From Planctomycetota bacterium (lineage in GTDB: Bacteria; Planctomycetota; UBA11346): a stretch of DNA of 64,000 bases. A program made the position numbers and the translations under genes. This document shows positions 1 through 64,000 of the stretch, in pieces (position 1 is the stretch's first letter; every line of letters begins with the position of its first letter). The DNA lies in NCBI GenBank assembly GCA_038231435.1, contig JBBRLJ010000012.1, forward strand, positions 46,690-110,689, read 5' to 3'. The notes under the pieces are model-generated. The model saw nothing but the letters and a program-made list of their open reading frames with translations, was not told the DNA's origin and searched no databases.

Positions 1-24
1 GGCATGCGGTCTTCATGTGGCGGC

Positions 25-1797
25 TCATGGCGCATAGAATGGTCCCGCTGAGGTATCATAGAAATCCCCGATCGCGTTCGCGTCGCTGAAGGCGGGGCTG
101 TAGAGGCGCCAGTGCTGGCGCGCGCCGCGGAACGAGCTCCCGTACGGAACGCACACCAGCTCCAGGCGCTTACCGGACAGGCGGTCCTCGACCACCGAGG
201 TCGCCACGGTCAGGCCGCCGACGCCGCCGAAGCGCCGGTAGCGCAGGATGCTGGTCGACAGCACCGGATACGCGCTCGGTTTGTTATCGAGATCGAGAGG
301 CGTCTCGGCGTAGTGCGGCACGTACACGGTGCGCGTGGAATCCACGGTCGCGCGCGCGGGAATGGTGCGGTCACCGTCGCTGATGTTGTACGGCAGCCGG
401 TAGGTGCGAGAAGTCAGGCGCCGGTCGTTGCGCGCGACGTCGCCGGTGTCCTGCCCGCCTCCGGCCATCCATACCCTGGTGCTCCAGTTCATCGAGGTCT
501 GGCCGCCGGCGACGGTGCCGCCCATGATCATCTGCAGGTACACCGAGCTGCGATCGTAGCAGGCATCATTGCCGACGCGCTCCGCGAGCACCGGCAGCGT
601 GACCAGGGCCCAGGTCCGCCCTTCGCGGAAATCGCAACCGAGGAATCCCGCGACATCGCGCGTGCCCCACGGATAGCTCCGGCCCCACAGGCCCGGCAGG
701 CTGTCCTGGCCGGCGCCTGGCGCCTCCGGATAACCCTTCGGGGTGGTGAAGAAATTGTCCGGCAGCGCGGGTGGTAGTGCGTGCCAATGGTCGTTCGGGC
801 CTTTCCCATCCTGGTCCTGGATGAACGGGCTGACCTCACCGGGCAGGTATTCGGCGAGGCCGTGCAGGCTCATGCGGCTGAAGGTCTGCCACGCGAGCAG
901 CGGGATGGCCTGGTTGTAGACGGTGCGCACGGGGCAGACGAGCGGCGGCATGGCGGGATCCGAGGCGTCGATCTCGCCGCTGACGGTGTACGGCCCTGGC
1001 GCCAAGCCGGCGAGCTTGCCGTCCATATCGCGCGCGAAGGCTGGCACCGGCGTTCCCGCGGGCGCGTAGGGGAACAGGGGATCCACCAGCTGCGGCGTGC
1101 CCCACGGCGAGGCGACGCCACTCGCGACATGCGCGAAGCGCATGTCGGTGCAGGCGACCAGGCGGTAGTCGCCGATGGCGAAGCGAGGATTGAAATGCCG
1201 GTAGTAGAGATCCCAGCTGCCGTTCGCGAGGAACGGCGTGGTGTTGCCCAGGATGTGGCTGCGGTCGATCGAGCGCGGATCGTGGGCGAGCATGACGTTG
1301 GGATTGGCGACCATGGACCACGCCGTGGTGAACGCGGGCCTTGCGGCATCGACCGGCTCGTCGAACGGCTGTACGTCGGGATCGGTGCTGGGCGAGAACG
1401 GCAGCGGCTGGAAGTGGCGCCGCGCCCCGTAACCCGGCTGCATGGGCAGGTACGAGGGATCGCTGCGAAGTCGCGTGAAGCCCTTGTTGTAGGGCTGGCT
1501 GGCATCGGCCTCGGAATGGTAGAAGTCGACGTCCTCGAGCGATGCTTGGAAGCCGACGCGCAGCAGCGAGTTCTCGGTGCTCAGGGCGTTGGTGATGGAG
1601 ATGGTGCGGCTCGCCAGGCGGAAGGCCGATACCGCGGTGAACACGATCACCATCGACAGCACCACCGAGATCATGATCTCGATCAGGGTGAACGCCGCGC
1701 GCGCTTCCGCCCGCGGAACGATGCGCGAGGGCGAGCGGGCGAGGCGCAGCAAGGTGGGCGCGACCGGCAGGCGTGATCGAAGTGCGGCGGGATCCAT
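25..1797 (-). CDS. large pilin-like protein (590 aa) with prepilin-type N-terminal cleavage/methylation motif
   Basis: ORF track 25..1797. The N-terminus reads ...EARAA|FTLIEIMISVVLSMVIVFTAVSAF (FTLIE plus hydrophobic helix, Glu at +5). The ATG at 1797 lies 3 nt after the stop of the upstream gene. The rest is W/P/Y/D-rich with no domain I recognise. Confidence 0.75.
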   Translation of the reverse strand: MDPAALRSRLPVAPTLLRLARSPSRIVPRAEARAAFTLIEIMISVVLSMVIVFTAVSAFRLASRTISITNALSTENSLLRVGFQASLEDVDFYHSEADASQPYNKGFTRLRSDPSYLPMQPGYGARRHFQPLPFSPSTDPDVQPFDEPVDAARPAFTTAWSMVANPNVMLAHDPRSIDRSHILGNTTPFLANGSWDLYYRHFNPRFAIGDYRLVACTDMRFAHVASGVASPWGTPQLVDPLFPYAPAGTPVPAFARDMDGKLAGLAPGPYTVSGEIDASDPAMPPLVCPVRTVYNQAIPLLAWQTFSRMSLHGLAEYLPGEVSPFIQDQDGKGPNDHWHALPPALPDNFFTTPKGYPEAPGAGQDSLPGLWGRSYPWGTRDVAGFLGCDFREGRTWALVTLPVLAERVGNDACYDRSSVYLQMIMGGTVAGGQTSMNWSTRVWMAGGGQDTGDVARNDRRLTSRTYRLPYNISDGDRTIPARATVDSTRTVYVPHYAETPLDLDNKPSAYPVLSTSILRYRRFGGVGGLTVATSVVEDRLSGKRLELVCVPYGSSFRGARQHWRLYSPAFSDANAIGDFYDTSAGPFYAP

Positions 1798-1800
1798 GGG

Positions 1801-4800
1801 TCAATCGCCGTTGTTCAGGCGCAGCACGGGATCGTAGACGTTGAAGCGTGCCACCGCCGCGGCGCGCAGGCGCGTGGTCTTTGGGATCGGGCCGATGTCC
1901 AGGACGCGGTTGTTGTTGCGATCGGCGCCCCAGTGGCCGAGCACGATGTCCTCGTTCTCGCGGGTGTATGCCCAGACCTGGGTCGCATCGAGGTTGGTCA
2001 TGGTGTCGATGAAGCGCTGCTGGCGGGTCGCGTCGAGCCAGACCAAGGCGTTCTCGGGATTGCCGGCGAACTGGCTGTCGGCGCGGTCATAGGCGTCCTT
2101 CGAATCGCCTGGCTGCAGCATCGGCCAGAACGAATCCACGGTGACGCCATCGGGCTTGGTCCGGATCGAGCGCGCGTGCTTGGCGAGATCGAGCGGCGCG
2201 CTCGGCGCCGTCTCGGCGTCCTCGTATTGCTTCCAATCGACGGCCCAGAACGCCAGCTGGCGATCGCGGTGGAAGGCCTGGAACGGGCGGTTGAGCCAGT
2301 AGCGGTCGGCGTCACTCGACCAGTTCCAGGATCCTCCGGCGCTACCGGGGGGTGCGAGCTGGGGATTGTACATCACCGAGGTCCACGAGGTCTCGTTCCA
2401 ACGCCCAGGTCCCAGGTGGCTGAGCGCGCATACCGGCGCGGCGGGCGAGGCTGGGACGGTACCCGTCCTGAAGCCGTCGCGGGTCGCGGGATTGGGCGGC
2501 ATGATCCAGCGATAGAAAGACTCACCCGATGACAAGAGCGTGCTGGTCGGCAGACCTTGAGGCACGCGCTGCGCGTGTCCGTCGGACGACGGTCCGCGCC
2601 CGGCATCCATGAACAGGTCCAGGAGCGCCAGCGGCTTGTCGACCATCACCTGATGGTTGGCCATGCGCGGCGCGCCCCAATCGTAGGGGTTCTCGCACCC
2701 GTACGCGGCCGCGAAGCGCATGCACGTCTCGTGGACGGTGCGCGCGAAGGCGCGGTCGTAATCGCTGCAGATGCGGATCAGCTGCTGGTTGTGGCCGACG
2801 GGATCGGCGAGGATGGGCGGGAAGGCGTTCGGATCGGCGCCGTGCGTGCCCATCATCTTGGTGTAGGTGCGCGCCAGCGGCGGCTGGATCTTGAGATTGC
2901 CGGTGGTCGCGCCGGGCACCGGGTTGCCGGCGATGTAGAGGTCGTCGGTGACGCGGTACTTCTGCACGCCCTCGCCCCGGTCCGGGTTTCGTTCGTTCCT
3001 GGCGAACCACTCGCGGTAGTCCTCCTCGAGGCATATCTCGTCGCCCTTGTAGAAGTGGATGGGCGCGGCGCTGTCGTTGGTGATGGTGATCGAGGTGGCG
3101 CCGGCCATGGCGTTCGCGGGGTCGTCGACCAGCAGCTTGGCGTCCTTGAGTCCGGTGATCGTGACGCCGGGGCGGAGCGGATCCGCGGCCTGGTACTGCC
3201 AGGTGAGCGATTCCCAATCGAGCAGCGCGAGCACGTCCGGAGCGATGAACGGCGGATCCCAGCCGGTCATGAGCATGGCGGCGTGGGCGAGGTAGCTCAG
3301 CGCCAGCACCTGCGCCGGGTGCGGTGGCAGCCGGGATGACGCGTGCGGATCGATGAGCGGGAACGCCATCAGTTCGAGCGGCCCGTATTCGTACGAATCG
3401 CAGTCGATCTGGGTGTTGGTGACGTTCGGGCGTACGCCGGGCGGGAAGGCGCTGCTCTTGGTGACCGGAGGGATGTCGGGAAACACCGCGTACGCCAGAT
3501 CGAGCGCCTTGTCGCGGTAGCTGGCGCGCATCTCGTAGGTGGGCAGCAAGGTGCTGTGAGGTGCGCCGGTGAATTTGCACAATTCGTTGCCGATCCACGG
3601 CGTGGGCGGGTAGTACGGATCCCAGCCATTCACCTTCACGCGCAGCGTCGAGGGCCGCGGTGGGAAAACCCCAGAGCCGACCTCGGTGTCTCTACCCACG
3701 GCGAGCGCGCCCTTCACCTGCTCTCCGAGGTACTTGGATTTGCGCGAGGGCGCTGGATCCGGCAGGATCTGGTACCAGTAGTTGTTGTAGGTGGCGCTGT
3801 CCTCGCTGGTCAGCAGCGCCATGACCGGCAGCCATCCGGCCTTCTCGTAATGGCTCGCCAGAGGCGCGGCGGCGTAGGCGTTCCAATCCGGAAGTGGCCG
3901 CAGGGTGTCGTTGAAGCCGGCAAGTCGCTGGAATGGCAGCCAACCGCGATCCCACAACGATCCGGGCGGGCAGGTGGCGGCGAAATACCTCCAGTCGCGG
4001 CCTTGATACCAGCCCGTGGATCCGGTGTTCCAGTCGCCGGCCGCGTCGGGCGCGACGTCGGCTGGGTCGATCGGCTTGCGCGTTTGGTCGCTCAGGGGGC
4101 TCCACGGCGTCGCGCGCAGCGGTCGGATCTGCCGCTCGTTCTGCGGCGCATCGGGGAAGGTCACTGGCGACCAGGCGAAGTGGCCACCGTCGCCCCACAC
4201 GATGCCATCGCCGTAGCCGAGGCCCGGTGGCGGGCTGCCGCTCGGCGACGCGGGAAGTCCCAGCATGTTCTGCCCGCGGATCGGACCACCATACGTGCCG
4301 GTGGCGGGATCGAACATCTTGTGCACCGGCCCGCGGCGGATTTCGTGTCCGGAGGCCCGCAACGCCACCCATGCGGGCGGGAACGGGTAGATCTCGTACC
4401 ACGGCCAACTCTCCACCGGATGGCTGGTGAGCGCATTCTGCTGCGCGTAGCCGGTGACCGCGAACACCAGCTTGTGCGCCTCCTGCGCCGGATTCAGGGT
4501 CAACGATTTGTCGCGCGCCGATGACACGGTCAGGCCGCGCACGTAGCCGGTATCCTGGTAGAGCAGGCAGCCGCCGGCGTCGAGCAGGCGCTGGATCTCG
4601 TCGTTGTCGCTATCGATGCGGCGCGCGATCTCGAGCGGCACGGGATACACGCCGGTCATCCATCCGCATAGGTAGCGCTCGATGTCGTGCTGGTAGGGCG
4701 ACGCGACCAGGTTGCAGTCGCGCAGGCGGTTCGCCCACCCGGGGATGGGCGGGCTACCCGCCGGAGCCAGGTTGGTGTTGAGATCAGGCGCGAGCGTGCC

Positions 4801-5001
4801 GTGGCCGTTGAAGCTGATCATCGGCGCGTGGAAATTCTCCATCAGCGTCAGCGCCGCTGAGCCCGCGTATAGTTGGTAGCGCGCGAGCTGCTGAGCCTTC
4901 AGGCCGATCGGCAGCAGCGCGATGGTGGTGAGCACCGCGATGCTCAGCACCAGCATCGAGATCACCACCTCGAAGAGCGTGAATGCCGAGCGCCCGCGCA
5001 C
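1801..5001 (-). CDS. giant pilin-like protein (~1066 aa) with prepilin-type N-terminal motif
   Basis: The track ORF is 1801..5841, but its first 280 codons overlap the 252-aa gene in another frame. An in-frame GTG at 5001, 2 nt after the upstream stop at 5004, gives MRGRSA|FTLFEVVISMLVLSIAVLTTIALLP. The remaining ~1000 aa have no domain I recognise. Confidence 0.7.
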   Translation of the reverse strand: MRGRSAFTLFEVVISMLVLSIAVLTTIALLPIGLKAQQLARYQLYAGSAALTLMENFHAPMISFNGHGTLAPDLNTNLAPAGSPPIPGWANRLRDCNLVASPYQHDIERYLCGWMTGVYPVPLEIARRIDSDNDEIQRLLDAGGCLLYQDTGYVRGLTVSSARDKSLTLNPAQEAHKLVFAVTGYAQQNALTSHPVESWPWYEIYPFPPAWVALRASGHEIRRGPVHKMFDPATGTYGGPIRGQNMLGLPASPSGSPPPGLGYGDGIVWGDGGHFAWSPVTFPDAPQNERQIRPLRATPWSPLSDQTRKPIDPADVAPDAAGDWNTGSTGWYQGRDWRYFAATCPPGSLWDRGWLPFQRLAGFNDTLRPLPDWNAYAAAPLASHYEKAGWLPVMALLTSEDSATYNNYWYQILPDPAPSRKSKYLGEQVKGALAVGRDTEVGSGVFPPRPSTLRVKVNGWDPYYPPTPWIGNELCKFTGAPHSTLLPTYEMRASYRDKALDLAYAVFPDIPPVTKSSAFPPGVRPNVTNTQIDCDSYEYGPLELMAFPLIDPHASSRLPPHPAQVLALSYLAHAAMLMTGWDPPFIAPDVLALLDWESLTWQYQAADPLRPGVTITGLKDAKLLVDDPANAMAGATSITITNDSAAPIHFYKGDEICLEEDYREWFARNERNPDRGEGVQKYRVTDDLYIAGNPVPGATTGNLKIQPPLARTYTKMMGTHGADPNAFPPILADPVGHNQQLIRICSDYDRAFARTVHETCMRFAAAYGCENPYDWGAPRMANHQVMVDKPLALLDLFMDAGRGPSSDGHAQRVPQGLPTSTLLSSGESFYRWIMPPNPATRDGFRTGTVPASPAAPVCALSHLGPGRWNETSWTSVMYNPQLAPPGSAGGSWNWSSDADRYWLNRPFQAFHRDRQLAFWAVDWKQYEDAETAPSAPLDLAKHARSIRTKPDGVTVDSFWPMLQPGDSKDAYDRADSQFAGNPENALVWLDATRQQRFIDTMTNLDATQVWAYTRENEDIVLGHWGADRNNNRVLDIGPIPKTTRLRAAAVARFNVYDPVLRLNNGD

Positions 5002-5003
5002 GC

Positions 5004-5762
5004 TCAGAGCTCTTGCGTCGCCGCGATGCCGATGGGGTAGAGGATCACGCCGAGAGCGTAGCCGCGCTTGTCCGCTCCGCCGGTGAAATCGAGAGTCTGC
5101 ACGTCCATCTTGGCGCACACCGGACTGTCGGCGATGCAGAACGCGCGGTTGCCGGTCAGGCCCATGCCCACCGCCGGCGCTCTGGGCGCCTTGCCGGCGA
5201 CGACCGCCGCCGCGTCGATGGGCAGCCCGGTGCGGTATTGGGCGTAGATCACCAGCACGCGATCGGTGGTGGTGACGGCATCGGCTGCGGTCGGCGCGCA
5301 GCCCATGACGACGCTGCGTCCGAACGTGCACTTCGCCACCGGCGGGTTCACCGAGTCGTTGGTGCTGGTGCTGGTCGCGTCGGCGCGCAGCACCGCAGTC
5401 TCGGGGCTCGCGGTCAGTGAGCCAGCGTCCCGGTTGTCGTAGATCAGCGCCGCATATGGGCGCTCGCCCGCGCGTTGAGTGATCATCAGCCCGAAGTGCT
5501 TGGGCGCCGTGCCGTCGTCGCTGTCGGGCATGGCGTGGCGGATCGCCAGGTTCCGGGCCTGGCGCCAGCACTGCATGATGTCGGTGGCGGCAGCCGAGAC
5601 CGCGCCCTTGCGCAGCGTCTTCAAGACCGCCGGCATCATCATCGACATCACCAGCATCATGATGCCGACCACCACCACGAGTTCGATCGCGGTGAAGCCC
5701 CGGCGGGCGGCGCAGGGGGTGGCGCTGGCGGTCGAGACGGGCTGAGGCAGTGGCTTGGCCAT
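5004..5762 (-). CDS. pseudopilin / minor pilin-like protein (252 aa), GspH/FimT-like in size
   Basis: The N-terminus reads MAKPLPQPVSTASATPCAARRG|FTAIELVVVVGIMMLVMSMMMPAV. This is a canonical G|FTxIE prepilin motif followed by a hydrophobic helix. It is the first gene of the three-gene cluster. Confidence 0.8.
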   Translation of the reverse strand: MAKPLPQPVSTASATPCAARRGFTAIELVVVVGIMMLVMSMMMPAVLKTLRKGAVSAAATDIMQCWRQARNLAIRHAMPDSDDGTAPKHFGLMITQRAGERPYAALIYDNRDAGSLTASPETAVLRADATSTSTNDSVNPPVAKCTFGRSVVMGCAPTAADAVTTTDRVLVIYAQYRTGLPIDAAAVVAGKAPRAPAVGMGLTGNRAFCIADSPVCAKMDVQTLDFTGGADKRGYALGVILYPIGIAATQEL

Positions 5763-5850
5763 GGCACCCTCGGGGAGCGGCGGCGCACCCCTCGGCAGCG
5801 AGGGTGAGCGCCAGGTTTGGATATACGTATCCGCACCGCACCGAGGAATG

Positions 5851-5866
5851 TTACATCTAGACGTAA
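5851..5866. promoter_or_regulatory. AT-rich 16-nt near-palindrome TTACATCTAGACGTAA between pyrC and the pilin-like operon
   Basis: 14 of 16 positions are symmetric. It sits in the only AT-rich patch (5820-5880) upstream of the operon. Confidence 0.3.
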
Positions 5867-5876
5867 GTCCTTATAT

Positions 5877-7211
5877 TTAAAGGCATTCCACGAATGACAT
5901 CGGCAGGCCCGCGGGAGCCCCCACGAGCGCTCCGTCGCGCATCGCGAGCGCGCCCCGGATGACCGTCATCACCGGCCAGCCGGTGACGCGCATGCCGTCG
6001 AACGGCGTCCAGCCGACCTTGGTGGCCATGGCTTTGTTCTCGATCACCCGCTGGGCGCCGAGATCGACGATGGTCAGGTCGGCATCGTAGCCGCAGGCGA
6101 TGCGGCCCTTGCGCGCGATGCCGAAGATGCGCTGCGGTCCGGCAGACGTCAGATCGACGAAGCGTTCGAGGGTCAGGCGCCCCTTGGCGACGTGGTCGAG
6201 CATCACCGGCAGCAGCGTCTGCACGCCAGGCATGCCCGATGGCGTGTTCGGGTAGGCCGCGTCCTTCTCGGCGCGGGTATGCGGGGCGTGATCGGTGCCG
6301 AGCACGTCGACGGTGCCGTCGGCGATGGCTGCCCACAGCGCGGCGCGGTGGCGTTCGTCGCGCACCGGAGGATTCATCTGCGCGTAGGCGCCGAGGCGGT
6401 CGTAGCAGTCGGGCGCCACCAGGGTCAGGTGGTTGGGCAGCACCTCGACGGTGGCGTGGTCTTTGTGGGCCCGCAGCAGCTCGAGCTCCTCGGCGGTGGT
6501 CACGTGCAGCACGTGAACGCGCTTGCGGCGCTCCTTCGCCAGTCGCAGCAGGCGTCGCGTCGCGATCAACGCGGTCTCGACATCACGCCACATCGGGTGC
6601 ATGCGCACGTGCGCGCCATGGTCGGGGATGAGCGAGCGCCGTTCCTTGAGTCGCGACTCGTCTTCGCAATGCACCGCCATGCGCCGCGATACCGAATCGA
6701 GGATGCGTCCGAGCACGGCCTCGTCGTCGACCAGCAGCGAGCCGGTGGATGAGCCCATGAACACCTTCACGCCGCAGCACCCGGGCAGGCGCTCGAGAGC
6801 GCCGAGCTGATCGGCGTTCTCGGCGGCGCCGCCCATATAGAAGGCATGATCGACCCAGGCGCGTCCGCGCGCGCGCGCGAGCTTGTCTTCGAGGCCCTCG
6901 CGCGTGGTCATGCTCGGCTTGGTGTTCGGCATCTCGAACAGCGCCACCACGCCGCCGAGGGCGGCGCCGGCGGTTCCGGATGCGAGGTCTTCCTTGTGCT
7001 CGAGCCCGGGCTCGCGGAAGTGCACCTGCGAGTCGATGACGCCCGGCAGCACGTGCAGGCCGCGGGCCTCGATGACGTCCGCGGCCGTGGCCTTGGACAG
7101 ATCGCCGATGGCCGCAAAGCGTCCGGCGCGGATGCCGATGTCGCAGAGCGCGCGTCCGGCGTGGCTGACGACGGTGCCGCCACGGATGATCAGGTCGAAT
7201 GACGCGTTCAT
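5877..7211 (-). CDS. pyrC: dihydroorotase (cyclic amidohydrolase family)
   Basis: From the internal ATG at 7211 the product reads MNASFDLIIRGGTVV...GVIDSQVHFREPG...GTDHAPH. The HxH and DHAPH metal motifs are typical of dihydroorotase/allantoinase-type enzymes. The upstream 110 codons of track ORF 5877..7541 are R/P-rich junk. Confidence 0.85.
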   Translation of the reverse strand: MNASFDLIIRGGTVVSHAGRALCDIGIRAGRFAAIGDLSKATAADVIEARGLHVLPGVIDSQVHFREPGLEHKEDLASGTAGAALGGVVALFEMPNTKPSMTTREGLEDKLARARGRAWVDHAFYMGGAAENADQLGALERLPGCCGVKVFMGSSTGSLLVDDEAVLGRILDSVSRRMAVHCEDESRLKERRSLIPDHGAHVRMHPMWRDVETALIATRRLLRLAKERRKRVHVLHVTTAEELELLRAHKDHATVEVLPNHLTLVAPDCYDRLGAYAQMNPPVRDERHRAALWAAIADGTVDVLGTDHAPHTRAEKDAAYPNTPSGMPGVQTLLPVMLDHVAKGRLTLERFVDLTSAGPQRIFGIARKGRIACGYDADLTIVDLGAQRVIENKAMATKVGWTPFDGMRVTGWPVMTVIRGALAMRDGALVGAPAGLPMSFVECL

Positions 7212-7224
7212 GGCGGCATTTGAT

Positions 7225-7242
7225 CGCCGGGGCGCCCCGGCG
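7225..7242. promoter_or_regulatory. perfect 18-nt GC palindrome CGCCGGGGCGCCCCGGCG upstream of pyrC
   Basis: Self-complementary. It lies 14 nt upstream of the pyrC ATG (7211) and about 100 nt downstream of the PhyH stop. Confidence 0.5.
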
Positions 7243-7342
7243 CCACGGGACAGGCGGCGAGCCCTCACCGATCCTGGCTCTGGTCGCCGTGGGCCGAGCC
7301 ACGAGGTGCCTGCCCGCTCAGATCCTGGGCCCGGGACGGTGC

Positions 7343-8041
7343 CTAGTGGAGGGACGTGGCCTGGACCGGCGACGGCACGACGACATGGCGCGCAGGGAAG
7401 GACAGGTCGAACGGTTCGTCCGGGGCGGGAGCTTGGTAGGTCAGGATGAGTGCGAAGCGGTCTGCGCCGGACTGGTTGGTGAACGAGGCGTGTGGCAGGC
7501 GGTCGCCGAAGACGATGGCGCCGCCCTGGGGGACTTCGCACGCCACGTCGTCGGCCTCGCTCCAGGCCGGGTCGCTGATGACGTTGGTGAATTCGCCGTT
7601 GGTGCCCGCGCCTCCGCCATTGCTATGTGCCCATTCGCGCAGATGCCCGCCGCGCGCCACGCGCATGCAGCCATTGTCGCGCCGGGCATCGTCCAGCGCG
7701 AGCCATACCGACATCTTGGCGCGCGTGCCGCGCCAATACGCCTGGTCGACGTGCCATGGCGTCGCGAAGCGCTTCGCCCCCGACTTGAACACGAACTTGT
7801 CGCTCATGAACATCACGCCATCGGGCATCAGCGGCGCGATCAGCCCGACCAGCCGCGGATCGCCCGCGAGCCGCCTGAAGCGCTCGCTGACCACCGCCAC
7901 CCCGACCATCACCGTCGCCTCGGGCCCAGCATGCTCGCGCATCAGCGCCACCGCCTCAGCCTTCAGGTCCTCGCACTCCTTCCGCGTCAGCGCCCCCGTC
8001 GCGACCACGTACCCGTCGCGGGCGTAATCCCCCGCGATCAT
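7343..8041 (-). CDS. phytanoyl-CoA dioxygenase (PhyH) family Fe(II)/2OG oxygenase
   Basis: Track ORF 7343..8122 starts on TTG in AT-rich, low-GC3 sequence, so the start is uncertain. I prefer the ATG at 8041 (MIAGDYARDGYVV...). A PWHVDQAYW (HxD) motif and a distal His (RLPHASF) support the call. It is divergent from an AraC gene. Confidence 0.7.
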   Translation of the reverse strand: MIAGDYARDGYVVATGALTRKECEDLKAEAVALMREHAGPEATVMVGVAVVSERFRRLAGDPRLVGLIAPLMPDGVMFMSDKFVFKSGAKRFATPWHVDQAYWRGTRAKMSVWLALDDARRDNGCMRVARGGHLREWAHSNGGGAGTNGEFTNVISDPAWSEADDVACEVPQGGAIVFGDRLPHASFTNQSGADRFALILTYQAPAPDEPFDLSFPARHVVVPSPVQATSLH

Positions 8042-8160
8042 GCGTTTACCATCATCTCCCATCGCGTTGTCGTAGTTCATGATGTCATTGTATAGCCAGG
8101 AATAATCGAGATGATTTAGCAAGACAGCCAGTATCAGTTAGCAATTTCCATCACGGATTT

Positions 8161-8201
8161 CCCTCTTCCCTCTTCTTCGCTTCCCCGCTCCTCCTCCTTC
8201 C
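8161..8201. repeat. CT-rich tract headed by (CCCTCTT)x2, directly upstream of the AraC start codon
   Basis: ccctctt ccctctt cttcgct tccccgc tcctcct ccttcc, then the ATG at 8202. Confidence 0.6.
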
Positions 8202-9002
8202 ATGCCCCACCCCATCTCCGCCTCCCCCATCGAGAGCGTCCTGCTGGTCGAACGCATCGAGCCACGTCTCGGTCGGTTCGAGGCCACGTCCCTTCCTGGC
8301 CACCTGGTGCACGTGGTGATGAGCGGCCGGGTGCGCCAGGAGTGTAACGGCCGCGTCTACGATCTCGCCCCGCGCTCCGCCATCTGGTACCACGAGGACG
8401 AACTGGTGCGCGGCGAATGCTTCGAGCCCTGGTCGTTCTATTCGGTCAACTTCATCGCGCCGTCGCTGCCACCGCCGGAATTCGCCGCGCGCTTGGTGCG
8501 ACCACCATGGACGCGCACCATCGCCTGCTGCCGCGCGATGCATGCCGCATGGCACGACCACGCGCTGTCCGCCCAGCGACGCGAACTCGAGGTGCATGCG
8601 GCGCTCAATGGTTTGCTCGCCTGCCTCGCGAGCGTGTCGAGCGCCGAGCCGGTGCGCACGGACGAGCGCTCGCGCCTGTGGTGGTGGCTCGAGACCGAGG
8701 TGCGCAAGCGCCTCGATGAACGCCTCGACATGCCGGCTCTCGCGCGGCTCACCGGCGTCAGCGCGGCGACCATCGAGCGCTCGTGCCGGCACGCGGTGGG
8801 ATTGCCGCCGATGCGCCGCCTCAAGCGCCTGCGCTTGAGCCTCGCCAAGGGCCTGCTGGCCCGCGAGGACCTGGGCATCGGCGAGATCGCGAAGCTGGTG
8901 GGATACGACCGCGTCCACGAATTCTCGCGGGATTACCGCAAATTCTACGGAGTGCCGCCCAGCCACGGGCGGCCCGCGGGGCAGGCGCGCCGGGCCCGCT
9001 AG
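8202..9002 (+). CDS. AraC family transcriptional regulator
   Basis: The C-terminal AraC-type HTH reads LARLTGVSAATIERSCRHAVGLPPMRRLKRLRLSLAKGLL...IGEIAKLVGYDRVHEFSRDYRKFYGVPPS. Confidence 0.8.
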   Translation: MPHPISASPIESVLLVERIEPRLGRFEATSLPGHLVHVVMSGRVRQECNGRVYDLAPRSAIWYHEDELVRGECFEPWSFYSVNFIAPSLPPPEFAARLVRPPWTRTIACCRAMHAAWHDHALSAQRRELEVHAALNGLLACLASVSSAEPVRTDERSRLWWWLETEVRKRLDERLDMPALARLTGVSAATIERSCRHAVGLPPMRRLKRLRLSLAKGLLAREDLGIGEIAKLVGYDRVHEFSRDYRKFYGVPPSHGRPAGQARRAR

Positions 9003-9041
9003 CGGTCGACGGGTCGGACCACGAGGGGGGCCTCGATCCGA

Positions 9042-9722
9042 TCAACCCTCGAGCGTCCGCTTCGCATCCCGTGGCTTGGCCTTCTCGGCCGCCACTCCCT
9101 GGCGCGGACACGCGGTGGCGAACGGGCAGCGCTCGCATCGCGGCGACACCCGCTTGCAGCAATCGCGACCGAGGCGGATGAACTGGTGGCACAGCCGCAC
9201 CCAGCGATGCGCGGGGAAGCGGTCGGCGAGCGCGGTCTCGGCGTGGGTCGGATGCTCGGAGGGCGTCCAGCCGAAACGGTGCGCGATGCGCTGGACATGG
9301 GTGTCGGCGGCGATCGCCGGGATGCCGAAGGCGTTGCCGAGCACCACGGCCGCGGTCTTGCGCCCGACACCGGGCAGCGCCGCCAGGTCGGCCATGCTCT
9401 GCGGCACCTTACCGCCATGCAGTCGTACGATTGCGCGCGCGGCCTCGACGATGGCTCGGGCCTTCTGGCGGAAGAGCGGCACCTGTCGCAGCACCGGCTC
9501 GAGATCGCGATGGTCGACGCCCGCCACCGCCTCAGGGCCGACGAAGTGCTCGGTGAACACCGCCATCACCTTGTTGACCTGCACGTCGTGAGCACGCGCC
9601 GACAGGATCGCCGCCACCAGCAGCTCCCACGGATCCTTCGCGCGCAGCTCGCAGGCGGCGTCGGGATAGAGCCGCTCGAGCGACGTGCCGACGTGTCCGG
9701 GATCGAGCACGGGCTGGTCCAT
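9042..9722 (-). CDS. nth: endonuclease III
   Basis: From the ATG at 9722 the product has HhH-GPD features (LAALPGVGRKTAAVVL), a DTHV motif, and a C-terminal 4Fe-4S Cys cluster (CCKRVSPRCERCPFATAC). Confidence 0.9.
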   Translation of the reverse strand: MDQPVLDPGHVGTSLERLYPDAACELRAKDPWELLVAAILSARAHDVQVNKVMAVFTEHFVGPEAVAGVDHRDLEPVLRQVPLFRQKARAIVEAARAIVRLHGGKVPQSMADLAALPGVGRKTAAVVLGNAFGIPAIAADTHVQRIAHRFGWTPSEHPTHAETALADRFPAHRWVRLCHQFIRLGRDCCKRVSPRCERCPFATACPRQGVAAEKAKPRDAKRTLEG

Positions 9723-9741
9723 GGCCGTCAAATCGCCGTGG

Positions 9742-10269
9742 TCAATTGATGTAGTGCGCGACCCAGCCAGCCGGATCCACGAAGAGCCGGATGGCGGTGA
9801 TCTTGCGATCGGCGCACAGGGTGAAGAGATGGTGGTAGTTCTTGGGCACCGAGATGAAGTCGCCTGGCTGCAGCTCGATGTCGAGCGCTTCGCCCTGCTT
9901 ACCGTCTTGGAGAGGGAACACGGTAAAGACGCCGCGGCCCTGCACGCAGAAGCGCACCTCGTCCTCGACGTGCAGGTGCTTCTTGTCGAACTTGGCGAGC
10001 ATGACGTCGAGGTTTGGCGTGTCAGGCCACAGGCTGACGACATCGGCGGTGACGTAGCCGCCCTTGGACTTCATGCGGTCGAGCTCGGGCTTGAACGCCT
10101 TCAGCACGTCCTGCTTCTCGGCATCCGACAGGTTGCGACTGCGCAGGCTCTCGGGCAGGCGGTCGACACCCCAGGTCTCGAAGCCGATGCCGATGGTCTC
10201 GAGCGCCTTGGCGACCTGCTTCTGGTCCTTGACGGTCTTCTTCGATTCGCGGTAGGTAAGCACTGCCAT
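9742..10269 (-). CDS. mtnD: acireductone dioxygenase (ARD cupin)
   Basis: From the ATG at 10269 the product reads MAVLTYRESKK... It has the cupin motif KKHLHVEDEVRFCVQGRGVF and PKNYHHLF, typical of 1,2-dihydroxy-3-keto-5-methylthiopentene dioxygenase. Confidence 0.8.
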   Translation of the reverse strand: MAVLTYRESKKTVKDQKQVAKALETIGIGFETWGVDRLPESLRSRNLSDAEKQDVLKAFKPELDRMKSKGGYVTADVVSLWPDTPNLDVMLAKFDKKHLHVEDEVRFCVQGRGVFTVFPLQDGKQGEALDIELQPGDFISVPKNYHHLFTLCADRKITAIRLFVDPAGWVAHYIN

Positions 10270-10379
10270 GGCTGATGATTCCTGAAGGGATGCGGGTGCG
10301 GCCGATTGCGACGACGAGGGAATCCGAAGCCGGAGTTTCCCGGATGAATGCCGAAGGATGAAGTGTAAACAGCTCTCGG

Positions 10380-12545
10380 GTGTTTCCACCGGAAATGGAT
10401 GCCATGCCTTCGACGGACCCGCCTGGGATCAGGGCCGCACTGCCGGCGCGAGAACCGGAAGATTTCTCCTTGCGCTTCATCGCGGGGATCGGGCCGGCGC
10501 GCGCCCAGGCGCTCGCGGCCGCGGGCTTGCGCACCGCGTGGGACGTGATCCACGCGGTGCCGCGGTTGCTGCCGCCGCCGCCGCCGATGGTCGAGAGCGG
10601 GCCGCTCGAGCCCGGAGCGTTGGCGCGGGTGCGGGCGCGGGTGCTGCGCGTGCGGCCGATCTTCCGCCGCGGCCGCGGCATGTCGGTCGAGGCCATGCTC
10701 GAGCGCGCCGACGGGTACCCGCTCAAGGCGATGTTCTTCAATGCCGGCTGGCTGAAGCGCCATCTGCTGCCGAACGAATGGTACCTGTGGGAGGGCCGCG
10801 CCGATGAGAAGCGCGCGGGGGTGCTGAACCATCCGTCGTTCACGCACATGGCGAGCGGACTCGCGACGCCCGGGCCGGTAGACGAACGGCCGCGCGTGGC
10901 GTACCGGCCGCCAGCCGGGATCTCGGAGCGCGCTTTCGAGCAGCTGGTCGAGAACGTCCTCATCGAGCACGTTCCGCGCCTGGCCGATCCGCTGGGAGAG
11001 CTCGCGCCCGCGGCGTATCAGCTGCTGATCCTCTCGCTGCACCATCCGGCAGACGCCGCCGCGCACGAGCAGGCGGCGCGCGGCCTCGCCCGCCGCGAAT
11101 TGCGCGCCCTGGCCTGGCTGCTGCAGTCGCGACGCGCGCGACAGCTGTCGGAGCCCGGACGCGCCTGGACCTGGAGCGACGACATCGATCGGCGCGCGCG
11201 CGCCCGCCTGCCCTTCACCCTCACCGCCGGCCAGGACGAGGCGCTCGCGGCGATCCGCGCCGACATGCGCGCGCCCGAACCGATGTGCCGCCTGCTGCAG
11301 GGCGACGTCGGCAGCGGCAAGACCGCGTTGGCGCTGATCGCGTGCCTGGCGGTGATCGCCGAGGGGGCGCAGGCGCTGATGATGGCGCCGACCGCGATCC
11401 TCGCCGAGCAGCACCACGCGTTCTTCGCCCGCTGCCTGGCCGGTTCGCGCGTGCGCTTGCGTCTGCTCACCGCCGCCAGCACTGCCGTGGAACGCTCCGC
11501 GATCATCGCCGATCTCGCCGCCGGACGTCTCGACGTGCTGATCGGCACGCACGCGCTGCTCGAGGACGACGTGCGGCCGCTGGCGCTGGGCCTGGTGGTG
11601 ATCGACGAGCAGCACAAGTTCGGTGTGGCGCAGCGCGCCGCCCTGGTGGCCCATCGCGGCCCTGCCCAGCCGTGGCGGCCGGACCTGCTGCTGCTCACCG
11701 CCACGCCGATCCCGCGCACCCTGGCGCTGACCGTGTTCGGGGATCTCGCGGTGTCGCGCATCGCCGGCCGGCCGCCGGGACGCGGCGAGGTCACCACCGA
11801 ATGCCAACGCCTTGAGGCCACGGCGCAGCTCGATGCGCCGCTGCGCGCGGCGCTCGCATCTGGCGGCCGCGCCTTCGTGATCTGCCCGTTCAAGACCCGG
11901 GCCCAGGAGACGAGCCAGGACACGGGAGATGACGCCGGCGATGACGTTGCGCGGGCGTGGACGGCCGAGGCGGTGCTGGCCCACATCGCTGGGGTGTTCC
12001 CGGGCGAGGCCGCGCTGGTCCATGGCGATCTCCGAGACGATGAGAAGACCGCGGCGATGCGCGCGTTCGCCACGGGCGTAGCGCGCATCCTGGTGGCGAC
12101 GACGGTGGTCGAGGTGGGCATCGACGTGCCCGAGGCCACCCTGCTCGCGGTGCTCGACGCCGAACGCTTCGGCCTCGCCCAGCTGCATCAGCTGCGCGGG
12201 CGCATCGGACGCGGGCCTGGCGGCGGCCGCTGCATCCTCTTCCACCGCGGCGAACTGCCATCGCCGCGGCTGCTCGCGCTCTCCGCGAGCGATGACGGCC
12301 TGGCGATCGCCGAGGCTGATCTCGCGGCGCGCGGACCGGGCGAGCTGCTCGGCACCGGGCAGCATGGCGCATTCATCCTGCGCGCCGCCGATCTGGCGCG
12401 CGATCTCGATCTGCTGCAGGATGCGCACGAGGCGGTACGCGCGGCCATCGCCCGTCATGAGCCGATGCCGCCCGGGCTCCGCCCCTTCCTGGCCGACGAC
12501 CAGCTGCCCGAGGGCGCGTCGAGCGACCTGCTCGCTGGAGGCTGA
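10380..12545 (+). CDS. recG: ATP-dependent DNA helicase RecG
   Basis: Helicase motifs are present: GDVGSGKTALAL, VIDEQHKFGV, LLLTATPIPRTLAL and QLHQLRGRIGRG. The start is uncertain: GTG at 10380, or ATG at 10395 or 10404. Confidence 0.9.
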   Translation: MFPPEMDAMPSTDPPGIRAALPAREPEDFSLRFIAGIGPARAQALAAAGLRTAWDVIHAVPRLLPPPPPMVESGPLEPGALARVRARVLRVRPIFRRGRGMSVEAMLERADGYPLKAMFFNAGWLKRHLLPNEWYLWEGRADEKRAGVLNHPSFTHMASGLATPGPVDERPRVAYRPPAGISERAFEQLVENVLIEHVPRLADPLGELAPAAYQLLILSLHHPADAAAHEQAARGLARRELRALAWLLQSRRARQLSEPGRAWTWSDDIDRRARARLPFTLTAGQDEALAAIRADMRAPEPMCRLLQGDVGSGKTALALIACLAVIAEGAQALMMAPTAILAEQHHAFFARCLAGSRVRLRLLTAASTAVERSAIIADLAAGRLDVLIGTHALLEDDVRPLALGLVVIDEQHKFGVAQRAALVAHRGPAQPWRPDLLLLTATPIPRTLALTVFGDLAVSRIAGRPPGRGEVTTECQRLEATAQLDAPLRAALASGGRAFVICPFKTRAQETSQDTGDDAGDDVARAWTAEAVLAHIAGVFPGEAALVHGDLRDDEKTAAMRAFATGVARILVATTVVEVGIDVPEATLLAVLDAERFGLAQLHQLRGRIGRGPGGGRCILFHRGELPSPRLLALSASDDGLAIAEADLAARGPGELLGTGQHGAFILRAADLARDLDLLQDAHEAVRAAIARHEPMPPGLRPFLADDQLPEGASSDLLAGG

Positions 12546-12569
12546 AGGGGCGCTCGCTACCATGGTGCC

Positions 12570-13544
12570 ATGGCCACGTGCTACATCTGCTGCCCGGCCT
12601 ACGCCCTCGAAGGGCCGCTGAAGAAGACACGCGCCATCGAGGCGATCGAACCCTTCGCCAAGGAATTCGCGCTCGAGATCGTGCCTTCGCCGCTGATGGA
12701 CCGCCACCTGGGCACCGGCGCCTGGCTGCCCACCGCCGAACGGCGCGCCGACCTCCGCCGCGCCCTCGAGCACGACGTGGTGTGGGCATGCATGGGCGGC
12801 TACGGTTCCATCCACCTGGTGGGCGATCTGATGGCGGCGTCGCCGGCCAAGCAGCCGATGATCATCGGCTACAGCGACATCACCGTTCTGCACGCCTGCT
12901 GGCGCGCGCGTGGATGGGGCGAGGGCTGCTACATCGCTCTCCCGCCCGGTCGCCACGGCCGCGCGGGCGAGAGCCTGCTCGCGCTGATGCGCGGCACCTC
13001 GTACCGCCGCTCGGGCGAGATCGACGCCGGCGTGCGCGTACTGCGCTCCGGCAGCGCCAAGGGCCCGTGCATGAGCGCGTGCGTCTCGGTGTTCGCCGGA
13101 TTGTGCGGCACCCCGGCGATGCCGTCGCTGCGCGGCTGCGTGCTGGCGATCGAGGACGTTGACGAGCATCCGTTCCAGCTCGACTACGCGCTGATGCAGC
13201 TGTGGCTGTCGGGCGCGCTCGAGGGCATCGTCGGCCTGATCGGCGGATCGTTCACCCACAAGGAGCGCTCGGACTACCACGGGCCGACCATCGACGAGGT
13301 GCTGGCCGAATGGGCGCACCGCCTGGGCATTCCGGCGATCTCGCGTCTGCCGTTCGGGCACATCGACGACGGCCTGACCATGCCGTGCGGCCGCGAGGTC
13401 GAGCTGTCGTGCGACGAGCGCGGCGCATGGCAGTTCATCGTCTCCGAGCACCCTGATCCGCCCGCGTGGTCGCGCTCCGGGTCGCCAACAGGGAAGCACG
13501 CCTCTCCGGCACATGCGGCTCCATCCAGGAAGGCATCCACATGA
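12570..13544 (+). CDS. LD-carboxypeptidase (peptidase S66, LdcA/MccF-like)
   Basis: The GYSDITVLH nucleophile motif and the AIEDVDEHPFQLDY and FGH motifs fit S66 architecture. The stop overlaps the next start (ATGA at 13541-13544). Confidence 0.75.
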   Translation: MATCYICCPAYALEGPLKKTRAIEAIEPFAKEFALEIVPSPLMDRHLGTGAWLPTAERRADLRRALEHDVVWACMGGYGSIHLVGDLMAASPAKQPMIIGYSDITVLHACWRARGWGEGCYIALPPGRHGRAGESLLALMRGTSYRRSGEIDAGVRVLRSGSAKGPCMSACVSVFAGLCGTPAMPSLRGCVLAIEDVDEHPFQLDYALMQLWLSGALEGIVGLIGGSFTHKERSDYHGPTIDEVLAEWAHRLGIPAISRLPFGHIDDGLTMPCGREVELSCDERGAWQFIVSEHPDPPAWSRSGSPTGKHASPAHAAPSRKAST

Positions 13545-14698
13545 GCACCTCCGAGGCATCTCTCCTGGCAGGGATCGTCGCGCGCGCGGTCGAGCTCCGC
13601 CACGATCTGCACCGCCATCCAGAGCTGATGTTCGAGGAGCACCGCACCGCGGCCGTGGTGCGCGCGCAGCTCGATCGCATCGGCATCCCGTGGCGCGCCT
13701 GCGCGGTCACCGGCACGCTCGCCACCCTGGCGCCCTCGGCGACGGGCACGCACATCGCGCTGCGCGCTGACCTCGACGCGCTGCCGCTCACCGAGTGCAC
13801 CAGCCTCGCCTACTCCAGCGTGCACGAGGGCAAGATGCACGCCTGCGGCCATGACGGCCACACCGCCAGCCTGGTCGCCGCCGCCGAATGGCTGAAGTCG
13901 CGCGAGCGCGACCTGCCGGGCCCGGTGACCCTGCTCTTCCAGCCGGCGGAAGAGGGCGGCCATGGCGCGAAGCGCATGATCGACGACGGCGCCCTCACCG
14001 GCATCGACGAGATCTACGGCTACCACAACTGGCCGCCGCTGGCATTCGGCAAGGCCGCCTGCGGCCCCGGCCCGGTGCTCGCCGCCAACGGCGAATGGGA
14101 GGCCACCATCTCGGGCCGCGGCGGTCACGCCGCGCAGCCGCACCAGACCATCGATCCGGTGGTGGCCGGCGCCGCGTTCGTCACGCTGCTGCAGCAGGTG
14201 GTGAGCCGCCAGGTCTCGCCGACCGAGGCCTCGGTGCTGTCGGTCACCTGCTTCCACGCCGGCACCTTCAACAACATCATCCCCGACGAGGCCAAGCTGG
14301 TCGGCACGGTGCGCGCCGCGACCACCCAGCTGCGCGACGAGCTCGCGCGGCGCGCCGAGGCGGTGCTGGTCTCGGCGTGCTCGGTGTCCGGAGCCAAGCC
14401 GCATTTCGAGTTCACGCCCTGCTATCCCGCGACGGTGAACGATCCACGGTGCGCGGCGCGCGCCTGCGCGGCGATCGAGCGCGTGCTCGGACCGGGCAGC
14501 GTCGACGCTGCCGCGCTGCCGGTGATGGTCTCCGAGGACTTCTCCTACTATCTGGAGCAGCGGCCCGGCGCGTACATGCTGTTGGGCGCAGGTGTAGCGG
14601 GTCGAGAGCTCGAGCCGTGCCACAGCCCGCGCTTCGACTACCACGACGGCCTGATCCCGGTGGTGGTGAAGTTGTGGGCGGATCTCGCCGGACTGTGA
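13541..14698 (+). CDS. M20-family amidohydrolase (hippurate hydrolase / N-acyl-amino acid amidohydrolase type)
   Basis: From the ATG at 13541 the product reads LRHDLHRHPELMFEEHRT, MHACGHDGH, QPAEEGGHGA and GRGGHAAQPH. Confidence 0.85.
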   Translation: MSTSEASLLAGIVARAVELRHDLHRHPELMFEEHRTAAVVRAQLDRIGIPWRACAVTGTLATLAPSATGTHIALRADLDALPLTECTSLAYSSVHEGKMHACGHDGHTASLVAAAEWLKSRERDLPGPVTLLFQPAEEGGHGAKRMIDDGALTGIDEIYGYHNWPPLAFGKAACGPGPVLAANGEWEATISGRGGHAAQPHQTIDPVVAGAAFVTLLQQVVSRQVSPTEASVLSVTCFHAGTFNNIIPDEAKLVGTVRAATTQLRDELARRAEAVLVSACSVSGAKPHFEFTPCYPATVNDPRCAARACAAIERVLGPGSVDAAALPVMVSEDFSYYLEQRPGAYMLLGAGVAGRELEPCHSPRFDYHDGLIPVVVKLWADLAGL

Positions 14699-14716
14699 TC
14701 ATCGATGATGATCGTT

Positions 14717-14766
14717 GATGACCGATGACGACCGAGGACGCACAGGATGCGGAGTGCGGGTTGCGG
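14717..14766. repeat. degenerate heptamer arrays (GATGACS)x2 and (NNTGCGG)x3
   Basis: gatgacc gatgacg at 14717-14730, and gatgcgg agtgcgg gttgcgg at 14746-14766. Both lie in the spacer before the lipoprotein gene. Confidence 0.6.
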
Positions 14767-14793
14767 CACGGTCGAGCATGCCGTGGCATCGGC

Positions 14794-15699
14794 ATGGCCT
14801 GGTGCGCTGTGCTGGGAATGCTAGCGATGCTGGCGTGCGCGGGATGCCGGGACGCGCCAGGTCCCCGGCGTTTGACGCTGGTGGTCCCCGACGGTTACCG
14901 CGGCATCGTGCGCGTGGTCACGGATAACGCTGGTAGCGACGCTCCGATAGTCGACGGCGAGTTCGTGGTCGCGGTACCGCGCAATGGCATGCTGCGATTG
15001 AAGCCCCTTCCACTTAGCGCAACCCAGGGCAAGGATTGGCAGGGAGTCAGGTGCCGCACCGTCAGCGGGGTCGACATCCCATCCGGCGCGGGGCTCGAGG
15101 TCGATGGCGGCGTCCTTCAGAGCGAGGTGGCGTTCTGGCCGCTCGGCCGATTGGTGATCGCATCCGCGACGGACGATGCCCATGACCTGCTGATCGGAAC
15201 AGTCGTCGATCGAGATGAGGCCAAGACCGCGCCTGGGCATTTCGCGCCAGGCGATGTCAACGCGATGAAACGCTATCATGCGTTGAGCGGCATGGGCCGC
15301 TCCGCGTACGCGCTCGGTGATCTGACGACGGCCGCATCGAGCGCGCGCGAACTGCTCGCATTGGCTGATGAATTCCCCAACGACTGGAACTTCGGTGATG
15401 CCGTGCACGACGGCAACATGTTGCTGGGCCTGGTGGCGCTGCGCTCAGGAGACATCACGGGTGCGCGCGAGCGCTTGGCCGCCGCCGGCGCGACCCCAGG
15501 ATCGCCGCACTTGGATTCGGCCGGCCCCGACATGACCCTCGCGAAGGAGATGATCGCGTCGGGCGAACGTGAGGCGGTGCTTGCCTATTTCGCCGCTTGC
15601 GAGCGCTTCTGGAAATACGGTTCCGCGCATCTCTTCGCGTGGCGTCAGACGGTCGAAGCCGGAGGCATGCCCGACTTCGGTAGGAACCTCGATCACTGA
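14794..15699 (+). CDS. hypothetical lipoprotein-like secreted protein
   Basis: The internal ATG at 14794 gives a signal peptide MAWCAVLGMLAMLACAGC. GC3-rich coding continues to 15699. I recognise no domain. Confidence 0.55.
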   Translation: MAWCAVLGMLAMLACAGCRDAPGPRRLTLVVPDGYRGIVRVVTDNAGSDAPIVDGEFVVAVPRNGMLRLKPLPLSATQGKDWQGVRCRTVSGVDIPSGAGLEVDGGVLQSEVAFWPLGRLVIASATDDAHDLLIGTVVDRDEAKTAPGHFAPGDVNAMKRYHALSGMGRSAYALGDLTTAASSARELLALADEFPNDWNFGDAVHDGNMLLGLVALRSGDITGARERLAAAGATPGSPHLDSAGPDMTLAKEMIASGEREAVLAYFAACERFWKYGSAHLFAWRQTVEAGGMPDFGRNLDH

Positions 15700-15756
15700 T
15701 CGGCGCATGTCGGATAGACGGGTGTCCGACGCGCCAAGAGGCCCTACGCTGCACCC

Positions 15757-16779
15757 ATGTCCGAGCCCGATCCGGGAGTTCCACGTGCGGGAAAGCCCGA
15801 GGCGTCACCGGTCGCCCCGGGCGCGGCCCCTTATGAGCAGCTCGCCAACCGCATCGCGCGCGTGCACCGCCACCTGCGCAAATGGGCCCGCCGCACCGAC
15901 GTCACCTGCTACCGGCTGTACGAGAAGGATATCGCCGACCAGCCGCTGATCGTGGACTGGTACGATGGCGACGCGGTGGTGTGGGCGTTCGCGCGCACCC
16001 GCAACGAGACCGCCGAGCAGGAAGCGGCCTGGCTATCCGCCGTCGAGCAGAGCGTGCGTTCAGCGCTGGACCTGGGCGCCGAGCACGTGTTCGTCAAACG
16101 ACGCGCGCCCCAGAAGGACCGGCAGTCGGGCGGGCAGTACGAACGCCTCGGCCAGAAGCGTACGGTCAAGAACGTGCGCGAGCAGGGCCTGCTCTTCGAG
16201 GTCAACCTCTCCGACTATCTCGACACCGGCCTGTTCCTCGACCACCGTCCCACGCGCGCGTTGGTGCGCGAACGCGCGGCTGGCAAGGCGGTGCTGAATC
16301 TCTTCGCCTACACCGGTTCGTTCACCTGCTACGCGCGCGCGGGTGGCGCCACCGCGACCGTTACTGTCGATCTCAGCAACACCTACCTCGACTGGGCGGC
16401 GCGCAACCTGGAGCTCAATGGCTTCACGACCGGCCCGGAACATCGCCTGGAGCGCGCCGACTGCCTGGCGTGGCTCGATCAGGCGCCGCGCGCGACCCAG
16501 CGCTTCGACCTCATCGTCTGCGATCCGCCGACCTTCTCGAACTCCACCTCGATGCCGAAGCCATTCGCGATCGAGAAGGACCATCCCTGGCTGCTGGCGC
16601 GCTGCCGCGAGCTGCTGAATCCCGGCGGCGAGCTCTACTTCAGCACCAACTTCCGCGGCTTCGACCTGCGTGGCGGGGGCGAGGGCTTCACCATCGAGGA
16701 TCTCACCGAGCGCTCGATCCCCGAGGACTTCCGCAATCGCCGCATCCATCGCTGCTTCCGCATGGTGAGATCGGGCTGA
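15757..16779 (+). CDS. rlmK: class I SAM-dependent rRNA methyltransferase, stand-alone RlmK-like (C-terminal half of E. coli RlmKL)
   Basis: By recall it is collinear with the RlmL C-terminal domain: LRKWARRTDVTCYRLYEKDI, EVNLSDYLDTGLFLDHRPTR, LNLFAYTGSF and DPPTFSNS. Confidence 0.7.
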   Translation: MSEPDPGVPRAGKPEASPVAPGAAPYEQLANRIARVHRHLRKWARRTDVTCYRLYEKDIADQPLIVDWYDGDAVVWAFARTRNETAEQEAAWLSAVEQSVRSALDLGAEHVFVKRRAPQKDRQSGGQYERLGQKRTVKNVREQGLLFEVNLSDYLDTGLFLDHRPTRALVRERAAGKAVLNLFAYTGSFTCYARAGGATATVTVDLSNTYLDWAARNLELNGFTTGPEHRLERADCLAWLDQAPRATQRFDLIVCDPPTFSNSTSMPKPFAIEKDHPWLLARCRELLNPGGELYFSTNFRGFDLRGGGEGFTIEDLTERSIPEDFRNRRIHRCFRMVRSG

Positions 16780-16854
16780 GCGGCGTGCGACGTGACGCCG
16801 AGGAAAGCACGTACGCATCGTGGCTGTCCGCTCTCTTCCCCCGACCGCCGAGTC

Positions 16855-16964
16855 CTGGTGCGTGAACCATGGGCGCAGCCCATCACGCAAACATTTTAGC
16901 CAGCAGTGACAAAACGAAGGACGACCAGGGCCGTGGGGGTCCGGGGGCATAGCCCCTGAATCAG
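16855..16964 (-). repeat. structured intergenic repeat, family B, copy B2 (inverted orientation)
   Basis: The reverse complement reads CCTGATTCAGGGGCTATGCCCCCGGACCCCCACGGCC...GTTTGCGTGATGGGCTGCGCCCATGGTTCACGCA. It is collinear with B1, with the stem-loops preserved. Confidence 0.85.
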
Positions 16965-17003
16965 GCAGCCGCACACCGCACCTTCCCATAAGCACCTCCC
17001 ATA

Positions 17004-18482
17004 TTGCGCGCAGGTCGGCAGCGCGAAGCTCGCGCCATGGTCTTGCCAGCGCCGCTCGTGCCGCTGAACGAATCCGCGCTCATCGACGAGGCCGCGGTGG
17101 CCCTGGGCCAGGATCTCGGCGTGCTGATGGAGCGCGCCGGCGAGGCGCTGATGCGCGAGGCGTCGCGGATGGCGCCGACCGGCCGCATCCTGGTGGTATG
17201 TGGACCGGGCAACAACGGCGGCGACGGCTACGTGTGCGCTCGCCTGCTCGCCGAGGCCGGGCGCGAGATCAGCGTGTGGGCGGTGATCGCGCCGCGCAGC
17301 CCGCTGTGCGAGCGCCAGGCGAAGCGGCTGCCGGATACGGTCACGCGCCTCACCGGCGTCCCGTCGGAGACCCCGTCCCTGATCGTCGACGCCATCCTCG
17401 GCGCGGGCACGCGCGGCCGTCCCCGCGATCCGATCGCGAGCGCGCTGACCGCGCTCAAGGGGCTGAAGTCCCCGGTGCTGGCGTCTGACGTCCCGAGCGG
17501 GCTCGGCACCGATCTGATGCTGCCCGCGACCCTGACCCTGTGCCTGCAGGTGGCCAAGCTCGAGTTGCTGAAGGTTCCTGGCGTCGGAGAGTTCAAGACG
17601 GTCGACATCGGGGTGCTGCCAGCGGCCTACCAGGATGTCCAACCCAGCTGCATGCGCCGCTTCCCGCCGCTCAAGCGTACCGGCCACAAGGGCACCCACG
17701 GCGAGCTGCTGGTGATCGGCGGCGGCGTCTTCCCCGGCGCGCTCGAGTTCGCCTGCCGCGCGGCGGTGATGACCGGCTGCGACATGGTGCGCGCGTGGAC
17801 CGCCGAGGGCCCGAAGCTGCCGCCCGGCATCGTCGTCCACCGCCAGCAGGGCTCGTCGCTCTCTCCCGCGGATCCCGAGCAGCTGACGCCGATGCTGGTG
17901 CGCGCGAGCGCGGTGCTGATCGGGCCGGGAATCGGCCGCGAGGCCGGCTGTCCCGAGGCCGCACAACAGGCGTGCAGCCTGGCGCTCGAGATGGGCGTGC
18001 CGGTGATCCTCGACGCCGACGCGCTCACCGCCTGCGCCGACATGATCCGCGACCTGCCCGAGGGCGACGCGCGCATCCTGCTGACGCCGCACCGCACCGA
18101 GGCGCGCAACCTGATGGGCGTCGCCGCGACCGAGGAATCCCTGCACGCCTTCGCTCGCCCCGATCGCGTGCTGCTGGCCAAGGCCCCGGTCGATCTGGTC
18201 ACCGATGGCTGGCGCTGGCAGCGAAATCCGCGCGGTAATCCACGCATGGCGGTGGGCGGCACCGGCGACATCGTCGCCGGTCTCGCCGCCGGATTCATGG
18301 CGCGCGGCGCGGCGCCCTTCGACGCCGCGCGCATGGCGGTGCTGTGGATCACCACCGCCGCCGACACCCTGTGGCACGAGCAAGGTCCGTGCTACGACTC
18401 CGAGTCCGTGCTCGGGAGACTGCCCGCCGCGCTGCGCTCGTTCCTCGAGCCCCTGGGCATGTGGCCTCCCGTCACTGGGTGA
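17004..18482 (+). CDS. nnr: bifunctional NAD(P)H-hydrate repair enzyme (epimerase/dehydratase)
   Basis: YjeF N-terminal motif VVCGPGNNGGDGYVCARLL and C-terminal kinase-like HKGTHGELLVIGGG and GGTGDIVAGL. The start could instead be the ATG at 17037. Confidence 0.85.
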   Translation: MRAGRQREARAMVLPAPLVPLNESALIDEAAVALGQDLGVLMERAGEALMREASRMAPTGRILVVCGPGNNGGDGYVCARLLAEAGREISVWAVIAPRSPLCERQAKRLPDTVTRLTGVPSETPSLIVDAILGAGTRGRPRDPIASALTALKGLKSPVLASDVPSGLGTDLMLPATLTLCLQVAKLELLKVPGVGEFKTVDIGVLPAAYQDVQPSCMRRFPPLKRTGHKGTHGELLVIGGGVFPGALEFACRAAVMTGCDMVRAWTAEGPKLPPGIVVHRQQGSSLSPADPEQLTPMLVRASAVLIGPGIGREAGCPEAAQQACSLALEMGVPVILDADALTACADMIRDLPEGDARILLTPHRTEARNLMGVAATEESLHAFARPDRVLLAKAPVDLVTDGWRWQRNPRGNPRMAVGGTGDIVAGLAAGFMARGAAPFDAARMAVLWITTAADTLWHEQGPCYDSESVLGRLPAALRSFLEPLGMWPPVTG

Positions 18483-18521
18483 ACGTCCGTCGTCGGACAG
18501 CTCGACGACCGTGCGATCGGA

Positions 18522-19343
18522 TCACGGCTGTGACTCTTCGCAGCCGGTAGTCGACGACGGACGACGGACAACGGACGATGGACCATCCCCCGTTCTCGCC
18601 GTTCCTGCCCTGAACACGTCCTGGTCCTCTCCATGCCGCCCGGCTTCGAGCTTCATGAGCTTCTGGGCTGCTTCGCCCTTGTGCTCCATCACCCAGGCGT
18701 CGTAGCAGCGGATCTGCTCCTCGGCCGGGAGGTCTCCGGGCAGGTCGGCGGACAGCGCCTCGCCGCGCAGCGCGTAGACCGAGGCCGCCACCGAGACCGA
18801 GAGGTTGAGGCTCTGCGGGAAACCCGCCATCGGGATGAGGAAGTGGCCGTCGGCCTGGCTGCTGGCGGCTGCCGAGACACCTGCGGTCTCATTGCCGAAC
18901 ACCAATGCGAGCGGCTGGGCCGCCAGGCGCTCGCGCAGGTGCTCGGGGCCGATGGTGGCGCCGGCGGACAGGTCGGTGGCGAAGATCGCGTAGCCCAGCG
19001 CGCGCAGTTCGGCGTAGCACGAAGCGATATCGGGATGCACGTGCAGGTCGACGTAGTGGTGGCTGCCCTGGCTGACGCGGCGGTTGACCTTGAAGGCGTT
19101 GCGGCCGGTGGTGACGAAGACTCTGTGGACGCCGAAGGCATCGCAGGTGCGGATGATCGCGGTGGCGTTGTGCGGATCGTGGCAGTCCTCGACCACGATC
19201 GCGAGCCGCGCGGTGCGGCGCGCCAAGACCTGGCGGTATTTGCGCGCGCGCTCGGGGGTGAGGATGCGATCGATGGGATGCGCCGGGATCGGGCTGGGCA
19301 GATCCCCGCCGAAGGCCGCGCCGACCGAATCAGGTCCGCGCAC
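18522..19343 (-). CDS. trmH: tRNA/rRNA 2'-O-methyltransferase, SpoU/TrmH family
   Basis: GTG start at 19343. Motifs IVVEDCHDPHNATAIIRTCDAFG, LVFGNETAGVS and IPMAGFPQSLNLSVSVA. A long C-terminal tail runs through a heptamer array. Confidence 0.8.
   Translation of the reverse strand: MRGPDSVGAAFGGDLPSPIPAHPIDRILTPERARKYRQVLARRTARLAIVVEDCHDPHNATAIIRTCDAFGVHRVFVTTGRNAFKVNRRVSQGSHHYVDLHVHPDIASCYAELRALGYAIFATDLSAGATIGPEHLRERLAAQPLALVFGNETAGVSAAASSQADGHFLIPMAGFPQSLNLSVSVAASVYALRGEALSADLPGDLPAEEQIRCYDAWVMEHKGEAAQKLMKLEAGRHGEDQDVFRAGTARTGDGPSSVVRRPSSTTGCEESQP
18553..18587. repeat. heptamer array (GACGACG)-type, 5 units
   Basis: gacgacg gacgacg gacaacg gacgatg gaccatc. Confidence 0.8.
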
Positions 19344-19405
19344 GGCTGCTCCAGGTGTCGGTGTCCCACGGGAAGCGGTGCCGCGCGGGAGCGATCACCG
19401 ACGGC

Positions 19406-19714
19406 TCACTCACAGACGACCTTGCCGTCCTCGACGCGCACCTCGACGCGCTTGAGCGCATCGCCGTGGCAGGGGCCCGAGAAGCATTCGCCGGTGTCGG
19501 CCTTGAAGGCGGCGCCATGGAGCGAGCAGCGCAGCTCGTTCGGGCCGCTCTTGCATCGCCCATCTCCCCAATCGAGCCCGACGCCGACGTGGGGGCACGA
19601 GTTGCGGTAGGCATGGACGGTGCCCTGCTCGATCACCAGGATGACCTCGAAGCCGCTCGGGTGCTTCACGGTGATCTGATCGAAGTCCAACGACGGATGC
19701 AGCACGATGGCCAT
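19406..19714 (-). CDS. small Rieske [2Fe-2S] domain protein
   Basis: From the ATG at 19714 the product has CPHVG...CSLHGAAF (the CxH...CxxH Rieske motif). It is 102 aa. Confidence 0.75.
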   Translation of the reverse strand: MAIVLHPSLDFDQITVKHPSGFEVILVIEQGTVHAYRNSCPHVGVGLDWGDGRCKSGPNELRCSLHGAAFKADTGECFSGPCHGDALKRVEVRVEDGKVVCE

Positions 19715-19872
19715 GTCCGATGGTAGCGCCCGCGGGACGGCGTCGAGGCTGGCCCCGCTGCTGCCCGGCTGCTGCCCATCGGAGGGGCGCCTGTGGGAAC
19801 TGCTGCCATCGGAGCTTTGCAATCGTTCCAGCACCGCGATAAACGGCCTCCCCCATCGTGCCGAGGTACTCC

Positions 19873-20715
19873 ATGCGCTCATCTTCCATCTGCGCCGCAC
19901 TCACCGCATTCGCGCTGGCTACCGCCTGCAGTTCGCGCGACGCGGGTCTCAACCTGATGTCGCCGCAGGAGGAGAACACCATGGGCACGCAGGCCTACGC
20001 CGAGGCGAAGACCAAAGAGAAGCCCTGCGCCGATGCCGCCACCGTGGCCTTCGTGAACCGCGTCGCGCAGCGGCTCGAGAAGGTCGCGACCCCGATGGAA
20101 CCGAAGGGCGGCGATTTTGCGTGGGAGGTGTCGGTGTTCGAGTCCGACACGGTGAACGCCTGGTGCCTGCCCGGCGGCAAGATCGCGGTCTACACCGGCA
20201 TCCTGCCGTACGTCGAGAACGAGGCCGCCCTGGCCGCGGTGCTCGGGCACGAGATCACCCACGCGCTGAAGCGCCACGGCGGCCAGCGCATGACCGATAA
20301 CGCCATCGCCGGTGTCGTCGGCCAGGGGCTCGGCGCATTCCTGCAGGCCAAGGGCGTGAATCCGACCACCGGTAACGTGGCGATGGCGGCCTTCGGGGCC
20401 GGCGCGCAGATCGGCGTGATGCTGCCGTTCAGCCGCGGCCAGGAGACCGAAGCCGACGAGGTCGGCCTGCAGCTGATGGCGCGCGCCGGCTACGACCCCC
20501 AGGAGGCGGTGAAATTCTGGGACCGCTTCGCCAAGCTCGGCAACGGGGGCACGCCCGGATTCCTCAGCGACCATCCACAGTCCGCCGACCGTTCGGCGAA
20601 TCTGCAGAAGCATCTGCCCGAAGCGCAGCAGCTCTACCAGGCCGCGCCCGAGAAGCACGGTGCCGGCGAGCAGGTGCCGCCCGCTTTCCGCCAGATGAAG
20701 GCCCCAGCGAAGTGA
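19873..20715 (+). CDS. M48-family Zn metallopeptidase, secreted/lipoprotein-like
   Basis: Signal-like MRSSSICAALTAFALATAC, and HEITHAL (HExxH) with a downstream E (ETEADEVG). The track ORF starts at 19858. Confidence 0.8.
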   Translation: MRSSSICAALTAFALATACSSRDAGLNLMSPQEENTMGTQAYAEAKTKEKPCADAATVAFVNRVAQRLEKVATPMEPKGGDFAWEVSVFESDTVNAWCLPGGKIAVYTGILPYVENEAALAAVLGHEITHALKRHGGQRMTDNAIAGVVGQGLGAFLQAKGVNPTTGNVAMAAFGAGAQIGVMLPFSRGQETEADEVGLQLMARAGYDPQEAVKFWDRFAKLGNGGTPGFLSDHPQSADRSANLQKHLPEAQQLYQAAPEKHGAGEQVPPAFRQMKAPAK

Positions 20716-20754
20716 CGCGCTGGCCTGTCGGCCGCTGATCCTTGTCCGTCGTCG

Positions 20755-20796
20755 CTCTCCGCTCTCCGCTTTCTGCGTTGAGCTTTCCGCTCCGTG
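20755..20796. repeat. heptamer array (CTCTCCG/CTTTCCG)-type, ~6 units
   Basis: ctctccg ctctccg ctttctg cgttgag ctttccg ctccgtg, between convergent genes. Confidence 0.7.
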
Positions 20797-20799
20797 TCC

Positions 20800-21192
20800 T
20801 CAGTGCCCAGCGGGCGCAGGCACCGGCGCGGCCTTCGGCGCATCCACCTTCGCGTCCGTTCCCGGCTTGGCAGCGGCCCCCGGTGCCGTGGCGGACTTCG
20901 CGGCAGCGGACTCGGCCGCGTCGAGCTTGGCCAGGTACGTCGCGGGGTCCTTCTTGAAGTCGTCGATGCAGCCCTTGCAGCAGAAGCGCACCTCGCGTCC
21001 CTCGTGGTCGTAGACGACCGCGTCACCCATGTCGGCGCCGAGCTTGTCGCCCGAGACCACGCAGGTGTCGAGCGGATACGGCTTGGCGACCTTGGCGGGC
21101 GCAGGTTCGACCGGCGCCGGCTTCTCGACGGCGAGCAGGGGCAGGAACGAGGCGGCCGCGAACAGCGCGACGGCGAGCAGGGGGGTGCGCAT
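20800..21192 (-). CDS. small secreted Cys-motif protein (YHS/TRASH-like)
   Basis: Signal peptide MRTPLLAVALFAAASFLPLLA, the segment DTCVVSG...VRFCCKGCIDDFKKDPATY, and an Ala/Pro-rich tail. The functional call is weak. Confidence 0.5.
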   Translation of the reverse strand: MRTPLLAVALFAAASFLPLLAVEKPAPVEPAPAKVAKPYPLDTCVVSGDKLGADMGDAVVYDHEGREVRFCCKGCIDDFKKDPATYLAKLDAAESAAAKSATAPGAAAKPGTDAKVDAPKAAPVPAPAGH

Positions 21193-21344
21193 GATGTGGG
21201 CTCCAATAGGCGTGGCGGTCTACAGGAAAAGGTAGCCACGCGGGGCCTTGTTCCAGACCGGCATCGCGTCGATCGCGAGGAATACGGCGTAGAAGACGCC
21301 CCACAGTAGGTGGCTGGCCGCGCCCTCACGATAGGATCCATGCG

Positions 21345-22499
<1,155 letters not shown>

Positions 22500-22597
22500 C
22501 GGCAGTGGTCGTACTTAGATCATAGCAGTAATTGCGGCACCTCGATCGGAATCGGCGCCGCACACAGGCTCGGCGATCGACCCATTGGCACAGGCAC

Positions 22598-22635
22598 AAG
22601 ATAAGTTAAATCAATGTTTTATATTGTATTTAATG
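22598..22635. promoter_or_regulatory. strongly AT-rich island upstream of the 3D-domain gene
   Basis: aagataagttaaatcaatgttttatattgtatttaatg sits within otherwise GC-rich DNA, between dinB and the 3D-domain gene. Confidence 0.4.
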
Positions 22636-22788
22636 CGCGTTCTACGGCCCGTTGCCAATCGTCAATCTATCGGCATTTGTTCTCGTACCTGATGAAGAAC
22701 CGATATGGTCTTTGCCCCCGCGCCGTACGATCGGCGGCAAGGTCCCTGGAGGTGTCTCATCCGAGATTCAATCCGTTCGGTAGCCAGG

Positions 22789-23541
22789 ATGGTCGTCCTG
22801 GCGTTGCTCGCGGTCGCTCCCTTGGAGCGTCTCGGCGGGAGCCCGCCGGGAGCCGAGAATCGGACGTACCTGCTCAAGCCGACTCAGGACGATCCCGCCA
22901 GCGATCTGCCGATGTGGGATCCGAACATCCATAGCGACATCGCCCTCGAGCAGCCGCTGGCCGATCCGGCCATGCAACCATCGCCTCAATCGCTCCCATC
23001 GAATGGGCCGGCGTTATTGGCCGACCTGCTTCCCACGGTACCCGCGCCGATGCCGTCGTGGCTCGCCACCTGGGACGGCCGCTCGCCCGCTACCCATCCC
23101 TCCCTCGCGGCGGACCTGAGCAAGCAGTCGCCGGACGCCTACGCCGACTGGCTGCGCTCGATCCTTCCAGAGGGTTGCACGGTCCGCCGCCAGTGGGCCA
23201 TGGTCACCGCCTACTGCCCGTGCGCCATCTGCTGCGACGAGCGCACCGGCCGCACCGCCACGGGTCGGCGCACCGACATCCACCCGTACGGCGTCGCTTC
23301 CGACTTCAACCTGCTGCGCCGTGGCACCAAGCTGCACGTGCCCGGTTACCTCACCGAGTCCACTGTCGGCGGCATCTGGCCGGTCGACGACACCGGCGGC
23401 GCGCTGCGTCGCTCGCATGCCCGCGGCGTGCTGCACATCGACGTGCGCTTCGTCTCCCACGATTGGGCCGAACGCTGGGGCACCCGGAAGATGTGGATCT
23501 ACGTCGTCAGCGGGCCGGTACAGGTCAACGAGGCGCCCTGA
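22789..23541 (+). CDS. 3D-domain (MltA/RlpA-like double-psi barrel) cell-wall protein
   Basis: The C-terminal region MVTAYCPCAICCDERTGRTATGRRT...GTKLHVPGY...VDDTGGAL fits a 3D domain. The signal-like start MVVLALLAVAPL is at 22789. The track ORF begins at 22705, so the start is uncertain. Confidence 0.65.
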   Translation: MVVLALLAVAPLERLGGSPPGAENRTYLLKPTQDDPASDLPMWDPNIHSDIALEQPLADPAMQPSPQSLPSNGPALLADLLPTVPAPMPSWLATWDGRSPATHPSLAADLSKQSPDAYADWLRSILPEGCTVRRQWAMVTAYCPCAICCDERTGRTATGRRTDIHPYGVASDFNLLRRGTKLHVPGYLTESTVGGIWPVDDTGGALRRSHARGVLHIDVRFVSHDWAERWGTRKMWIYVVSGPVQVNEAP

Positions 23542-23578
23542 GCCCGGCTGTCAGCTGGACCCAGGGCGCCCAGCCGCT

Positions 23579-24007
23579 TCAGGTCCTTGGCAGCGAATCG
23601 GCGATCGGCGTGGTCGACAGGTAGGCGATGACTGCTGCGACGTAACACGACAGACCGCCGACCACCAGCAGCAGCTCCCAGACGAACCATGCGGTCTTGC
23701 GGTTGCGGTAGGCAATGATCGCCGCCAGCTCCTCGTGCGGATTCGCGCCGATGAACTGGGTCAGCCAGCGGATGCGCAGCGATCCGACCAACGCCGCGAC
23801 CACGCCCATCAGCACCAGCACCAGTCCGCAGATCATCGCCGCGCGAGCGAAGGCTCCGCTCACGGCGATCCTTGGCCCAGAGAAACCGGTGATGGTCAGG
23901 GTGAGGGTGGCGAGCGTCAGCAACAGCTGGGTGCGCGATTGGATCACCGCGAACTGGGCGCTGAGCGCCTTCATCGCCGACGTGGGCGAGCCATGGAGCT
24001 CGAGCAT
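23579..24007 (-). CDS. hypothetical membrane protein (~3 TM, 142 aa)
   Basis: From the ATG at 24007 the product reads MLELHGS... with three hydrophobic helices (LLLTLATLTLTITGF, MICGLVLVLMGVVAALVG, FVWELLLVVGGLSCYVAAVIAYL). I recognise no family. Confidence 0.45.
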   Translation of the reverse strand: MLELHGSPTSAMKALSAQFAVIQSRTQLLLTLATLTLTITGFSGPRIAVSGAFARAAMICGLVLVLMGVVAALVGSLRIRWLTQFIGANPHEELAAIIAYRNRKTAWFVWELLLVVGGLSCYVAAVIAYLSTTPIADSLPRT

Positions 24008-24122
24008 GTGGGCGGCTTCGTCGCTCGGTGGGTGGATGCGGTGCACGCCCGATGCTAGCCGGTGCCCGGGCCGCGGCCAAGCCCGCGTCTTGTCATCCGG
24101 CGGATGACGCAAACATGCGCGC

Positions 24123-26474
24123 ATGCAAAGTACCCGGCTCCTTCCGTTGGTCCCGATGCCGCGTTCGGTGGCCATGGGCGAGGGACGGTACGTGATCGGG
24201 GATGCGGCGTGGCGCACGCATCCGTACGCGCTCGCGCGCTCGTCGATCGCGCACAAGCTCGCCCAGCTCTCGGCAGAGCTGCAAGGTGACGAGAAGATCC
24301 CGGAATACTCGGTGCGGGTCGGGGAACCGGCGAGCGAGGCTCCGCTGGTTTCGCGTCGCGGCGGCTATGGGTTGGCGATCAGCGCGCGCGGCTTGTCATT
24401 GCGCGGAGCTGATGCCGACGGCCTGTTCTGGGGGCTGGTCACCTGCGAGCGGCTCCTACTCGAGAGCGGCGGCAAGAGCCTGCCCGAGCTGGTGATCAGC
24501 GACTGGCCCGAGATCGCCGTGCGCATCCACCACGACGACGTCTCGCGCAAGCAGGTATCGCGCCTGGCTGACTTCAAGCGCATCGTGCGCTTGCTGTCCT
24601 CCTTCAAGATCAGCCACTACACGCTCTACCTCGAGGACATGCTGCACCTGAAATCGTTTCCCGACATCGGCGAGGGCCGCGGCAAGCTGACGCCCGACGA
24701 GGTCGCCGCGATCGTCCGTGAGGGCGAGCTGCACAACGTCGAGGTGTTCCCGACCTTCCAGCTCATCGGCCATCAGGAGAACCTGCTGGCGCTGCCGAAA
24801 TACGCGCATCTCGGCCGCGCCGTGTTCCAGAGCATGAGCAGCCTCGACCCGGCCAAGCCCGAGGTGCGCGAGTTCCTGATCCGCGCGATCGACGACGTCT
24901 GCGCGCTGTTCCCGTCCAAGCTCTTCGGCATGGGCTTCGACGAGACCCAGGGCGTGGACCGGCAGACCTTCGTGGCCCACGCCAATTGGTGCGCCGAGCA
25001 GCTCGCCAAGCGCGGCAAGACTCCGCTGATGTGGGCCGACATGATCTACAACCATTTCGGCTGCGAGACGCTGCAGCTGCTGCATCCGTCGATCGTCCCG
25101 ATCAATTGGACCTACGAGCCGTCGCTGCCGGTGCCGCACCAGCGCGAGCTCGAAGCCCAGGGCCGTCCGGTGTGGGGCTACGCGGGCTACAACAACTGGT
25201 GTGCGTTCATGCCCGACTTCGAGCGCGCGAAGGACTACCTATCGACCTGGGCGAAGCAGCTCGAGGGCCGGTCCGACGCTGCGCTCGCCGCGTCGATGTG
25301 GGGCGACGACGGCTACGAGAACAGCCGCGACCTGTGCTGGAACCTGTTCGCCTACTTCGCCGAGGCGTCGTGGTCGGGACCGGATGCCGACCGAGCATCG
25401 TTCGAGCGGCGCTTCCAGCGCGCCTTCTACGGCGCCGAGCTGCCCGAGCTCGAGCACATGCTGGGTTCACTGGCCAGCCGCCTGTCGCATCCTCCGGGCT
25501 GGTACTGGCGGCTGCACCGCCGCAACGCCAACGCGCTCTTCAGGCTCGCCACCGCGGAGCCTGCGATCGCCGACCAGATGCGAGCCGACGAGCAGGTGCT
25601 CGAGGCCGCGCTGACATCGCTCGGCGCCTCCCGCGCCGCTGCGCGTCGCGAGGCCGAGCACCTCGATCACGTCGCGGTCGGGCTCGAGCGCCTGCTGTCG
25701 GTGACGAGGCGCATGGCCTTCGCGCATCGGCATCTCGCCAATGCTGACCCAGTCGCGCGCGCGCGCGACGGCATGGCGCTCGCCGACGAGCTCATCGCCG
25801 TGCGCGACCGTTACCGCGACGTCTGGCTGCGCCACAACAAGTCCGAGAACGTCGAGGTGTCGCTCGCGGTTTTCGATCGCGTCGCCGACAGCTTCCGCGC
25901 CCTCGCGGCATCGTCTGCGCGCATGGGTGACAACGCGACGTTCGCGCCGATGGATCTCGGCGAGCGCGCCGACACCTGCTTTCTGGACATCGCCGGGATC
26001 CCGATCGGGATCGGCGCAGCGCACGGCGTCCCATTCCGCTTTGCCGGCATCGACCGTACCCACGCCAAGCTCGCCGGCTCCAACAAGGTCGTGGGGCTCG
26101 GTTTCGAGCCCGCGTCCCTGCGCGATCTCCATCTCGTCGTCACGGCACCCAAGCCCGCTGACGAACAGCCCATGCCCGCACTGCGAGTGGAACTGTCCTT
26201 GCGCGGAAAGAGCGTGTTCAGCGAGGACCTGTCGCTGATCACCCACTTGTGCGATTGGTGGGCACCGATGGGCGAGCACATGTGGGCGGGCGGCGGTTAC
26301 ACATATGTCGACCGTTCACGTGTCACCTCGGCGTTCGCGCCCGACTCCTACTACGGACTGATGGACGTCCACGGTTTCGCCATCCCCGAGGGCGTGGTCG
26401 CGGACCGGCTCACACTCACGTCACTCATCGGTGCAGAGATCAACGTCTTCGCGGTGACCCTGGAAAGGCGCTGA
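24123..26474 (+). CDS. glycoside hydrolase family 20-like (beta-N-acetylhexosaminidase-like), 783 aa
   Basis: The N-terminal LVPMPRSVAMGEGRYVI resembles the GH20b start. DWPEIAVRIHHDDVSR and GMGFDE (a D-E catalytic pair) are also present. The long C-terminal region is unassigned. Confidence 0.6.
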   Translation: MQSTRLLPLVPMPRSVAMGEGRYVIGDAAWRTHPYALARSSIAHKLAQLSAELQGDEKIPEYSVRVGEPASEAPLVSRRGGYGLAISARGLSLRGADADGLFWGLVTCERLLLESGGKSLPELVISDWPEIAVRIHHDDVSRKQVSRLADFKRIVRLLSSFKISHYTLYLEDMLHLKSFPDIGEGRGKLTPDEVAAIVREGELHNVEVFPTFQLIGHQENLLALPKYAHLGRAVFQSMSSLDPAKPEVREFLIRAIDDVCALFPSKLFGMGFDETQGVDRQTFVAHANWCAEQLAKRGKTPLMWADMIYNHFGCETLQLLHPSIVPINWTYEPSLPVPHQRELEAQGRPVWGYAGYNNWCAFMPDFERAKDYLSTWAKQLEGRSDAALAASMWGDDGYENSRDLCWNLFAYFAEASWSGPDADRASFERRFQRAFYGAELPELEHMLGSLASRLSHPPGWYWRLHRRNANALFRLATAEPAIADQMRADEQVLEAALTSLGASRAAARREAEHLDHVAVGLERLLSVTRRMAFAHRHLANADPVARARDGMALADELIAVRDRYRDVWLRHNKSENVEVSLAVFDRVADSFRALAASSARMGDNATFAPMDLGERADTCFLDIAGIPIGIGAAHGVPFRFAGIDRTHAKLAGSNKVVGLGFEPASLRDLHLVVTAPKPADEQPMPALRVELSLRGKSVFSEDLSLITHLCDWWAPMGEHMWAGGGYTYVDRSRVTSAFAPDSYYGLMDVHGFAIPEGVVADRLTLTSLIGAEINVFAVTLERR

Positions 26475-26543
26475 CGCAAACGCACCGCGCATCCCCGCGT
26501 GATGTCCGGAGCCTGAACGATGGATCATGCCCTCCTCTCCATC

Positions 26544-26676
26544 TCGGGGGCCCCATCGCTGGCGATGGAGCGGGCGCCGAGGGGCGGTCGGCGGATACCA
26601 TCGGCGCAGCCGATCCGCCGACGATGTCGTAGCGCAGCGGAGACATCGAGCCCCGACAAAGCCCGTGGGGTAGGCC
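26544..26676 (+). repeat. structured intergenic repeat, family A, copy A1
   Basis: It contains hairpin CCATCGC-TG-GCGATGG, then GTCGGCGG-ATACC-ATCGGC-GCA-GCCGAT-CCGCCGAC (8 + 6 bp), then GATGTC-N13-GACATC. The 105-nt core 26572-26676 differs from A2 at 2 positions. Confidence 0.9.
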
Positions 26677-26677
26677 T

Positions 26678-26790
26678 TGGTGTTTCGGGGGCGTTGCCCC
26701 CGGACCCCACGGCCTTTGTCGTCCTTCTTTTTGTCCCTGCGGGCCAAAAAGTTTGCGTGATGGGCTACGCCCATTGTTCACGCAAACCAG
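26678..26790 (+). repeat. structured intergenic repeat, family B, copy B1
   Basis: GGGGGC-GTT-GCCCCC mini-hairpin, CCCCACGGCC, a T-rich stretch, then stem GTTTGCGTGA...TCACGCAAAC enclosing TGGGC-TAC-GCCCA. It matches the reverse complement of 16855-16964. Confidence 0.85.
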
Positions 26791-26839
26791 GACTCGGCGG
26801 CCGAGCGGCTGCGCCGCCTAAATCCGGAGCGCAGCGACC

Positions 26840-26944
26840 GGGCGCCGAGGGGCGGTCGGCGGATACCATCGGCGTAGCCGATCCGCCGACGATGTCGTAG
26901 CGCAGCGTAGACATCGAGCCCCGACAAAGCCCGTGGGGTAGGCC
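26840..26944 (+). repeat. structured intergenic repeat, family A, copy A2
   Basis: A 105-nt near-identical copy of A1, 268 nt downstream. The two differences fall in the triloop (GCA vs GTA) and in the loop of the third hairpin. Confidence 0.9.
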
Positions 26945-26984
26945 CACCGGGCCGTAGGGGCGAAGCCCCTGAATGAAACCAAGC

Positions 26985-29900
26985 TCAGGCCACCACGACG
27001 TAGCTGATCGAGGACATCTCCAGCCTCGCCCCGGCCAGCGCCGCGCTCAGCGCTCCGGCCTGGCGCTCCTCGTCCAGCGCCTCGGCCTGCGCGCGCAGCG
27101 TCTCGGCGTGGCTCGGGCCCAGGGCCGCTTCCGCCGCCGCCGCCTGGCCTCTCGCCACCGCCACGCTCTCGGCGAATCCCGCCTCGAGACGCGCCAGCTG
27201 CGCGTCTCGCATCGCCGGCAGGCTGGCTTCCGCATGGCGTATCGCCGCGGCGCCAGCGAGACGCACGCGGTCCTGCCAGCGGGTCACCTGGTCGAGCGGA
27301 CCCGCGACCATCGGCCGGGCCCAGGCGTCGCGGCTCGCGCCCTGGCTGATGGTCGTGTCGCCGTTGCGGACGTCGAAGCCCGGAGCCAGGAGCGCGAGCG
27401 CCTCGGGATCGGTCTCGACGGCGCCGTCGCCGCGCACGCACACGCTGATGCGCGACGGCGGCGCGATCAGGAACAGGCGGCGCAGGCTCTCGAGGCGCAG
27501 CTCGGCGGCGAGCACCGCGCCGAGATCGTAGCCGAGCGCGAACACCACGCGCACGCCTTCCCAGGCGGCGACGCCGCGCGCGGCCTTGCGCCGCCACGCC
27601 TGGGCCGCGCACCAGCGCGCGCCGGCGGCGTCGTCGAGAGTGCGGTCGACCAGGCCGTTGCCGACCGCGAAGAACGCCAGCTCCGGACGGCTGAGCGCGA
27701 GCTGGCGGTCGAGGGTACCGTGATCCGGCTTGTCGTTGTGGCGTGCGCGCAGGTGGAAGAGCTTGTGTGATTCATCGTCTCGGCGGGCGCTTCCGCCCAT
27801 GCCGCGCAGCCAGCGCAGCACGGCCTCGACCGGCGCCTGCGCGGTGTCTATCGCCTGCGCGAGCTTGGCGGCCTCGGCGAAGACGCCGGTCTCCTGCTGG
27901 AAGAGCTCCTCCTCGCGGCGGTCGGCGGTGGCGCGCTCGCGGGCCACGATCCCAGCGAGCTCGGGCTCGATCGCGCGCAGCGCCTCGGCGCCAGCGGCCA
28001 GGGTCGCGGCGAGCGAACGCGCCTCGATCGCATCGGTGACGAATTCGAGCCCAGACGACGGCCCGGTGAACACCCCCACCGCGCGTTCGAGGATATCCGC
28101 CCAGGCCGCGTCCACGCACTCGGGGGAGTCGCCGGCGATCACCCAGCTGGGCACGTCGCCGTCGCGCCCGATGCGGTCGACGCGCCCGATGCGCTGCTCG
28201 ACCCCGGCGATCGACCAGGGCAGATCGTGGTGCGCCACCACCGAGACGAACTGGAAGTTGCGGCCTTCGCCGCCGAGCGGATCGCAGACCATCGCCCAGC
28301 AGCGCGCGTCGTCGCGGAAGCGGCGCGCGGCCTCCTCGCGCGCGACGGTGTCCTGGTGCGCGCCGAAAGTCTCGATCGCGTGCTCGCCGAAGGTCTCGAT
28401 GAGGGCCTGCTCGAGCGGCGCGACGGTCAGGCCGTGGTTGGTGAAGATCAGCACCTTCTCTTGCGGATGCTCGATCCAGAATTCCTCGAGCCGCTTGATC
28501 AGGGCCTTGTCGCGCGACGGCACCTTCTTGCCCCACGCCGCGGCGGCGGCGCGCAATGCCTCGAGCGCCGGCGTCTCGTCGGGATTGTCGCAATGGCAGG
28601 CGGCGCTGACCGCGACGTGGGCGGTGATCTCGTTCTCGGACAGGTCGTTGCGCAGCACCTGCGATAACGTCTCGCCCGTGAGCGCGCGGTCGCGGTACTC
28701 GGCGAATTCCTCGGGATCGGCCAAGACCGTGGCGCGCATGGCCAGCAGGCGTTCGAGCACCCGCGGGTGCGCGCCCACCGCCAATTCGACCTGCAGCAGC
28801 CAGTGCGCGAGGCGGGGTGGGATCTCCCGAGGCCCGGTTCCGCCTGCTTGCGCTTCAGCGGCTTCGGTCGACGCAGCGGCTTCGGCAAGCTTGGGTTTGC
28901 GCTTCTTCTTGCCGCCAGCGGCGGGACTACCGCCAGCGGCGGAATTGCCGCCTACAGTGGAATCGCCATCTGCTGCGGCGCTGTCAGTCGGGGCGACGTC
29001 CATGGCTGTGACAGCCCCCGCGTACGGCGACATCAGCGCCGCGCGGTATGCGGCGAACTGCTCGCGCACCGACGCTTCAGCCTTGTCGAGGGTGTAGCCG
29101 ACGCGCTCGACGGTGCGCACGGCCATGGTCAGGCCGGCGACGCCGGTGGCCTGCGAGAGCCGGGCGAGCACGTGACGGCGGTGGCGGACGATGCGGTGAT
29201 CGAGCTGGTGGTGCTCGCGCACATGGGCCATGACCGATGCCCGCGCCGCTTCCAGCGCGGAGTCGTCGCCCGCCGCGGACAGCGCCTCGGCGCGGGCGGC
29301 GAGCAGGGGGTCGGCGCCGAGCAGTGCCTTCCACGCCGGAGCCAGCGCGCGCAGGCCATCAACCGTGGCGTCGCGAGTGCGGCCGAGCAGTTCGACGACG
29401 CGGTCGTGGGCGGCGAGCTTGGCGGCGAAGCCTTCGTGATCGTCGACGCGGTACACCTGCGGCTGCAGAAGCGCCAGCAGCGCGAGGTACGCGTCCGGAT
29501 GCTGGCGGGCGGGCGTCGCCGAGAGCAGCAGTACGTGCGGGCTGTGGCGGCTGAGCAGCGAGACGCGCTTGTAGAGCACGCCATGCGGCTGCATGCGGTG
29601 GCACTCGTCCACCACCAACAGGTCCCATTGCGACTGCGCGACGCGCAGCGCGCCCTTGTTGTCGAGTTCCTCGAGCGCGCGGTTCGAGGCGATGACGAAC
29701 TGCTCGTCCTTCCAGGGATTGCCCGGATGGGTCTGCAGGCGTTCGCTGTCGAGCATCAGGAAGGGGCGGCCGCCGAACTTGACGAACAACTCGAGGAACC
29801 ATTGGCTGACCAGCGCGCCGGGCACCACCACCAGCACGCGCAGGGTCGGCTGCATCGCCAGCAGCGACTGCATGACCAATCCCGCCTCGATGGTCTTGCC

Positions 29901-30500
29901 GAGTCCGACCTCGTCGGCGAGCAGGAAGCGGATCTGGCGATCGGCGAGCACACGCCGAGCCGTTAGCAGCTGGTGCGGCAGGGGGCGCACGCGCGCGCCG
30001 GCGAGCGAGACCACGCCGCCGGTTCCCGACCACGCCGAGTCGCGCCAGGCGAGCAGCTCCTCGCGCGCGCTGAAGATCGGCGGGCCCCAGGGCTCGGGCG
30101 GCGATCGCGTGCCATGTGCCGGGCGCAGGTCGTGGAAGGTCGCGGTGGCGAGTTGCTCGAGCGGATCCGAGGGGATCGTCACCGACGCGATGGCGTCCTC
30201 GCGAATCCGCGTCTCGACGCCGTCCTCGTAGCGCACGCCATAGACCAGCAGACCGCTGGTAGCGTCGCGCTGGATCCCCTGCGGCAGGATGTGCGCCGCG
30301 CGTGGCGCGGCGCCGGAGACCGCCACCGTCACGCGGGTGCCGGGCAGCAGCGCGTAGCGCGATACCTGGCGGCTCTCCTGCGTCTTGACCGCGCCGGTGG
30401 TGAGGAAGCGGATGGTGGAGTTGCCGCCCTGTTCGGCGGTCAAGCGCGCGACACCCTCGGATTGCAGTTCGGGAATCGCGACCAGGGCTCCGACGGGCAT
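26985..30500 (-). CDS. rapA: SNF2-family ATPase, RapA/HepA-like RNA polymerase-associated protein (1171 aa)
   Basis: LLADEVGLGKTIEAG, VVDECHRM, LLLSATP and GGEGRNFQ helicase motifs. There is an internal low-complexity A/G/K insert. Confidence 0.8.
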   Translation of the reverse strand: MPVGALVAIPELQSEGVARLTAEQGGNSTIRFLTTGAVKTQESRQVSRYALLPGTRVTVAVSGAAPRAAHILPQGIQRDATSGLLVYGVRYEDGVETRIREDAIASVTIPSDPLEQLATATFHDLRPAHGTRSPPEPWGPPIFSAREELLAWRDSAWSGTGGVVSLAGARVRPLPHQLLTARRVLADRQIRFLLADEVGLGKTIEAGLVMQSLLAMQPTLRVLVVVPGALVSQWFLELFVKFGGRPFLMLDSERLQTHPGNPWKDEQFVIASNRALEELDNKGALRVAQSQWDLLVVDECHRMQPHGVLYKRVSLLSRHSPHVLLLSATPARQHPDAYLALLALLQPQVYRVDDHEGFAAKLAAHDRVVELLGRTRDATVDGLRALAPAWKALLGADPLLAARAEALSAAGDDSALEAARASVMAHVREHHQLDHRIVRHRRHVLARLSQATGVAGLTMAVRTVERVGYTLDKAEASVREQFAAYRAALMSPYAGAVTAMDVAPTDSAAADGDSTVGGNSAAGGSPAAGGKKKRKPKLAEAAASTEAAEAQAGGTGPREIPPRLAHWLLQVELAVGAHPRVLERLLAMRATVLADPEEFAEYRDRALTGETLSQVLRNDLSENEITAHVAVSAACHCDNPDETPALEALRAAAAAWGKKVPSRDKALIKRLEEFWIEHPQEKVLIFTNHGLTVAPLEQALIETFGEHAIETFGAHQDTVAREEAARRFRDDARCWAMVCDPLGGEGRNFQFVSVVAHHDLPWSIAGVEQRIGRVDRIGRDGDVPSWVIAGDSPECVDAAWADILERAVGVFTGPSSGLEFVTDAIEARSLAATLAAGAEALRAIEPELAGIVARERATADRREEELFQQETGVFAEAAKLAQAIDTAQAPVEAVLRWLRGMGGSARRDDESHKLFHLRARHNDKPDHGTLDRQLALSRPELAFFAVGNGLVDRTLDDAAGARWCAAQAWRRKAARGVAAWEGVRVVFALGYDLGAVLAAELRLESLRRLFLIAPPSRISVCVRGDGAVETDPEALALLAPGFDVRNGDTTISQGASRDAWARPMVAGPLDQVTRWQDRVRLAGAAAIRHAEASLPAMRDAQLARLEAGFAESVAVARGQAAAAEAALGPSHAETLRAQAEALDEERQAGALSAALAGARLEMSSISYVVVA

Positions 30501-30529
30501 CGCGGGAGCTTAGATGGAGAGGTGAGAAG

Positions 30530-30585
30530 CGGAAAGCGGAAAGCTCAGAGGGAGCGGAGAGCAGAGAGTAGAGAGTAGAGAGCGG
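30530..30585. repeat. heptamer array, 8 units (CGGAAAG x2 ... AGAGTAG x2)
   Basis: cggaaag cggaaag ctcagag ggagcgg agagcag agagtag agagtag agagcgg. This is the reverse-complement family of the 20755 array. Confidence 0.75.
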
Positions 30586-30630
30586 AACGTCGCATGGCCG
30601 TTCGTCGTTCCCTGTCGACTTGTTGCTGTG

Positions 30631-30658
30631 CGCTCTCGGCTCTCTGCTCTTTGCCTCA
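30631..30658. repeat. heptamer array (SGCTCTY), inverted relative to 30558-30585
   Basis: cgctctc ggctctc tgctctt tgcctca. Confidence 0.55.
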
Positions 30659-30664
30659 TCAACA

Positions 30665-31366
30665 TCAAGGCCGCCATCCCCGCAGCTTGCGCACCGCGTC
30701 GCGATGCCCGTTGGCCTCGGCGAGATCGAGGGCGGTCTTGCCGTCGGCGGAGCGCACCGCGGGATCGGCACGATGGCGCTCGAGCACTTCGAGCATGGGC
30801 AGATCACCGCGTGCGGCGGCGTAGTGGAGCGGCGCGTAACCGCAGACTTCGTTCGGATCCGCGCCCTGCGACAGGAAGAAGGCGACGCCATCGAGTCTGC
30901 CGGCGAATGCCGAGGCGTGCAGCGGGGTGTTGGCGAGGCCGTTGCGCGAGCGCAGGCGGATGTCGGCACCCCCCGCCACCAGGGCCGCGCGCATGTCATC
31001 GTCGCCGGCCAGGTGCAGCGCCGTCCAACCATCGCCCGAGTAGGCGTTCGCGGCGGCTTCGTCGCCGGTGAGCGCCAGCACCCGTTCCAGATCGCCGACC
31101 GCGGCCGCCTCGACCACGTCGAGCTCGACGCCGCTATCGAGCAGCACCCCGAGCACACGGCGGTGGTCGTCGGTGACCTTGGCCGGATCCGCGAAGTGGA
31201 TCGTGTAGTACGCTTTGAGGATCGCCGAGGCGCCAGCGTCGAAGCCGTCCTTCACGCGTGCCCGTGCCAGGGCGGGATCACGCGCGAGCAGCTCCTTCAC
31301 CGTGGTGAGATCCCCTGCCGCGATGGCCGAAATCATGCGCTGCCCGTCATCGTCGTCCTGGCCCAT
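30665..31366 (-). CDS. ankyrin repeat protein
   Basis: Repeats such as GWTALHLAG, NTPLHASAFAGRLDGVAFFLSQGADPN, APLHYAAARGDLPMLEVLERHRADP and GKTALDLA. Confidence 0.8.
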   Translation of the reverse strand: MGQDDDDGQRMISAIAAGDLTTVKELLARDPALARARVKDGFDAGASAILKAYYTIHFADPAKVTDDHRRVLGVLLDSGVELDVVEAAAVGDLERVLALTGDEAAANAYSGDGWTALHLAGDDDMRAALVAGGADIRLRSRNGLANTPLHASAFAGRLDGVAFFLSQGADPNEVCGYAPLHYAAARGDLPMLEVLERHRADPAVRSADGKTALDLAEANGHRDAVRKLRGWRP

Positions 31367-31491
31367 CGGTCGCTCCTGGTCATGGCGCGTGCGCGCGCAT
31401 GCGAGTGGATGGATACTGGCTGATCGGCACGCGTAAACGGAAAGGCGTGGCGCTGGCCGGAGGGGCGCTTTGCGGTGGCCCGCTCGTCGCC

Positions 31492-32508
31492 ATGCTGCGA
31501 TCCCCGACCATGGACGTCACGACCAGCGATGATGGAGACCGGAGGAAGACAGGTTCGCGTAAGCATCGGCGGGCCTACGCGGCCCTGGTGGTCGGCGCGC
31601 TCGGCATCGGGGTGGCGCCGTTGTTCGTGCGCTGGATCCACCAGGACTACCACGTGGGTCCGACGGCGATCGCGTTCTGGCGCATGGTGTTCGCGCTGCC
31701 GGTGTTCGCAGTGGTACTGGGTCTGCGCAGAGGCCGGTCGATCCCCGTCAACGCCGCCGATCTTGACGCCGTGCATGTCCTCGATCATGCCGCCGTGGAA
31801 GCGCCCGCTATCCAGACCGCCGGCACCGTCGATCCGAGCCGGGCGTGGGTGGCCGCGGCGGGGATCTTTTTCGCCGCGGATCTCGCGATGTGGCACTGGT
31901 CTTTGATCGAGACCTCGATCGCCAACGCCACGCTGCTCGGCAATCTCGCTCCGGTCTTCGTGGCCGCGGGGGCGGCGGCGCTCTTCGCTCAGCCGTGCAG
32001 CCGTTGGTTTGCCATCGCCCTGGCATTCACCGTGCTGGGCGGGGCGTGCCTGGTCGCGTCCAGCGCCGATCTCGGACGCGAACATCTCCAGGGCGATGGA
32101 CTGGCGCTCGGATCCGCCGTCATGTACGCCGCCTACATCTTGACGGTTTCGCGCCTGCGCCGGCGCTTCGAGGCGATGGCGATCATGACCTGGTCTGGAA
32201 CCGTCGCGATGGCGGTGTTCCTGGCGATCGCACTTATCGCTGGCGATTCCTTCCGCCCCACAGCTGGCGGCGGATGGCTGGCGTTGCTGGCGTTCGCGCT
32301 GGTGTCGCAGGTGCTGGGACAGGGCCTGGTCGTCTATGCGCTGGACGTGGTATCCGCGCCATTCACCTCGGTGATGCTGCTGATCCAGCCGGTGCTCGCG
32401 ACCCTGCTCGCCTGGCCGCTCTTCGGTGAGCCGATCGGTTCGCTGCAGGCGGTGGGCGCGGTAGTGGTCCTCGCGGCCATCGTGCTGGCGAAGCGATCAT
32501 CGCCATGA
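31492..32508 (+). CDS. EamA/DMT family transporter
   Basis: About ten hydrophobic helices in two EamA-like halves. The start is uncertain: the track gives 31399, with ATGs also at 31492 and 31510. Confidence 0.7.
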   Translation: MLRSPTMDVTTSDDGDRRKTGSRKHRRAYAALVVGALGIGVAPLFVRWIHQDYHVGPTAIAFWRMVFALPVFAVVLGLRRGRSIPVNAADLDAVHVLDHAAVEAPAIQTAGTVDPSRAWVAAAGIFFAADLAMWHWSLIETSIANATLLGNLAPVFVAAGAAALFAQPCSRWFAIALAFTVLGGACLVASSADLGREHLQGDGLALGSAVMYAAYILTVSRLRRRFEAMAIMTWSGTVAMAVFLAIALIAGDSFRPTAGGGWLALLAFALVSQVLGQGLVVYALDVVSAPFTSVMLLIQPVLATLLAWPLFGEPIGSLQAVGAVVVLAAIVLAKRSSP

Positions 32509-33486
32509 TCACCGCCTGATCTGCTGCACCTGAGCCGCCGTGAGCGTTGGCTCGGACCTCGGCTTCGACAAGATGATCGCCGCGACCGCGATGACGATGA
32601 GCGCGCCGGCGCCCAGCATCATCGGCGTCACCTGTTCGTCCTTCATCGCCCAACCGAGCAGCACCGCCACCGCGGGATTGACGAACGCGTAGGTCGCGAC
32701 CTTCGCCGGCGCCACCCAGCGCAGCAGGAACATGAAGGCGCAGAAGCCGACGATCGCGCCGATCACCACCAGGTAGACCAGCGCAAGCAGCGAGCGCAGG
32801 CTGACCTGAGACGGCTCGAATCCCGCCGGTTCACCGGTGACGATCGACAGCATCAGCAGTGCGATGCCCCCGCAGATCATCTGCAGGGCCGAGGACATCC
32901 ACGGCGACTCCGGCAGCGGCAGCCCCTTCGAGCTCAGCGAGCCGATGGACCAGCAGAGCGCCGAGACCAGCACCACCATCGAGCCGACCACCACGTGCGC
33001 GCGCTCGATCACCGCCGCGCCCGACGTCGCAGACGCGGCGGGCGCCGACATCAGCAGGAGCGCGACGCCGCCCAGCCCTATCGCCAGGCCCGCAGCCTGC
33101 ATTGGCCGGGGAGCCGCCGATTTTCCCATGCTCCAGGGGATCACCGTCATCCACATCGGCGTGGTTGCGACGATCAGCGCTGCCGTGCCGGATGGCACCC
33201 AGCGCTCGGCCCATGACACCAGGCCATTGCCGCCGACGAACAGCAAGGTGCCGACGATGGTGGCCGAGCGCAGCTGCGTGCGATCAGGCGCCGGCTCGCC
33301 GCGCAGGCGCATGATGGCATAGAGGATGCCACCGGCGACGAGGAAGCGCGCGGTGGCCATCAGGAACGGCGGCATGGTCTCGATGGCGATCGCGATGCCG
33401 AGGTACGTGCTGCCCCACACCACGTAGAGCGCGAGGAAGGCGAAGACGATGGCGGCCGTCGAGGGCCGGCGTGCGGAGGGGGGCAT
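32509..33486 (-). CDS. EamA/DMT family transporter
   Basis: From the ATG at 33486 the product reads MPPSARRPSTAAIVFAFLALYVVWGSTYLGIAIAIE... This is a typical RhaT/EamA N-terminus followed by 10 TM helices. Confidence 0.8.
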   Translation of the reverse strand: MPPSARRPSTAAIVFAFLALYVVWGSTYLGIAIAIETMPPFLMATARFLVAGGILYAIMRLRGEPAPDRTQLRSATIVGTLLFVGGNGLVSWAERWVPSGTAALIVATTPMWMTVIPWSMGKSAAPRPMQAAGLAIGLGGVALLLMSAPAASATSGAAVIERAHVVVGSMVVLVSALCWSIGSLSSKGLPLPESPWMSSALQMICGGIALLMLSIVTGEPAGFEPSQVSLRSLLALVYLVVIGAIVGFCAFMFLLRWVAPAKVATYAFVNPAVAVLLGWAMKDEQVTPMMLGAGALIVIAVAAIILSKPRSEPTLTAAQVQQIRR

Positions 33487-33813
33487 GGGATGTTCGTTGA
33501 TGTCCGTTGGCGAAAGGGAGATGGTCGCGCGAGCGGCGACCCTCAAGGCGATTCGGGATTAGAGCGTAGCTCGTACCCGAATTCGCGCGCAACGGTCCGG
33601 ATACCCGAGGTCGATAATCCCCCGAAGCCCGTGCATCCCGCCGCATCTCATCCATCGCACCATAGCCGCCGCCCACGCGATCCCGAAGGCGCCGATCGGG
33701 CGCTCCTGATTCGTCTCGATGTGGGGAACGAGCGGCATGACTGAAGTCTCACAAAAGTGTCGCGCCAGGCAAGGAGCCGCGGGCGTGTAGAGGCCTCCGC
33801 CCCTACGGCCTGC

Positions 33814-33838
33814 GGCCCGGGGGCGGAGCCCCCGAAAC
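33814..33838 (+). repeat. 25-nt direct repeat GGCCCGGGGGCGGAGCCCCCGAAAC (mini-hairpin motif), left copy
   Basis: Identical to 34022-34046. The two copies bracket A3. Confidence 0.9.
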
Positions 33839-33895
33839 AAATACAGCTAGAGGACTCCACTGCCCGCAGGACGCAGCCCCTGAAAATTCACGCAC

Positions 33896-34022
33896 TCGGG
33901 GGCCCCATCGCCCGCGATGGGGCGGACGCCGAGGGGCGGTCGGCGGATACAATCGGCGTAGCCGATCCGCCGACGATGTCGTAGCGCAGCGTAGACATCG
34001 AGCCCCGACAAAGGCCGTGGGG
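33896..34022 (+). repeat. structured intergenic repeat, family A, copy A3
   Basis: It has the same three hairpins as A1, including the 5' CCATCGC-CC-GCGATGG. The main hairpin differs only in the bulge (ATACA vs ATACC). Confidence 0.88.
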
Positions 34023-34046
34023 GCCCGGGGGCGGAGCCCCCGAAAC
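34022..34046 (+). repeat. 25-nt direct repeat GGCCCGGGGGCGGAGCCCCCGAAAC, right copy
   Basis: Identical to 33814-33838. It abuts the stop codon (34046-34048) of the minus-strand PhyH gene. Confidence 0.9.
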
Positions 34047-34843
34047 TAAAAGAGCTTGGGATTGCGCGGCGTCGCGATCGGCTCGCCGATCACCGCCCCC
34101 GGCATCCATCCCAGGTCGGCCTCTTGGTTGACGCTAGCCGGCTTCGCCAGGCGCATGCCGTCCTCGAAGTAGATGACGGTCATGACCGCGCGCGGCCGCT
34201 CGGTGCGGTTTGGCCCAGCGCGGTGGAAGGTCCAGCCGCTATGGAAGCTGACCTCGCCGAGCGCGAACGCCGAGACCTCGACGGGGAGATCCTTGAGCGT
34301 CTTGGCGAGCACGCGCTCGCTCTCGTCGCCGATCACCAGGTTGCGGCCGAAATCAGCGCGGTGGCTGGTGACCGAGAACTCGAGCGGGCCCATCTCGAGG
34401 GGCACGGCCTGGAAGGGCGCCCACACCGTGCAGCAGTTGTTGTTGCCGAGTGGCCAATACGCCTGGTCGGCATGCCACGGCGTGAAACCGCCACCGGGCT
34501 CCTTGTAGAGGGCTTGATCGTGGTACATGCGTACGCCGGCCACGCCCATCAGTTCGGCGGCGATGCGCGCGAGGCGCTTCGAGAACACGAATTCGCGCGC
34601 GGTCTGGTCGCGCTCCCAGAGGTTCATGACCTGCAGGAATGCCTTGCCGTAGGTGTCGCGCGCTTCGATCGGTCGCTTGTCGCCGAGCTCACGCACCAGA
34701 GCGCTGATGCGCGAACCGTAGTGCTCGAGGAGGTTCGCGCCGAGCACGTCGCGGAGCTTGATGAAGCCCTGCTCGTGGAAACTGGCGATCTGCTCGCGGC
34801 TCAGCGGATAGTGGGTGTCCAGATCGTGCAGCAAGGCGGGCAT
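34046..34843 (-). CDS. phytanoyl-CoA dioxygenase (PhyH) family Fe(II)/2OG oxygenase
   Basis: MPALLHDLDTHYPLSREQIASFHEQGFIKL, TPWHADQAYW (HxD) and a distal His (FHSGWTFH). Confidence 0.8.
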   Translation of the reverse strand: MPALLHDLDTHYPLSREQIASFHEQGFIKLRDVLGANLLEHYGSRISALVRELGDKRPIEARDTYGKAFLQVMNLWERDQTAREFVFSKRLARIAAELMGVAGVRMYHDQALYKEPGGGFTPWHADQAYWPLGNNNCCTVWAPFQAVPLEMGPLEFSVTSHRADFGRNLVIGDESERVLAKTLKDLPVEVSAFALGEVSFHSGWTFHRAGPNRTERPRAVMTVIYFEDGMRLAKPASVNQEADLGWMPGAVIGEPIATPRNPKLF

Positions 34844-34917
34844 GGGCGGCTCCTGGAATAGTCTACCCCGGTTGGCCCGTGCTGGCCACTACCCCTCAGT
34901 CAACCGCGACAGGTACG

Positions 34918-35316
34918 ATGTTGCCATGCAGCCGAGCCGCAGTCGCGAACCGGAGCAAGCGTTCCAGGTTCCACGAGCTCATATCGGTCGGCACGGGAGC
35001 GAACTTCCCGTGCAAGGGCGCGGTTGTCCCCACCTTCGAATTCTCCTGGCATGAGCATCCCGGGATCGAATTGACGTTGACCGTAGAGCGGCGCGGCACG
35101 CGCCATGACGGTGACGCGGTCGGGGGAATTCGCCGCGGGCTTCTTCACCTGATCGGCTCGGACTCTGCGCATACCGGCAAGCACCGCGCCGGCTCCCGGG
35201 CGGACCGCGCATTCGATCTTTGCCGAGTATCGGAGGGCTGCGCAAGGATGGTGGGGTCAACGGTATTCCACTTGTTGTTCAACCGAGTTGAATATAAATC
35301 ATACCAGTTGACATGA
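34918..35316 (+). pseudogene. possible remnant of an AraC-family regulator (N-terminal cupin part only)
   Basis: FEFSWHEHPGIELTLTVERRGTRHDGDAV...LLHLIGSDSAH resembles the cupin sensor domain of AraC regulators (F.WH.HPE.EL...G.G.R..GD...GDL.LIG...PH). No HTH follows. The ORF tail is AT-rich with low GC3. Confidence 0.3.
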
Positions 35317-36245
35317 GCGATCAGACCACCGTCCGAAGCCTCACCAACGTCCTGGGCAAACGCTCGGTGCGTATGGCCATGCTGAACACCATGGCGGACC
35401 TCGACGTCAATGCCTCGATCGCGCGCCAGGCGTCGTGGGGCATCAGGGACCTCGACCTCAAGGACGGCATCTTCGGCAAGGCGGTGCTCGACCTCGACGA
35501 CACGGAGGCGGCCGCCGTCATCGCTTCGGCCAGGGATCACGGCATGACCGTCCATTGCCTGTCTACGTCCCTGTTCTTCGACGATGTCGAGCTTGGCGAG
35601 GAACGATTCCGCATGCACCATCTGGCGCGGATCGATCGTGCTATCGCCATTGCCCGCATCATGCGGCCGCGGTTGGTGCGGCTGCTCGCCGCGCGTTCTT
35701 CGCGACCGCGGCCACTAGGCGAGAACGCGATCGAGCGCCTGGACCGCGACCATCCATGGCTGGTGGGGATGTACGCCGAGGCCATCGATCGACTGCACGC
35801 GGCCGGGTTCGGTTCCACCATCGAGAACGAGGTCCACGGCTGCGTACTATCGACGCCAGACGAAGTGCTGGCGTTGTTCGCCAGGCTCGGTCGTCGCGAC
35901 CGACTGTGCTTCACCTGGGACGTGCAGAACCTGTGGGAGCAGGGGACTTTTCCCACCGTGGCAGTGTATGAGCGGCTGCGACCGCTGATCGGGTACTACC
36001 ATCTCAAGGGCGGTCGTAGTGAATCCGTCGGAGATGGCGCCGGCGAGCCACTGGTGTGGAATTGCGGGCTCGCTGATGCGTCATGGCCGGTGATCGAGCT
36101 CACGCAGCGCGTGGCGAGAGATGGAGTGAGTCCGGTGATGTGTCTGAATCCGTCGCATGGGAAGCGGATCGATGGCTACGATTACGCCGATGCGGCGTGG
36201 CGGGATCTGGTGTACCTGAGGGGGGCTGTCGCTGAGATCGGGTGA
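35313..36245 (+). CDS. sugar phosphate isomerase/epimerase (xylose isomerase-like TIM barrel)
   Basis: The pattern and size fit an AP-endonuclease-2/TIM barrel: LDLKDGIFGK..., RLVRLLA, IENEVHGCVLSTPDE and YYHLKGG. The family call is moderate. Confidence 0.6.
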   Translation: MSDQTTVRSLTNVLGKRSVRMAMLNTMADLDVNASIARQASWGIRDLDLKDGIFGKAVLDLDDTEAAAVIASARDHGMTVHCLSTSLFFDDVELGEERFRMHHLARIDRAIAIARIMRPRLVRLLAARSSRPRPLGENAIERLDRDHPWLVGMYAEAIDRLHAAGFGSTIENEVHGCVLSTPDEVLALFARLGRRDRLCFTWDVQNLWEQGTFPTVAVYERLRPLIGYYHLKGGRSESVGDGAGEPLVWNCGLADASWPVIELTQRVARDGVSPVMCLNPSHGKRIDGYDYADAAWRDLVYLRGAVAEIG

Positions 36246-36257
36246 GAGGAGGAGAAA

Positions 36258-36313
36258 AGCGGGAGTCGAGAAGCAGAAAGCACAAAGCGGCGAGCGGCGA
36301 GCGGCGAGCGAGC
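36258..36313. repeat. heptamer array (AGCGGCG)-type, 8 units
   Basis: agcggga gtcgaga agcagaa agcacaa agcggcg agcggcg agcggcg agcgagc, between convergent genes. Confidence 0.8.
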
Positions 36314-36339
36314 ATTTACGGTAGTAGACAGAATCCTCG

Positions 36340-37611
36340 TCAGGCGTGGCGCAGGGCTTCGACTGGCTGCATGCGGGCGGCCTTGACCGCCGGGGATAGC
36401 CCCGCGACCACGCCCACCACCATCGAGATGCCGACTGAGAGCATCACCGACCACGGCGTGATCAGGATCGGCCAGCCAGCGAGTTCGTTCACCAGCGCTG
36501 CTCCGACCAGGCCGACGAGGATGCCGACCAGCCCGCCGACCATCGCCATGACCACGGTTTCGACCAGGAACTGGTTGCGGATGTCGCTGCGGCGCGCGCC
36601 CACGGCGCGACGGATGCCGATCTCGCGCGTGCGTTCGAGCACGTTTGCGAGCATGATGTTCATGATGCCGATGCCACCCACCAGCAGTGAGATGCTGGCA
36701 ATCGAAAACATCACGATCGCGAAGATGGTCTGGGTGCGGCGCTGCTGTTCGAGCAGTTCGAGCGGTACCACCACTTCGATATCGCCGCGTTCATGGGTTC
36801 GCCCGAGCACCTTGCGCACCAGTGCGCCCGCGGTGAGCACGTCCGCCGTTCCGGCGAATCGCATCACCAGCTGGGCGATCTCGAGCCGCGACACCTGATA
36901 GGACCCGGCTTCGTACTCGACGCTGAGCAGCCCAAAGTAGGTCTTCGCGCTGGTCTCGGGGATGAAGATGGTGCGATTGAGATCCTCGGCTCCCAGCCCG
37001 CCGATGCCGGCGGTACGCTTGTTCTCGAGCACCCCGACCACGCGCAGCCACTGCCCGGAGATCTGCACATCCTTGCCGAGCGGATCCTGGAGCCGGAAGA
37101 GGTCGCGCGCGACCTCGGCGCCCAGCACCGCCACCGGCAGCAGCCGCTCCATGTCGAGCTGGCAGATGAATCTCCCCGAGGCGATGGATAGGTGCGCGGC
37201 CGCCGCGTAGAGCGGTTCGGTGGCGATGATGCGCGTCTCGATCTCGCGCGATCCGTTGAATACCTTCTGTCGCACCTGTCGGGTGGCCACGTTCTCGATC
37301 ATGTCCGGCACCACTCGCGCAAGGTGCTGGCGGTCCTTGAAGGTCAGGCCGTAGGCGAGCACGTTGGAGGTGTCGTTCTTATCATCCTTGGTCTTGGGCT
37401 TCACAGTGGGGCGCACGCTCTTCACCAGCACCCGGTCCATGCCCATCTGCTGGATCGCGCCGAGCGCCTCGGAGCGCGCTCCCTCGCTGATCGCTAGCAT
37501 GGCGATGACCGCGCCGACGCCGAAGACCATGCCGAGCATGGTCAGCAGCGAGCGCAGCTTGTGGTGGGCGAGGCCGACGAGCGAGGTCGCGAGCAGCGGA
37601 GGCAGGATCAC
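36340..37611 (-). CDS. ABC transporter permease, MacB/FtsX-type
   Basis: A GTG at 37611 overlaps the upstream stop (GTGA). The N-terminal TM is LRSLLTMLGMVFGVGAVIAMLAISEGA, followed by a large periplasmic domain. The C-terminal FtsX region includes ERTREIGIRRAVGARRSDI. Confidence 0.8.
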   Translation of the reverse strand: MILPPLLATSLVGLAHHKLRSLLTMLGMVFGVGAVIAMLAISEGARSEALGAIQQMGMDRVLVKSVRPTVKPKTKDDKNDTSNVLAYGLTFKDRQHLARVVPDMIENVATRQVRQKVFNGSREIETRIIATEPLYAAAAHLSIASGRFICQLDMERLLPVAVLGAEVARDLFRLQDPLGKDVQISGQWLRVVGVLENKRTAGIGGLGAEDLNRTIFIPETSAKTYFGLLSVEYEAGSYQVSRLEIAQLVMRFAGTADVLTAGALVRKVLGRTHERGDIEVVVPLELLEQQRRTQTIFAIVMFSIASISLLVGGIGIMNIMLANVLERTREIGIRRAVGARRSDIRNQFLVETVVMAMVGGLVGILVGLVGAALVNELAGWPILITPWSVMLSVGISMVVGVVAGLSPAVKAARMQPVEALRHA

Positions 37612-38372
37612 GATCCGGCCTCGGCCTGATCCCTGGCCTGCGATGCGACCAGCGATCCGTCGAGCATCCGCACCACCCGCTGCGCCTTGGCGGCGACACC
37701 GTGATCGTGGGTGACCATGATCACGGTGAGACCCAGCGCATTGAGCTCCTGGAAAAGTCCAATGATCTCGGCGCCGGTTCGGCTGTCGAGATTGCCGGTG
37801 GGCTCGTCGGCGACCAGCAGCGACGGCTCGCACACCAGCGCTCGCGCGATGGCGCCGCGCTGCATCTCGCCGCCCGACATCTGCGCCGGGTGATGGGTGA
37901 CCCGGTCCTTCAGTCCGACTCGTTCGAGCGCGGCGAGCGCCCGGCGGCGGCGTTCGGCCGCGCCCACGCCGAGATAGAGCATCGGCAGCTCGACGTTCTC
38001 GGTCACGGTCATCTGCGGGATCAGGTTGAAGAACTGGAAGACGAATCCGACCTGGCGGCCGCGCAGCCGGGCGAGCCGATCGTCGTCGAGACCCGAGACC
38101 TCCTCGCCGGCGAGCTTGTAGCTGCCGCCGTCTGGGCGGTCGAGGCAGCCGATGATGTGCATCAGCGTGGTCTTGCCGGAACCCGAGGGGCCCATCAGCG
38201 CCACGAATTCACCGCGTGCGATGCCGAGATCGATGCCCTTGAGCACCGGCAGTTCACGCGCGCCGAGGCGATAGGTGCGGCGGATGTCCACGAGCTCTAC
38301 GATAGGCGCGCCGGTGGCCGTCGCGGCTGCCATCGCAGGGGTCATTCCAGTGGAGCCCAGGTGTCCGGTCAT
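37608..38372 (-). CDS. ABC transporter ATP-binding protein (MacB/LolD-type)
   Basis: Walker A GPSGSGKTT, signature LSGGEMQRGAIARAL and Walker B LLVADEPTGNLD. The ATG overlaps the upstream stop (ATGA at 38369-38372). Confidence 0.9.
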   Translation of the reverse strand: MTGHLGSTGMTPAMAAATATGAPIVELVDIRRTYRLGARELPVLKGIDLGIARGEFVALMGPSGSGKTTLMHIIGCLDRPDGGSYKLAGEEVSGLDDDRLARLRGRQVGFVFQFFNLIPQMTVTENVELPMLYLGVGAAERRRRALAALERVGLKDRVTHHPAQMSGGEMQRGAIARALVCEPSLLVADEPTGNLDSRTGAEIIGLFQELNALGLTVIMVTHDHGVAAKAQRVVRMLDGSLVASQARDQAEAGS

Positions 38373-39889
38373 TTCGCCGGCGTTGCGCCCGCACCCGGCG
38401 TGGCGGCGGAGGATTCTCCGGAAGCCTTGTCGTCCTTGGCGCCGGGATCGATCGAGAGCATCACCACCGTCTCGCCGGCCTGCAAACCAGCCGTGATCAC
38501 CACGTGGTCATCGTTGCTCCGCCCGAGAGTGATGGGGCGCTTCGCGACCGAGCCCCGGGTCTCCACGTAGCAGAAGTGTTCGTCACCTTTGCTCGAGACC
38601 ATGTCGACCGGGATATGCAGGACCTTTTCCAGGTGGCCGACCAGGACCTCGACCTTGGTCGACATGCCGGGACGGAACGCGGTGCCTACGGTGTCCCCCA
38701 GGCTGCAGGTGGTCATGTACTGCTTGCCTTCGCCCTGCCTCCGCCAATCCGTCGACGCGGTCGGGGCGATCTTGAGCAGCGCTCCGACGAACACCTTGCC
38801 GTCGATGCCTTCGACGCGCGTGGTCACGCGCTGGCCCTCGGCGATCCTCGAGATGTCGACCTCGTTCACCCCGAATTCCGCAACCATGTCGGTGAGGTCG
38901 GGTAGGGTCATCATCGGCTGGTTCTGGTAGATGTCCGCGCCGACCTGCAAGCGGTTGCCGTAGTTGTAGTTTTCGTTGCCCGAGCCGTAGACCACCAGCC
39001 CGTCGTTGGTGGCGAGCACGATCAGCGACTGCTTCTTGTCGGTGAGATCCGCGAGACGGGTCTCCATCTGCGTGAGGATGCTCTGCTGCTTCTGGATCTC
39101 GGCCTCCTTCTGCGCGTGCAGGGTCTCCATCTGCTGGGCGATGCGCTGCTTCGCGAGCGATGCATTGTCCACTTCGGCGTCGTGCTTGGATTTCTCGGTG
39201 GGATACTCGTACTGCTGGAAGATCTCGAGTTCGCGCGTCTTGTGGGTCACGGCCAGGGCCTTCTCGCGCGCCTCGAGCTCGGCGACACGCATTTCGGTGC
39301 CGGTGACGAAGCCCTTCTCGAGCAGCATGGGCATGCGCTGGGATTTCTCCTTTGAATCGGTGAGCTCGGACGACGCCTTCTCGAGCGCCAGGCGCAGGTC
39401 CTGCTCCTGCAAGGGGGCCTTGCCCTTCTCGTACTGCTCGAGCGCCATGCCCGCGGTGATCAGGGCGCGCTCGGCGTCTGCGGTTTGCTTCTGCGCGTCG
39501 AGCTCCTGCAGCTTGAGCTCGCGCCTGGCGTTCTCGAGCGCGCGTTCGGCGTTCTCCTTCTCCTGCTGGGTCTGGGTGAACTGGTTGTCCAGATCCTTGT
39601 TCTCCAGCTCGATGAGCTTGTCGCCCTTCTTGACCGTCGTGCCTTCGGCGATCAGCCACACCGCCTTGCCGTTCACCTTGCACTCGATGAAGATCGGCTT
39701 CTGCGATTTGAGTGAGCCGTGCTCGGTGATGACCACGTCGAGGTCCGACACCGTCGCCTGGTAGCGGGCGAGCACGGTGCCGCTGCCGATCGCGTTCTTG
39801 CCGCAGCCCGCCATCGCCACCGCCATCGAGGCGGATGCGGCCACGGCGACCGCGAACGCCATCATGGACGGGATCCGGCCGAGGATCAC
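38369..39889 (-). CDS. HlyD/MacA-type periplasmic adaptor (membrane fusion protein) with long coiled coil
   Basis: A GTG at 39889 overlaps the TolC stop (GTGA). The lipoprotein-like signal is MILGRIPSMMAFAVAVAASASMAVAMAGC. A long E/K/Q/L coiled-coil segment and a beta-barrel C-terminus follow. Confidence 0.8.
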   Translation of the reverse strand: MILGRIPSMMAFAVAVAASASMAVAMAGCGKNAIGSGTVLARYQATVSDLDVVITEHGSLKSQKPIFIECKVNGKAVWLIAEGTTVKKGDKLIELENKDLDNQFTQTQQEKENAERALENARRELKLQELDAQKQTADAERALITAGMALEQYEKGKAPLQEQDLRLALEKASSELTDSKEKSQRMPMLLEKGFVTGTEMRVAELEAREKALAVTHKTRELEIFQQYEYPTEKSKHDAEVDNASLAKQRIAQQMETLHAQKEAEIQKQQSILTQMETRLADLTDKKQSLIVLATNDGLVVYGSGNENYNYGNRLQVGADIYQNQPMMTLPDLTDMVAEFGVNEVDISRIAEGQRVTTRVEGIDGKVFVGALLKIAPTASTDWRRQGEGKQYMTTCSLGDTVGTAFRPGMSTKVEVLVGHLEKVLHIPVDMVSSKGDEHFCYVETRGSVAKRPITLGRSNDDHVVITAGLQAGETVVMLSIDPGAKDDKASGESSAATPGAGATPAK

Positions 39890-41421
39890 GGCAGCACTCC
39901 CACCGTGGTCGCGTATTCCGGCGCGGCGTCGGACCACGCGCCCGCGTCGCTCACCATCAATGTCCCGGTGTCGTGGCGCAGCTGCAGTTCGGCGCTGCGG
40001 TAACTGACGATCGCGCCGAACCACGCGTTCTCGCCCTGTCGCACCTCGTTCTGCGCCTCGACGATGTCGAGGTTGGAGATCAGGCCGGCCTTGAAGTCGA
40101 GGAAGGCCTTTTCGGCGCGATTGCGCGTCTGGGTGCGGTTGCGCTCCTGGATGAGCAGCGAAGCCTCGGCCGAGCGCAAGTTGCGGATGGCTTCGAGCAC
40201 TTGGCGGATGATCGATTGCTTCTGGGCCTCGAGTGCGCGGCTGGCCTGGATCCTGGCGATCATCGCCTGCTCGTACGACAGCTCTTCGCCACGGCGGTTG
40301 AACGGGATCTGCAGGGTCATGCCGACGGTGTAGCTGGGATCGCCCGCTACCGGACTGTGCCAGTCGGAAGCCGGCGCGCCTCCGTAGCCGACGCTGGCGT
40401 TGAGATCGAGCTGGGGTAGCAAGGCCCGGCGCGACAAGGTGAGCGCGCGCTGCGCGTCCGCGACCCGGTCATCGGTGGTCATCAGGTCGAGTCGGTGCGT
40501 CATTGCCGTGGCGATGGCGCGCTTCGCGTCCACCTCGAGCTTCGGGCCCGAGGGCGGAGCGGTGTCGATGGCCAGGCGTTCGTCGACCGGGAGGTTGAGA
40601 TCGAACTTGAAGGCGTCGAGCGCCGCGTTGAACGCCGCCTCGGCGTCCACCAGCGATTGGCGAGCGGCGAGCAGCGCCACCTCGGCGCGGAAGACGTCAT
40701 TGGCGTTGGATTTGCCGATCGACATCAGGGCGCGCGATTGCTCGTAGAGGAATTCGGAGCGGCCGACACCCATGCGCGCCTGCTCGAGCGCGTGCTGCTG
40801 GCCCTGCAGGGACCAGAACGTGCGACTGATGCCGAGCGTCAGCTCCTCGCGGTACTGTTCGTAGCCACGCATGCTGTAGATGTAGCTGCGCTCGGCCGAG
40901 GTCAGGCCCTCGCGCCAGACCAGCGAGCCGGCATTGCGCAGCAGCGGTTGCAGGAGCGAGGCGCTCGAGGACGTGGTCTTGGTTTCGGCCGCGCCTGGCG
41001 CGTGCGAGACCTGGGCGGTGGTGCTGACGCTGGCGGTGCCGCCGGTCGGCAGGGTCTGGCTCGCGCCGAGGGTGGCGGTCTCGGCATCGCTCGGCGCGGA
41101 GTTGCCGCGTCCGGACATGCTGGCGCCGAGCGTACCGGTCGGCTGCGGACCATAACTCGCGCGGGCGTTGCGCAGGGTCATGGCGAGGAGCTTCAGCTCC
41201 TCGTCGCGCGACTGCTTCTCGCGTCCCTGGGTGTGGGCGTAGCGCAGCGCGTCGGCGAGCGTCAGGATCTGCGCGCCCGATGGATTGTCGATCGCCGCGG
41301 CGGCGTCCTCGGCCTCTGGCGGCCCCATGACTGGCGGTAGCTCGGCCGCGCTGCCGCTTGCGCAGGCGAAGGCGCACGCGAGCGAGATGACGGCGAGGAG
41401 GTGCAAGCGGTAGCGGTGCAT
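39886..41421 (-). CDS. TolC-family outer-membrane efflux protein
   Basis: From the ATG at 41421 the signal is MHRYRLHLLAVISLACAFACA. Two-repeat architecture with characteristic L..A...A......A....Y.P patterns. Confidence 0.8.
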   Translation of the reverse strand: MHRYRLHLLAVISLACAFACASGSAAELPPVMGPPEAEDAAAAIDNPSGAQILTLADALRYAHTQGREKQSRDEELKLLAMTLRNARASYGPQPTGTLGASMSGRGNSAPSDAETATLGASQTLPTGGTASVSTTAQVSHAPGAAETKTTSSSASLLQPLLRNAGSLVWREGLTSAERSYIYSMRGYEQYREELTLGISRTFWSLQGQQHALEQARMGVGRSEFLYEQSRALMSIGKSNANDVFRAEVALLAARQSLVDAEAAFNAALDAFKFDLNLPVDERLAIDTAPPSGPKLEVDAKRAIATAMTHRLDLMTTDDRVADAQRALTLSRRALLPQLDLNASVGYGGAPASDWHSPVAGDPSYTVGMTLQIPFNRRGEELSYEQAMIARIQASRALEAQKQSIIRQVLEAIRNLRSAEASLLIQERNRTQTRNRAEKAFLDFKAGLISNLDIVEAQNEVRQGENAWFGAIVSYRSAELQLRHDTGTLMVSDAGAWSDAAPEYATTVGVLP

Positions 41422-41575
41422 GGGCGAGCGCAGGGAATACGCGCGACGCGGAACATCGTTGTGGGGATGGTCGGCGGTTAGCGCTGGTCGCTCGACTCGC
41501 CGGCGGTGTGGCAATCACCCGGGGACAGCCCGTCGTCGACGGCAGGACAGCAGGCTTTCATCCAGGTCGGCTATC

Positions 41576-41596
41576 GACGACGGACGACAGACGCGC
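41576..41596. repeat. heptamer array (GACGACG)-type, 3 units
   Basis: gacgacg gacgaca gacgcgc. This is the same unit as at 18553. Confidence 0.65.
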
Positions 41597-41601
41597 TGTC
41601 C

Positions 41602-42891
41602 TCAGTGCCTGCCGATCAGTTCCGCGGCTGACTTCGCGGCCTTGCGCACTTCGAGATCGTCACGTTCGTTCTTCGCCACGCCCTGCAGGCTGGTCAGTGC
41701 CGGTGTCGCCACCTCGGCCATGAGCATGAACGCGGTGCAGGCGCCGATGCGCGCGCGCTTGTCGTCGGTCTTGGTCTCGAGCACCTGTTCGAGCACCGGG
41801 ATCGAGCGCGCCGGCTCCGCGGCCACCGACAGCGCCTTCATCGCTTCAGCCCGGGTCTCGGGATCGGCGGCCGGATCGGCGGTCAGCGTGATCAGGCGGT
41901 CGACCACCTCGGGGAGTTTGCGCCTATGGAAGAACACGGCCGCGCACGCGCCCTTGGTGGCGTCGGCGTTGCCGCCGTCGAGAGCCTCGCGGACCGCCTT
42001 GGCGACGCCATCGTCCCAGGCGCCGAGCGCAGCGAGGGTCGCGAGCGCCTGGCCCTGGACCTTGGGCGATTCCGCGGTGGTCTGCTTGCGCGCGGCCGTC
42101 ACCGCCGCGTCCTTGCCCGCGCCGACGGCGCGAGCGAGCGCCGCCAGCGCCCCGACCGCGACCTCGTCCTCCGAATCCTCGCTGGCGAAGGCTGCCGGAT
42201 CGACCAGTTCGACGGGGAGATTGTCGAAGCAGCGGCACATCAGGTGCAAGGCCTCGACGCGCACCTTGGCGTCAGGGCTGTGCGAGAGCTTGGCCAGCAT
42301 GGCCAAGTCGCCGGACGCCTCGCGTCGGTAGTCGGCGTCGCTCTCGCAACGCTTGCGCGAGACCTGCACGGCGTTCTCGCGGGTCTGCAGCTCCTCGCTG
42401 TCGAGGGCTGTGAGCAGCTGCTTCGCGGTCAGCTGACCGGCCTGCGCGAGGCCTTTCTGGCTGGCGCTGCTCTCGCGGAACTTGCGGATCTCTTCGAGCG
42501 TCGCGCGCGCGAGCTTGCGCACCTTCTCATCCGGATCGGCCATCATCTTCTCGATGCGCTGCACCTGCTCTCCGCTCAGGTGCACCGGCGGCTTGATGGC
42601 GTTCAGCACATTCTGCTTGAGGCCCGCGTCGGCATTGTCGAGCAGGGGCATGAGATCCGGCAGGGCGGCTTCGACGGCGGCCGGACCGATGTCCACGATG
42701 CGTTGCAGCGGCGAGGCCTTGAGCAGGGGATCCCGCGAGGCGCGCAGATCGGCGAGCTGCTTGTCCAGGCTGCGCTGCTGCGCGGCGCTCAGCGCCGGGG
42801 CGGGGGCGGCATCGACGGCCCATGCAGCCGGGCCCGTGGCGGCCACCGAGACCACCGAAGCCGCGAGCAGGAGAGCTACGAGTGGGCGCAT
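41602..42891 (-). CDS. secreted HEAT-repeat protein
   Basis: The ATG at 42891 is preceded by GGAGG. Signal MRPLVALLLAASVVSVAATGPAAWA. HEAT-like units include DEKVRKLARATLEEI, DAKVRVEALHLM, PETRAEAMKAL and DLEVRKAAKSAAELI. Confidence 0.65.
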   Translation of the reverse strand: MRPLVALLLAASVVSVAATGPAAWAVDAAPAPALSAAQQRSLDKQLADLRASRDPLLKASPLQRIVDIGPAAVEAALPDLMPLLDNADAGLKQNVLNAIKPPVHLSGEQVQRIEKMMADPDEKVRKLARATLEEIRKFRESSASQKGLAQAGQLTAKQLLTALDSEELQTRENAVQVSRKRCESDADYRREASGDLAMLAKLSHSPDAKVRVEALHLMCRCFDNLPVELVDPAAFASEDSEDEVAVGALAALARAVGAGKDAAVTAARKQTTAESPKVQGQALATLAALGAWDDGVAKAVREALDGGNADATKGACAAVFFHRRKLPEVVDRLITLTADPAADPETRAEAMKALSVAAEPARSIPVLEQVLETKTDDKRARIGACTAFMLMAEVATPALTSLQGVAKNERDDLEVRKAAKSAAELIGRH

Positions 42892-42988
42892 GGATCCTCC
42901 ACCATATGGTAGACCCAGGGGACGCCGGCCACAGCCGCAAGACCCTCCGAAATGGACCTCCGGGTGCGCCGCTGTATCATCTGCAAGG

Positions 42989-44641
42989 ATGTCCTCCCCG
43001 CTCGGAACCCTCCCTGCATGGTGTCGCCAGCTCGTGCTCTGCGGCTGCCTGGGCTTGTCGGGCGCCGTGGCTGCGCCGCTCGCCAGGTGCGCTGATTCCG
43101 ATACCGGCGCGGCAGCGTTCGGACTACCGGCGCTCTCTTCTGAGACTTCTGAGCTCCCTACAGAGAAGACTGCTGAGAATACGTCGTCGCTCTCGGCTCT
43201 GGAGGCCCAGTTGGCTTCAGATCTCGCCCATCCTCGCGATCTGTCGCGTGCCGCGCATCGCGCCTTGCTGCTCAAAGCCGCCAATGCCGGCTCGGCCATC
43301 GCCGCGGTACGGCTGTGCTCGCTCGGGTGGTTCGATGCGATGCGCCGCGTCGAGGTCGAACGTCCCGCCCTCGCCGCGTGGAACGGTGCCGAGGCGGCCG
43401 TCGCCGGCTGGCGCCTCGGTCGACTCCATGATGAACTGTGGATCAACCGGCTCGAGGCCCTGCCCGGGCTCGGCGCCGAGATGCGCGCTGACGAGCAAGT
43501 GGCGGCGGCCGAGGATCTGCTCGCCGACGCCGAGCCCGATCCGGCGGCGCTGCTCGACGCCGCCTACGTGCTCGCGGCCAATGGCGACGATGGCGAGGTT
43601 CGCGCGCGTGCTCTCGCGGCGCGCGCGGGCGTCAGGCTGCGAGCCGACGGTTTCGCTGGCGACGACCTGCTGCTGATCGAGGGGCGCGGCGAGCTGCTCA
43701 TCGATTGCCAGGACTACCTGGAACAAGCCGATTGGGCTGGCACCGAGGCGCTGTTCGCGGCCGAGGCCGGCGCGCGGGCGGCACGCGGGGATCGCGTCGG
43801 TGAGGCCATCGCGTTGCGCTTGAGCGCGCAGGCCGCGTCGGGAGCCGGCGATGCCGAGCGCGCGCGCGCATCGATGGAACGCGCGGCGGCGCTGTTTGCA
43901 GACGCGGCCGACTACGCCCGGCGCGGCCGCTGCCTGCACCTACTGGGCGAATGGTGTCAACCGTCAGCCGATACGCGCGGCGATCGCGCCCGCGCCATCC
44001 GTCTGTTCCGCGCGGCGGCCGCCAGCTGCCAGCGCGCCCAGGACTGGGAGGGTGCCGGAGCGAGCCTGTCGGCATTGGGCTGGTGCCTCTATCCGGACAT
44101 GCCCGAGCAGGGCGCGGGACGGATCGAGGGCCCACCCGAGCTGCCCGACGATGTCGACTGGGGGCTTGCCGCCGCGACCTTCGCGGCGGCCGCCGGAGCG
44201 CATGGGCTGGACGGGGATATCGAGGCCCAGGCGCGCGATTACCACTGCCAGGGCCTGTGCCTGGATCCCACCTTCAACACCATGGGCTCGCCGCTGTTCT
44301 CGATCCCGGTGTTCATGGCCGCCGAATCCGACTTCGCGCGCACCGCCGACGTCTCGACCAGGGCTTGGAACCTGTGCGTGCTCGGTGAGACGCGACGCGA
44401 TGCCGGTGATCGAGATGGCGCGCGCGAATCGCTGCGCTCCGCCGCCGAGCTGGCCCTGCAGGAGAACGAGGAGGATCTGCTCGCGCGCATCGGCGACGAC
44501 CTATCCGCGCTCCCGGGTGCCGCGCCGGCGGAGACCGCGCAGCTGCATGCGCGCGATCCGCGGGATCCGCTCGCGGATCCGGCCGATCCCTCCGTCCCCG
44601 CGGGTGTACCCGCCGATGGTCAGCTGAAGTCGCGCCGGTAG
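42989..44641 (+). CDS. hypothetical secreted Ala-rich helical-repeat (TPR-like) protein
   Basis: The in-frame ATG at 42989 gives a signal-like MSSPLGTLPAWCRQLVLCGCLGLSGAVAAPLA. The track ORF 42482.. overlaps the divergent gene. I recognise no family confidently. Confidence 0.5.
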   Translation: MSSPLGTLPAWCRQLVLCGCLGLSGAVAAPLARCADSDTGAAAFGLPALSSETSELPTEKTAENTSSLSALEAQLASDLAHPRDLSRAAHRALLLKAANAGSAIAAVRLCSLGWFDAMRRVEVERPALAAWNGAEAAVAGWRLGRLHDELWINRLEALPGLGAEMRADEQVAAAEDLLADAEPDPAALLDAAYVLAANGDDGEVRARALAARAGVRLRADGFAGDDLLLIEGRGELLIDCQDYLEQADWAGTEALFAAEAGARAARGDRVGEAIALRLSAQAASGAGDAERARASMERAAALFADAADYARRGRCLHLLGEWCQPSADTRGDRARAIRLFRAAAASCQRAQDWEGAGASLSALGWCLYPDMPEQGAGRIEGPPELPDDVDWGLAAATFAAAAGAHGLDGDIEAQARDYHCQGLCLDPTFNTMGSPLFSIPVFMAAESDFARTADVSTRAWNLCVLGETRRDAGDRDGARESLRSAAELALQENEEDLLARIGDDLSALPGAAPAETAQLHARDPRDPLADPADPSVPAGVPADGQLKSRR

Positions 44642-45435
44642 CGCGCCGGGCTCAGGCCGGTGACGAGCTTGAACTGGCGATTGAAGAAATATTCGTCGCA
44701 ATAGCCGAGGCGCTCGGCGATCGTCGCCAAGGGCGCTCCATCCTCGGTGAGCATCTGCCGCGCGCGCTCGATGCGCTTGAGCTGTCGGTAGCGCGCGGGC
44801 GGCATGCCCATCTCGCGAGCGAAGAATTTACGGAAGCGCTCGTAGCCCATGCCGAGCCCTTTCGCGACGCGTTCGAGATCGAGTGGGCGATCGAGCGCGT
44901 CGGCCAGCCGCGCGCAGGCCTGCGCGACCAATCCCGCCTCGGGACGCTGCGCGCGGTCGAGACGCATGACCTCGGCGCACAGCAAGTGGGCGCGCGCGAC
45001 CAAGCTCGGTGAATCGCGCACGTCCCCGGATCCAAAGCCCGCGTGGATCGAATCGAAGCCGTCCATCAGGCGCTGATCCAGGCCGGGATGGACGACGGGG
45101 CGGTCGCGGTCGAGCACGCCTTCGTGCTCCAGCTGCTGGAACACCCCACCGCGGAACACCAGCCACACCTCGACCCACAACGGCTGGTCGCCGCTGTAGT
45201 AGCTGTGCGGTTTGCCTGGGAACAGCACCAGCACGTCGCCGGCGCCGATGCGCCGTTCGGGGGTGGTGTCGTCGCGGTAGTAGCCGCCGCCGTCGAGCAG
45301 GTAGACGAGCGCGTGGGCGCCCAGGTCGCGATCCCAGGTGCCGGTGCCCTTGGCCTTGTCGAGATAGCCGCAGCCCACGATCTCCGAACGCCGCGAGGGT
45401 GTCTGGAGCCTCAGCTCGAGGGGTGTGGGGGCCAT
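44620..45435 (-). CDS. AraC family transcriptional regulator (cupin + HTH)
   Basis: From the ATG at 45435 there is an N-terminal cupin (GDVLVLFPGKPHSY). The C-terminal HTH reads LERVAKGLGMGYERFRKFFAREMGMPPARY...IAERLGYCDEYFFNRQFKLVTGLSPARYRR. Confidence 0.8.
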   Translation of the reverse strand: MAPTPLELRLQTPSRRSEIVGCGYLDKAKGTGTWDRDLGAHALVYLLDGGGYYRDDTTPERRIGAGDVLVLFPGKPHSYYSGDQPLWVEVWLVFRGGVFQQLEHEGVLDRDRPVVHPGLDQRLMDGFDSIHAGFGSGDVRDSPSLVARAHLLCAEVMRLDRAQRPEAGLVAQACARLADALDRPLDLERVAKGLGMGYERFRKFFAREMGMPPARYRQLKRIERARQMLTEDGAPLATIAERLGYCDEYFFNRQFKLVTGLSPARYRRDFS

Positions 45436-45500
45436 GGAGGGATCATACCACCATACCATAAAACACAAAAGGCCATGCCAATTCATCCATTGGTTATGCC

Positions 45501-45537
45501 AAATCACTGATCCAATACCGGTATAAATCAGTGATCT
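45501..45537. promoter_or_regulatory. two copies of AAATCA(C/G)TGATC in the AraC/PhyH divergent promoter region (candidate operator)
   Basis: aaatcactgatc at 45501-45512 and aaatcagtgatc at 45525-45536. Each is a 9-bp palindrome ATCA-S-TGAT, with centres 24 nt apart, in an AT-rich island. Confidence 0.4.
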
Positions 45538-45583
45538 CGCTAACATCGCGCATTGCCGGACCCTTCCACCGAGGAAACCATCC

Positions 45584-46501
45584 ATGATCAGTTCCGCCAC
45601 CACCGTGCGCTTCGCCGAGCGCGACCTGGAGCTTGGCGGCAAGTACCTGGGCGAGCTGCGCGAATCCAACGACGTGCTCGACGATCCCGAGGCGCTGCGC
45701 CAGCGCATGGCCGCCGACGGGTACCTGCTGGTGCGCGGCCTGCACGATCCAGCCGCGGTGGCGGCCGCCCGCCGCGAACTCTTCACCGAGTTCGCCAAGA
45801 CCGGCGCCTTCGATCCCTCGTTCCCGGTCCTGGATGGGATCATCAATCCGAAGCCCGAGGCGCAGGCGCCGGGATTCGTGGGCGGCGCCGATCTCACCCG
45901 CGGCAAGGCCTTCCTCGATCTGGTCGAGGGCCGTCCAGTGATGGATTTCTTCTCCCGCTTCCTCGGCGAGCCCGCACTGACCTTCGACTTCAAGTGGATG
46001 CGCTTCATCGGCAACGGCCAGTACACCGGAGCCCATTTCGACAATGTCTACATGGGCCGCGGCAGCGCGCGCCTGTACACGGTATGGACACCGATCGGCG
46101 ACGTCACCATGGACATGGGCCCGCTCGCCATCCATGTCGGCTCGAGTACCTCGGCGTCGTTTGCCCGCGTCCGCGAGACCTACGGTCAGATGGACGTCGA
46201 TCGCGATCGCGTCGACGGCTGGTTCTCGAACGACCCGGTCGAGATCGTCGACCGCTTCGGCGGCCGCTGGGCCACGGGCGAGTTTCGCGCTGGCGACGCG
46301 CTGATCTTCGGCATGTACACCATGCACGCGTCGCTCACCAACGTCTCCAATCGCTTCCGGCTCACCTCGGACACCCGTTACCAGCCCGCCGCAGAGCCCA
46401 CCGACGAGCGCTGGGTCGGCGAGAAGCCGAAAGCGCACTACGGCTGGCATGCCGGCCCCCAGGTGCCGATGGCGCAGAAACGTCAGGAGTGGGGGATCTA
46501 G
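45584..46501 (+). CDS. PhyH-family Fe(II)/2OG dioxygenase, tandem paralog 1
   Basis: GAHFDNVYMG (HxD) and a distal His in FGMYTMHASLTN. It aligns along its full length with the next gene. Confidence 0.8.
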   Translation: MISSATTVRFAERDLELGGKYLGELRESNDVLDDPEALRQRMAADGYLLVRGLHDPAAVAAARRELFTEFAKTGAFDPSFPVLDGIINPKPEAQAPGFVGGADLTRGKAFLDLVEGRPVMDFFSRFLGEPALTFDFKWMRFIGNGQYTGAHFDNVYMGRGSARLYTVWTPIGDVTMDMGPLAIHVGSSTSASFARVRETYGQMDVDRDRVDGWFSNDPVEIVDRFGGRWATGEFRAGDALIFGMYTMHASLTNVSNRFRLTSDTRYQPAAEPTDERWVGEKPKAHYGWHAGPQVPMAQKRQEWGI

Positions 46502-46579
46502 TGATGAGGGTAAGGGGAGGAACTCTGAAATTAACCCCGCCCTGCCCGCTCCTTCCGGGGGGGCAGCGCGGAGCGCGAT

Positions 46580-46651
46580 GTTGGGGGGATCGCGAAGCGA
46601 TCTCAGATGCCCTTTGGGGCATCTGCCGTCCGCAGGAAGTAGCCCCCCAAC
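46580..46651 (+). other. 72-nt multi-stem element between the tandem PhyH paralogs
   Basis: The outer stem GTTGGGGGG/CCCCCCAAC encloses ATCGC-GAA-GCGAT and CAGATGCCC-TTTG-GGGCATCTG (9 bp). It ends 10 nt before the ATG at 46662. Confidence 0.6.
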
Positions 46652-46661
46652 CGAAAGCCCC

Positions 46662-47561
46662 ATGACCACCGTCACCTTCGGCAAACACCAGTGCGAGATC
46701 GGAGGGCCGCAGCTGGGGATGCTGCGCGAGTCCAACGATCTGCGCGATGATTTCGCGGCGTTGCGCTCGCGGCTCGATGAGGACGGGTATCTGCTGATCC
46801 GCGGGCTGTACGATCCGGCGGATGTGCTCGCGGCGCGGCGCGAGATCCTGGCGCAGGCGCATGGCTATCTCGAGCCGGGGAGCGATCCGATGGAGGCCGT
46901 GATCAATCGCGCGCCGCCGAAGGATCTGCCGTTCATCAGCCATGGCTCGCCGACCACGCGCGGGCCGGCATTCTTGTCGCTGGTCGAGGGTCCGCGAGTG
47001 ATGCGTTTCTTCGCTGGGCTGTTCGCGGAACCGGCGACCACCTTCGATTTCAAGTGGCTGCGTCTGACCTGGAAGGGACAGACCACCGGCGCGCACTTCG
47101 ACAACAGCTACATGGGCCGCGGCAGTCCGCGCGTGCACACGGTGTGGTCGCCGCTCGGCGACATCTCGTACGATCACGGTCCGCTGGCGATCGTCCCCGG
47201 TTCCCACCGCGCTCCCGGCTACGCCCACCTGCGCGAGACCCTCGGTCTGATGGACGTCGATCGCGATCGCGTGCGAGGCGATTTCAGCGATGACGCCCTC
47301 GAGTTCACCAACCGCTTCGGCGGCCGCTGGGCGACGAGCGAGTTCAAGGCCGGCGACGCCATCATCTTCGGCATGTTCACGCTGCACGCGTCGCTGACCA
47401 ACGTCTCAGACCGCTTCCGCCTGTCGTCGGACACCCGCTACCAACCGGCGAGCGAACCCGCCGACGAGCGCTGGGTCGGCGAGAAGCCGAAGGGCCATTA
47501 CGCCTGGTTCGCGGGCGAGGGCGTGGAGATGGCGAAGAAGAAGAAGGAGTGGGGCTTTTAG
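46662..47561 (+). CDS. PhyH-family Fe(II)/2OG dioxygenase, tandem paralog 2
   Basis: From the ATG at 46662 the product reads MTTVTFGKHQCEIGG..., with GAHFDNSYMG and FGMFTLHASLTN. By eye it is roughly 60% identical to paralog 1. Confidence 0.8.
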   Translation: MTTVTFGKHQCEIGGPQLGMLRESNDLRDDFAALRSRLDEDGYLLIRGLYDPADVLAARREILAQAHGYLEPGSDPMEAVINRAPPKDLPFISHGSPTTRGPAFLSLVEGPRVMRFFAGLFAEPATTFDFKWLRLTWKGQTTGAHFDNSYMGRGSPRVHTVWSPLGDISYDHGPLAIVPGSHRAPGYAHLRETLGLMDVDRDRVRGDFSDDALEFTNRFGGRWATSEFKAGDAIIFGMFTLHASLTNVSDRFRLSSDTRYQPASEPADERWVGEKPKGHYAWFAGEGVEMAKKKKEWGF

Positions 47562-47584
47562 TTGGGGGGCTACGGCCCCCCAAC
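47561..47584 (+). terminator. GC-rich hairpin at the end of PhyH paralog 2 (terminator-like, no U tract)
   Basis: GTTGGGGGGC-TACG-GCCCCCCAAC is a 10-bp stem with a UACG (UNCG-type) tetraloop. It starts at the last base of the stop codon. Confidence 0.4.
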
Positions 47585-47653
47585 ATCGGCCTCCGGCCTG
47601 CCCCCCAGGAAGAAACGGGTTGGGTGAGGTAGGGGGCCAGACTGCGGCGTCCT

Positions 47654-47716
47654 TCTTCAGTCTTCAGTCTTCAGTCTTCAGTCTTCAGTCTTCCGTCTTC
47701 CGTCTTCCCTCTTCCC
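47654..47716. repeat. heptamer tandem repeat (TCTTCAG)x5 (TCTTCCG)x2 (TCTTCCC)x2
   Basis: Five perfect units followed by four decaying units. The array ends 35 nt upstream of the ferredoxin-MBL ATG. Confidence 0.95.
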
Positions 47717-47750
47717 CTTCTTCGTCCTCCCGCGCGGGTAGCATGGGGGC

Positions 47751-48635
47751 ATGGCTTCACGCGGGCGCGCGTATGCGGACAATGCGCCGGGGTCGTTCTT
47801 CGTCGATGATACGTGCATCGACTGCGATACCTGCCGGCAGGTCGCGCCGCTGAGCTTTGTCGATGCGGGCGGGCACTCGGTGGTGGCGGTGCAGCCGGTC
47901 GACGACGAGGCGGTGCGGCAGGCGGCGCGGGCGGTGGTGTGCTGCCCAACCAATTCGATCGGTACCGCGGAGCGTTCGGCAACGCGCGCGGCGATCGGAG
48001 AGTTCCCGCTGCCTATTGCCGGCGGCGTGCACTATTGCGGCTTCAACGCCGAGTCCTCGTTCGGGGCGAACAGCTACTTCATCCAGCGTGCCGATGGCAA
48101 TTGGCTGGTCGATGCGCCGCGGTGGATGCCGGCGCTCGCCGATGCCTTCGCCGCGCGCGGCGGCCTCGCTGGGATCTTCCTGACCCACCGCGACGATGTC
48201 GCGGACGCGGCGAGGTACGCGGAGCGCTTCGGCGCGCGCCGCGTCATCCATCGTCGTGATGAGTCGGCCGCGCCCGGGGCGGAGGTCCTGCTCGAGGGCG
48301 AGGACGCGCGCGAACTCGCGCCGGGGTTGGTCGCGGTGCCCACGCCGGGGCATACCGCCGGGCATTGCGTGCTGCACGTCGACGACGAGTTCCTCTTCAC
48401 CGGCGATCATCTGTGGTGGAGCCGCAAGCAGGGCCGCCTGGTGGCGTCGCGATCGGTGTGCTGGCATTCGTGGCCAGAACAGACGCGCTCGGTCGAACGC
48501 CTGCGCGAGCTGCGCTTCTCGTGGATCCTTCCCGGGCACGGCCAGCGGGCGCACGCGGCTCCCGAACGCATGCGCGATGGCGTAGCCGCGCTCGCGCTGC
48601 GGATGCGCGCCGAATCAGCCGGAGACGATTGGTGA
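47751..48635 (+). CDS. ferredoxin-like domain fused to MBL-fold metallo-hydrolase domain
   Basis: The N-terminal FFVDDTCIDCDTCRQVAP...VVCCPTNSI is a single-cluster ferredoxin Cys pattern. An MBL-like core follows (GANSYFI..., FLTHRDDVADA, PTPGHTAGH, LPGHG). Confidence 0.75.
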   Translation: MASRGRAYADNAPGSFFVDDTCIDCDTCRQVAPLSFVDAGGHSVVAVQPVDDEAVRQAARAVVCCPTNSIGTAERSATRAAIGEFPLPIAGGVHYCGFNAESSFGANSYFIQRADGNWLVDAPRWMPALADAFAARGGLAGIFLTHRDDVADAARYAERFGARRVIHRRDESAAPGAEVLLEGEDARELAPGLVAVPTPGHTAGHCVLHVDDEFLFTGDHLWWSRKQGRLVASRSVCWHSWPEQTRSVERLRELRFSWILPGHGQRAHAAPERMRDGVAALALRMRAESAGDDW

Positions 48636-48704
48636 AGGACTGACAACGATGACGTTCTCCCGGTCCGGTCCGGATTGGGCACCGGAGTGCTCGCCCCCGC
48701 CACG

Positions 48705-48734
48705 TTGACGGGTGGGCCGCGCTCCTAGTATTAA
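48705..48734 (+). promoter_or_regulatory. candidate sigma70-like promoter of the TetR gene (possibly leaderless mRNA)
   Basis: TTGACG (48705-48710), an 18-nt spacer, then TATTAA (48729-48734). The ATG is at 48743, only ~9 nt downstream, with no SD. Confidence 0.3.
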
Positions 48735-48742
48735 ACGAACGT

Positions 48743-49468
48743 ATGAAAAAAAGACTCATCGCCCGCTCCGCCGACACCCGCGTGCGCATCCTCGACGCGT
48801 CCGAATCCTTGTTCGCCGACCGCGGCATCGAGGGCACGTCGATGCGCGCGATCACCTCGATCGCCAAGGTGAATCTGGCGGCGGTGAACTACCACTTTGG
48901 CTCGAAGGAGGGCCTGATCGTGGCGGTCTACGCGCGTCGCCTGGCCCCGGTGAACATGGAGCGGCTCGCCCTGCTCGATGTGGTCGAGAAGAAGGGGGCG
49001 GCGACGCTCGAGGACATCATGTTGGCGTACGTCGGGCCGGTGATGCGCCTGATCCATGATCAGGAACGCGGGGGCGAGATCTTCATGCGCTTGCTGGGCC
49101 GGGCTTTATACGAGCCGGGGGCCTATCTGAACCAGCTCTTCCGCGAAGAGATGGAACCGGTCCTCAACCGCTTCACCGCCGCCCTGCAGCGGTGCCTGCC
49201 CTTGTCGGCCGAGGAGCTCTTCTGGCGCATGCACTTCGCTGGCGGTGCCCTGTCGTATACGCTCGCTCAGATCCATCGCCTGGAGCTGATGTCCAAGGGC
49301 ATCTGCGATGCGAAGGACGTGGATGGGGTCATCAACCGACTCGTCGAGTTCATCGCCTCGGGCATGCAGGGCAGTGGCTACGCCAAGCGCGCGGGCAAGC
49401 GCAAGGATGCCCGGCTCGCGGCCGCCAAGCGGCGAGATGTGGGCCAGGCCGGGCAAGTGGGAGCATGA
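48743..49468 (+). CDS. TetR/AcrR family transcriptional regulator
   Basis: The N-terminal HTH reads RILDASESLFADRGIEGTSMRAITSIAKVNLAAVNYHFGSKEGL. Confidence 0.85.
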   Translation: MKKRLIARSADTRVRILDASESLFADRGIEGTSMRAITSIAKVNLAAVNYHFGSKEGLIVAVYARRLAPVNMERLALLDVVEKKGAATLEDIMLAYVGPVMRLIHDQERGGEIFMRLLGRALYEPGAYLNQLFREEMEPVLNRFTAALQRCLPLSAEELFWRMHFAGGALSYTLAQIHRLELMSKGICDAKDVDGVINRLVEFIASGMQGSGYAKRAGKRKDARLAAAKRRDVGQAGQVGA

Positions 49469-49646
49469 AACGACCATTTTGGCAGAGCGGTCATTAAACT
49501 CTCATCATAGTAGACTGACTGGACCGGCCCTGTGAGGCCATTCACCTCGAAAAGGTCTGGACTGAGGCTTGAAATGCCAAGGATCAGAACTCCACTCCGG
49601 CCGAATGCATCAAGTTCCCTGATCCAACGCCGGTAACGAGGTTCCC

Positions 49647-51362
49647 ATGCTGCAACGTGCCCCCACCGGTGGCGAGATGGTCATCCGCTGCCTCGAGCGC
49701 GAAGGCGTCGAGCTGCTGTTCGGGTACTCGGGCGGCGCGGCCATGCCGATCTTCGACGCCCTGGTCGACAGCAAGGTCAAGCTCATCCTCGTTCGCCACG
49801 AGCAGGGCGCCACGCACATGGCCGATGGCTACGCGCGCGCCACCGGCAAGCCCGGCGTGGTGCTGGTCACCTCGGGCCCTGGCGCCACCAACTGCGTCAC
49901 CGGTCTCTTGACCGCGATGATGGACTCGGTGCCGATGATCGTGCTCACCGGCCAGACCATCACCTCGATGCTCGGCAAGGACGCGTTCCAGGAAGCCGAC
50001 GTCACCGGCATCACCTATCCGGTGGTCAAGCACAGCTACCTGGTGCGCAACGCCGCCGACATCCCACGCGTGATGAAGGAGGCGTTCCACATCGCCTCCA
50101 CCGGGCGCCCGGGTCCGGTGCTGATCGACCTGCCCAAGGACATCACCCAGGGCCCGTGCACCGCGAGCTTCGTCGACAAGGTCAGCCTTCCCGGCTACCA
50201 CGTTCCCGGCAAGGCCGACCCGGCGCTGCTCAAGAAGGCCGCGGCGCTGATCGCCAAGAGCCGCAAGCCGGTGCTCTACGTCGGCCATGGCGCGGTCATC
50301 TCCGGCGCGGGCCCAGCGATCATGCAGTTCGCCGAGAAGCTCAACGCGCCGATCGTCAATACGCTGCTCGGCAAGGGCGCGTGTCCAGAGGATCACGCGC
50401 TGCACCTCGGCATGCTCGGCATGCACGGCACCGCCTATGCCAACAAGGCGGTCGCCAACTGCGACATGATCATGGCCATCGGCGCGCGCTGGGACGACCG
50501 CATCACCGGCAAGCTCAGCGAGTTCTGCAAGGACGCGACCAAGATCCACGTCGACATCGACGTCGCCGAGTTCAACAAGGTCGTGCGGCCGGACGTCTCG
50601 ATCGCGGGCGACGCGCGCCAGGTCATGGAGGACCTGGTGCCGATGGCGCAGAAGCTCGATAGCGGCGACTGGCTGAAGCAGATCGCGGCGTGGCGGAAGC
50701 AGTTCCCGCTCAAGTACGCCAAGAAAGGCGGCTTGCGCGCGCAATACGTGCTCGACCGGCTCGACAAGCTCGGCGGCCGCGACTGCATCATCACCACCGA
50801 CGTCGGCCAGCATCAGATGTGGGCCGCGCAGTTCTGCCGCACCACCAAGAACCGCCACTGGCTGTCCTCGGGCGGTGCTGGCACCATGGGCTTCGGCTTT
50901 CCCGCGGCCATCGGCGCGGCGTACGCGATGCCCGGCAAGAAGGTGTGGGCGATCTGCGGCGATGGCGGCTTCCAGATGACCCTCGCCGAGCTCGCCACCG
51001 CCGCGCTCTCGAAGCTGCCAGTGAAGGTCCTGATCATCAACAACAGCTACCTGGGCATGATCCGCCAGTGGCAGGAGCTGTTCTTCGACAACCGCATCTC
51101 AGGCGCCGATCTGGTCGGCAATCCGGACTTCGTGAAACTAGCGCAGGCCTACGGCGTCAAGGCGTGGCGGGTCAAGCGCGCTGGAGACGTCGACAAGGTG
51201 TTGAAGCAAGCGATGGCCTACAACGAGGGTCCGTGCCTGGTCGAGGCCGAGGTGGTCAAGGAGGACAACGTCTTCCCGATGATCCCCGCCGGCGCCTCGC
51301 TGCACGATATGATCATCGAGAAGCCGAAGACGAAGATGGAGAAGCCTTCGGGCAGTACCTGA
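49647..51362 (+). CDS. ilvB: acetolactate synthase large subunit (biosynthetic type)
   Basis: GGEMVIRCLEREGVELLFGYSGGAAMPIFDAL, the ThDP motif GGAGTMGFGFPAAIGA...GDGGFQMT, and NNSYLGMIRQWQ. Confidence 0.92.
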   Translation: MLQRAPTGGEMVIRCLEREGVELLFGYSGGAAMPIFDALVDSKVKLILVRHEQGATHMADGYARATGKPGVVLVTSGPGATNCVTGLLTAMMDSVPMIVLTGQTITSMLGKDAFQEADVTGITYPVVKHSYLVRNAADIPRVMKEAFHIASTGRPGPVLIDLPKDITQGPCTASFVDKVSLPGYHVPGKADPALLKKAAALIAKSRKPVLYVGHGAVISGAGPAIMQFAEKLNAPIVNTLLGKGACPEDHALHLGMLGMHGTAYANKAVANCDMIMAIGARWDDRITGKLSEFCKDATKIHVDIDVAEFNKVVRPDVSIAGDARQVMEDLVPMAQKLDSGDWLKQIAAWRKQFPLKYAKKGGLRAQYVLDRLDKLGGRDCIITTDVGQHQMWAAQFCRTTKNRHWLSSGGAGTMGFGFPAAIGAAYAMPGKKVWAICGDGGFQMTLAELATAALSKLPVKVLIINNSYLGMIRQWQELFFDNRISGADLVGNPDFVKLAQAYGVKAWRVKRAGDVDKVLKQAMAYNEGPCLVEAEVVKEDNVFPMIPAGASLHDMIIEKPKTKMEKPSGST

Positions 51363-51368
51363 AGGCGG

Positions 51369-51389
51369 CGTGCGGAGTACGGTGTGCGG
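51369..51389. repeat. heptamer array (NGTRCGG)x3
   Basis: cgtgcgg agtacgg tgtgcgg, in the ilvB-ilvH spacer. Confidence 0.6.
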
Positions 51390-51416
51390 CGAAGTCGCAC
51401 ACGGACGCTCTCGTCG

Positions 51417-51465
51417 CCGCACCTCGCACCCCGCATCCTGCATCCCGCATCCCGCACCTTCACCT
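51417..51465. repeat. heptamer array (CYGCAYC)x7, inverted family of 51369-51389
   Basis: ccgcacc tcgcacc ccgcatc ctgcatc ccgcatc ccgcacc ttcacct. The array ends 10 nt before the ilvH ATG. Confidence 0.85.
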
Positions 51466-51475
51466 TGGAACACAC

Positions 51476-52081
51476 ATGGCCACTTCGTCCTCATCCCGCG
51501 GCGCCGCCTTCGAGCTCGACCCGGGCAAGCCCGTGCGCCGGAACCCGATCACCGAGGCGCCGATCCAGCCGCTGCACACCATCTCGCTGCTGGTGCGCAA
51601 CAAGCCTGGAGTGCTGGTGCGCGTCTCGTTGGTGTTCTCGCGCCGCGGCTACAACATCGAATCGCTGGTGGTCAGCCCGGCGATCGCCGCAGCCGACGTC
51701 GAGGGAGAGCCATCGGGAGAGTTCTCGCGCATGACCATCACGTGCTCGGGCGACCCCGACACTCTCGAGCAGATCATCAAGCAGCTCGAGAAGCTCATCG
51801 ATGTCGTGCACGCCCTGGACCACACCGGTCAGGCGGTAATCGAGAGCGAGCTCGCGTTGGTGAAGATCGAGATCGGCCTCAAGGACCGCACCGAGATCCT
51901 GCAGATCGTCGAGCACTACCGGGCCAAGGTCGTCGACTATGGCGCGGACTCGATGATCCTGCGCGTCGAAGGTGAAAGCGACAAGATCGATGCCTGCATC
52001 GACCTGCTCAAGCCCTTCGAGATCGTCGAACTGGTGCGCTCGGGCAAGATCCTCATGGTCCGCGGCCTCGCGACCACCTGA
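51476..52081 (+). CDS. ilvH: acetolactate synthase small (regulatory) subunit
   Basis: From the ATG at 51476, ACT domain HTISLLVRNKPGVLVRVSLVFSRRGYNIESLVV and a C-terminal ALS_ss_C-like region (ELALVKI...MILRVEG...ELVRSGKILMVRG). Confidence 0.85.
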   Translation: MATSSSSRGAAFELDPGKPVRRNPITEAPIQPLHTISLLVRNKPGVLVRVSLVFSRRGYNIESLVVSPAIAAADVEGEPSGEFSRMTITCSGDPDTLEQIIKQLEKLIDVVHALDHTGQAVIESELALVKIEIGLKDRTEILQIVEHYRAKVVDYGADSMILRVEGESDKIDACIDLLKPFEIVELVRSGKILMVRGLATT

Positions 52082-52147
52082 TCCACGACTGCGGAATTCA
52101 TTCGTCCATCTCTGAAGCGAGAATGGCCGCAGCCATCACCAATCGAG

Positions 52148-54070
52148 CTACCAGTCGAAACTGGCCATGGTGGCATTCGCGGGGCCCTGGCGCGCCGCCT
52201 TCGGTTCGCGCTGGACGACGCATGAGCCGAGCGGCCGGAGCGCGGCGGCGTTCTCGAGGCGGCGGCAGCCGGCGATCACCACGCGTTCGAGCGGTAGGTC
52301 GGCGATGCCATCGAGGCTGACCAGGCGCGCGCAATCCTCGAGATCGAGTTGGCGGAGCCGGGTGCCGCGCAGCGCCAACAGATCTCCACGCAGCGCCGCG
52401 CAGCCTGAGCAGTCGAGCGCCTCGAGCGGCATCCCTTGCAGGCCGTCCAGGCTCGCGAGCCGCGAACAGCCCGCGAACGATAGGTTCTGGAGCGGCATGC
52501 CGCGCAGCTGCACTGGCGGGCCCTGCAGCGATGCGCAGCCGGAGCAGTCGAGCCGTTCGAGCGGCATGCCCTGGATGCCGTTCAGGCTGGCGATGCCCGT
52601 ACAGCCGGCGAGCGTCAGCGAGCGCAGGCGCATGCCGGTGAGCGCCGACAGGTCGCCGCGCAGCTGGCGGCAGCCCGACAGGTCGAGGCGGGTGGCGGGA
52701 ACGCCGATCAACGGGGTCAGATCGGCGATGCCCTGATCGGTGGCGACGATGTCGAGCTCGCCATTCGCCTGCGCGGTGACCGTGCACGGGAAGCCGGCGG
52801 CGCTCAGCGCGCTCTGCCAGTGCGGGGCGGTATCCGACGGCTGCTTCTGCGAAGGTTGCCCGTTCGCCCGCGGCGACGCCGCGACGCCGGTGGGTGTCCA
52901 CAGCGAGAAGGTCAGGCCGATCATCAAGGCTGCGGCGCCGGCGATCATCGCGCGGCGCCGCCATCGGGGGCGCCCCTTGGATGCTTGCGGCGCCATGCGC
53001 TCGGTGGGCATGGTCGAGCGGGCTGGCGGGCGCGAGGCGGCGAGGCGCACCGATGGCGCGCGGATCAGCGGCTCCGCTCCGCGGGCGACGGTCTCGAGAT
53101 CCGCCAGCATGTCCTCGGCGGTCTGGTACCGAGCGGTCGGATCCTTCGCCATGGCCTTCGTGATCACCCCGGCGAGCCCGCTCGAGAGCTTGTCCTGGTG
53201 GTCGCGTACATCCGGAATCGGATCGTTCAGCACCGACACCAGCACGCCCCACGGGCTGGTCGCGACGTACGGAGCGCCGCCGGTGACCATGGCGAACAGG
53301 CTGGCGCCGAGCGCGTAGATGTCCGCGCGGCCGTCGAGCCCCTGCTCGCCGCGCACCTGTTCTGGTGCCATGAACGCCGGCGTGCCCACCGGCGTTCCGG
53401 TGCGCGTCAGGTGCTCGGCGTTGTTGTAGCGCGCCAGGCCGAGATCGCCGAGCTTGGCGCTGCCGTCCATGGTGATGTAGATGTTCGCGGGCTTGACGTC
53501 GCGGTGGACCACGCCGGCGCGGTGCAGCGCAACGAGCCCGCGGCAGCAGTCGATCGCGATGCGGATCGCCGTCGCTTCATCGAGGCGCCCGCCGTTGCGC
53601 ATGGCTAGCCGGCAGGCGTCGCCGCCGCTGATGAGCTCGAGCACCATGTAGAGATGCCCATCCGCCTGGGCGACGTCGAAGCAGCCTACCACGTTCGGAT
53701 GGGTGACTGAGCCGGCGGCGCGCGCCTCGCGCACGAAGCGCTCGCAGAAGCCGCGATCGTTCGCCTGCTGCGGGGCGATGATCTTGAGCGCCACCTCGCG
53801 CTGCATCGATTCCTGGAAGGCCCGATACACGACGCCCATCCCGCCTTCGCCGAGGCGATGGCTGATCCTGAATCCAGGGATGCGCGGATGGGGGTTCTCC
53901 TCGCCGACGACCTGCAAGCGGAAGGGGCCGGCGTCCAGATTCGGCTGCTCCACCTTGGGATGCAGGGTCTTGGAGGCGAGCGGAGTCGAGTCGTCCCCGG
54001 CGTGGTCGTCGTTGGCCATTTCCGCACCTGTCCAATCGGCCAATCGGCCCGTCGATGTTCCCGTGTCCAT
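52148..54070 (-). CDS. membrane Ser/Thr protein kinase with extracytoplasmic leucine-rich repeats
   Basis: Kinase motifs LGEGGMGVVYRA, VALKII, HRDVKPANI, DLGLAR and APEQ. One TM helix (AMIAGAAALMIGLTFSLW). About 7 LRR-like units follow (L.LSGC..L.GL.GMPLE.LD). Confidence 0.85.
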   Translation of the reverse strand: MDTGTSTGRLADWTGAEMANDDHAGDDSTPLASKTLHPKVEQPNLDAGPFRLQVVGEENPHPRIPGFRISHRLGEGGMGVVYRAFQESMQREVALKIIAPQQANDRGFCERFVREARAAGSVTHPNVVGCFDVAQADGHLYMVLELISGGDACRLAMRNGGRLDEATAIRIAIDCCRGLVALHRAGVVHRDVKPANIYITMDGSAKLGDLGLARYNNAEHLTRTGTPVGTPAFMAPEQVRGEQGLDGRADIYALGASLFAMVTGGAPYVATSPWGVLVSVLNDPIPDVRDHQDKLSSGLAGVITKAMAKDPTARYQTAEDMLADLETVARGAEPLIRAPSVRLAASRPPARSTMPTERMAPQASKGRPRWRRRAMIAGAAALMIGLTFSLWTPTGVAASPRANGQPSQKQPSDTAPHWQSALSAAGFPCTVTAQANGELDIVATDQGIADLTPLIGVPATRLDLSGCRQLRGDLSALTGMRLRSLTLAGCTGIASLNGIQGMPLERLDCSGCASLQGPPVQLRGMPLQNLSFAGCSRLASLDGLQGMPLEALDCSGCAALRGDLLALRGTRLRQLDLEDCARLVSLDGIADLPLERVVIAGCRRLENAAALRPLGSCVVQREPKAARQGPANATMASFDW

Positions 54071-54331
54071 GATCCGTGCGGCTCATGCACGGCCGCGTTT
54101 TCCACTCGAGACCCGGTCCGAGCCTAGGTGGACCAGCTTTCCATGGCAATCGTCGCCGCCACAACCTTGGTGATCGAGATCCTCGATCTGGCCACCGGCG
54201 GCGCGGACTCGTGCTACATGTACAGGCCCGCACGAGACAAGCGCTTAGCGTTCCCATGTCGCGGAAACTAGCCCCCGACGCGAGGCGGTTTTATGGGGTA
54301 TAGTTCTGAGGATCGAGAAACGGAGCAATCC

Positions 54332-55123
54332 ATGCGATGGTTCATCCCTGTCCTTGCCGCCGTTCTCGCGCTCGCCGGCGCGTCCGCATCAGCTGAGGAG
54401 CTAGATGTCCTGACCCTGATGTCGGGCCGCGTGGTCGAGGGGCATTACAACGACAAGACCCATACCCTGACCTTCGGCGGGAAGATCTCAGGCGGCATTC
54501 AGATCGATCCAGCCGACATCGCCAAGCATGAGACCAAGACCATCGCCGACGAGAAGGCGCCGCCAGCGCCAGCTCCGGTGTCGGCAGCGCCCGCGGCAGG
54601 CGTGGCCGGCGGGGACCCGCAGCTGGCAAAGAAGATCACCACCGCGAACGCCATCAAGCGCAGCCAGATGCAGAGGGAGCTCGCGAGCTCGATCGATTAC
54701 CAGAAGCTCTACGAGAATTCGCTCACCAAGTTGCAGGCCGAGCAGGTCGATCTGCCGAAGAAGGTGCAGGCCCTGCAGCCGCGCATCGATCGTGCGCGCA
54801 CGGATTACGAGAGCGCCCAGTCCCGGTACACCTATGTGCAGCAGGACTACGACTACTGGAACGGCCACTACCACAGCGGTTCGTACGCCGGTTCCTCGGT
54901 CGGTGATGCGCGTCAGCAGCGCGACCGCGCGCAGCAGGCGTTGCGCTCCCTCCAGGACGAGGAATCGAAGGCGCAGAAACGCCTCGACACGATCTCGAAG
55001 GAACTCGTGGACACTCAGGCCAAGCTCGCGACTTCCATCGAGAAGCAGGCCAAGCTGAAGGAGAGCCTCGAGAAGCTCGAGGCGGCCGATGCCGCGGGTA
55101 AGCTCGGCGGAGCCGCGCCCTGA
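54332..55123 (+). CDS. hypothetical secreted coiled-coil protein
   Basis: The ATG at 54332 gives the signal MRWFIPVLAAVLALAGASASA. The C-terminal half is Q/E/K/L/R-rich and heptad-like. I recognise no family. Confidence 0.5.
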   Translation: MRWFIPVLAAVLALAGASASAEELDVLTLMSGRVVEGHYNDKTHTLTFGGKISGGIQIDPADIAKHETKTIADEKAPPAPAPVSAAPAAGVAGGDPQLAKKITTANAIKRSQMQRELASSIDYQKLYENSLTKLQAEQVDLPKKVQALQPRIDRARTDYESAQSRYTYVQQDYDYWNGHYHSGSYAGSSVGDARQQRDRAQQALRSLQDEESKAQKRLDTISKELVDTQAKLATSIEKQAKLKESLEKLEAADAAGKLGGAAP

Positions 55124-55145
55124 GCGGGGTCGAGGGGATCGGCCG

Positions 55146-55373
55146 CTAGCCGATCGTTTCGACCTTCGCTTCGTGTCCCTGCACGTTCATCACGCCCGCG
55201 AGGGTGAGCTCGCGCGCCGCCTCGGGCCTCAGCTCGACCTCGGCGTCGGTGTCGCTCATCGAGATGGTGCCGATGGCGTTCTTCGAGACCTTCGCGGCCT
55301 TGCAGACGAATTTGCGCAGCGTACGCAGCGAGACCCCCGAGGTGCGTCCGATGAGGATGCGCACCTTCACCAT
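55146..55373 (-). CDS. 75-codon ORF encoding a DbpA-like RNA-binding domain (stand-alone gene or frameshifted helicase C-terminus)
   Basis: MVKVRILIGRTSGVSLRTLRKFVCKAAKVSKNAIGTISMSDTDAEVELRPEAARELTLAGVMNVQGHEAKVETIG follows the DbpA-domain pattern (..invGr.dGv....lv..i.....i....IG.I.i.d....vev......). Its ATG (55371-55373) overlaps the helicase stop (55367-55369). Confidence 0.45.
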   Translation of the reverse strand: MVKVRILIGRTSGVSLRTLRKFVCKAAKVSKNAIGTISMSDTDAEVELRPEAARELTLAGVMNVQGHEAKVETIG

Positions 55374-57508
55374 CGGGATCTGCGCTTTCGGCTGCCACGG
55401 CTGCCCGGGTCCGGGGGCGTGGTTTTCTTGCTGTCGGACTTGCCATCCGACTTGCCATCGGGTGAGGCGAGTGCCGCGCTGTCGCCGTGCTTCGGCTCGG
55501 CCGGTCTCGCCTGCACGTGGGGCTTGGCGTCGACGGGGGCCTTCACCGACGCGTGCGCGGCCGGTTCGGTCGCGCGCGAGTCGCCTGGTGCAGCGGGCGC
55601 CACATACGGCGGTTTCGCGGGGACTGGCGGTCGCGCCGGAGCCGGTGGCCTCGGAGCGACTGGTGCAGCGGGCATGCTCGGCTGCTGCGCAGGGGGTGTG
55701 TACGCGGGTGGCCGCGCCGGGACCGGTGGCGCTGGAGGGCGAACGATCGGTGCGGGCTGACCCGCCGGAGCTGTCGGAGCCGCCGGCGCTTTCACCTGAG
55801 CCGGGGTCGGCGCGGCAGCCACGACTGGGAGCACGAACTGCGGACGTGGCGTGACCGTTGGCTGCGGGCGGTGATCGTCGCCGCGCGGGCCGTCGTTGCC
55901 GCGGGCGCCGGGAGCAGCGCGAGCATCGAGCCGGACCGGGATGCGTCGGCCGCGATAGTGCAGGGTCGCGCCGAGCACGCGCTCGGAGACCGCGGCCGCC
56001 ACCGCGAGGGTGGTGTGGCGCGGATACATGCGCAGCTTGCCGAGCTGCGCATTGTTGATCTCGGCGCCACGGCAGACCATCGCGATGATCGAGGCCGGGG
56101 TGACGCCGTCGTCCTGGCCGACGCCCATGAACAGCTCGACCGAGCCGCCCTGGCGGGCATCGATGCGTGCCCCCGGCGCCGGGCGCGCAGGTTCGGGGGC
56201 GGCGTCGGGCACCAGGCGGTGGACGATGGCCGCGAGCACGGCCTCGGCGCCGCTGGCCGCGACCAGTTCGGCGAACTCCGTGGGCAGCGACAGATTCTCG
56301 CCGAGGCTCTCGGCGACGCGCACCGCCAGCCGGCGGCGGCGGGCTCCGATGATCTCCGAGGCGCTCGGCACTTCGGCCTGGGTGGGGCGGCTGCCGGCCG
56401 ACTGCGCGAGGCGCATGAAGCGCATACGCTCGGACATGGCGATGACCGTCCACGCCTCGCCCAGCGCGCCCGCGCGCGCGGTGCGTCCGATGCGGTGGGT
56501 GTACGAAGCAGCGCCCACCGGCAGGCCGAGATTGAACACGTGGCTGACGCCCTGCACGTCGAGGCCGCGCGCGGCCACGTCGGTCGCGACCAGCACCGGC
56601 ATCTTGCCTTGCCGGAAGCGCGACAGCACGCGCTCGCGCGCATCTTGCTGCAGATCACCCGAGATGCCGCCGGCATCGATCGATGCCAGCGCGAGCGCCT
56701 GGCAGACCTCATCAACAGCGAGGCGCGTGCGCGTGAACACCAGCGCGCGCGCCGGTTCGAGCACCTGCAGCAGGCGCACCAGGGCCGCGAGCTCGTGGCC
56801 GCGATGGGTGAGCACGAATTTCTGCGGCACGTGGCCGGACGCCTGGCGGGTGTCGAGGCGGACCTCGCGCGGCTTGTCCAGCCAGCGCTCGACCGCGTCC
56901 TCGACCGACGGCGGAAAGGTGGCGCTGAAGAACCAGCGCGCGACGCCCTCGCCGAGATCCTTGACCAGCGTCTCGAGCTCGTCCTTGAAACCCATGTCGA
57001 GCATCTGGTCGGCTTCGTCGAGCACCAAGATCTCGGCGTCGGCGACCAGCCGCTTCTGCTGGAGCATGTCGCACATGCGCCCCGGCGTGCCGACGATCAA
57101 TGGCGGCTTGCGCTGGAGATCGCGCTGCTGCTGCCACGACGGCGCGCCGCCGATCAGCGTCGCCACGGTGCCGGCGCCGAGGATGGCCTCGGCCTCGCGC
57201 GCGACCTGGCCGGCGAGCTCGCGCGTCGGGCACACCACCCAGGCGCGCTTGCACTCGCCCGCGGCGAAGGCGGTCGCGAGCGGCAGCAGGAAGGCCATGG
57301 TCTTGCCGGAACCGGTGCGGGCCTGGGCCAGCAGGTCTCCGCCCTTGGAGCCGATGCCGGCCAACGCCAATGGGATCACCGCCGCCTGCACCGGCGTGGG
57401 CGAGGTGATCGAGCGTGCGGCGAGGTGGGCGACGAGCGCCTCGGGCAGGCCGAGTTCGGAGAAGGTGGGCACGGGCGGGGGGGTGGTCGGCATGGGGGGC
57501 AAGACCAT
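55367..57508 (-). CDS. DEAD-box ATP-dependent RNA helicase (DeaD/CsdA-like) with DbpA-like domain and Pro/Ala-rich tail
   Basis: The ATG at 57508 is preceded by GGGGAGG. Motifs: Q-motif FSELGLP...TPVQ, AQARTGSGKT, VLDEADQML, SAT, VATDVAARGLD and HRIGRTARAG. An internal DbpA-like segment reads VELFMGVGQDDGVTPASIIAMV... Confidence 0.88.
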   Translation of the reverse strand: MVLPPMPTTPPPVPTFSELGLPEALVAHLAARSITSPTPVQAAVIPLALAGIGSKGGDLLAQARTGSGKTMAFLLPLATAFAAGECKRAWVVCPTRELAGQVAREAEAILGAGTVATLIGGAPSWQQQRDLQRKPPLIVGTPGRMCDMLQQKRLVADAEILVLDEADQMLDMGFKDELETLVKDLGEGVARWFFSATFPPSVEDAVERWLDKPREVRLDTRQASGHVPQKFVLTHRGHELAALVRLLQVLEPARALVFTRTRLAVDEVCQALALASIDAGGISGDLQQDARERVLSRFRQGKMPVLVATDVAARGLDVQGVSHVFNLGLPVGAASYTHRIGRTARAGALGEAWTVIAMSERMRFMRLAQSAGSRPTQAEVPSASEIIGARRRRLAVRVAESLGENLSLPTEFAELVAASGAEAVLAAIVHRLVPDAAPEPARPAPGARIDARQGGSVELFMGVGQDDGVTPASIIAMVCRGAEINNAQLGKLRMYPRHTTLAVAAAVSERVLGATLHYRGRRIPVRLDARAAPGARGNDGPRGDDHRPQPTVTPRPQFVLPVVAAAPTPAQVKAPAAPTAPAGQPAPIVRPPAPPVPARPPAYTPPAQQPSMPAAPVAPRPPAPARPPVPAKPPYVAPAAPGDSRATEPAAHASVKAPVDAKPHVQARPAEPKHGDSAALASPDGKSDGKSDSKKTTPPDPGSRGSRKRRSRW

Positions 57509-57768
57509 AGGACCTCCCCACCGCGATATAAGGGGATAATCCGTCCTGAACCATGCAGGCGCTGTCATCGGACGGGCTTGGGTCCGCCGGCTGACCCACG
57601 GGGAGCGAGCCTGCGGAGCCCATGGTGATGATCGGGCGATCCTGGTGTATGCTCCCCTACTCCGTGCCCACCGCCGTCCTCTCCTTTGGCCTCCATGCGA
57701 GCCTCGATGCGGGTCTCGCTGCCGGTCTGCCCCTTGTCGGCCCCGTCGGTCCGCGCTCAAATGCCTCC

Positions 57769-58557
57769 ATGGCCGTAGCCGCCCTGACGCGCATGACCTT
57801 CGCTGATAGCATCCGCCAGCCGGTGACCTGGTTGATGACCGGCATCTCCCTCTCGCTGCTGGCGGTGAGCTACGCCTTCGGACTGTTCAACTTCGAAGCC
57901 ATGGATCGCCTGCGCATGCTGGCGACGGCGGGAGTGGCGGTCGCCGTGATCAATGGCCTGTTCCTGGCGGTGGTGCTCGCGACCCAGAGCGTCCACGAGG
58001 AACTGGTGTCGCGCACCGCGCTGACGTTGTTCGCGAAGCCGCTCGGGCGCGGCGAATTCCTCGTCGGCAAGGCGCTGGGCGTGTGGCTGACCGTCGCGGT
58101 CTCTGGCGTGGTCATCGCCGCCGGACACGCGCTGGTCCTACTCTACGCGCTGCACACGGGTTTCGAAGACGGCCACGACGACGGTCACAACCACGGCATG
58201 TTCGATCCGGACATGCACGCGCCCTGGGCGGCGATCGCTTCGGCGCATGGCCTCGCCCTGGGGCACTCCGCGGTCCTGGCCTGCATCGGCGCGGTGCTGG
58301 CGCTGCGCATCGGGTTGGTCGCCAACATCCTCGTCTGCTTCGCGATCTTCGTAGGCGGCCACCTGCTCGCGGGCGCCGGCACCATGGGCGGCCTGGTCAT
58401 CCCGGGCCTGGCACTGTTCAATATCGACGACTGCATCCAGCTCGAACTGCCGATATCAGGGCCCTACCTGGCCATGACAGCCCTTTACACGGCATGGTTC
58501 TGTGCAGGCTGGTTGTTCATCGGACTCGCGGTGTTCAAGCGTCAGGACATTCCCTAG
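57769..58557 (+). CDS. ABC-2-type permease-like integral membrane protein (no cognate ATPase adjacent)
   Basis: From the ATG at 57769 the product reads MAVAALTRMTFADSIRQPVTWLMTGISLSLL..., with six predicted TM helices and the motif FAKPLGRGEFLVGKALG. There is a His/Asp-rich loop HTGFEDGHDDGHNHGMFDPDMH. Confidence 0.55.
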   Translation: MAVAALTRMTFADSIRQPVTWLMTGISLSLLAVSYAFGLFNFEAMDRLRMLATAGVAVAVINGLFLAVVLATQSVHEELVSRTALTLFAKPLGRGEFLVGKALGVWLTVAVSGVVIAAGHALVLLYALHTGFEDGHDDGHNHGMFDPDMHAPWAAIASAHGLALGHSAVLACIGAVLALRIGLVANILVCFAIFVGGHLLAGAGTMGGLVIPGLALFNIDDCIQLELPISGPYLAMTALYTAWFCAGWLFIGLAVFKRQDIP

Positions 58558-58587
58558 GCTCGCGCCAGGGACGGAAAGGCTCAGTCA

Positions 58588-59319
58588 GTGCGCTACGCAT
58601 TGCTCGGCGACATCCATGGCAACACCGAGGCGCTCACCGCGTGCCTCGATGCGATCAAGGCTCAGAACATCGAGAAGGTGATCTGTCTTGGCGACATCGT
58701 CGGCTACGGAGCCGAACCGGTGAAGTGCCTGGAGATGATCCGCGACCTCAAGTGCGACGTGATCGCCGGCAATCACGACTGGGCCGCGGTCGGCAAGCTC
58801 TCGATCGACTGCTTCAACGCCTACGCCAAGGCGGCGGCGATCTGGACGCGCGACCAGCTGACCAACGAGCAGAAGGAATGGCTCGCCAACCTGCCGCTGA
58901 CGCTCACCTATGAGCACTGCGCGGTGGCCCACGGCACCTTCCACCAGCCCGAAGCCTTCAACTACATCCAGACCGTCTTCGACGCCCAGCAGAGCTTCGA
59001 GGCCCTGAAGAAGATGGGCGCGCGGTTGGGCTTCCTCGGCCACAGCCACGTGCCGGTCGGTTTCTTCGACACTGATCCGATCACCTACACGCTCGATCCC
59101 GAGATGCCGGTCGACGAGGACCTGGCGATCATCGTCAACGCCGGCTCGGTTGGCCAGCCGCGCGACGAGAACAACCGCGCCAGCTTCGCGGTCTACGATT
59201 CGGCGACCAACATGGTCAACATCAACCGCGTCGAATACGACATCGAGGCGGCCGCGACCAAGATCCGCGGCGTCGGCCTGCCGGAAATCCTGGCCGCACG
59301 CCTCTACCAGGGCAAGTAG
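58588..59319 (+). CDS. metallophosphoesterase (calcineurin-like, YfcE/MJ0936-type)
   Basis: GTG start. Motifs LLGDIHGN, CLGDIVGYG, AGNHD and GHSH. Confidence 0.8.
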   Translation: MRYALLGDIHGNTEALTACLDAIKAQNIEKVICLGDIVGYGAEPVKCLEMIRDLKCDVIAGNHDWAAVGKLSIDCFNAYAKAAAIWTRDQLTNEQKEWLANLPLTLTYEHCAVAHGTFHQPEAFNYIQTVFDAQQSFEALKKMGARLGFLGHSHVPVGFFDTDPITYTLDPEMPVDEDLAIIVNAGSVGQPRDENNRASFAVYDSATNMVNINRVEYDIEAAATKIRGVGLPEILAARLYQGK

Positions 59320-59394
59320 CCCCCGCCGACGGCCCAGCGACGTCCCGCGCGTCCCGCGCTCGTGCGCGCCGCCAACCGGCATATGCTGCCGCTC

Positions 59395-60000
59395 ATGACG
59401 CGTCCGCGCATCAAGTTCTGCGGACTCACCCGCATCGAGGACGTCCGCGCGGCGATCGCTCTGGGCGTCGATGCCATCGGCCTCAATCTCGCGCGCGGTC
59501 CGCGCAAGCTCGAGCCGGCGCGCGCCGCCGAGCTCGCCCGCGCAGTGCCGCCGCTGGTCGTGGCGGTGGCGCTGTTCGTCGATGCCGACGAGTCGACCAT
59601 CCTCGAGGCGATGCGCGTCACGCGCTGCCAGGCCGCGCAGCTGCATGGGTCCGAGCCGCCCGAGCTTGCCGAGCGCCTGCGCGCGCGCTTCCCGGTCATC
59701 AAGGCCTTCGCGATCACCGACGCCGCGAGCCTGGCCGCCGTGCGCGGTTATCCCGCCGACGCCTACCTGCTCGATTCCCCCGGCGGCGGCAGCGGACGCG
59801 CCTGGGACCATCGATTGATCGACGAGGCCCGTCTGGACAGGCCGATCGTGCTCGCCGGCGGCCTGACGCCGGCGACGTTGGCGGCGGCCTGCGCGTCCCG
59901 GCCGTGGGCGGTCGACGTGTCGAGTGGGATCGAGTCTGCTCCCGGCATCAAGGATGGGGCGAAGATGGCGGCGTTCGTGGCGGCGGCGCAGGCGCTCTAG
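59395..60000 (+). CDS. trpF: phosphoribosylanthranilate isomerase
   Basis: From the ATG at 59395 the product reads MTRPRIKFCGLTRIEDVRAA..., QLHGSEPPE, LLDSPGGGSGRAWD, LAGGLTP and DVSSGIESAPGIKD. Confidence 0.85.
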   Translation: MTRPRIKFCGLTRIEDVRAAIALGVDAIGLNLARGPRKLEPARAAELARAVPPLVVAVALFVDADESTILEAMRVTRCQAAQLHGSEPPELAERLRARFPVIKAFAITDAASLAAVRGYPADAYLLDSPGGGSGRAWDHRLIDEARLDRPIVLAGGLTPATLAAACASRPWAVDVSSGIESAPGIKDGAKMAAFVAAAQAL

Positions 60001-60064
60001 GCTCTCGTCGAGCTTCGATAGGAGGGCGTCGTCGCTTCCGACAGCTTCCTGCCGTGTCCGCTAG

Positions 60065-62134
60065 CTATTGCTGCTTGGCGCCCGCCAGCGCGTTGCCCAC
60101 GTCCTTGTGCAGCATCTTCAGCTGCTTGTCCATCTCCTCGATCGGCTGCTTGGTCGCGCCGAGCGGCGGAACCCATTTGGGATTCTTCAGCCAGCCGCTG
60201 ACGTCGGCCTGGGCCTTCTCGATGAAATCGTTGTTCGCCTGCAGCTTCTCTTTGCCGTCGCTGACGCGCGTGAGCTTGCTGTTGGTCGCGTACCAGGTGC
60301 CGATGGCGGCGACGCGGTCAGATTCGACATGGTCCTCGGCCAGCCACTTCTTCCATGCATCAGCGCTGTCGCCATTCGCCTTCACGACGTCCGCGCGTCC
60401 GTAGGTCTGGCCGACCAACGACTTGATCGCGTCGACGCATTCGTGGTCGCCGACCGCGGCGAGCTTGTCGAGCGCCGCGCGCAGGCTGGGCAGTTCGACG
60501 ATTGGCACCAACTTGAGCGCGCCCGCCGCCACCAGCCGTTTGCTCTTGTCTGGCAGCACCGCGCTCAGCTTCTGCACCACCTCGTCGGACAGCGCCTTGG
60601 CGGCATCGCTGCCCTTGAGCATGAAGTCCTTGCCCAGGCATTCGCTCATGAAGCTGGCGTCGCAGCCGGGCAGGGAGAGCACGTTCAGCTCAGGGGTGAG
60701 CGCCAGCAGATCGTCGATGGCGGGCGAGAGCGCCAGGCGCTTGACCGCCTTGAGCGCGCCGACGAGTTCCTCGGGCGGAGTGGACTTGACCAGCAGGGGC
60801 TTGAACTTGGCGGCGAGGGATGCGCGCTTGCCGTCGTTGCTCGCGGTATCCGGCAGGCTGCCGTGCTCGCCGAGGCACTCGAGCGCCCAGATGCGCAGCT
60901 CGCGGTTGTCGCTGAAGGCGAGATCGAGCATCTTCTCGAGCTGGCCCGATGAGCTCTTCGCCACCGCATCCTTGAGCTTGGCGTTGCCTAAGGCGCGGTC
61001 GCGGTTGCCGCCGACGAACAGCGCGATGCCGTAGCCGACCGACTCCATGCTCAGGAGTTTCGACAAGCCTTCGAACGCCGCGGTGAGGCGCGCGTCCGAG
61101 ATGCCGGAGGTCGAGGCGATGGTGCCGAGGGTGGCGACGGCGTCCTCGTGGCCGGCGCGGGCGATCAGGTTGATGGCGGCGACACCGACCTCGTCTGGCT
61201 GCTGGGTGTCGACCGCCCATTCGGCCAGTGCGGTGGGCAGGCGTTCGCCCGAGTTCTTCTCGCGGTCATAGATCTCGGTGGCCGAGGCGAGCGCGGCGGC
61301 GCGCTGCGCCGGGGTGACGTTCGAGCGGTCGGCGATCGAGGTCAGCTGGCCGAGCAGTCCAGCCTTCTCGGCGAGGTGGATCTGCACCTCGACGGGGCCG
61401 TGGCCGGCGATGATCACGTCCTTCACCCGGTGCGGATCGGATCCGACCATGCCCAGGTAATCATCGGCGGCCTTGAGCGCGGCGTCCATCTTGGTCGCGT
61501 CGCCCTTCGCGGCGTCCATCGCCGAGATCTTGCGGCCGAGGTTGAAGGGGCCCCATGAGAACGCCGCGATCGCGCCGAGCACCACCACGCCGATGACGAT
61601 GTACATCGCGCGGCTGCTCTTGCCCTTGGCGCTGGTGCGGCGGCTGGACTTCGACACGTCCTTGCGCTGGCTGGCGGTCGCCGGATTGCGGCTGGACGAG
61701 GGAGCACGCATGGTGCGCGAGGCCGATTCGGATTTCGCGGCCTTGAGCCGCGACGACGATGGCGGCTTCGCGGCACCCTGCGCGGGGATGCGCTGCGAGG
61801 ACGGTGCCTTGGCTGGAGCGGTCGCCTGGGGGGCCGGGACGTTGGCCGATGTCGGCGGCTTGGCCGTGCCCTGCGCGGGGATGCGCGTCGACGAGGGGGC
61901 TTTCGGCTGAGTGGCCGGCTGGACCGGCTGCTTCGGAGCCGGCGCCGGCGCGGGGGCCGGCTTGACCGCCTCGATGCGTTGCGACGGCGGCTTCAGGTCC
62001 TTGGCGGTGGCGCGCTGCGACGGCGGCTGCTCCTGCTTCATAGCCTCGGTGGTGCGGCGCTTGCCCGCCGAGCCGTTGGCGGCCGAATAACGTGACGACG
62101 ACGGCGAGCGGCGCGGTGTGACCATGGGCGGCAT
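60065..62134 (-). CDS. single-pass membrane protein with repetitive Pro/Ser/Ala N-terminal region and HEAT/ARM-like C-terminal domain (689 aa)
   Basis: The N-terminal repeats are PPSQR and PSSxRIPAQGxAKPP. The TM helix is AMYIVIGVVVLGAIAAFSW. The helical repeat region includes e.g. DNRELRIWALECLGEHG. Confidence 0.6.
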   Translation of the reverse strand: MPPMVTPRRSPSSSRYSAANGSAGKRRTTEAMKQEQPPSQRATAKDLKPPSQRIEAVKPAPAPAPAPKQPVQPATQPKAPSSTRIPAQGTAKPPTSANVPAPQATAPAKAPSSQRIPAQGAAKPPSSSRLKAAKSESASRTMRAPSSSRNPATASQRKDVSKSSRRTSAKGKSSRAMYIVIGVVVLGAIAAFSWGPFNLGRKISAMDAAKGDATKMDAALKAADDYLGMVGSDPHRVKDVIIAGHGPVEVQIHLAEKAGLLGQLTSIADRSNVTPAQRAAALASATEIYDREKNSGERLPTALAEWAVDTQQPDEVGVAAINLIARAGHEDAVATLGTIASTSGISDARLTAAFEGLSKLLSMESVGYGIALFVGGNRDRALGNAKLKDAVAKSSSGQLEKMLDLAFSDNRELRIWALECLGEHGSLPDTASNDGKRASLAAKFKPLLVKSTPPEELVGALKAVKRLALSPAIDDLLALTPELNVLSLPGCDASFMSECLGKDFMLKGSDAAKALSDEVVQKLSAVLPDKSKRLVAAGALKLVPIVELPSLRAALDKLAAVGDHECVDAIKSLVGQTYGRADVVKANGDSADAWKKWLAEDHVESDRVAAIGTWYATNSKLTRVSDGKEKLQANNDFIEKAQADVSGWLKNPKWVPPLGATKQPIEEMDKQLKMLHKDVGNALAGAKQQ

Positions 62135-62350
62135 GGTAGGCCCCGCCTCGGGCGCGTGATCGCGAGGTGCGGGCGTGACCGTGGCCTGTGTGCCTCTGAA
62201 GCCACCGGGTGGCCCGTGTCATCGTAGAGGGGCAGTCGTGGACTCCCCGGCGGGCTTACACCCACACCTCTTACGCTAGACGCCCACGACCTGGCGCGAG
62301 ACGCGCATGGCTGCCGGCGCTCGGGAAGGGTGATCGGAGCGCAAGGACAC

Positions 62351-63187
62351 CTAGGCCTTCCAGAATTCCTCGACCAGGTAGGTGCCGACGCCGATCGCGT
62401 GCGCCGGTTCCTTGAGATCCTCGATCATGCCGGGATTGCCGCAGGTCATGAACGCGGTCTCGTCCGGCTTCACCAGTTCGCGCAGCGCGGCCTTGTCGAC
62501 GCCCTCGGGCAACGCCACCACGCGACCCTCGGGGATCGGCTGGTCGAGGACGTGGCGGACCACCTCGTTGACCCGGCCCTTGGCGATAGCCGGGGTCCAG
62601 CCGCGGGCCGGGTCAGGACGTGACGAGGTGCAGATGAAGGTGAAGTCGAAGCCGTCCTTCTTGGCCGCGGCGTAGCCCTCGAGCTCGGGACGGTAGCCGA
62701 ACTCGTCCGCATAGGCAGCGCCGTAGAAGAGGATGATGCGGAACGGGCAGTGCACGCCGCTCTGGTGCAGCTTCCACAACGTGCGCACGTGGCCGACGAA
62801 CGGCGCCAGCCCGGTGCCGGTGGCCACCATCACCACGGTGCGCTTGTTGGCGGCCTTGAGCGTGAACTTGCCCTTGGGGCTGAGGTAGAAGAACTTCGCG
62901 CCGGGTTCCTGTGCGAAGATGGTCGGGGTCAGCTTGCCGTTGTCGACCAGCGCGATGTAGAACTCGAGCACGCCTTCGTCCAGTGGGCTGCCGGCGATCG
63001 AGTACGCGCGCGGGACGAAGCCGTGGGCGGCGGTGTCGAGCCCGAGCGTGGTGTATTGGCCGGCCTGGTACCACCAGCGCGCGCCGTTGTCGGGCTTGAG
63101 CTTGAACACGCCCAGACGGCCGCCGGCGAAGACGTTCTTTTCGACCAGCGTCGCGGTCTGCATCTTCTTCTTCAGCGCGTCCGACAT
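62351..63187 (-). CDS. fpr: ferredoxin-NADP+ reductase (bacterial Fpr type)
   Basis: From the ATG at 63187: RAYSIAGSP (the RxYS FAD motif), VATGTGLAPF (NADP motif) and a C-terminal YLVEEFW. Confidence 0.8.
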   Translation of the reverse strand: MSDALKKKMQTATLVEKNVFAGGRLGVFKLKPDNGARWWYQAGQYTTLGLDTAAHGFVPRAYSIAGSPLDEGVLEFYIALVDNGKLTPTIFAQEPGAKFFYLSPKGKFTLKAANKRTVVMVATGTGLAPFVGHVRTLWKLHQSGVHCPFRIILFYGAAYADEFGYRPELEGYAAAKKDGFDFTFICTSSRPDPARGWTPAIAKGRVNEVVRHVLDQPIPEGRVVALPEGVDKAALRELVKPDETAFMTCGNPGMIEDLKEPAHAIGVGTYLVEEFWKA

Positions 63188-63316
63188 GGTCCCTTGCCCT
63201 CGGAAGCGCATCCTTGGCGGTCGCCGGGGTTTGCAACGCCGCGTCGGCGCATGCCCGGTATGTCGGATGCGATTCGCGGTGGGTCGACCGCGTGCCGTCG
63301 ACCGGCCACCGGCGGC

Positions 63317-64000
63317 TCAGGGCTGAGCGGCCTCGCGCACCCACACCTGCATGTCCCCTGGCTCGCGGTTCTCCCAGGCGAAGTAGGGGATGGCGGTGAA
63401 GGCCTGCTCCACGAAGCGTGGGACGGGAACCGCCGCAGGTTCCGCGCTGACGCGGTAGAGGGCGGGATCGCCGTCTTCGACCGCGCGCAGCGCGCTGCCT
63501 TCGATGACAGTGACGCCGTCGAAGAGCTCGTGGGCGCGGCGCGGCGTCAGGGTGGAGGACGGCGGCAGACGCAGACCGTCGAGGTCGGCTCCGTTGTCGA
63601 CGCCCTCCAGGCAGTACACCAGCGGTCCTCGCGTCAGGGCGACCCGGCCCTCGTCGGCCGAGACGCGGGGATGAGCGCGTACCCGCGTCACCGGCATCTC
63701 GAGGTCGACGCGCACGGTGTCGCCAGCCCGCCATTCGCGTTCGATCGCCGCGTAACCGCGCTCGACGCGCGGGTCGTGCGCCGTGCCATTCACGGTGACG
63801 GTCATGCGTGGCGCCCACGACGGCTTGCGCAGCTTGAGGACGAAGGTCGCGGTGGCCGACGGGAGCACCTCGATATCGACTGTCCCCGACCACGGGAAGT
63901 CGGTGCGTTGGCGGATGACGACATCCCGCGCCGCTGCTCTGCCGCACTCGTCGTGAGCAGCGATGCGCAGGGTAGCCTCGCCCTGCACGTACAGGTGAAC
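63317..64000 (-). CDS. C-terminal part of a GH127/DUF1680-family glycoside hydrolase (beta-L-arabinofuranosidase-like); 5' end outside the window
   Basis: FPWSGTVDIEV, LKLRKPSWA, GYAAIEREWRAGDTVRVDLEMPV, RGPLVYCLEGVDN and IPYFAWENREPGDMQVWV. The frame stays open to the window edge. Confidence 0.7.
   Translation of the reverse strand, partial: VHLYVQGEATLRIAAHDECGRAAARDVVIRQRTDFPWSGTVDIEVLPSATATFVLKLRKPSWAPRMTVTVNGTAHDPRVERGYAAIEREWRAGDTVRVDLEMPVTRVRAHPRVSADEGRVALTRGPLVYCLEGVDNGADLDGLRLPPSSTLTPRRAHELFDGVTVIEGSALRAVEDGDPALYRVSAEPAAVPVPRFVEQAFTAIPYFAWENREPGDMQVWVREAAQP

Follow-up and report, generated by a model that had tools for sequence, protein, structure and literature searches.

The specificity of a type IV filament, in binding or in secretion, is set by its minor-pilin tip complex, and the known tip complexes consist of four small pilins, sometimes with a separate large adhesin. 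The stretch of planctomycetal DNA analysed here (64,000 nucleotides, hereafter the window) raises the question of what an operon of three pilin-like proteins, two of them very large, does in a region with no pilus or secretion genes.

Gene organization of the locus

The sequence-only reading had described three consecutive minus-strand genes lying 2–3 nt apart, and the ORFs and the junctions agree with it (Table 1). The genes were designated D, B and C in the order of transcription. D and B are joined by CTC TGA gc GTG (2 nt gap), and B and C by GAT TGA ccc ATG (3 nt gap). A longer ORF of 1346 aa (1801–5841) was also considered for B. The GC3 across positions 5004–5762 was 0.91 in the D frame versus 0.56 in the frame of the B extension, and the B homologues start 5–8 residues ahead of FTLFE. 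Therefore, this ORF was ruled out as the real B gene and is regarded as a high-G+C artefact. The upstream neighbour, previously called pyrC, encodes a dihydroorotase-type amidohydrolase as judged by the Pfam scan. Nothing exceeding chance was found in a promoter and terminator scan of positions 1–6200.

C was located on one 2-kb Logan contig, which lengthened the window by 157 nt. On this contig, the ATG at position 16 that had been taken for the start of the next gene is out of frame and meets a stop after 7 codons; the fourth ORF, designated A, instead begins at position 35, overlapping by 11 nt, or at position 5. The broader expectation that the operon runs past the edge was right, and in relatives D-B-C-A is followed by another pilin-like protein and a small lipoprotein, the genes 3' of A having no Pfam domain, or N_methyl alone. 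No match was obtained when B, P0001 and P0002 were looked up as exact sequences to find overlap beyond the window, or when metagenome contigs were searched with an exact 48-mer for the sequence past it.

Table 1. Coordinates of the genes and sequence features of the operon in the window
Feature	Positions	Strand	Description
Gene D	5004..5762	minus	ORF, 252 aa
D leader, class-III cleavage site and alpha1-N	5628..5762	minus	predicted cut after Gly22 (codon 5699-5697)
Gene B	1801..5001	minus	ORF, GTG start, 1066 aa
B class-III signal peptide and hydrophobic alpha1-N	4912..5001	minus	predicted cut after Ala6 (codon 4986-4984)
B block R-x-D-S-D-N-D-E-I-x-x-L-L-D-x-G-G	4573..4620	minus	residues 128-143, conserved in B-family alignments
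B loop G-A-D-R-N-x-N-x-x-x-D-x-G	1891..1929	minus	residues 1025-1037, near-invariant in B-family alignments
Gene C	25..1797	minus	ORF, 590 aa
C long leader, class-III cleavage site and alpha1-N	1618..1797	minus	predicted cut after Ala35 (codon 1695-1693)
Fourth gene (A-like), start only	1..35	minus	rest beyond window edge

Class-III prepilin signals

All three genes had been read as opening with a class-III signal with Glu at +5. The motifs are RRG/FTAIE in D, RSA/FTLFE in B and RAA/FTLIE in C (the slash marks the predicted cut), and a six-frame translation of the 64-kb window contained exactly three matches, in these genes. The leader of D has 22 residues and ends with RRG, followed by FTAIELVVVVGIMMLV; the signal of B is M/V-RGRSA, followed by FTLFEVVISMLVLSIAVL; and that of C has 35 residues and ends with ARAA, followed by FTLIEIMISVVLSMVIVF. 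Leaders in most other cassettes have 4–22 residues. The length of about 35 residues noted earlier for C is conserved in its close homologues (13 C homologues were found), and a leader of 20 residues is possible by the use of an in-frame TTG at codon 16.

The Pfam N_methyl model (PF07963) gave 21.8 bits for D, above the cut-off of 21.2, and 17.8 and 14.9 bits for B and C, both below it; D, B and C were all under the cut-off of TIGR02532. The other matches to minor-pilin models, which the sequence-only reading had proposed as a check, were weak and limited to the helix. At the family level, N_methyl matched 46/46 C members as compared with 8/40 long B members. Over 81 B and 46 C sequences at 20–60% identity, F at +1 and E at +5 are invariant or nearly so, with G or A at −1. 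In the families, at least 90% have F at +1 and all have E5, and residue −1 is solely G or A (G 32 and A 26 in the B family, A 17 and G 16 in the C family), apart from two mis-detected motifs. Ala at −1 in two of the three proteins, previously pointed out, is therefore real and normal for the B and C families. Judged from the sequences, D, B and C carry a type IV pilin-like signal, i.e., a basic leader, G/A at −1, F at +1, E at +5 and a hydrophobic stretch.

The N-terminus of A differs. The A-like sequence read from the overlapping Logan contig is MRHEPPHEDRMPMIAGASRAGTRHRRG before and AVLVIVIGLASVLLVLAVAFMARMRADSQ after the predicted cut, and its RRG/AVLVIVIGL is without Glu5. The pattern R-x-G/T-x-L-I-I-V-A-G was found in the A-type genes of about 30 loci, and A-type proteins matched the GspK (11/31) and ComGG (7/31) models. 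GspK and PilX lack Glu5 (PMC7541494). We propose that A is a GspK/PilX/ComGG-type subunit.

Proposed subunit types and large modules

D contains two Cys pairs (145/155 and 209/216). It gave weak NCBIfam matches to Verru_Chthon D, PpdD, GspG and GspH, and to PilA(Myxo) over residues 20–162. D homologues lie directly upstream of B in loci L002, L003, L004, L008, L015 and L037, and D is proposed to be a GspH/FimU-type minor pilin.

The N-terminal helix of the B family matched PilV (23/27), Verru_Chthon B (18/27) and GspI (7/27), in each case by the helix only. B of the window scored 24.9 bits against PilV (TIGR02523; cut-off 52.2), over the N-terminal ~55 positions only. We propose that B is a PilV/GspI-type subunit bearing a large module. 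The lengths in the B family range from 430 to 1763 aa, and E11 (Glu5) is invariant across it. The conservation profile showed scaffold blocks at residues 1–50, 101–200, ~551–600, 751–800, 901–950 and 1001–1066, with lineage-specific inserts of ~500 residues in all between them. Because the blocks are conserved at both ends, insertions into a scaffold are suggested, not a simple C-terminal graft. The near-invariant loop near the C-terminus may be a 9-residue EF-hand-like Ca2+ site, as it resembles the D-x-N-x-N-x-x-x-D type, and residues 128–143 form a second acidic DxDxD-type motif with an AF2 confidence of 83–91.

The C family gave weak matches to PRK10557 (34/46), ComGF (20/46) and GspJ (3–4/46), and the comparison of C with E. 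coli GspJ by hhalign aligned 50 helix columns with a probability of 86%. C is proposed to be a GspJ/PilW/ComGF-type subunit. An RGARQ motif is conserved at its C-terminus.

As claimed earlier for the extra residues, W, Y and P are overrepresented in B and C, as is N. The earlier statement that they contain no recognizable domain stands as well: no match to the globular parts of these two proteins or of A was found in Pfam, NCBIfam and PDB, so that the large parts correspond to no characterized family in these databases. For B and C, Pfam and NCBIfam yielded N_methyl and helix-only matches and nothing further, and searching PDB with profiles made from the B and C alignments turned up pilin helices or noise only. 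CBM96 and CBM_5_12 modules are present in two family members. No pilin head domain was seen in the structure predictions, which were low-confidence models: the mean pLDDT was 53.5 for B (27-sequence alignment) and 34.7 for C (13 sequences), the latter unusable. The B model had no Foldseek match in PDB at E<=1e-3, and the top matches (JmjC, NqrF and lamin Ig) had probabilities of <=0.21 and were discarded.

Family spread and lack of adjacent pilus machinery

The absence of pilus and secretion machinery from the window, stated earlier, was confirmed by Pfam scans, in which none of the other predicted genes (5.9–64 kb) encoded a T2SS/T4P ATPase, platform, secretin or prepilin peptidase. For the source organism, neither a prepilin peptidase nor an assembly machine was located within the window and ~160 nt beyond. 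A motif scan for the ATPase and the secretin over ~1.3 Mb, mostly cassette flanks, matched the E. coli control only.

The B family comprises about 290 clusters at 50% identity (286 at E<=1e-30); a profile search of word-indexed proteins with the B alignment gained one sequence. Among reference genomes, the family was found only in uncultured Planctomycetota MAGs and never next to machine genes. The MAG SMAG_U12054 accounted for 15 loci (at least 16 copies) among the 80 best matches, and many other MAGs for 3–7. C directly follows B in nearly all loci, and an A-like gene was called in 38/76. The I-J-K-like triad B-C-A is the smallest unit that is conserved, and a genome may hold up to 16 or more copies of it, with different local regulators. 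A D-type or major-pilin gene is absent from most cassettes. The closest loci read GspG-like, D, B, C, A and a pilin-like gene; the synteny in relatives thus corresponds to H-I-J-K, and to G-H-I-J-K in the closest loci. Hydrolase genes adjoin a minority of the cassettes. One cassette is directly followed, on the same strand, by two Melibiase_2 enzymes, large alpha-galactosidases that look exported and contain Big/PKD/He_PIG domains. At L034 and L040, the cassette adjoins a gene cluster that was judged by eye to be GH27-like.

Comparison with known filament systems

The layout of the operon appears analogous to gspH-I-J-K or fimU-pilV-pilW-pilX. D-B-C-A has the gene order H-I-J-K with a Glu5-less K subunit: four consecutive class-III genes, with a long-helix J-type and the Glu5-less K-type at positions 3 and 4, preceded in the closest loci by a GspG-like gene as in the T2SS. 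In that system, GspI, GspJ and GspK form the tip heterotrimer and GspH is the adaptor to GspG. Membership in the GspH/I/J/K equivalogs (TIGR01708, TIGR01707, TIGR01711 and NF037980) was rejected, as the best scores were 10–25 bits against cut-offs of 44–130, in the helix only; hhalign with E. coli GspI, J and K likewise aligned 29–50 columns of the helix only. Because the similarity is confined to the N-terminal helix and far below the cut-offs, the H/I/J/K assignment rests on gene order and helix type. The differences from the T2SS are considerable. GspI has ~125 aa and GspJ ~195 aa as compared with 1066 in B and 590 in C, the big subunit is of the I-type instead of K, no similarity extends past alpha1, and the cassettes occur in many copies per genome and not within a gsp operon (no secretin, ATPase, platform or L/M/C gene of such an operon is in the window).

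As an orphan operon away from machine genes, the locus also resembles FimU-PilV-PilW-PilX with PilY1 of T4aP, as in P. aeruginosa; the best model for B is PilV, and B is about as large as PilY1. Myxococcus xanthus has three alternative orphan minor-pilin clusters that give alternative tips with different properties (PMC7541494). Unlike in T4aP, the large module belongs to a pilin itself, and the cassettes number 3–16 or more per genome versus 1–3. No PilY1 beta-propeller was detected, and there was no such adhesin gene downstream of A in relatives; B and C had no Pfam match to it at E<=1, and PilY1 membership was rejected. Pfam gave no match to PilW or PilX_N, and no score exceeded the cut-offs of the PilV, PilW and PilX models.

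Modular type IV pilins carry adhesion modules, as in PilB-vWA and PilC-lectin of S. sanguinis, CofB and ComZ (PMC8179133). B and C resemble these pilins (Raynaud et al. 2021) in a pilin N-terminus and in what may be bulky non-pilin modules, presumed to be tip-exposed, and some relatives carry CBM96 or CBM_5_12. The sizes of B and C (1066 and 590 aa), the variable inserts and the CBMs in two relatives would suit modular pilins, with AF2 models too poor for module boundaries or folds. In contrast to the described cases, the modules of the window match no database signature and are suggested to be inserts in a scaffold, and two putative modular pilins occur within one I-J-K-type cassette.

Two further groups of prepilin-type proteins are also comparable. 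Verru_Chthon A–D (TIGR02600, 02598, 02599 and 02596) of Verrucomicrobium spinosum and Chthoniobacter flavus, with no function assigned, is a multi-copy prepilin-type cassette from a different phylum of the PVC group. Our D, B and C matched its D, B and C weakly and in the matching order, over no more than the first 30–56 profile positions; the scores (27 vs 70 for D, 19.3 vs 51.4 for B and 8.8 vs 256.5 for C, i.e., 9–27 bits against cut-offs of 51–256) led us to reject membership. The Verru_Chthon B, C and D profiles are just 151, 361 and 196 positions long, which indicates that those proteins are small, unlike ours; the large protein of that cassette is A, and TIGR02600 had no match in 31 A-type relatives. 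We found no paper naming Verru_Chthon or its TIGR accessions. The planctomycete N_methyl + SBP_bac_10 (DUF1559) proteins share the phylum, the prepilin signal and the scattered, strong expansion, and very large, genome-scattered N_methyl expansions of Planctomycetes fractionate with membranes (PMC8567305). They are single genes, whereas the present genes form ordered three- to six-gene cassettes, and membership was rejected since PF07596 was absent from D, B and C (E<=1) and from 40 B and 46 C relatives.

Proposed function of the cassette

From these comparisons, we consider it likely, with some reserve, that the operon is a minor-pilin (pseudopilin) cassette of a type IV filament system and encodes its priming/tip complex. 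The earlier suggestion of a tip complex served by machinery elsewhere is thus supported, and assembly at the filament tip is what we infer from it. Neither of the two findings that the sequence-only reading had named as overturning its proposal was obtained. D, B and C would be made as prepilins, from which a prepilin peptidase encoded elsewhere would remove the leader after Gly/Ala(−1), and their alpha1 helices with Glu5 would be embedded in the inner membrane. D, B and C may then join the Glu5-less A in a staggered complex that primes filament assembly, on a machine whose genes lie elsewhere, and that finally occupies the tip of the filament. The I-type B and the J-type C would be modular, each a conserved scaffold bearing large variable modules, aromatic/Pro-rich and with no known fold. 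Recurrent, independently regulated B-C-A cassettes probably give one machine alternative tips, which would bind different extracellular ligands, most plausibly glycans. A point against the tip reading is that a subunit of ~115 kDa would need passage via the outer-membrane channel.

The cassettes could instead be T2SS pseudopilus tips for cargo selection, in which each I-J-K-like triad fits a shared piston to its own set of secreted enzymes, for instance the glycoside hydrolases encoded nearby, and is not an adhesin. The G-H-I-J-K order of the closest loci beginning with the GspG-like gene, the GspK matches of A members and the alpha-galactosidases or GH27-like cluster beside some cassettes are in line with such a role, and a contact between GspK and the substrates of the T2SS has been suggested (PMC7541494). 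However, none of gspC/D/E/F/L/M adjoins any cassette, including six contexts annotated with Pfam, B matches PilV better than GspI, and the hydrolase neighbour is absent at most cassettes. We also know of no classical T2SS with >10 alternative tip sets or 60–190-kDa pseudopilins, and a cargo-selecting role is unlikely in our estimation.

Somewhat less probable still is that the proteins are processed by the prepilin peptidase and never polymerize, serving as alpha1-anchored periplasmic binding or scaffold proteins, as considered for DUF1559 proteins. Their very large size, the lack of a machine nearby, the cassettes without a major pilin or D-type gene and the membrane fractionation of planctomycete N_methyl expansions (PMC8567305) would suit anchored proteins, but a strict B-C-A order in which the third member lacks Glu5 is what marks a priming complex rather than independent anchored proteins, Glu5 is otherwise invariant, and SBP_bac_10 is absent. 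That the FTxxE segments belong to unrelated surface proteins as plain TM anchors or Sec signals, resembling pilins by coincidence, had been named at the outset as an explanation that would overturn the pilin reading. The sub-threshold N_methyl scores of B and C in the window, their Ala at −1 and the lack of a detected globular pilin domain speak for it. Against it, the motif occurs only three times in the 64 kb and in adjacent genes, G/A(−1), F(+1) and E(+5) are kept while the rest falls to 20–30% identity, Glu5 being invariant over hundreds of divergent paralogues, and the N_methyl matches of every C member, the type-specific matches and the gene order are not chance-like; such a coincidence is most improbable.

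The tip-complex reading adds large modules built into I- and J-type pilins, in three sizeable families (A, B and C) without a name, a domain signature or a structure. If one machine uses the cassettes as alternative tips, they would surpass every earlier case of modular tip diversification. Several hundred 'hypothetical proteins' would then gain a function that can be tested, and so, by analogy, would the Verru_Chthon cassettes of Verrucomicrobia.

Regulatory neighbours and a possible link to glycans

Uncultured Planctomycetota are important polysaccharide degraders, and alternative tips could explain how they recognize many substrates by pili-like fibres. Frequent neighbours of the cassettes are sugar-responsive regulators, ECF sigma/FecR-PA14 pairs and alpha-galactosidases. 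A more far-reaching and rather doubtful proposal is that the B-C-A cassettes are a planctomycetal glycan-capture system of interchangeable I-J-K-type tips, regulated by LacI/AraR-type repressors, AraC regulators or ECF sigma/FecR-PA14 pairs. Each giant variable module would recognize certain polysaccharides, and the tips would be loaded on a shared, possibly retractile fibre. The glycan link comes from a small share of the loci and from two fused CBMs, and the genomes concerned have many such genes in any case. Planctomycetes have been observed to bear dextran-binding fibres (Boedeker et al. 2017, PMC5394234); the cassettes, if this proposal is true, would supply the missing specificity component of these fibres and would correspond in function to the polysaccharide-utilisation loci known from Bacteroidota. 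A GntR-HTH/LacI-type sugar-binding regulator was found in 12/76 loci, directly upstream of B in 6 of them, and a LacI-family regulator in one further locus. The genes of an ECF sigma factor and a FecR-PA14 anti-sigma factor overlap the last gene of one cassette.

Organization of the pilin-like operon

The three pilin-like genes D, B and C are separated by 2 nt at the D/B junction (CTC-TGA-gc-GTG) and by 3 nt at the B/C junction (GAT-TGA-ccc-ATG), and a site scan within the operon gave no promoter- or terminator-like sites above chance. When the class-III signal was searched as a regular expression in the six-frame translation of the 64 kb, exactly three matches were obtained, one each in D, B and C. 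The ORFs, the short gaps and the single motif per gene confirm the three-gene pilin-like operon proposed by the sequence-only reading. The G+C content of the window is about 68%, and a high G+C keeps a 1346-aa frame (1801-5841, minus strand) open across D, so that a naive longest-ORF call would fuse or mis-start B. This mechanical ORF was rejected as the B gene, because GC3 over 5004-5762 was 0.91 in the D frame versus 0.56 in the other frame, and because B homologues start 5-8 residues ahead of FTLFE.

The same reading placed a further gene beyond the window edge, starting at the ATG at position 16. A 2-kb Logan contig with an identical C gene reaches 157 nt past window position 1 and contains an open frame after C, which upholds the continuation of the operon, but translation from ATG 16 would end after seven codons. 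The fourth gene, A, is open instead from position 35, with an 11-nt overlap with the end of C, or from position 5. Its N-terminus in the window-edge frame, MRHEPPHEDRMPMIAGASRAGTRHRRG-AVLVIVIGLASVLLVLAVAFMARMRADSQ, is a hydrophobic helix of pilin type and lacks Glu5, like that of the A genes in relatives (R-x-G↓T-I-L-I-I-V-A-G-I-S-A-L-L-A-S-L...F-L-x-R-M-R). GspK and PilX are the members of their sets that are devoid of Glu5 (PMC7541494).

Coordinates of the genes and loci discussed
Feature	Location	Coordinates	Strand	Remark
Gene D	window	5004-5762	-	ORF, 252 aa
Gene B	window	1801-5001	-	ORF, 1066 aa from GTG
Gene C	window	25-1797	-	ORF, 590 aa
PhyH-type Fe/2-OG dioxygenase	window	7343-8122	-	divergent with AraC gene
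AraC-family regulator	window	8202-9002	+	divergent with PhyH gene
MacB/FtsX-type permease and HlyD-family adaptor	window	36340-40024	-	adjoining
Cassette with LacI-family and Melibiase_2 genes	L088	8181-20854		
Cassette with ECF sigma and FecR genes	L092	6377-12544		
Small last operon gene	L090	4502-5008		lipoprotein-type signal (…VVGGC)
C homologue	L080	1599-3566		
C homologue	L081	3-1385		

Prepilin signals and subunit types

With the Pfam N_methyl model, D reached 21.8 bits, above its cut-off; the scores of B and C were 17.8 and 14.9. Across the families, Glu5 is invariant and F occupies +1 in at least 90% of the proteins. The residue at -1 is G or A with about equal frequency (G 32 and A 26 in the B family; A 17 and G 16 in the C family), and Ala(-1) is therefore a family trait and no anomaly. 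The leaders of C proteins are mostly 4-22 residues long (median about 9), and only in the subfamily of the window is there a longer one, of 25-35 residues, that is conserved (…LPLxPTLxRLA…). An in-frame TTG at codon 16 of the window C gene, if used as the start, would give a 20-residue leader.

Apart from the N_methyl match of D, the database matches of D, B, C and A were weak, below curated cut-offs and confined to the N-terminal helix. The C family matched N_methyl (46/46), PRK10557 (34/46), ComGF (20/46) and GspJ (3-4/46); PRK10557 is the model of E. coli PpdB, a GspJ/PilW-type minor pilin. D matched Verru_Chthon D, PpdD, GspG and GspH, and the B family matched PilV (23/27), Verru_Chthon B (18/27), GspI (7/27) and ComGE (5/27). 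The A family, for which no Pfam match was obtained, matched GspK (11/31) and ComGG (7/31). By hhalign against the E. coli K-12 proteins, 29 columns were aligned with GspI, 50 with GspJ and 43 with GspK, all in the helix. Because these helix matches are type-specific and run parallel to the gene order D, B, C, A, a putative mapping of D to H, B to I/V, C to J/W and A to K/X is supported; the support comes from gene order and helix type and not from the globular parts.

Large globular parts of B and C

The conserved blocks of B comprise residues 1-50, 101-200, about 551-600, 751-800, 901-950 and 1001-1066, and the stretches between them are present in just 16-60% of the relatives. About 640 aa make up the core, to which inserts add about 500 residues in the window B. 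Among the near-invariant motifs are R-x-DSDND-E-I…GG at residues 128-143 and G-A-D-R-N-x-N-x-x-x-D-x-G at residues 1025-1037, the latter of which resembles an EF-hand-like Ca2+ loop in its sequence. Trp makes up 3.3% of B and 1.9% of C, versus 1.5% in the other window proteins, and Tyr 4.1% and 4.2%, versus 1.7%; Pro and Asn are enriched in both as well. The globular parts of A, B and C gave no sequence match in Pfam, NCBIfam or PDB. The AF2 models were poor (pLDDT 53.5 for B and 34.7 for C), and Foldseek found no match at E<=1e-3. Among 40 long B relatives scanned with Pfam, P0155, a 1763-aa member of the family, contains CBM96 at residues 1356-1510 (E=1e-22), and one other contains CBM_5_12.

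Conserved gene order and multiplication of the cassette

A word index returned 27 B homologues; all of these lack a name or are annotated as "hypothetical", and some carry the label Planctomycetes. For C, 13 homologues were collected. An exhaustive profile search with B matched 286 clusters of 50% identity when the threshold was E<=1e-30 and 382 when it was E<=1e-10; the proteins are 430-1763 aa long. With one genome per species, 143 stretches encoded relatives, and 76 loci were retained. These belong to about 21 MAGs of uncultured organisms, labelled Planctomycetota save for one labelled Brocadiaceae, a planctomycete family. Among the 80 best hits, SMAG_U12054 has 15 loci (at least 16 copies), VAR_61_metabat_110 has seven, and many other MAGs have 3-6, some of them tandem or divergent pairs. 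The source organism itself is probably multi-copy, since the sequencing run that holds the window C gene also holds two cassettes of 45-51% identity.

Synteny was analyzed by tblastn and ORF clustering. C directly follows B in nearly all loci and is followed by a gene A of about 330-500 aa, and the minimal conserved module is B-C-A. In the long-B subfamily, which includes the window, the first gene encodes a GspG-like protein of about 200 aa (TIGR01710, E=1.4e-11); D, B, C and A follow in this order, and after them comes another pilin-like protein with FTLIELLVV (about 450 aa). A pyrC-like gene stands in the window at the place of the G-like gene of the relatives. On Pfam-annotated contigs of the closest relatives, the last gene of the operon is a small one for a lipoprotein (about 170-216 aa). 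Such a last gene lies at L090, and the window counterpart would be past the edge; proteins of 216 aa and 190 aa take this place in other relatives of the subfamily. An accessory or pilotin-like role is possible for the small protein. Close C homologues (37-39% identity) at L080 and L081 are followed by a conserved 290-aa protein in place of an A-like gene; L080 has no B upstream, and the upstream side of L081 is a contig end. These may be stand-alone or decayed cassettes.

Interpretation of the cassette

The remaining predicted genes of the window (5.9-64 kb) were scanned with Pfam and contained no secretin, T2SS/T4P ATPase, platform protein or prepilin peptidase, in agreement with the earlier remark that secretion or pilus machinery is missing from the window. 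Machine genes were also absent beside the cassettes in six Pfam-annotated contexts, and a motif scan for T2SS ATPase and secretin over about 1.3 Mb, mostly cassette flanks, matched only the E. coli control. Minor-pilin operons are commonly orphan. We infer that the cassette probably encodes minor pilins that prime a type IV filament or form its tip, among which the I- and J-type subunits are giant and modular; this lends support to the pilus or pseudopilus tip suggested from the sequence. Many paralogous cassettes would share a common machine and peptidase encoded elsewhere. That the cassettes are T2SS pseudopilus tips selecting cargo seems unlikely, and that their products are membrane-anchored periplasmic proteins, non-polymerised, somewhat less likely again. 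That the FTxxE segments are ordinary TM anchors is very unlikely.

Three alternative minor-pilin clusters of M. xanthus have been proposed to give tips of differing properties (PMC7541494), and there are documented modular pilins onto which adhesion or lectin modules are grafted (PMC8179133). New in the minor-pilin tip proposed here are the size and uncharacterised nature of the modules, their apparent placement within the I-J-K triad, in subunits I and J, and the degree of cassette multiplication, seen so far only in an uncultured planctomycete lineage.

Regulators and carbohydrate-related genes near the cassettes

A GntR-HTH/LacI-sugar-binding (AraR-like) regulator is present at 12 of the 76 loci, and in six it lies immediately upstream of B, mostly divergent. 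At L088, a divergent LacI-family repressor precedes B-C-A, and the genes directly downstream on the same strand encode two large Melibiase_2 proteins (alpha-galactosidases) that also contain Big/PKD/He_PIG domains, a layout that resembles a polysaccharide-utilisation locus. At L092, the genes after B-C-A, with overlapping stop and start codons, encode an ECF sigma factor and an anti-sigma factor of the FecR type with PA14; such a pair also lies immediately beside the cassette at L030, L065, L074, L034 and L040. Pairs of an AraC regulator and a PhyH dioxygenase recur near cassettes, just upstream past the pyrC-like gene in the window, and also in a 43%-identical relative and one more family member; AraC and PhyH clusters occur in several cassette loci. 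Further neighbours are a GH27-like cluster at three loci (assigned by eye), CE2 and trehalase-like genes and a 3-keto-disaccharide hydrolase. This enrichment is suggestive, short of proof, since the genomes are rich in such genes. Planctomycetes have dextran-binding fibres (PMC5394234), and it is a rather speculative proposal that the cassettes would be substrate-specific, sugar-regulated capture tips tied to these fibres.

The window genes at 5.9-64 kb are otherwise housekeeping and metabolic (dihydroorotase-type amidohydrolase, AraC, Nth, RecG, M20 peptidase, YjeF, DinB, GH20, SNF2 helicase, EamA, MacB/HlyD, IlvB, Ser/Thr kinase, DEAD helicase, TrpF and GH127). The adjoining MacB/FtsX-type ABC permease and HlyD-family adaptor suggest a tripartite efflux or export system, unrelated to pilus machinery.
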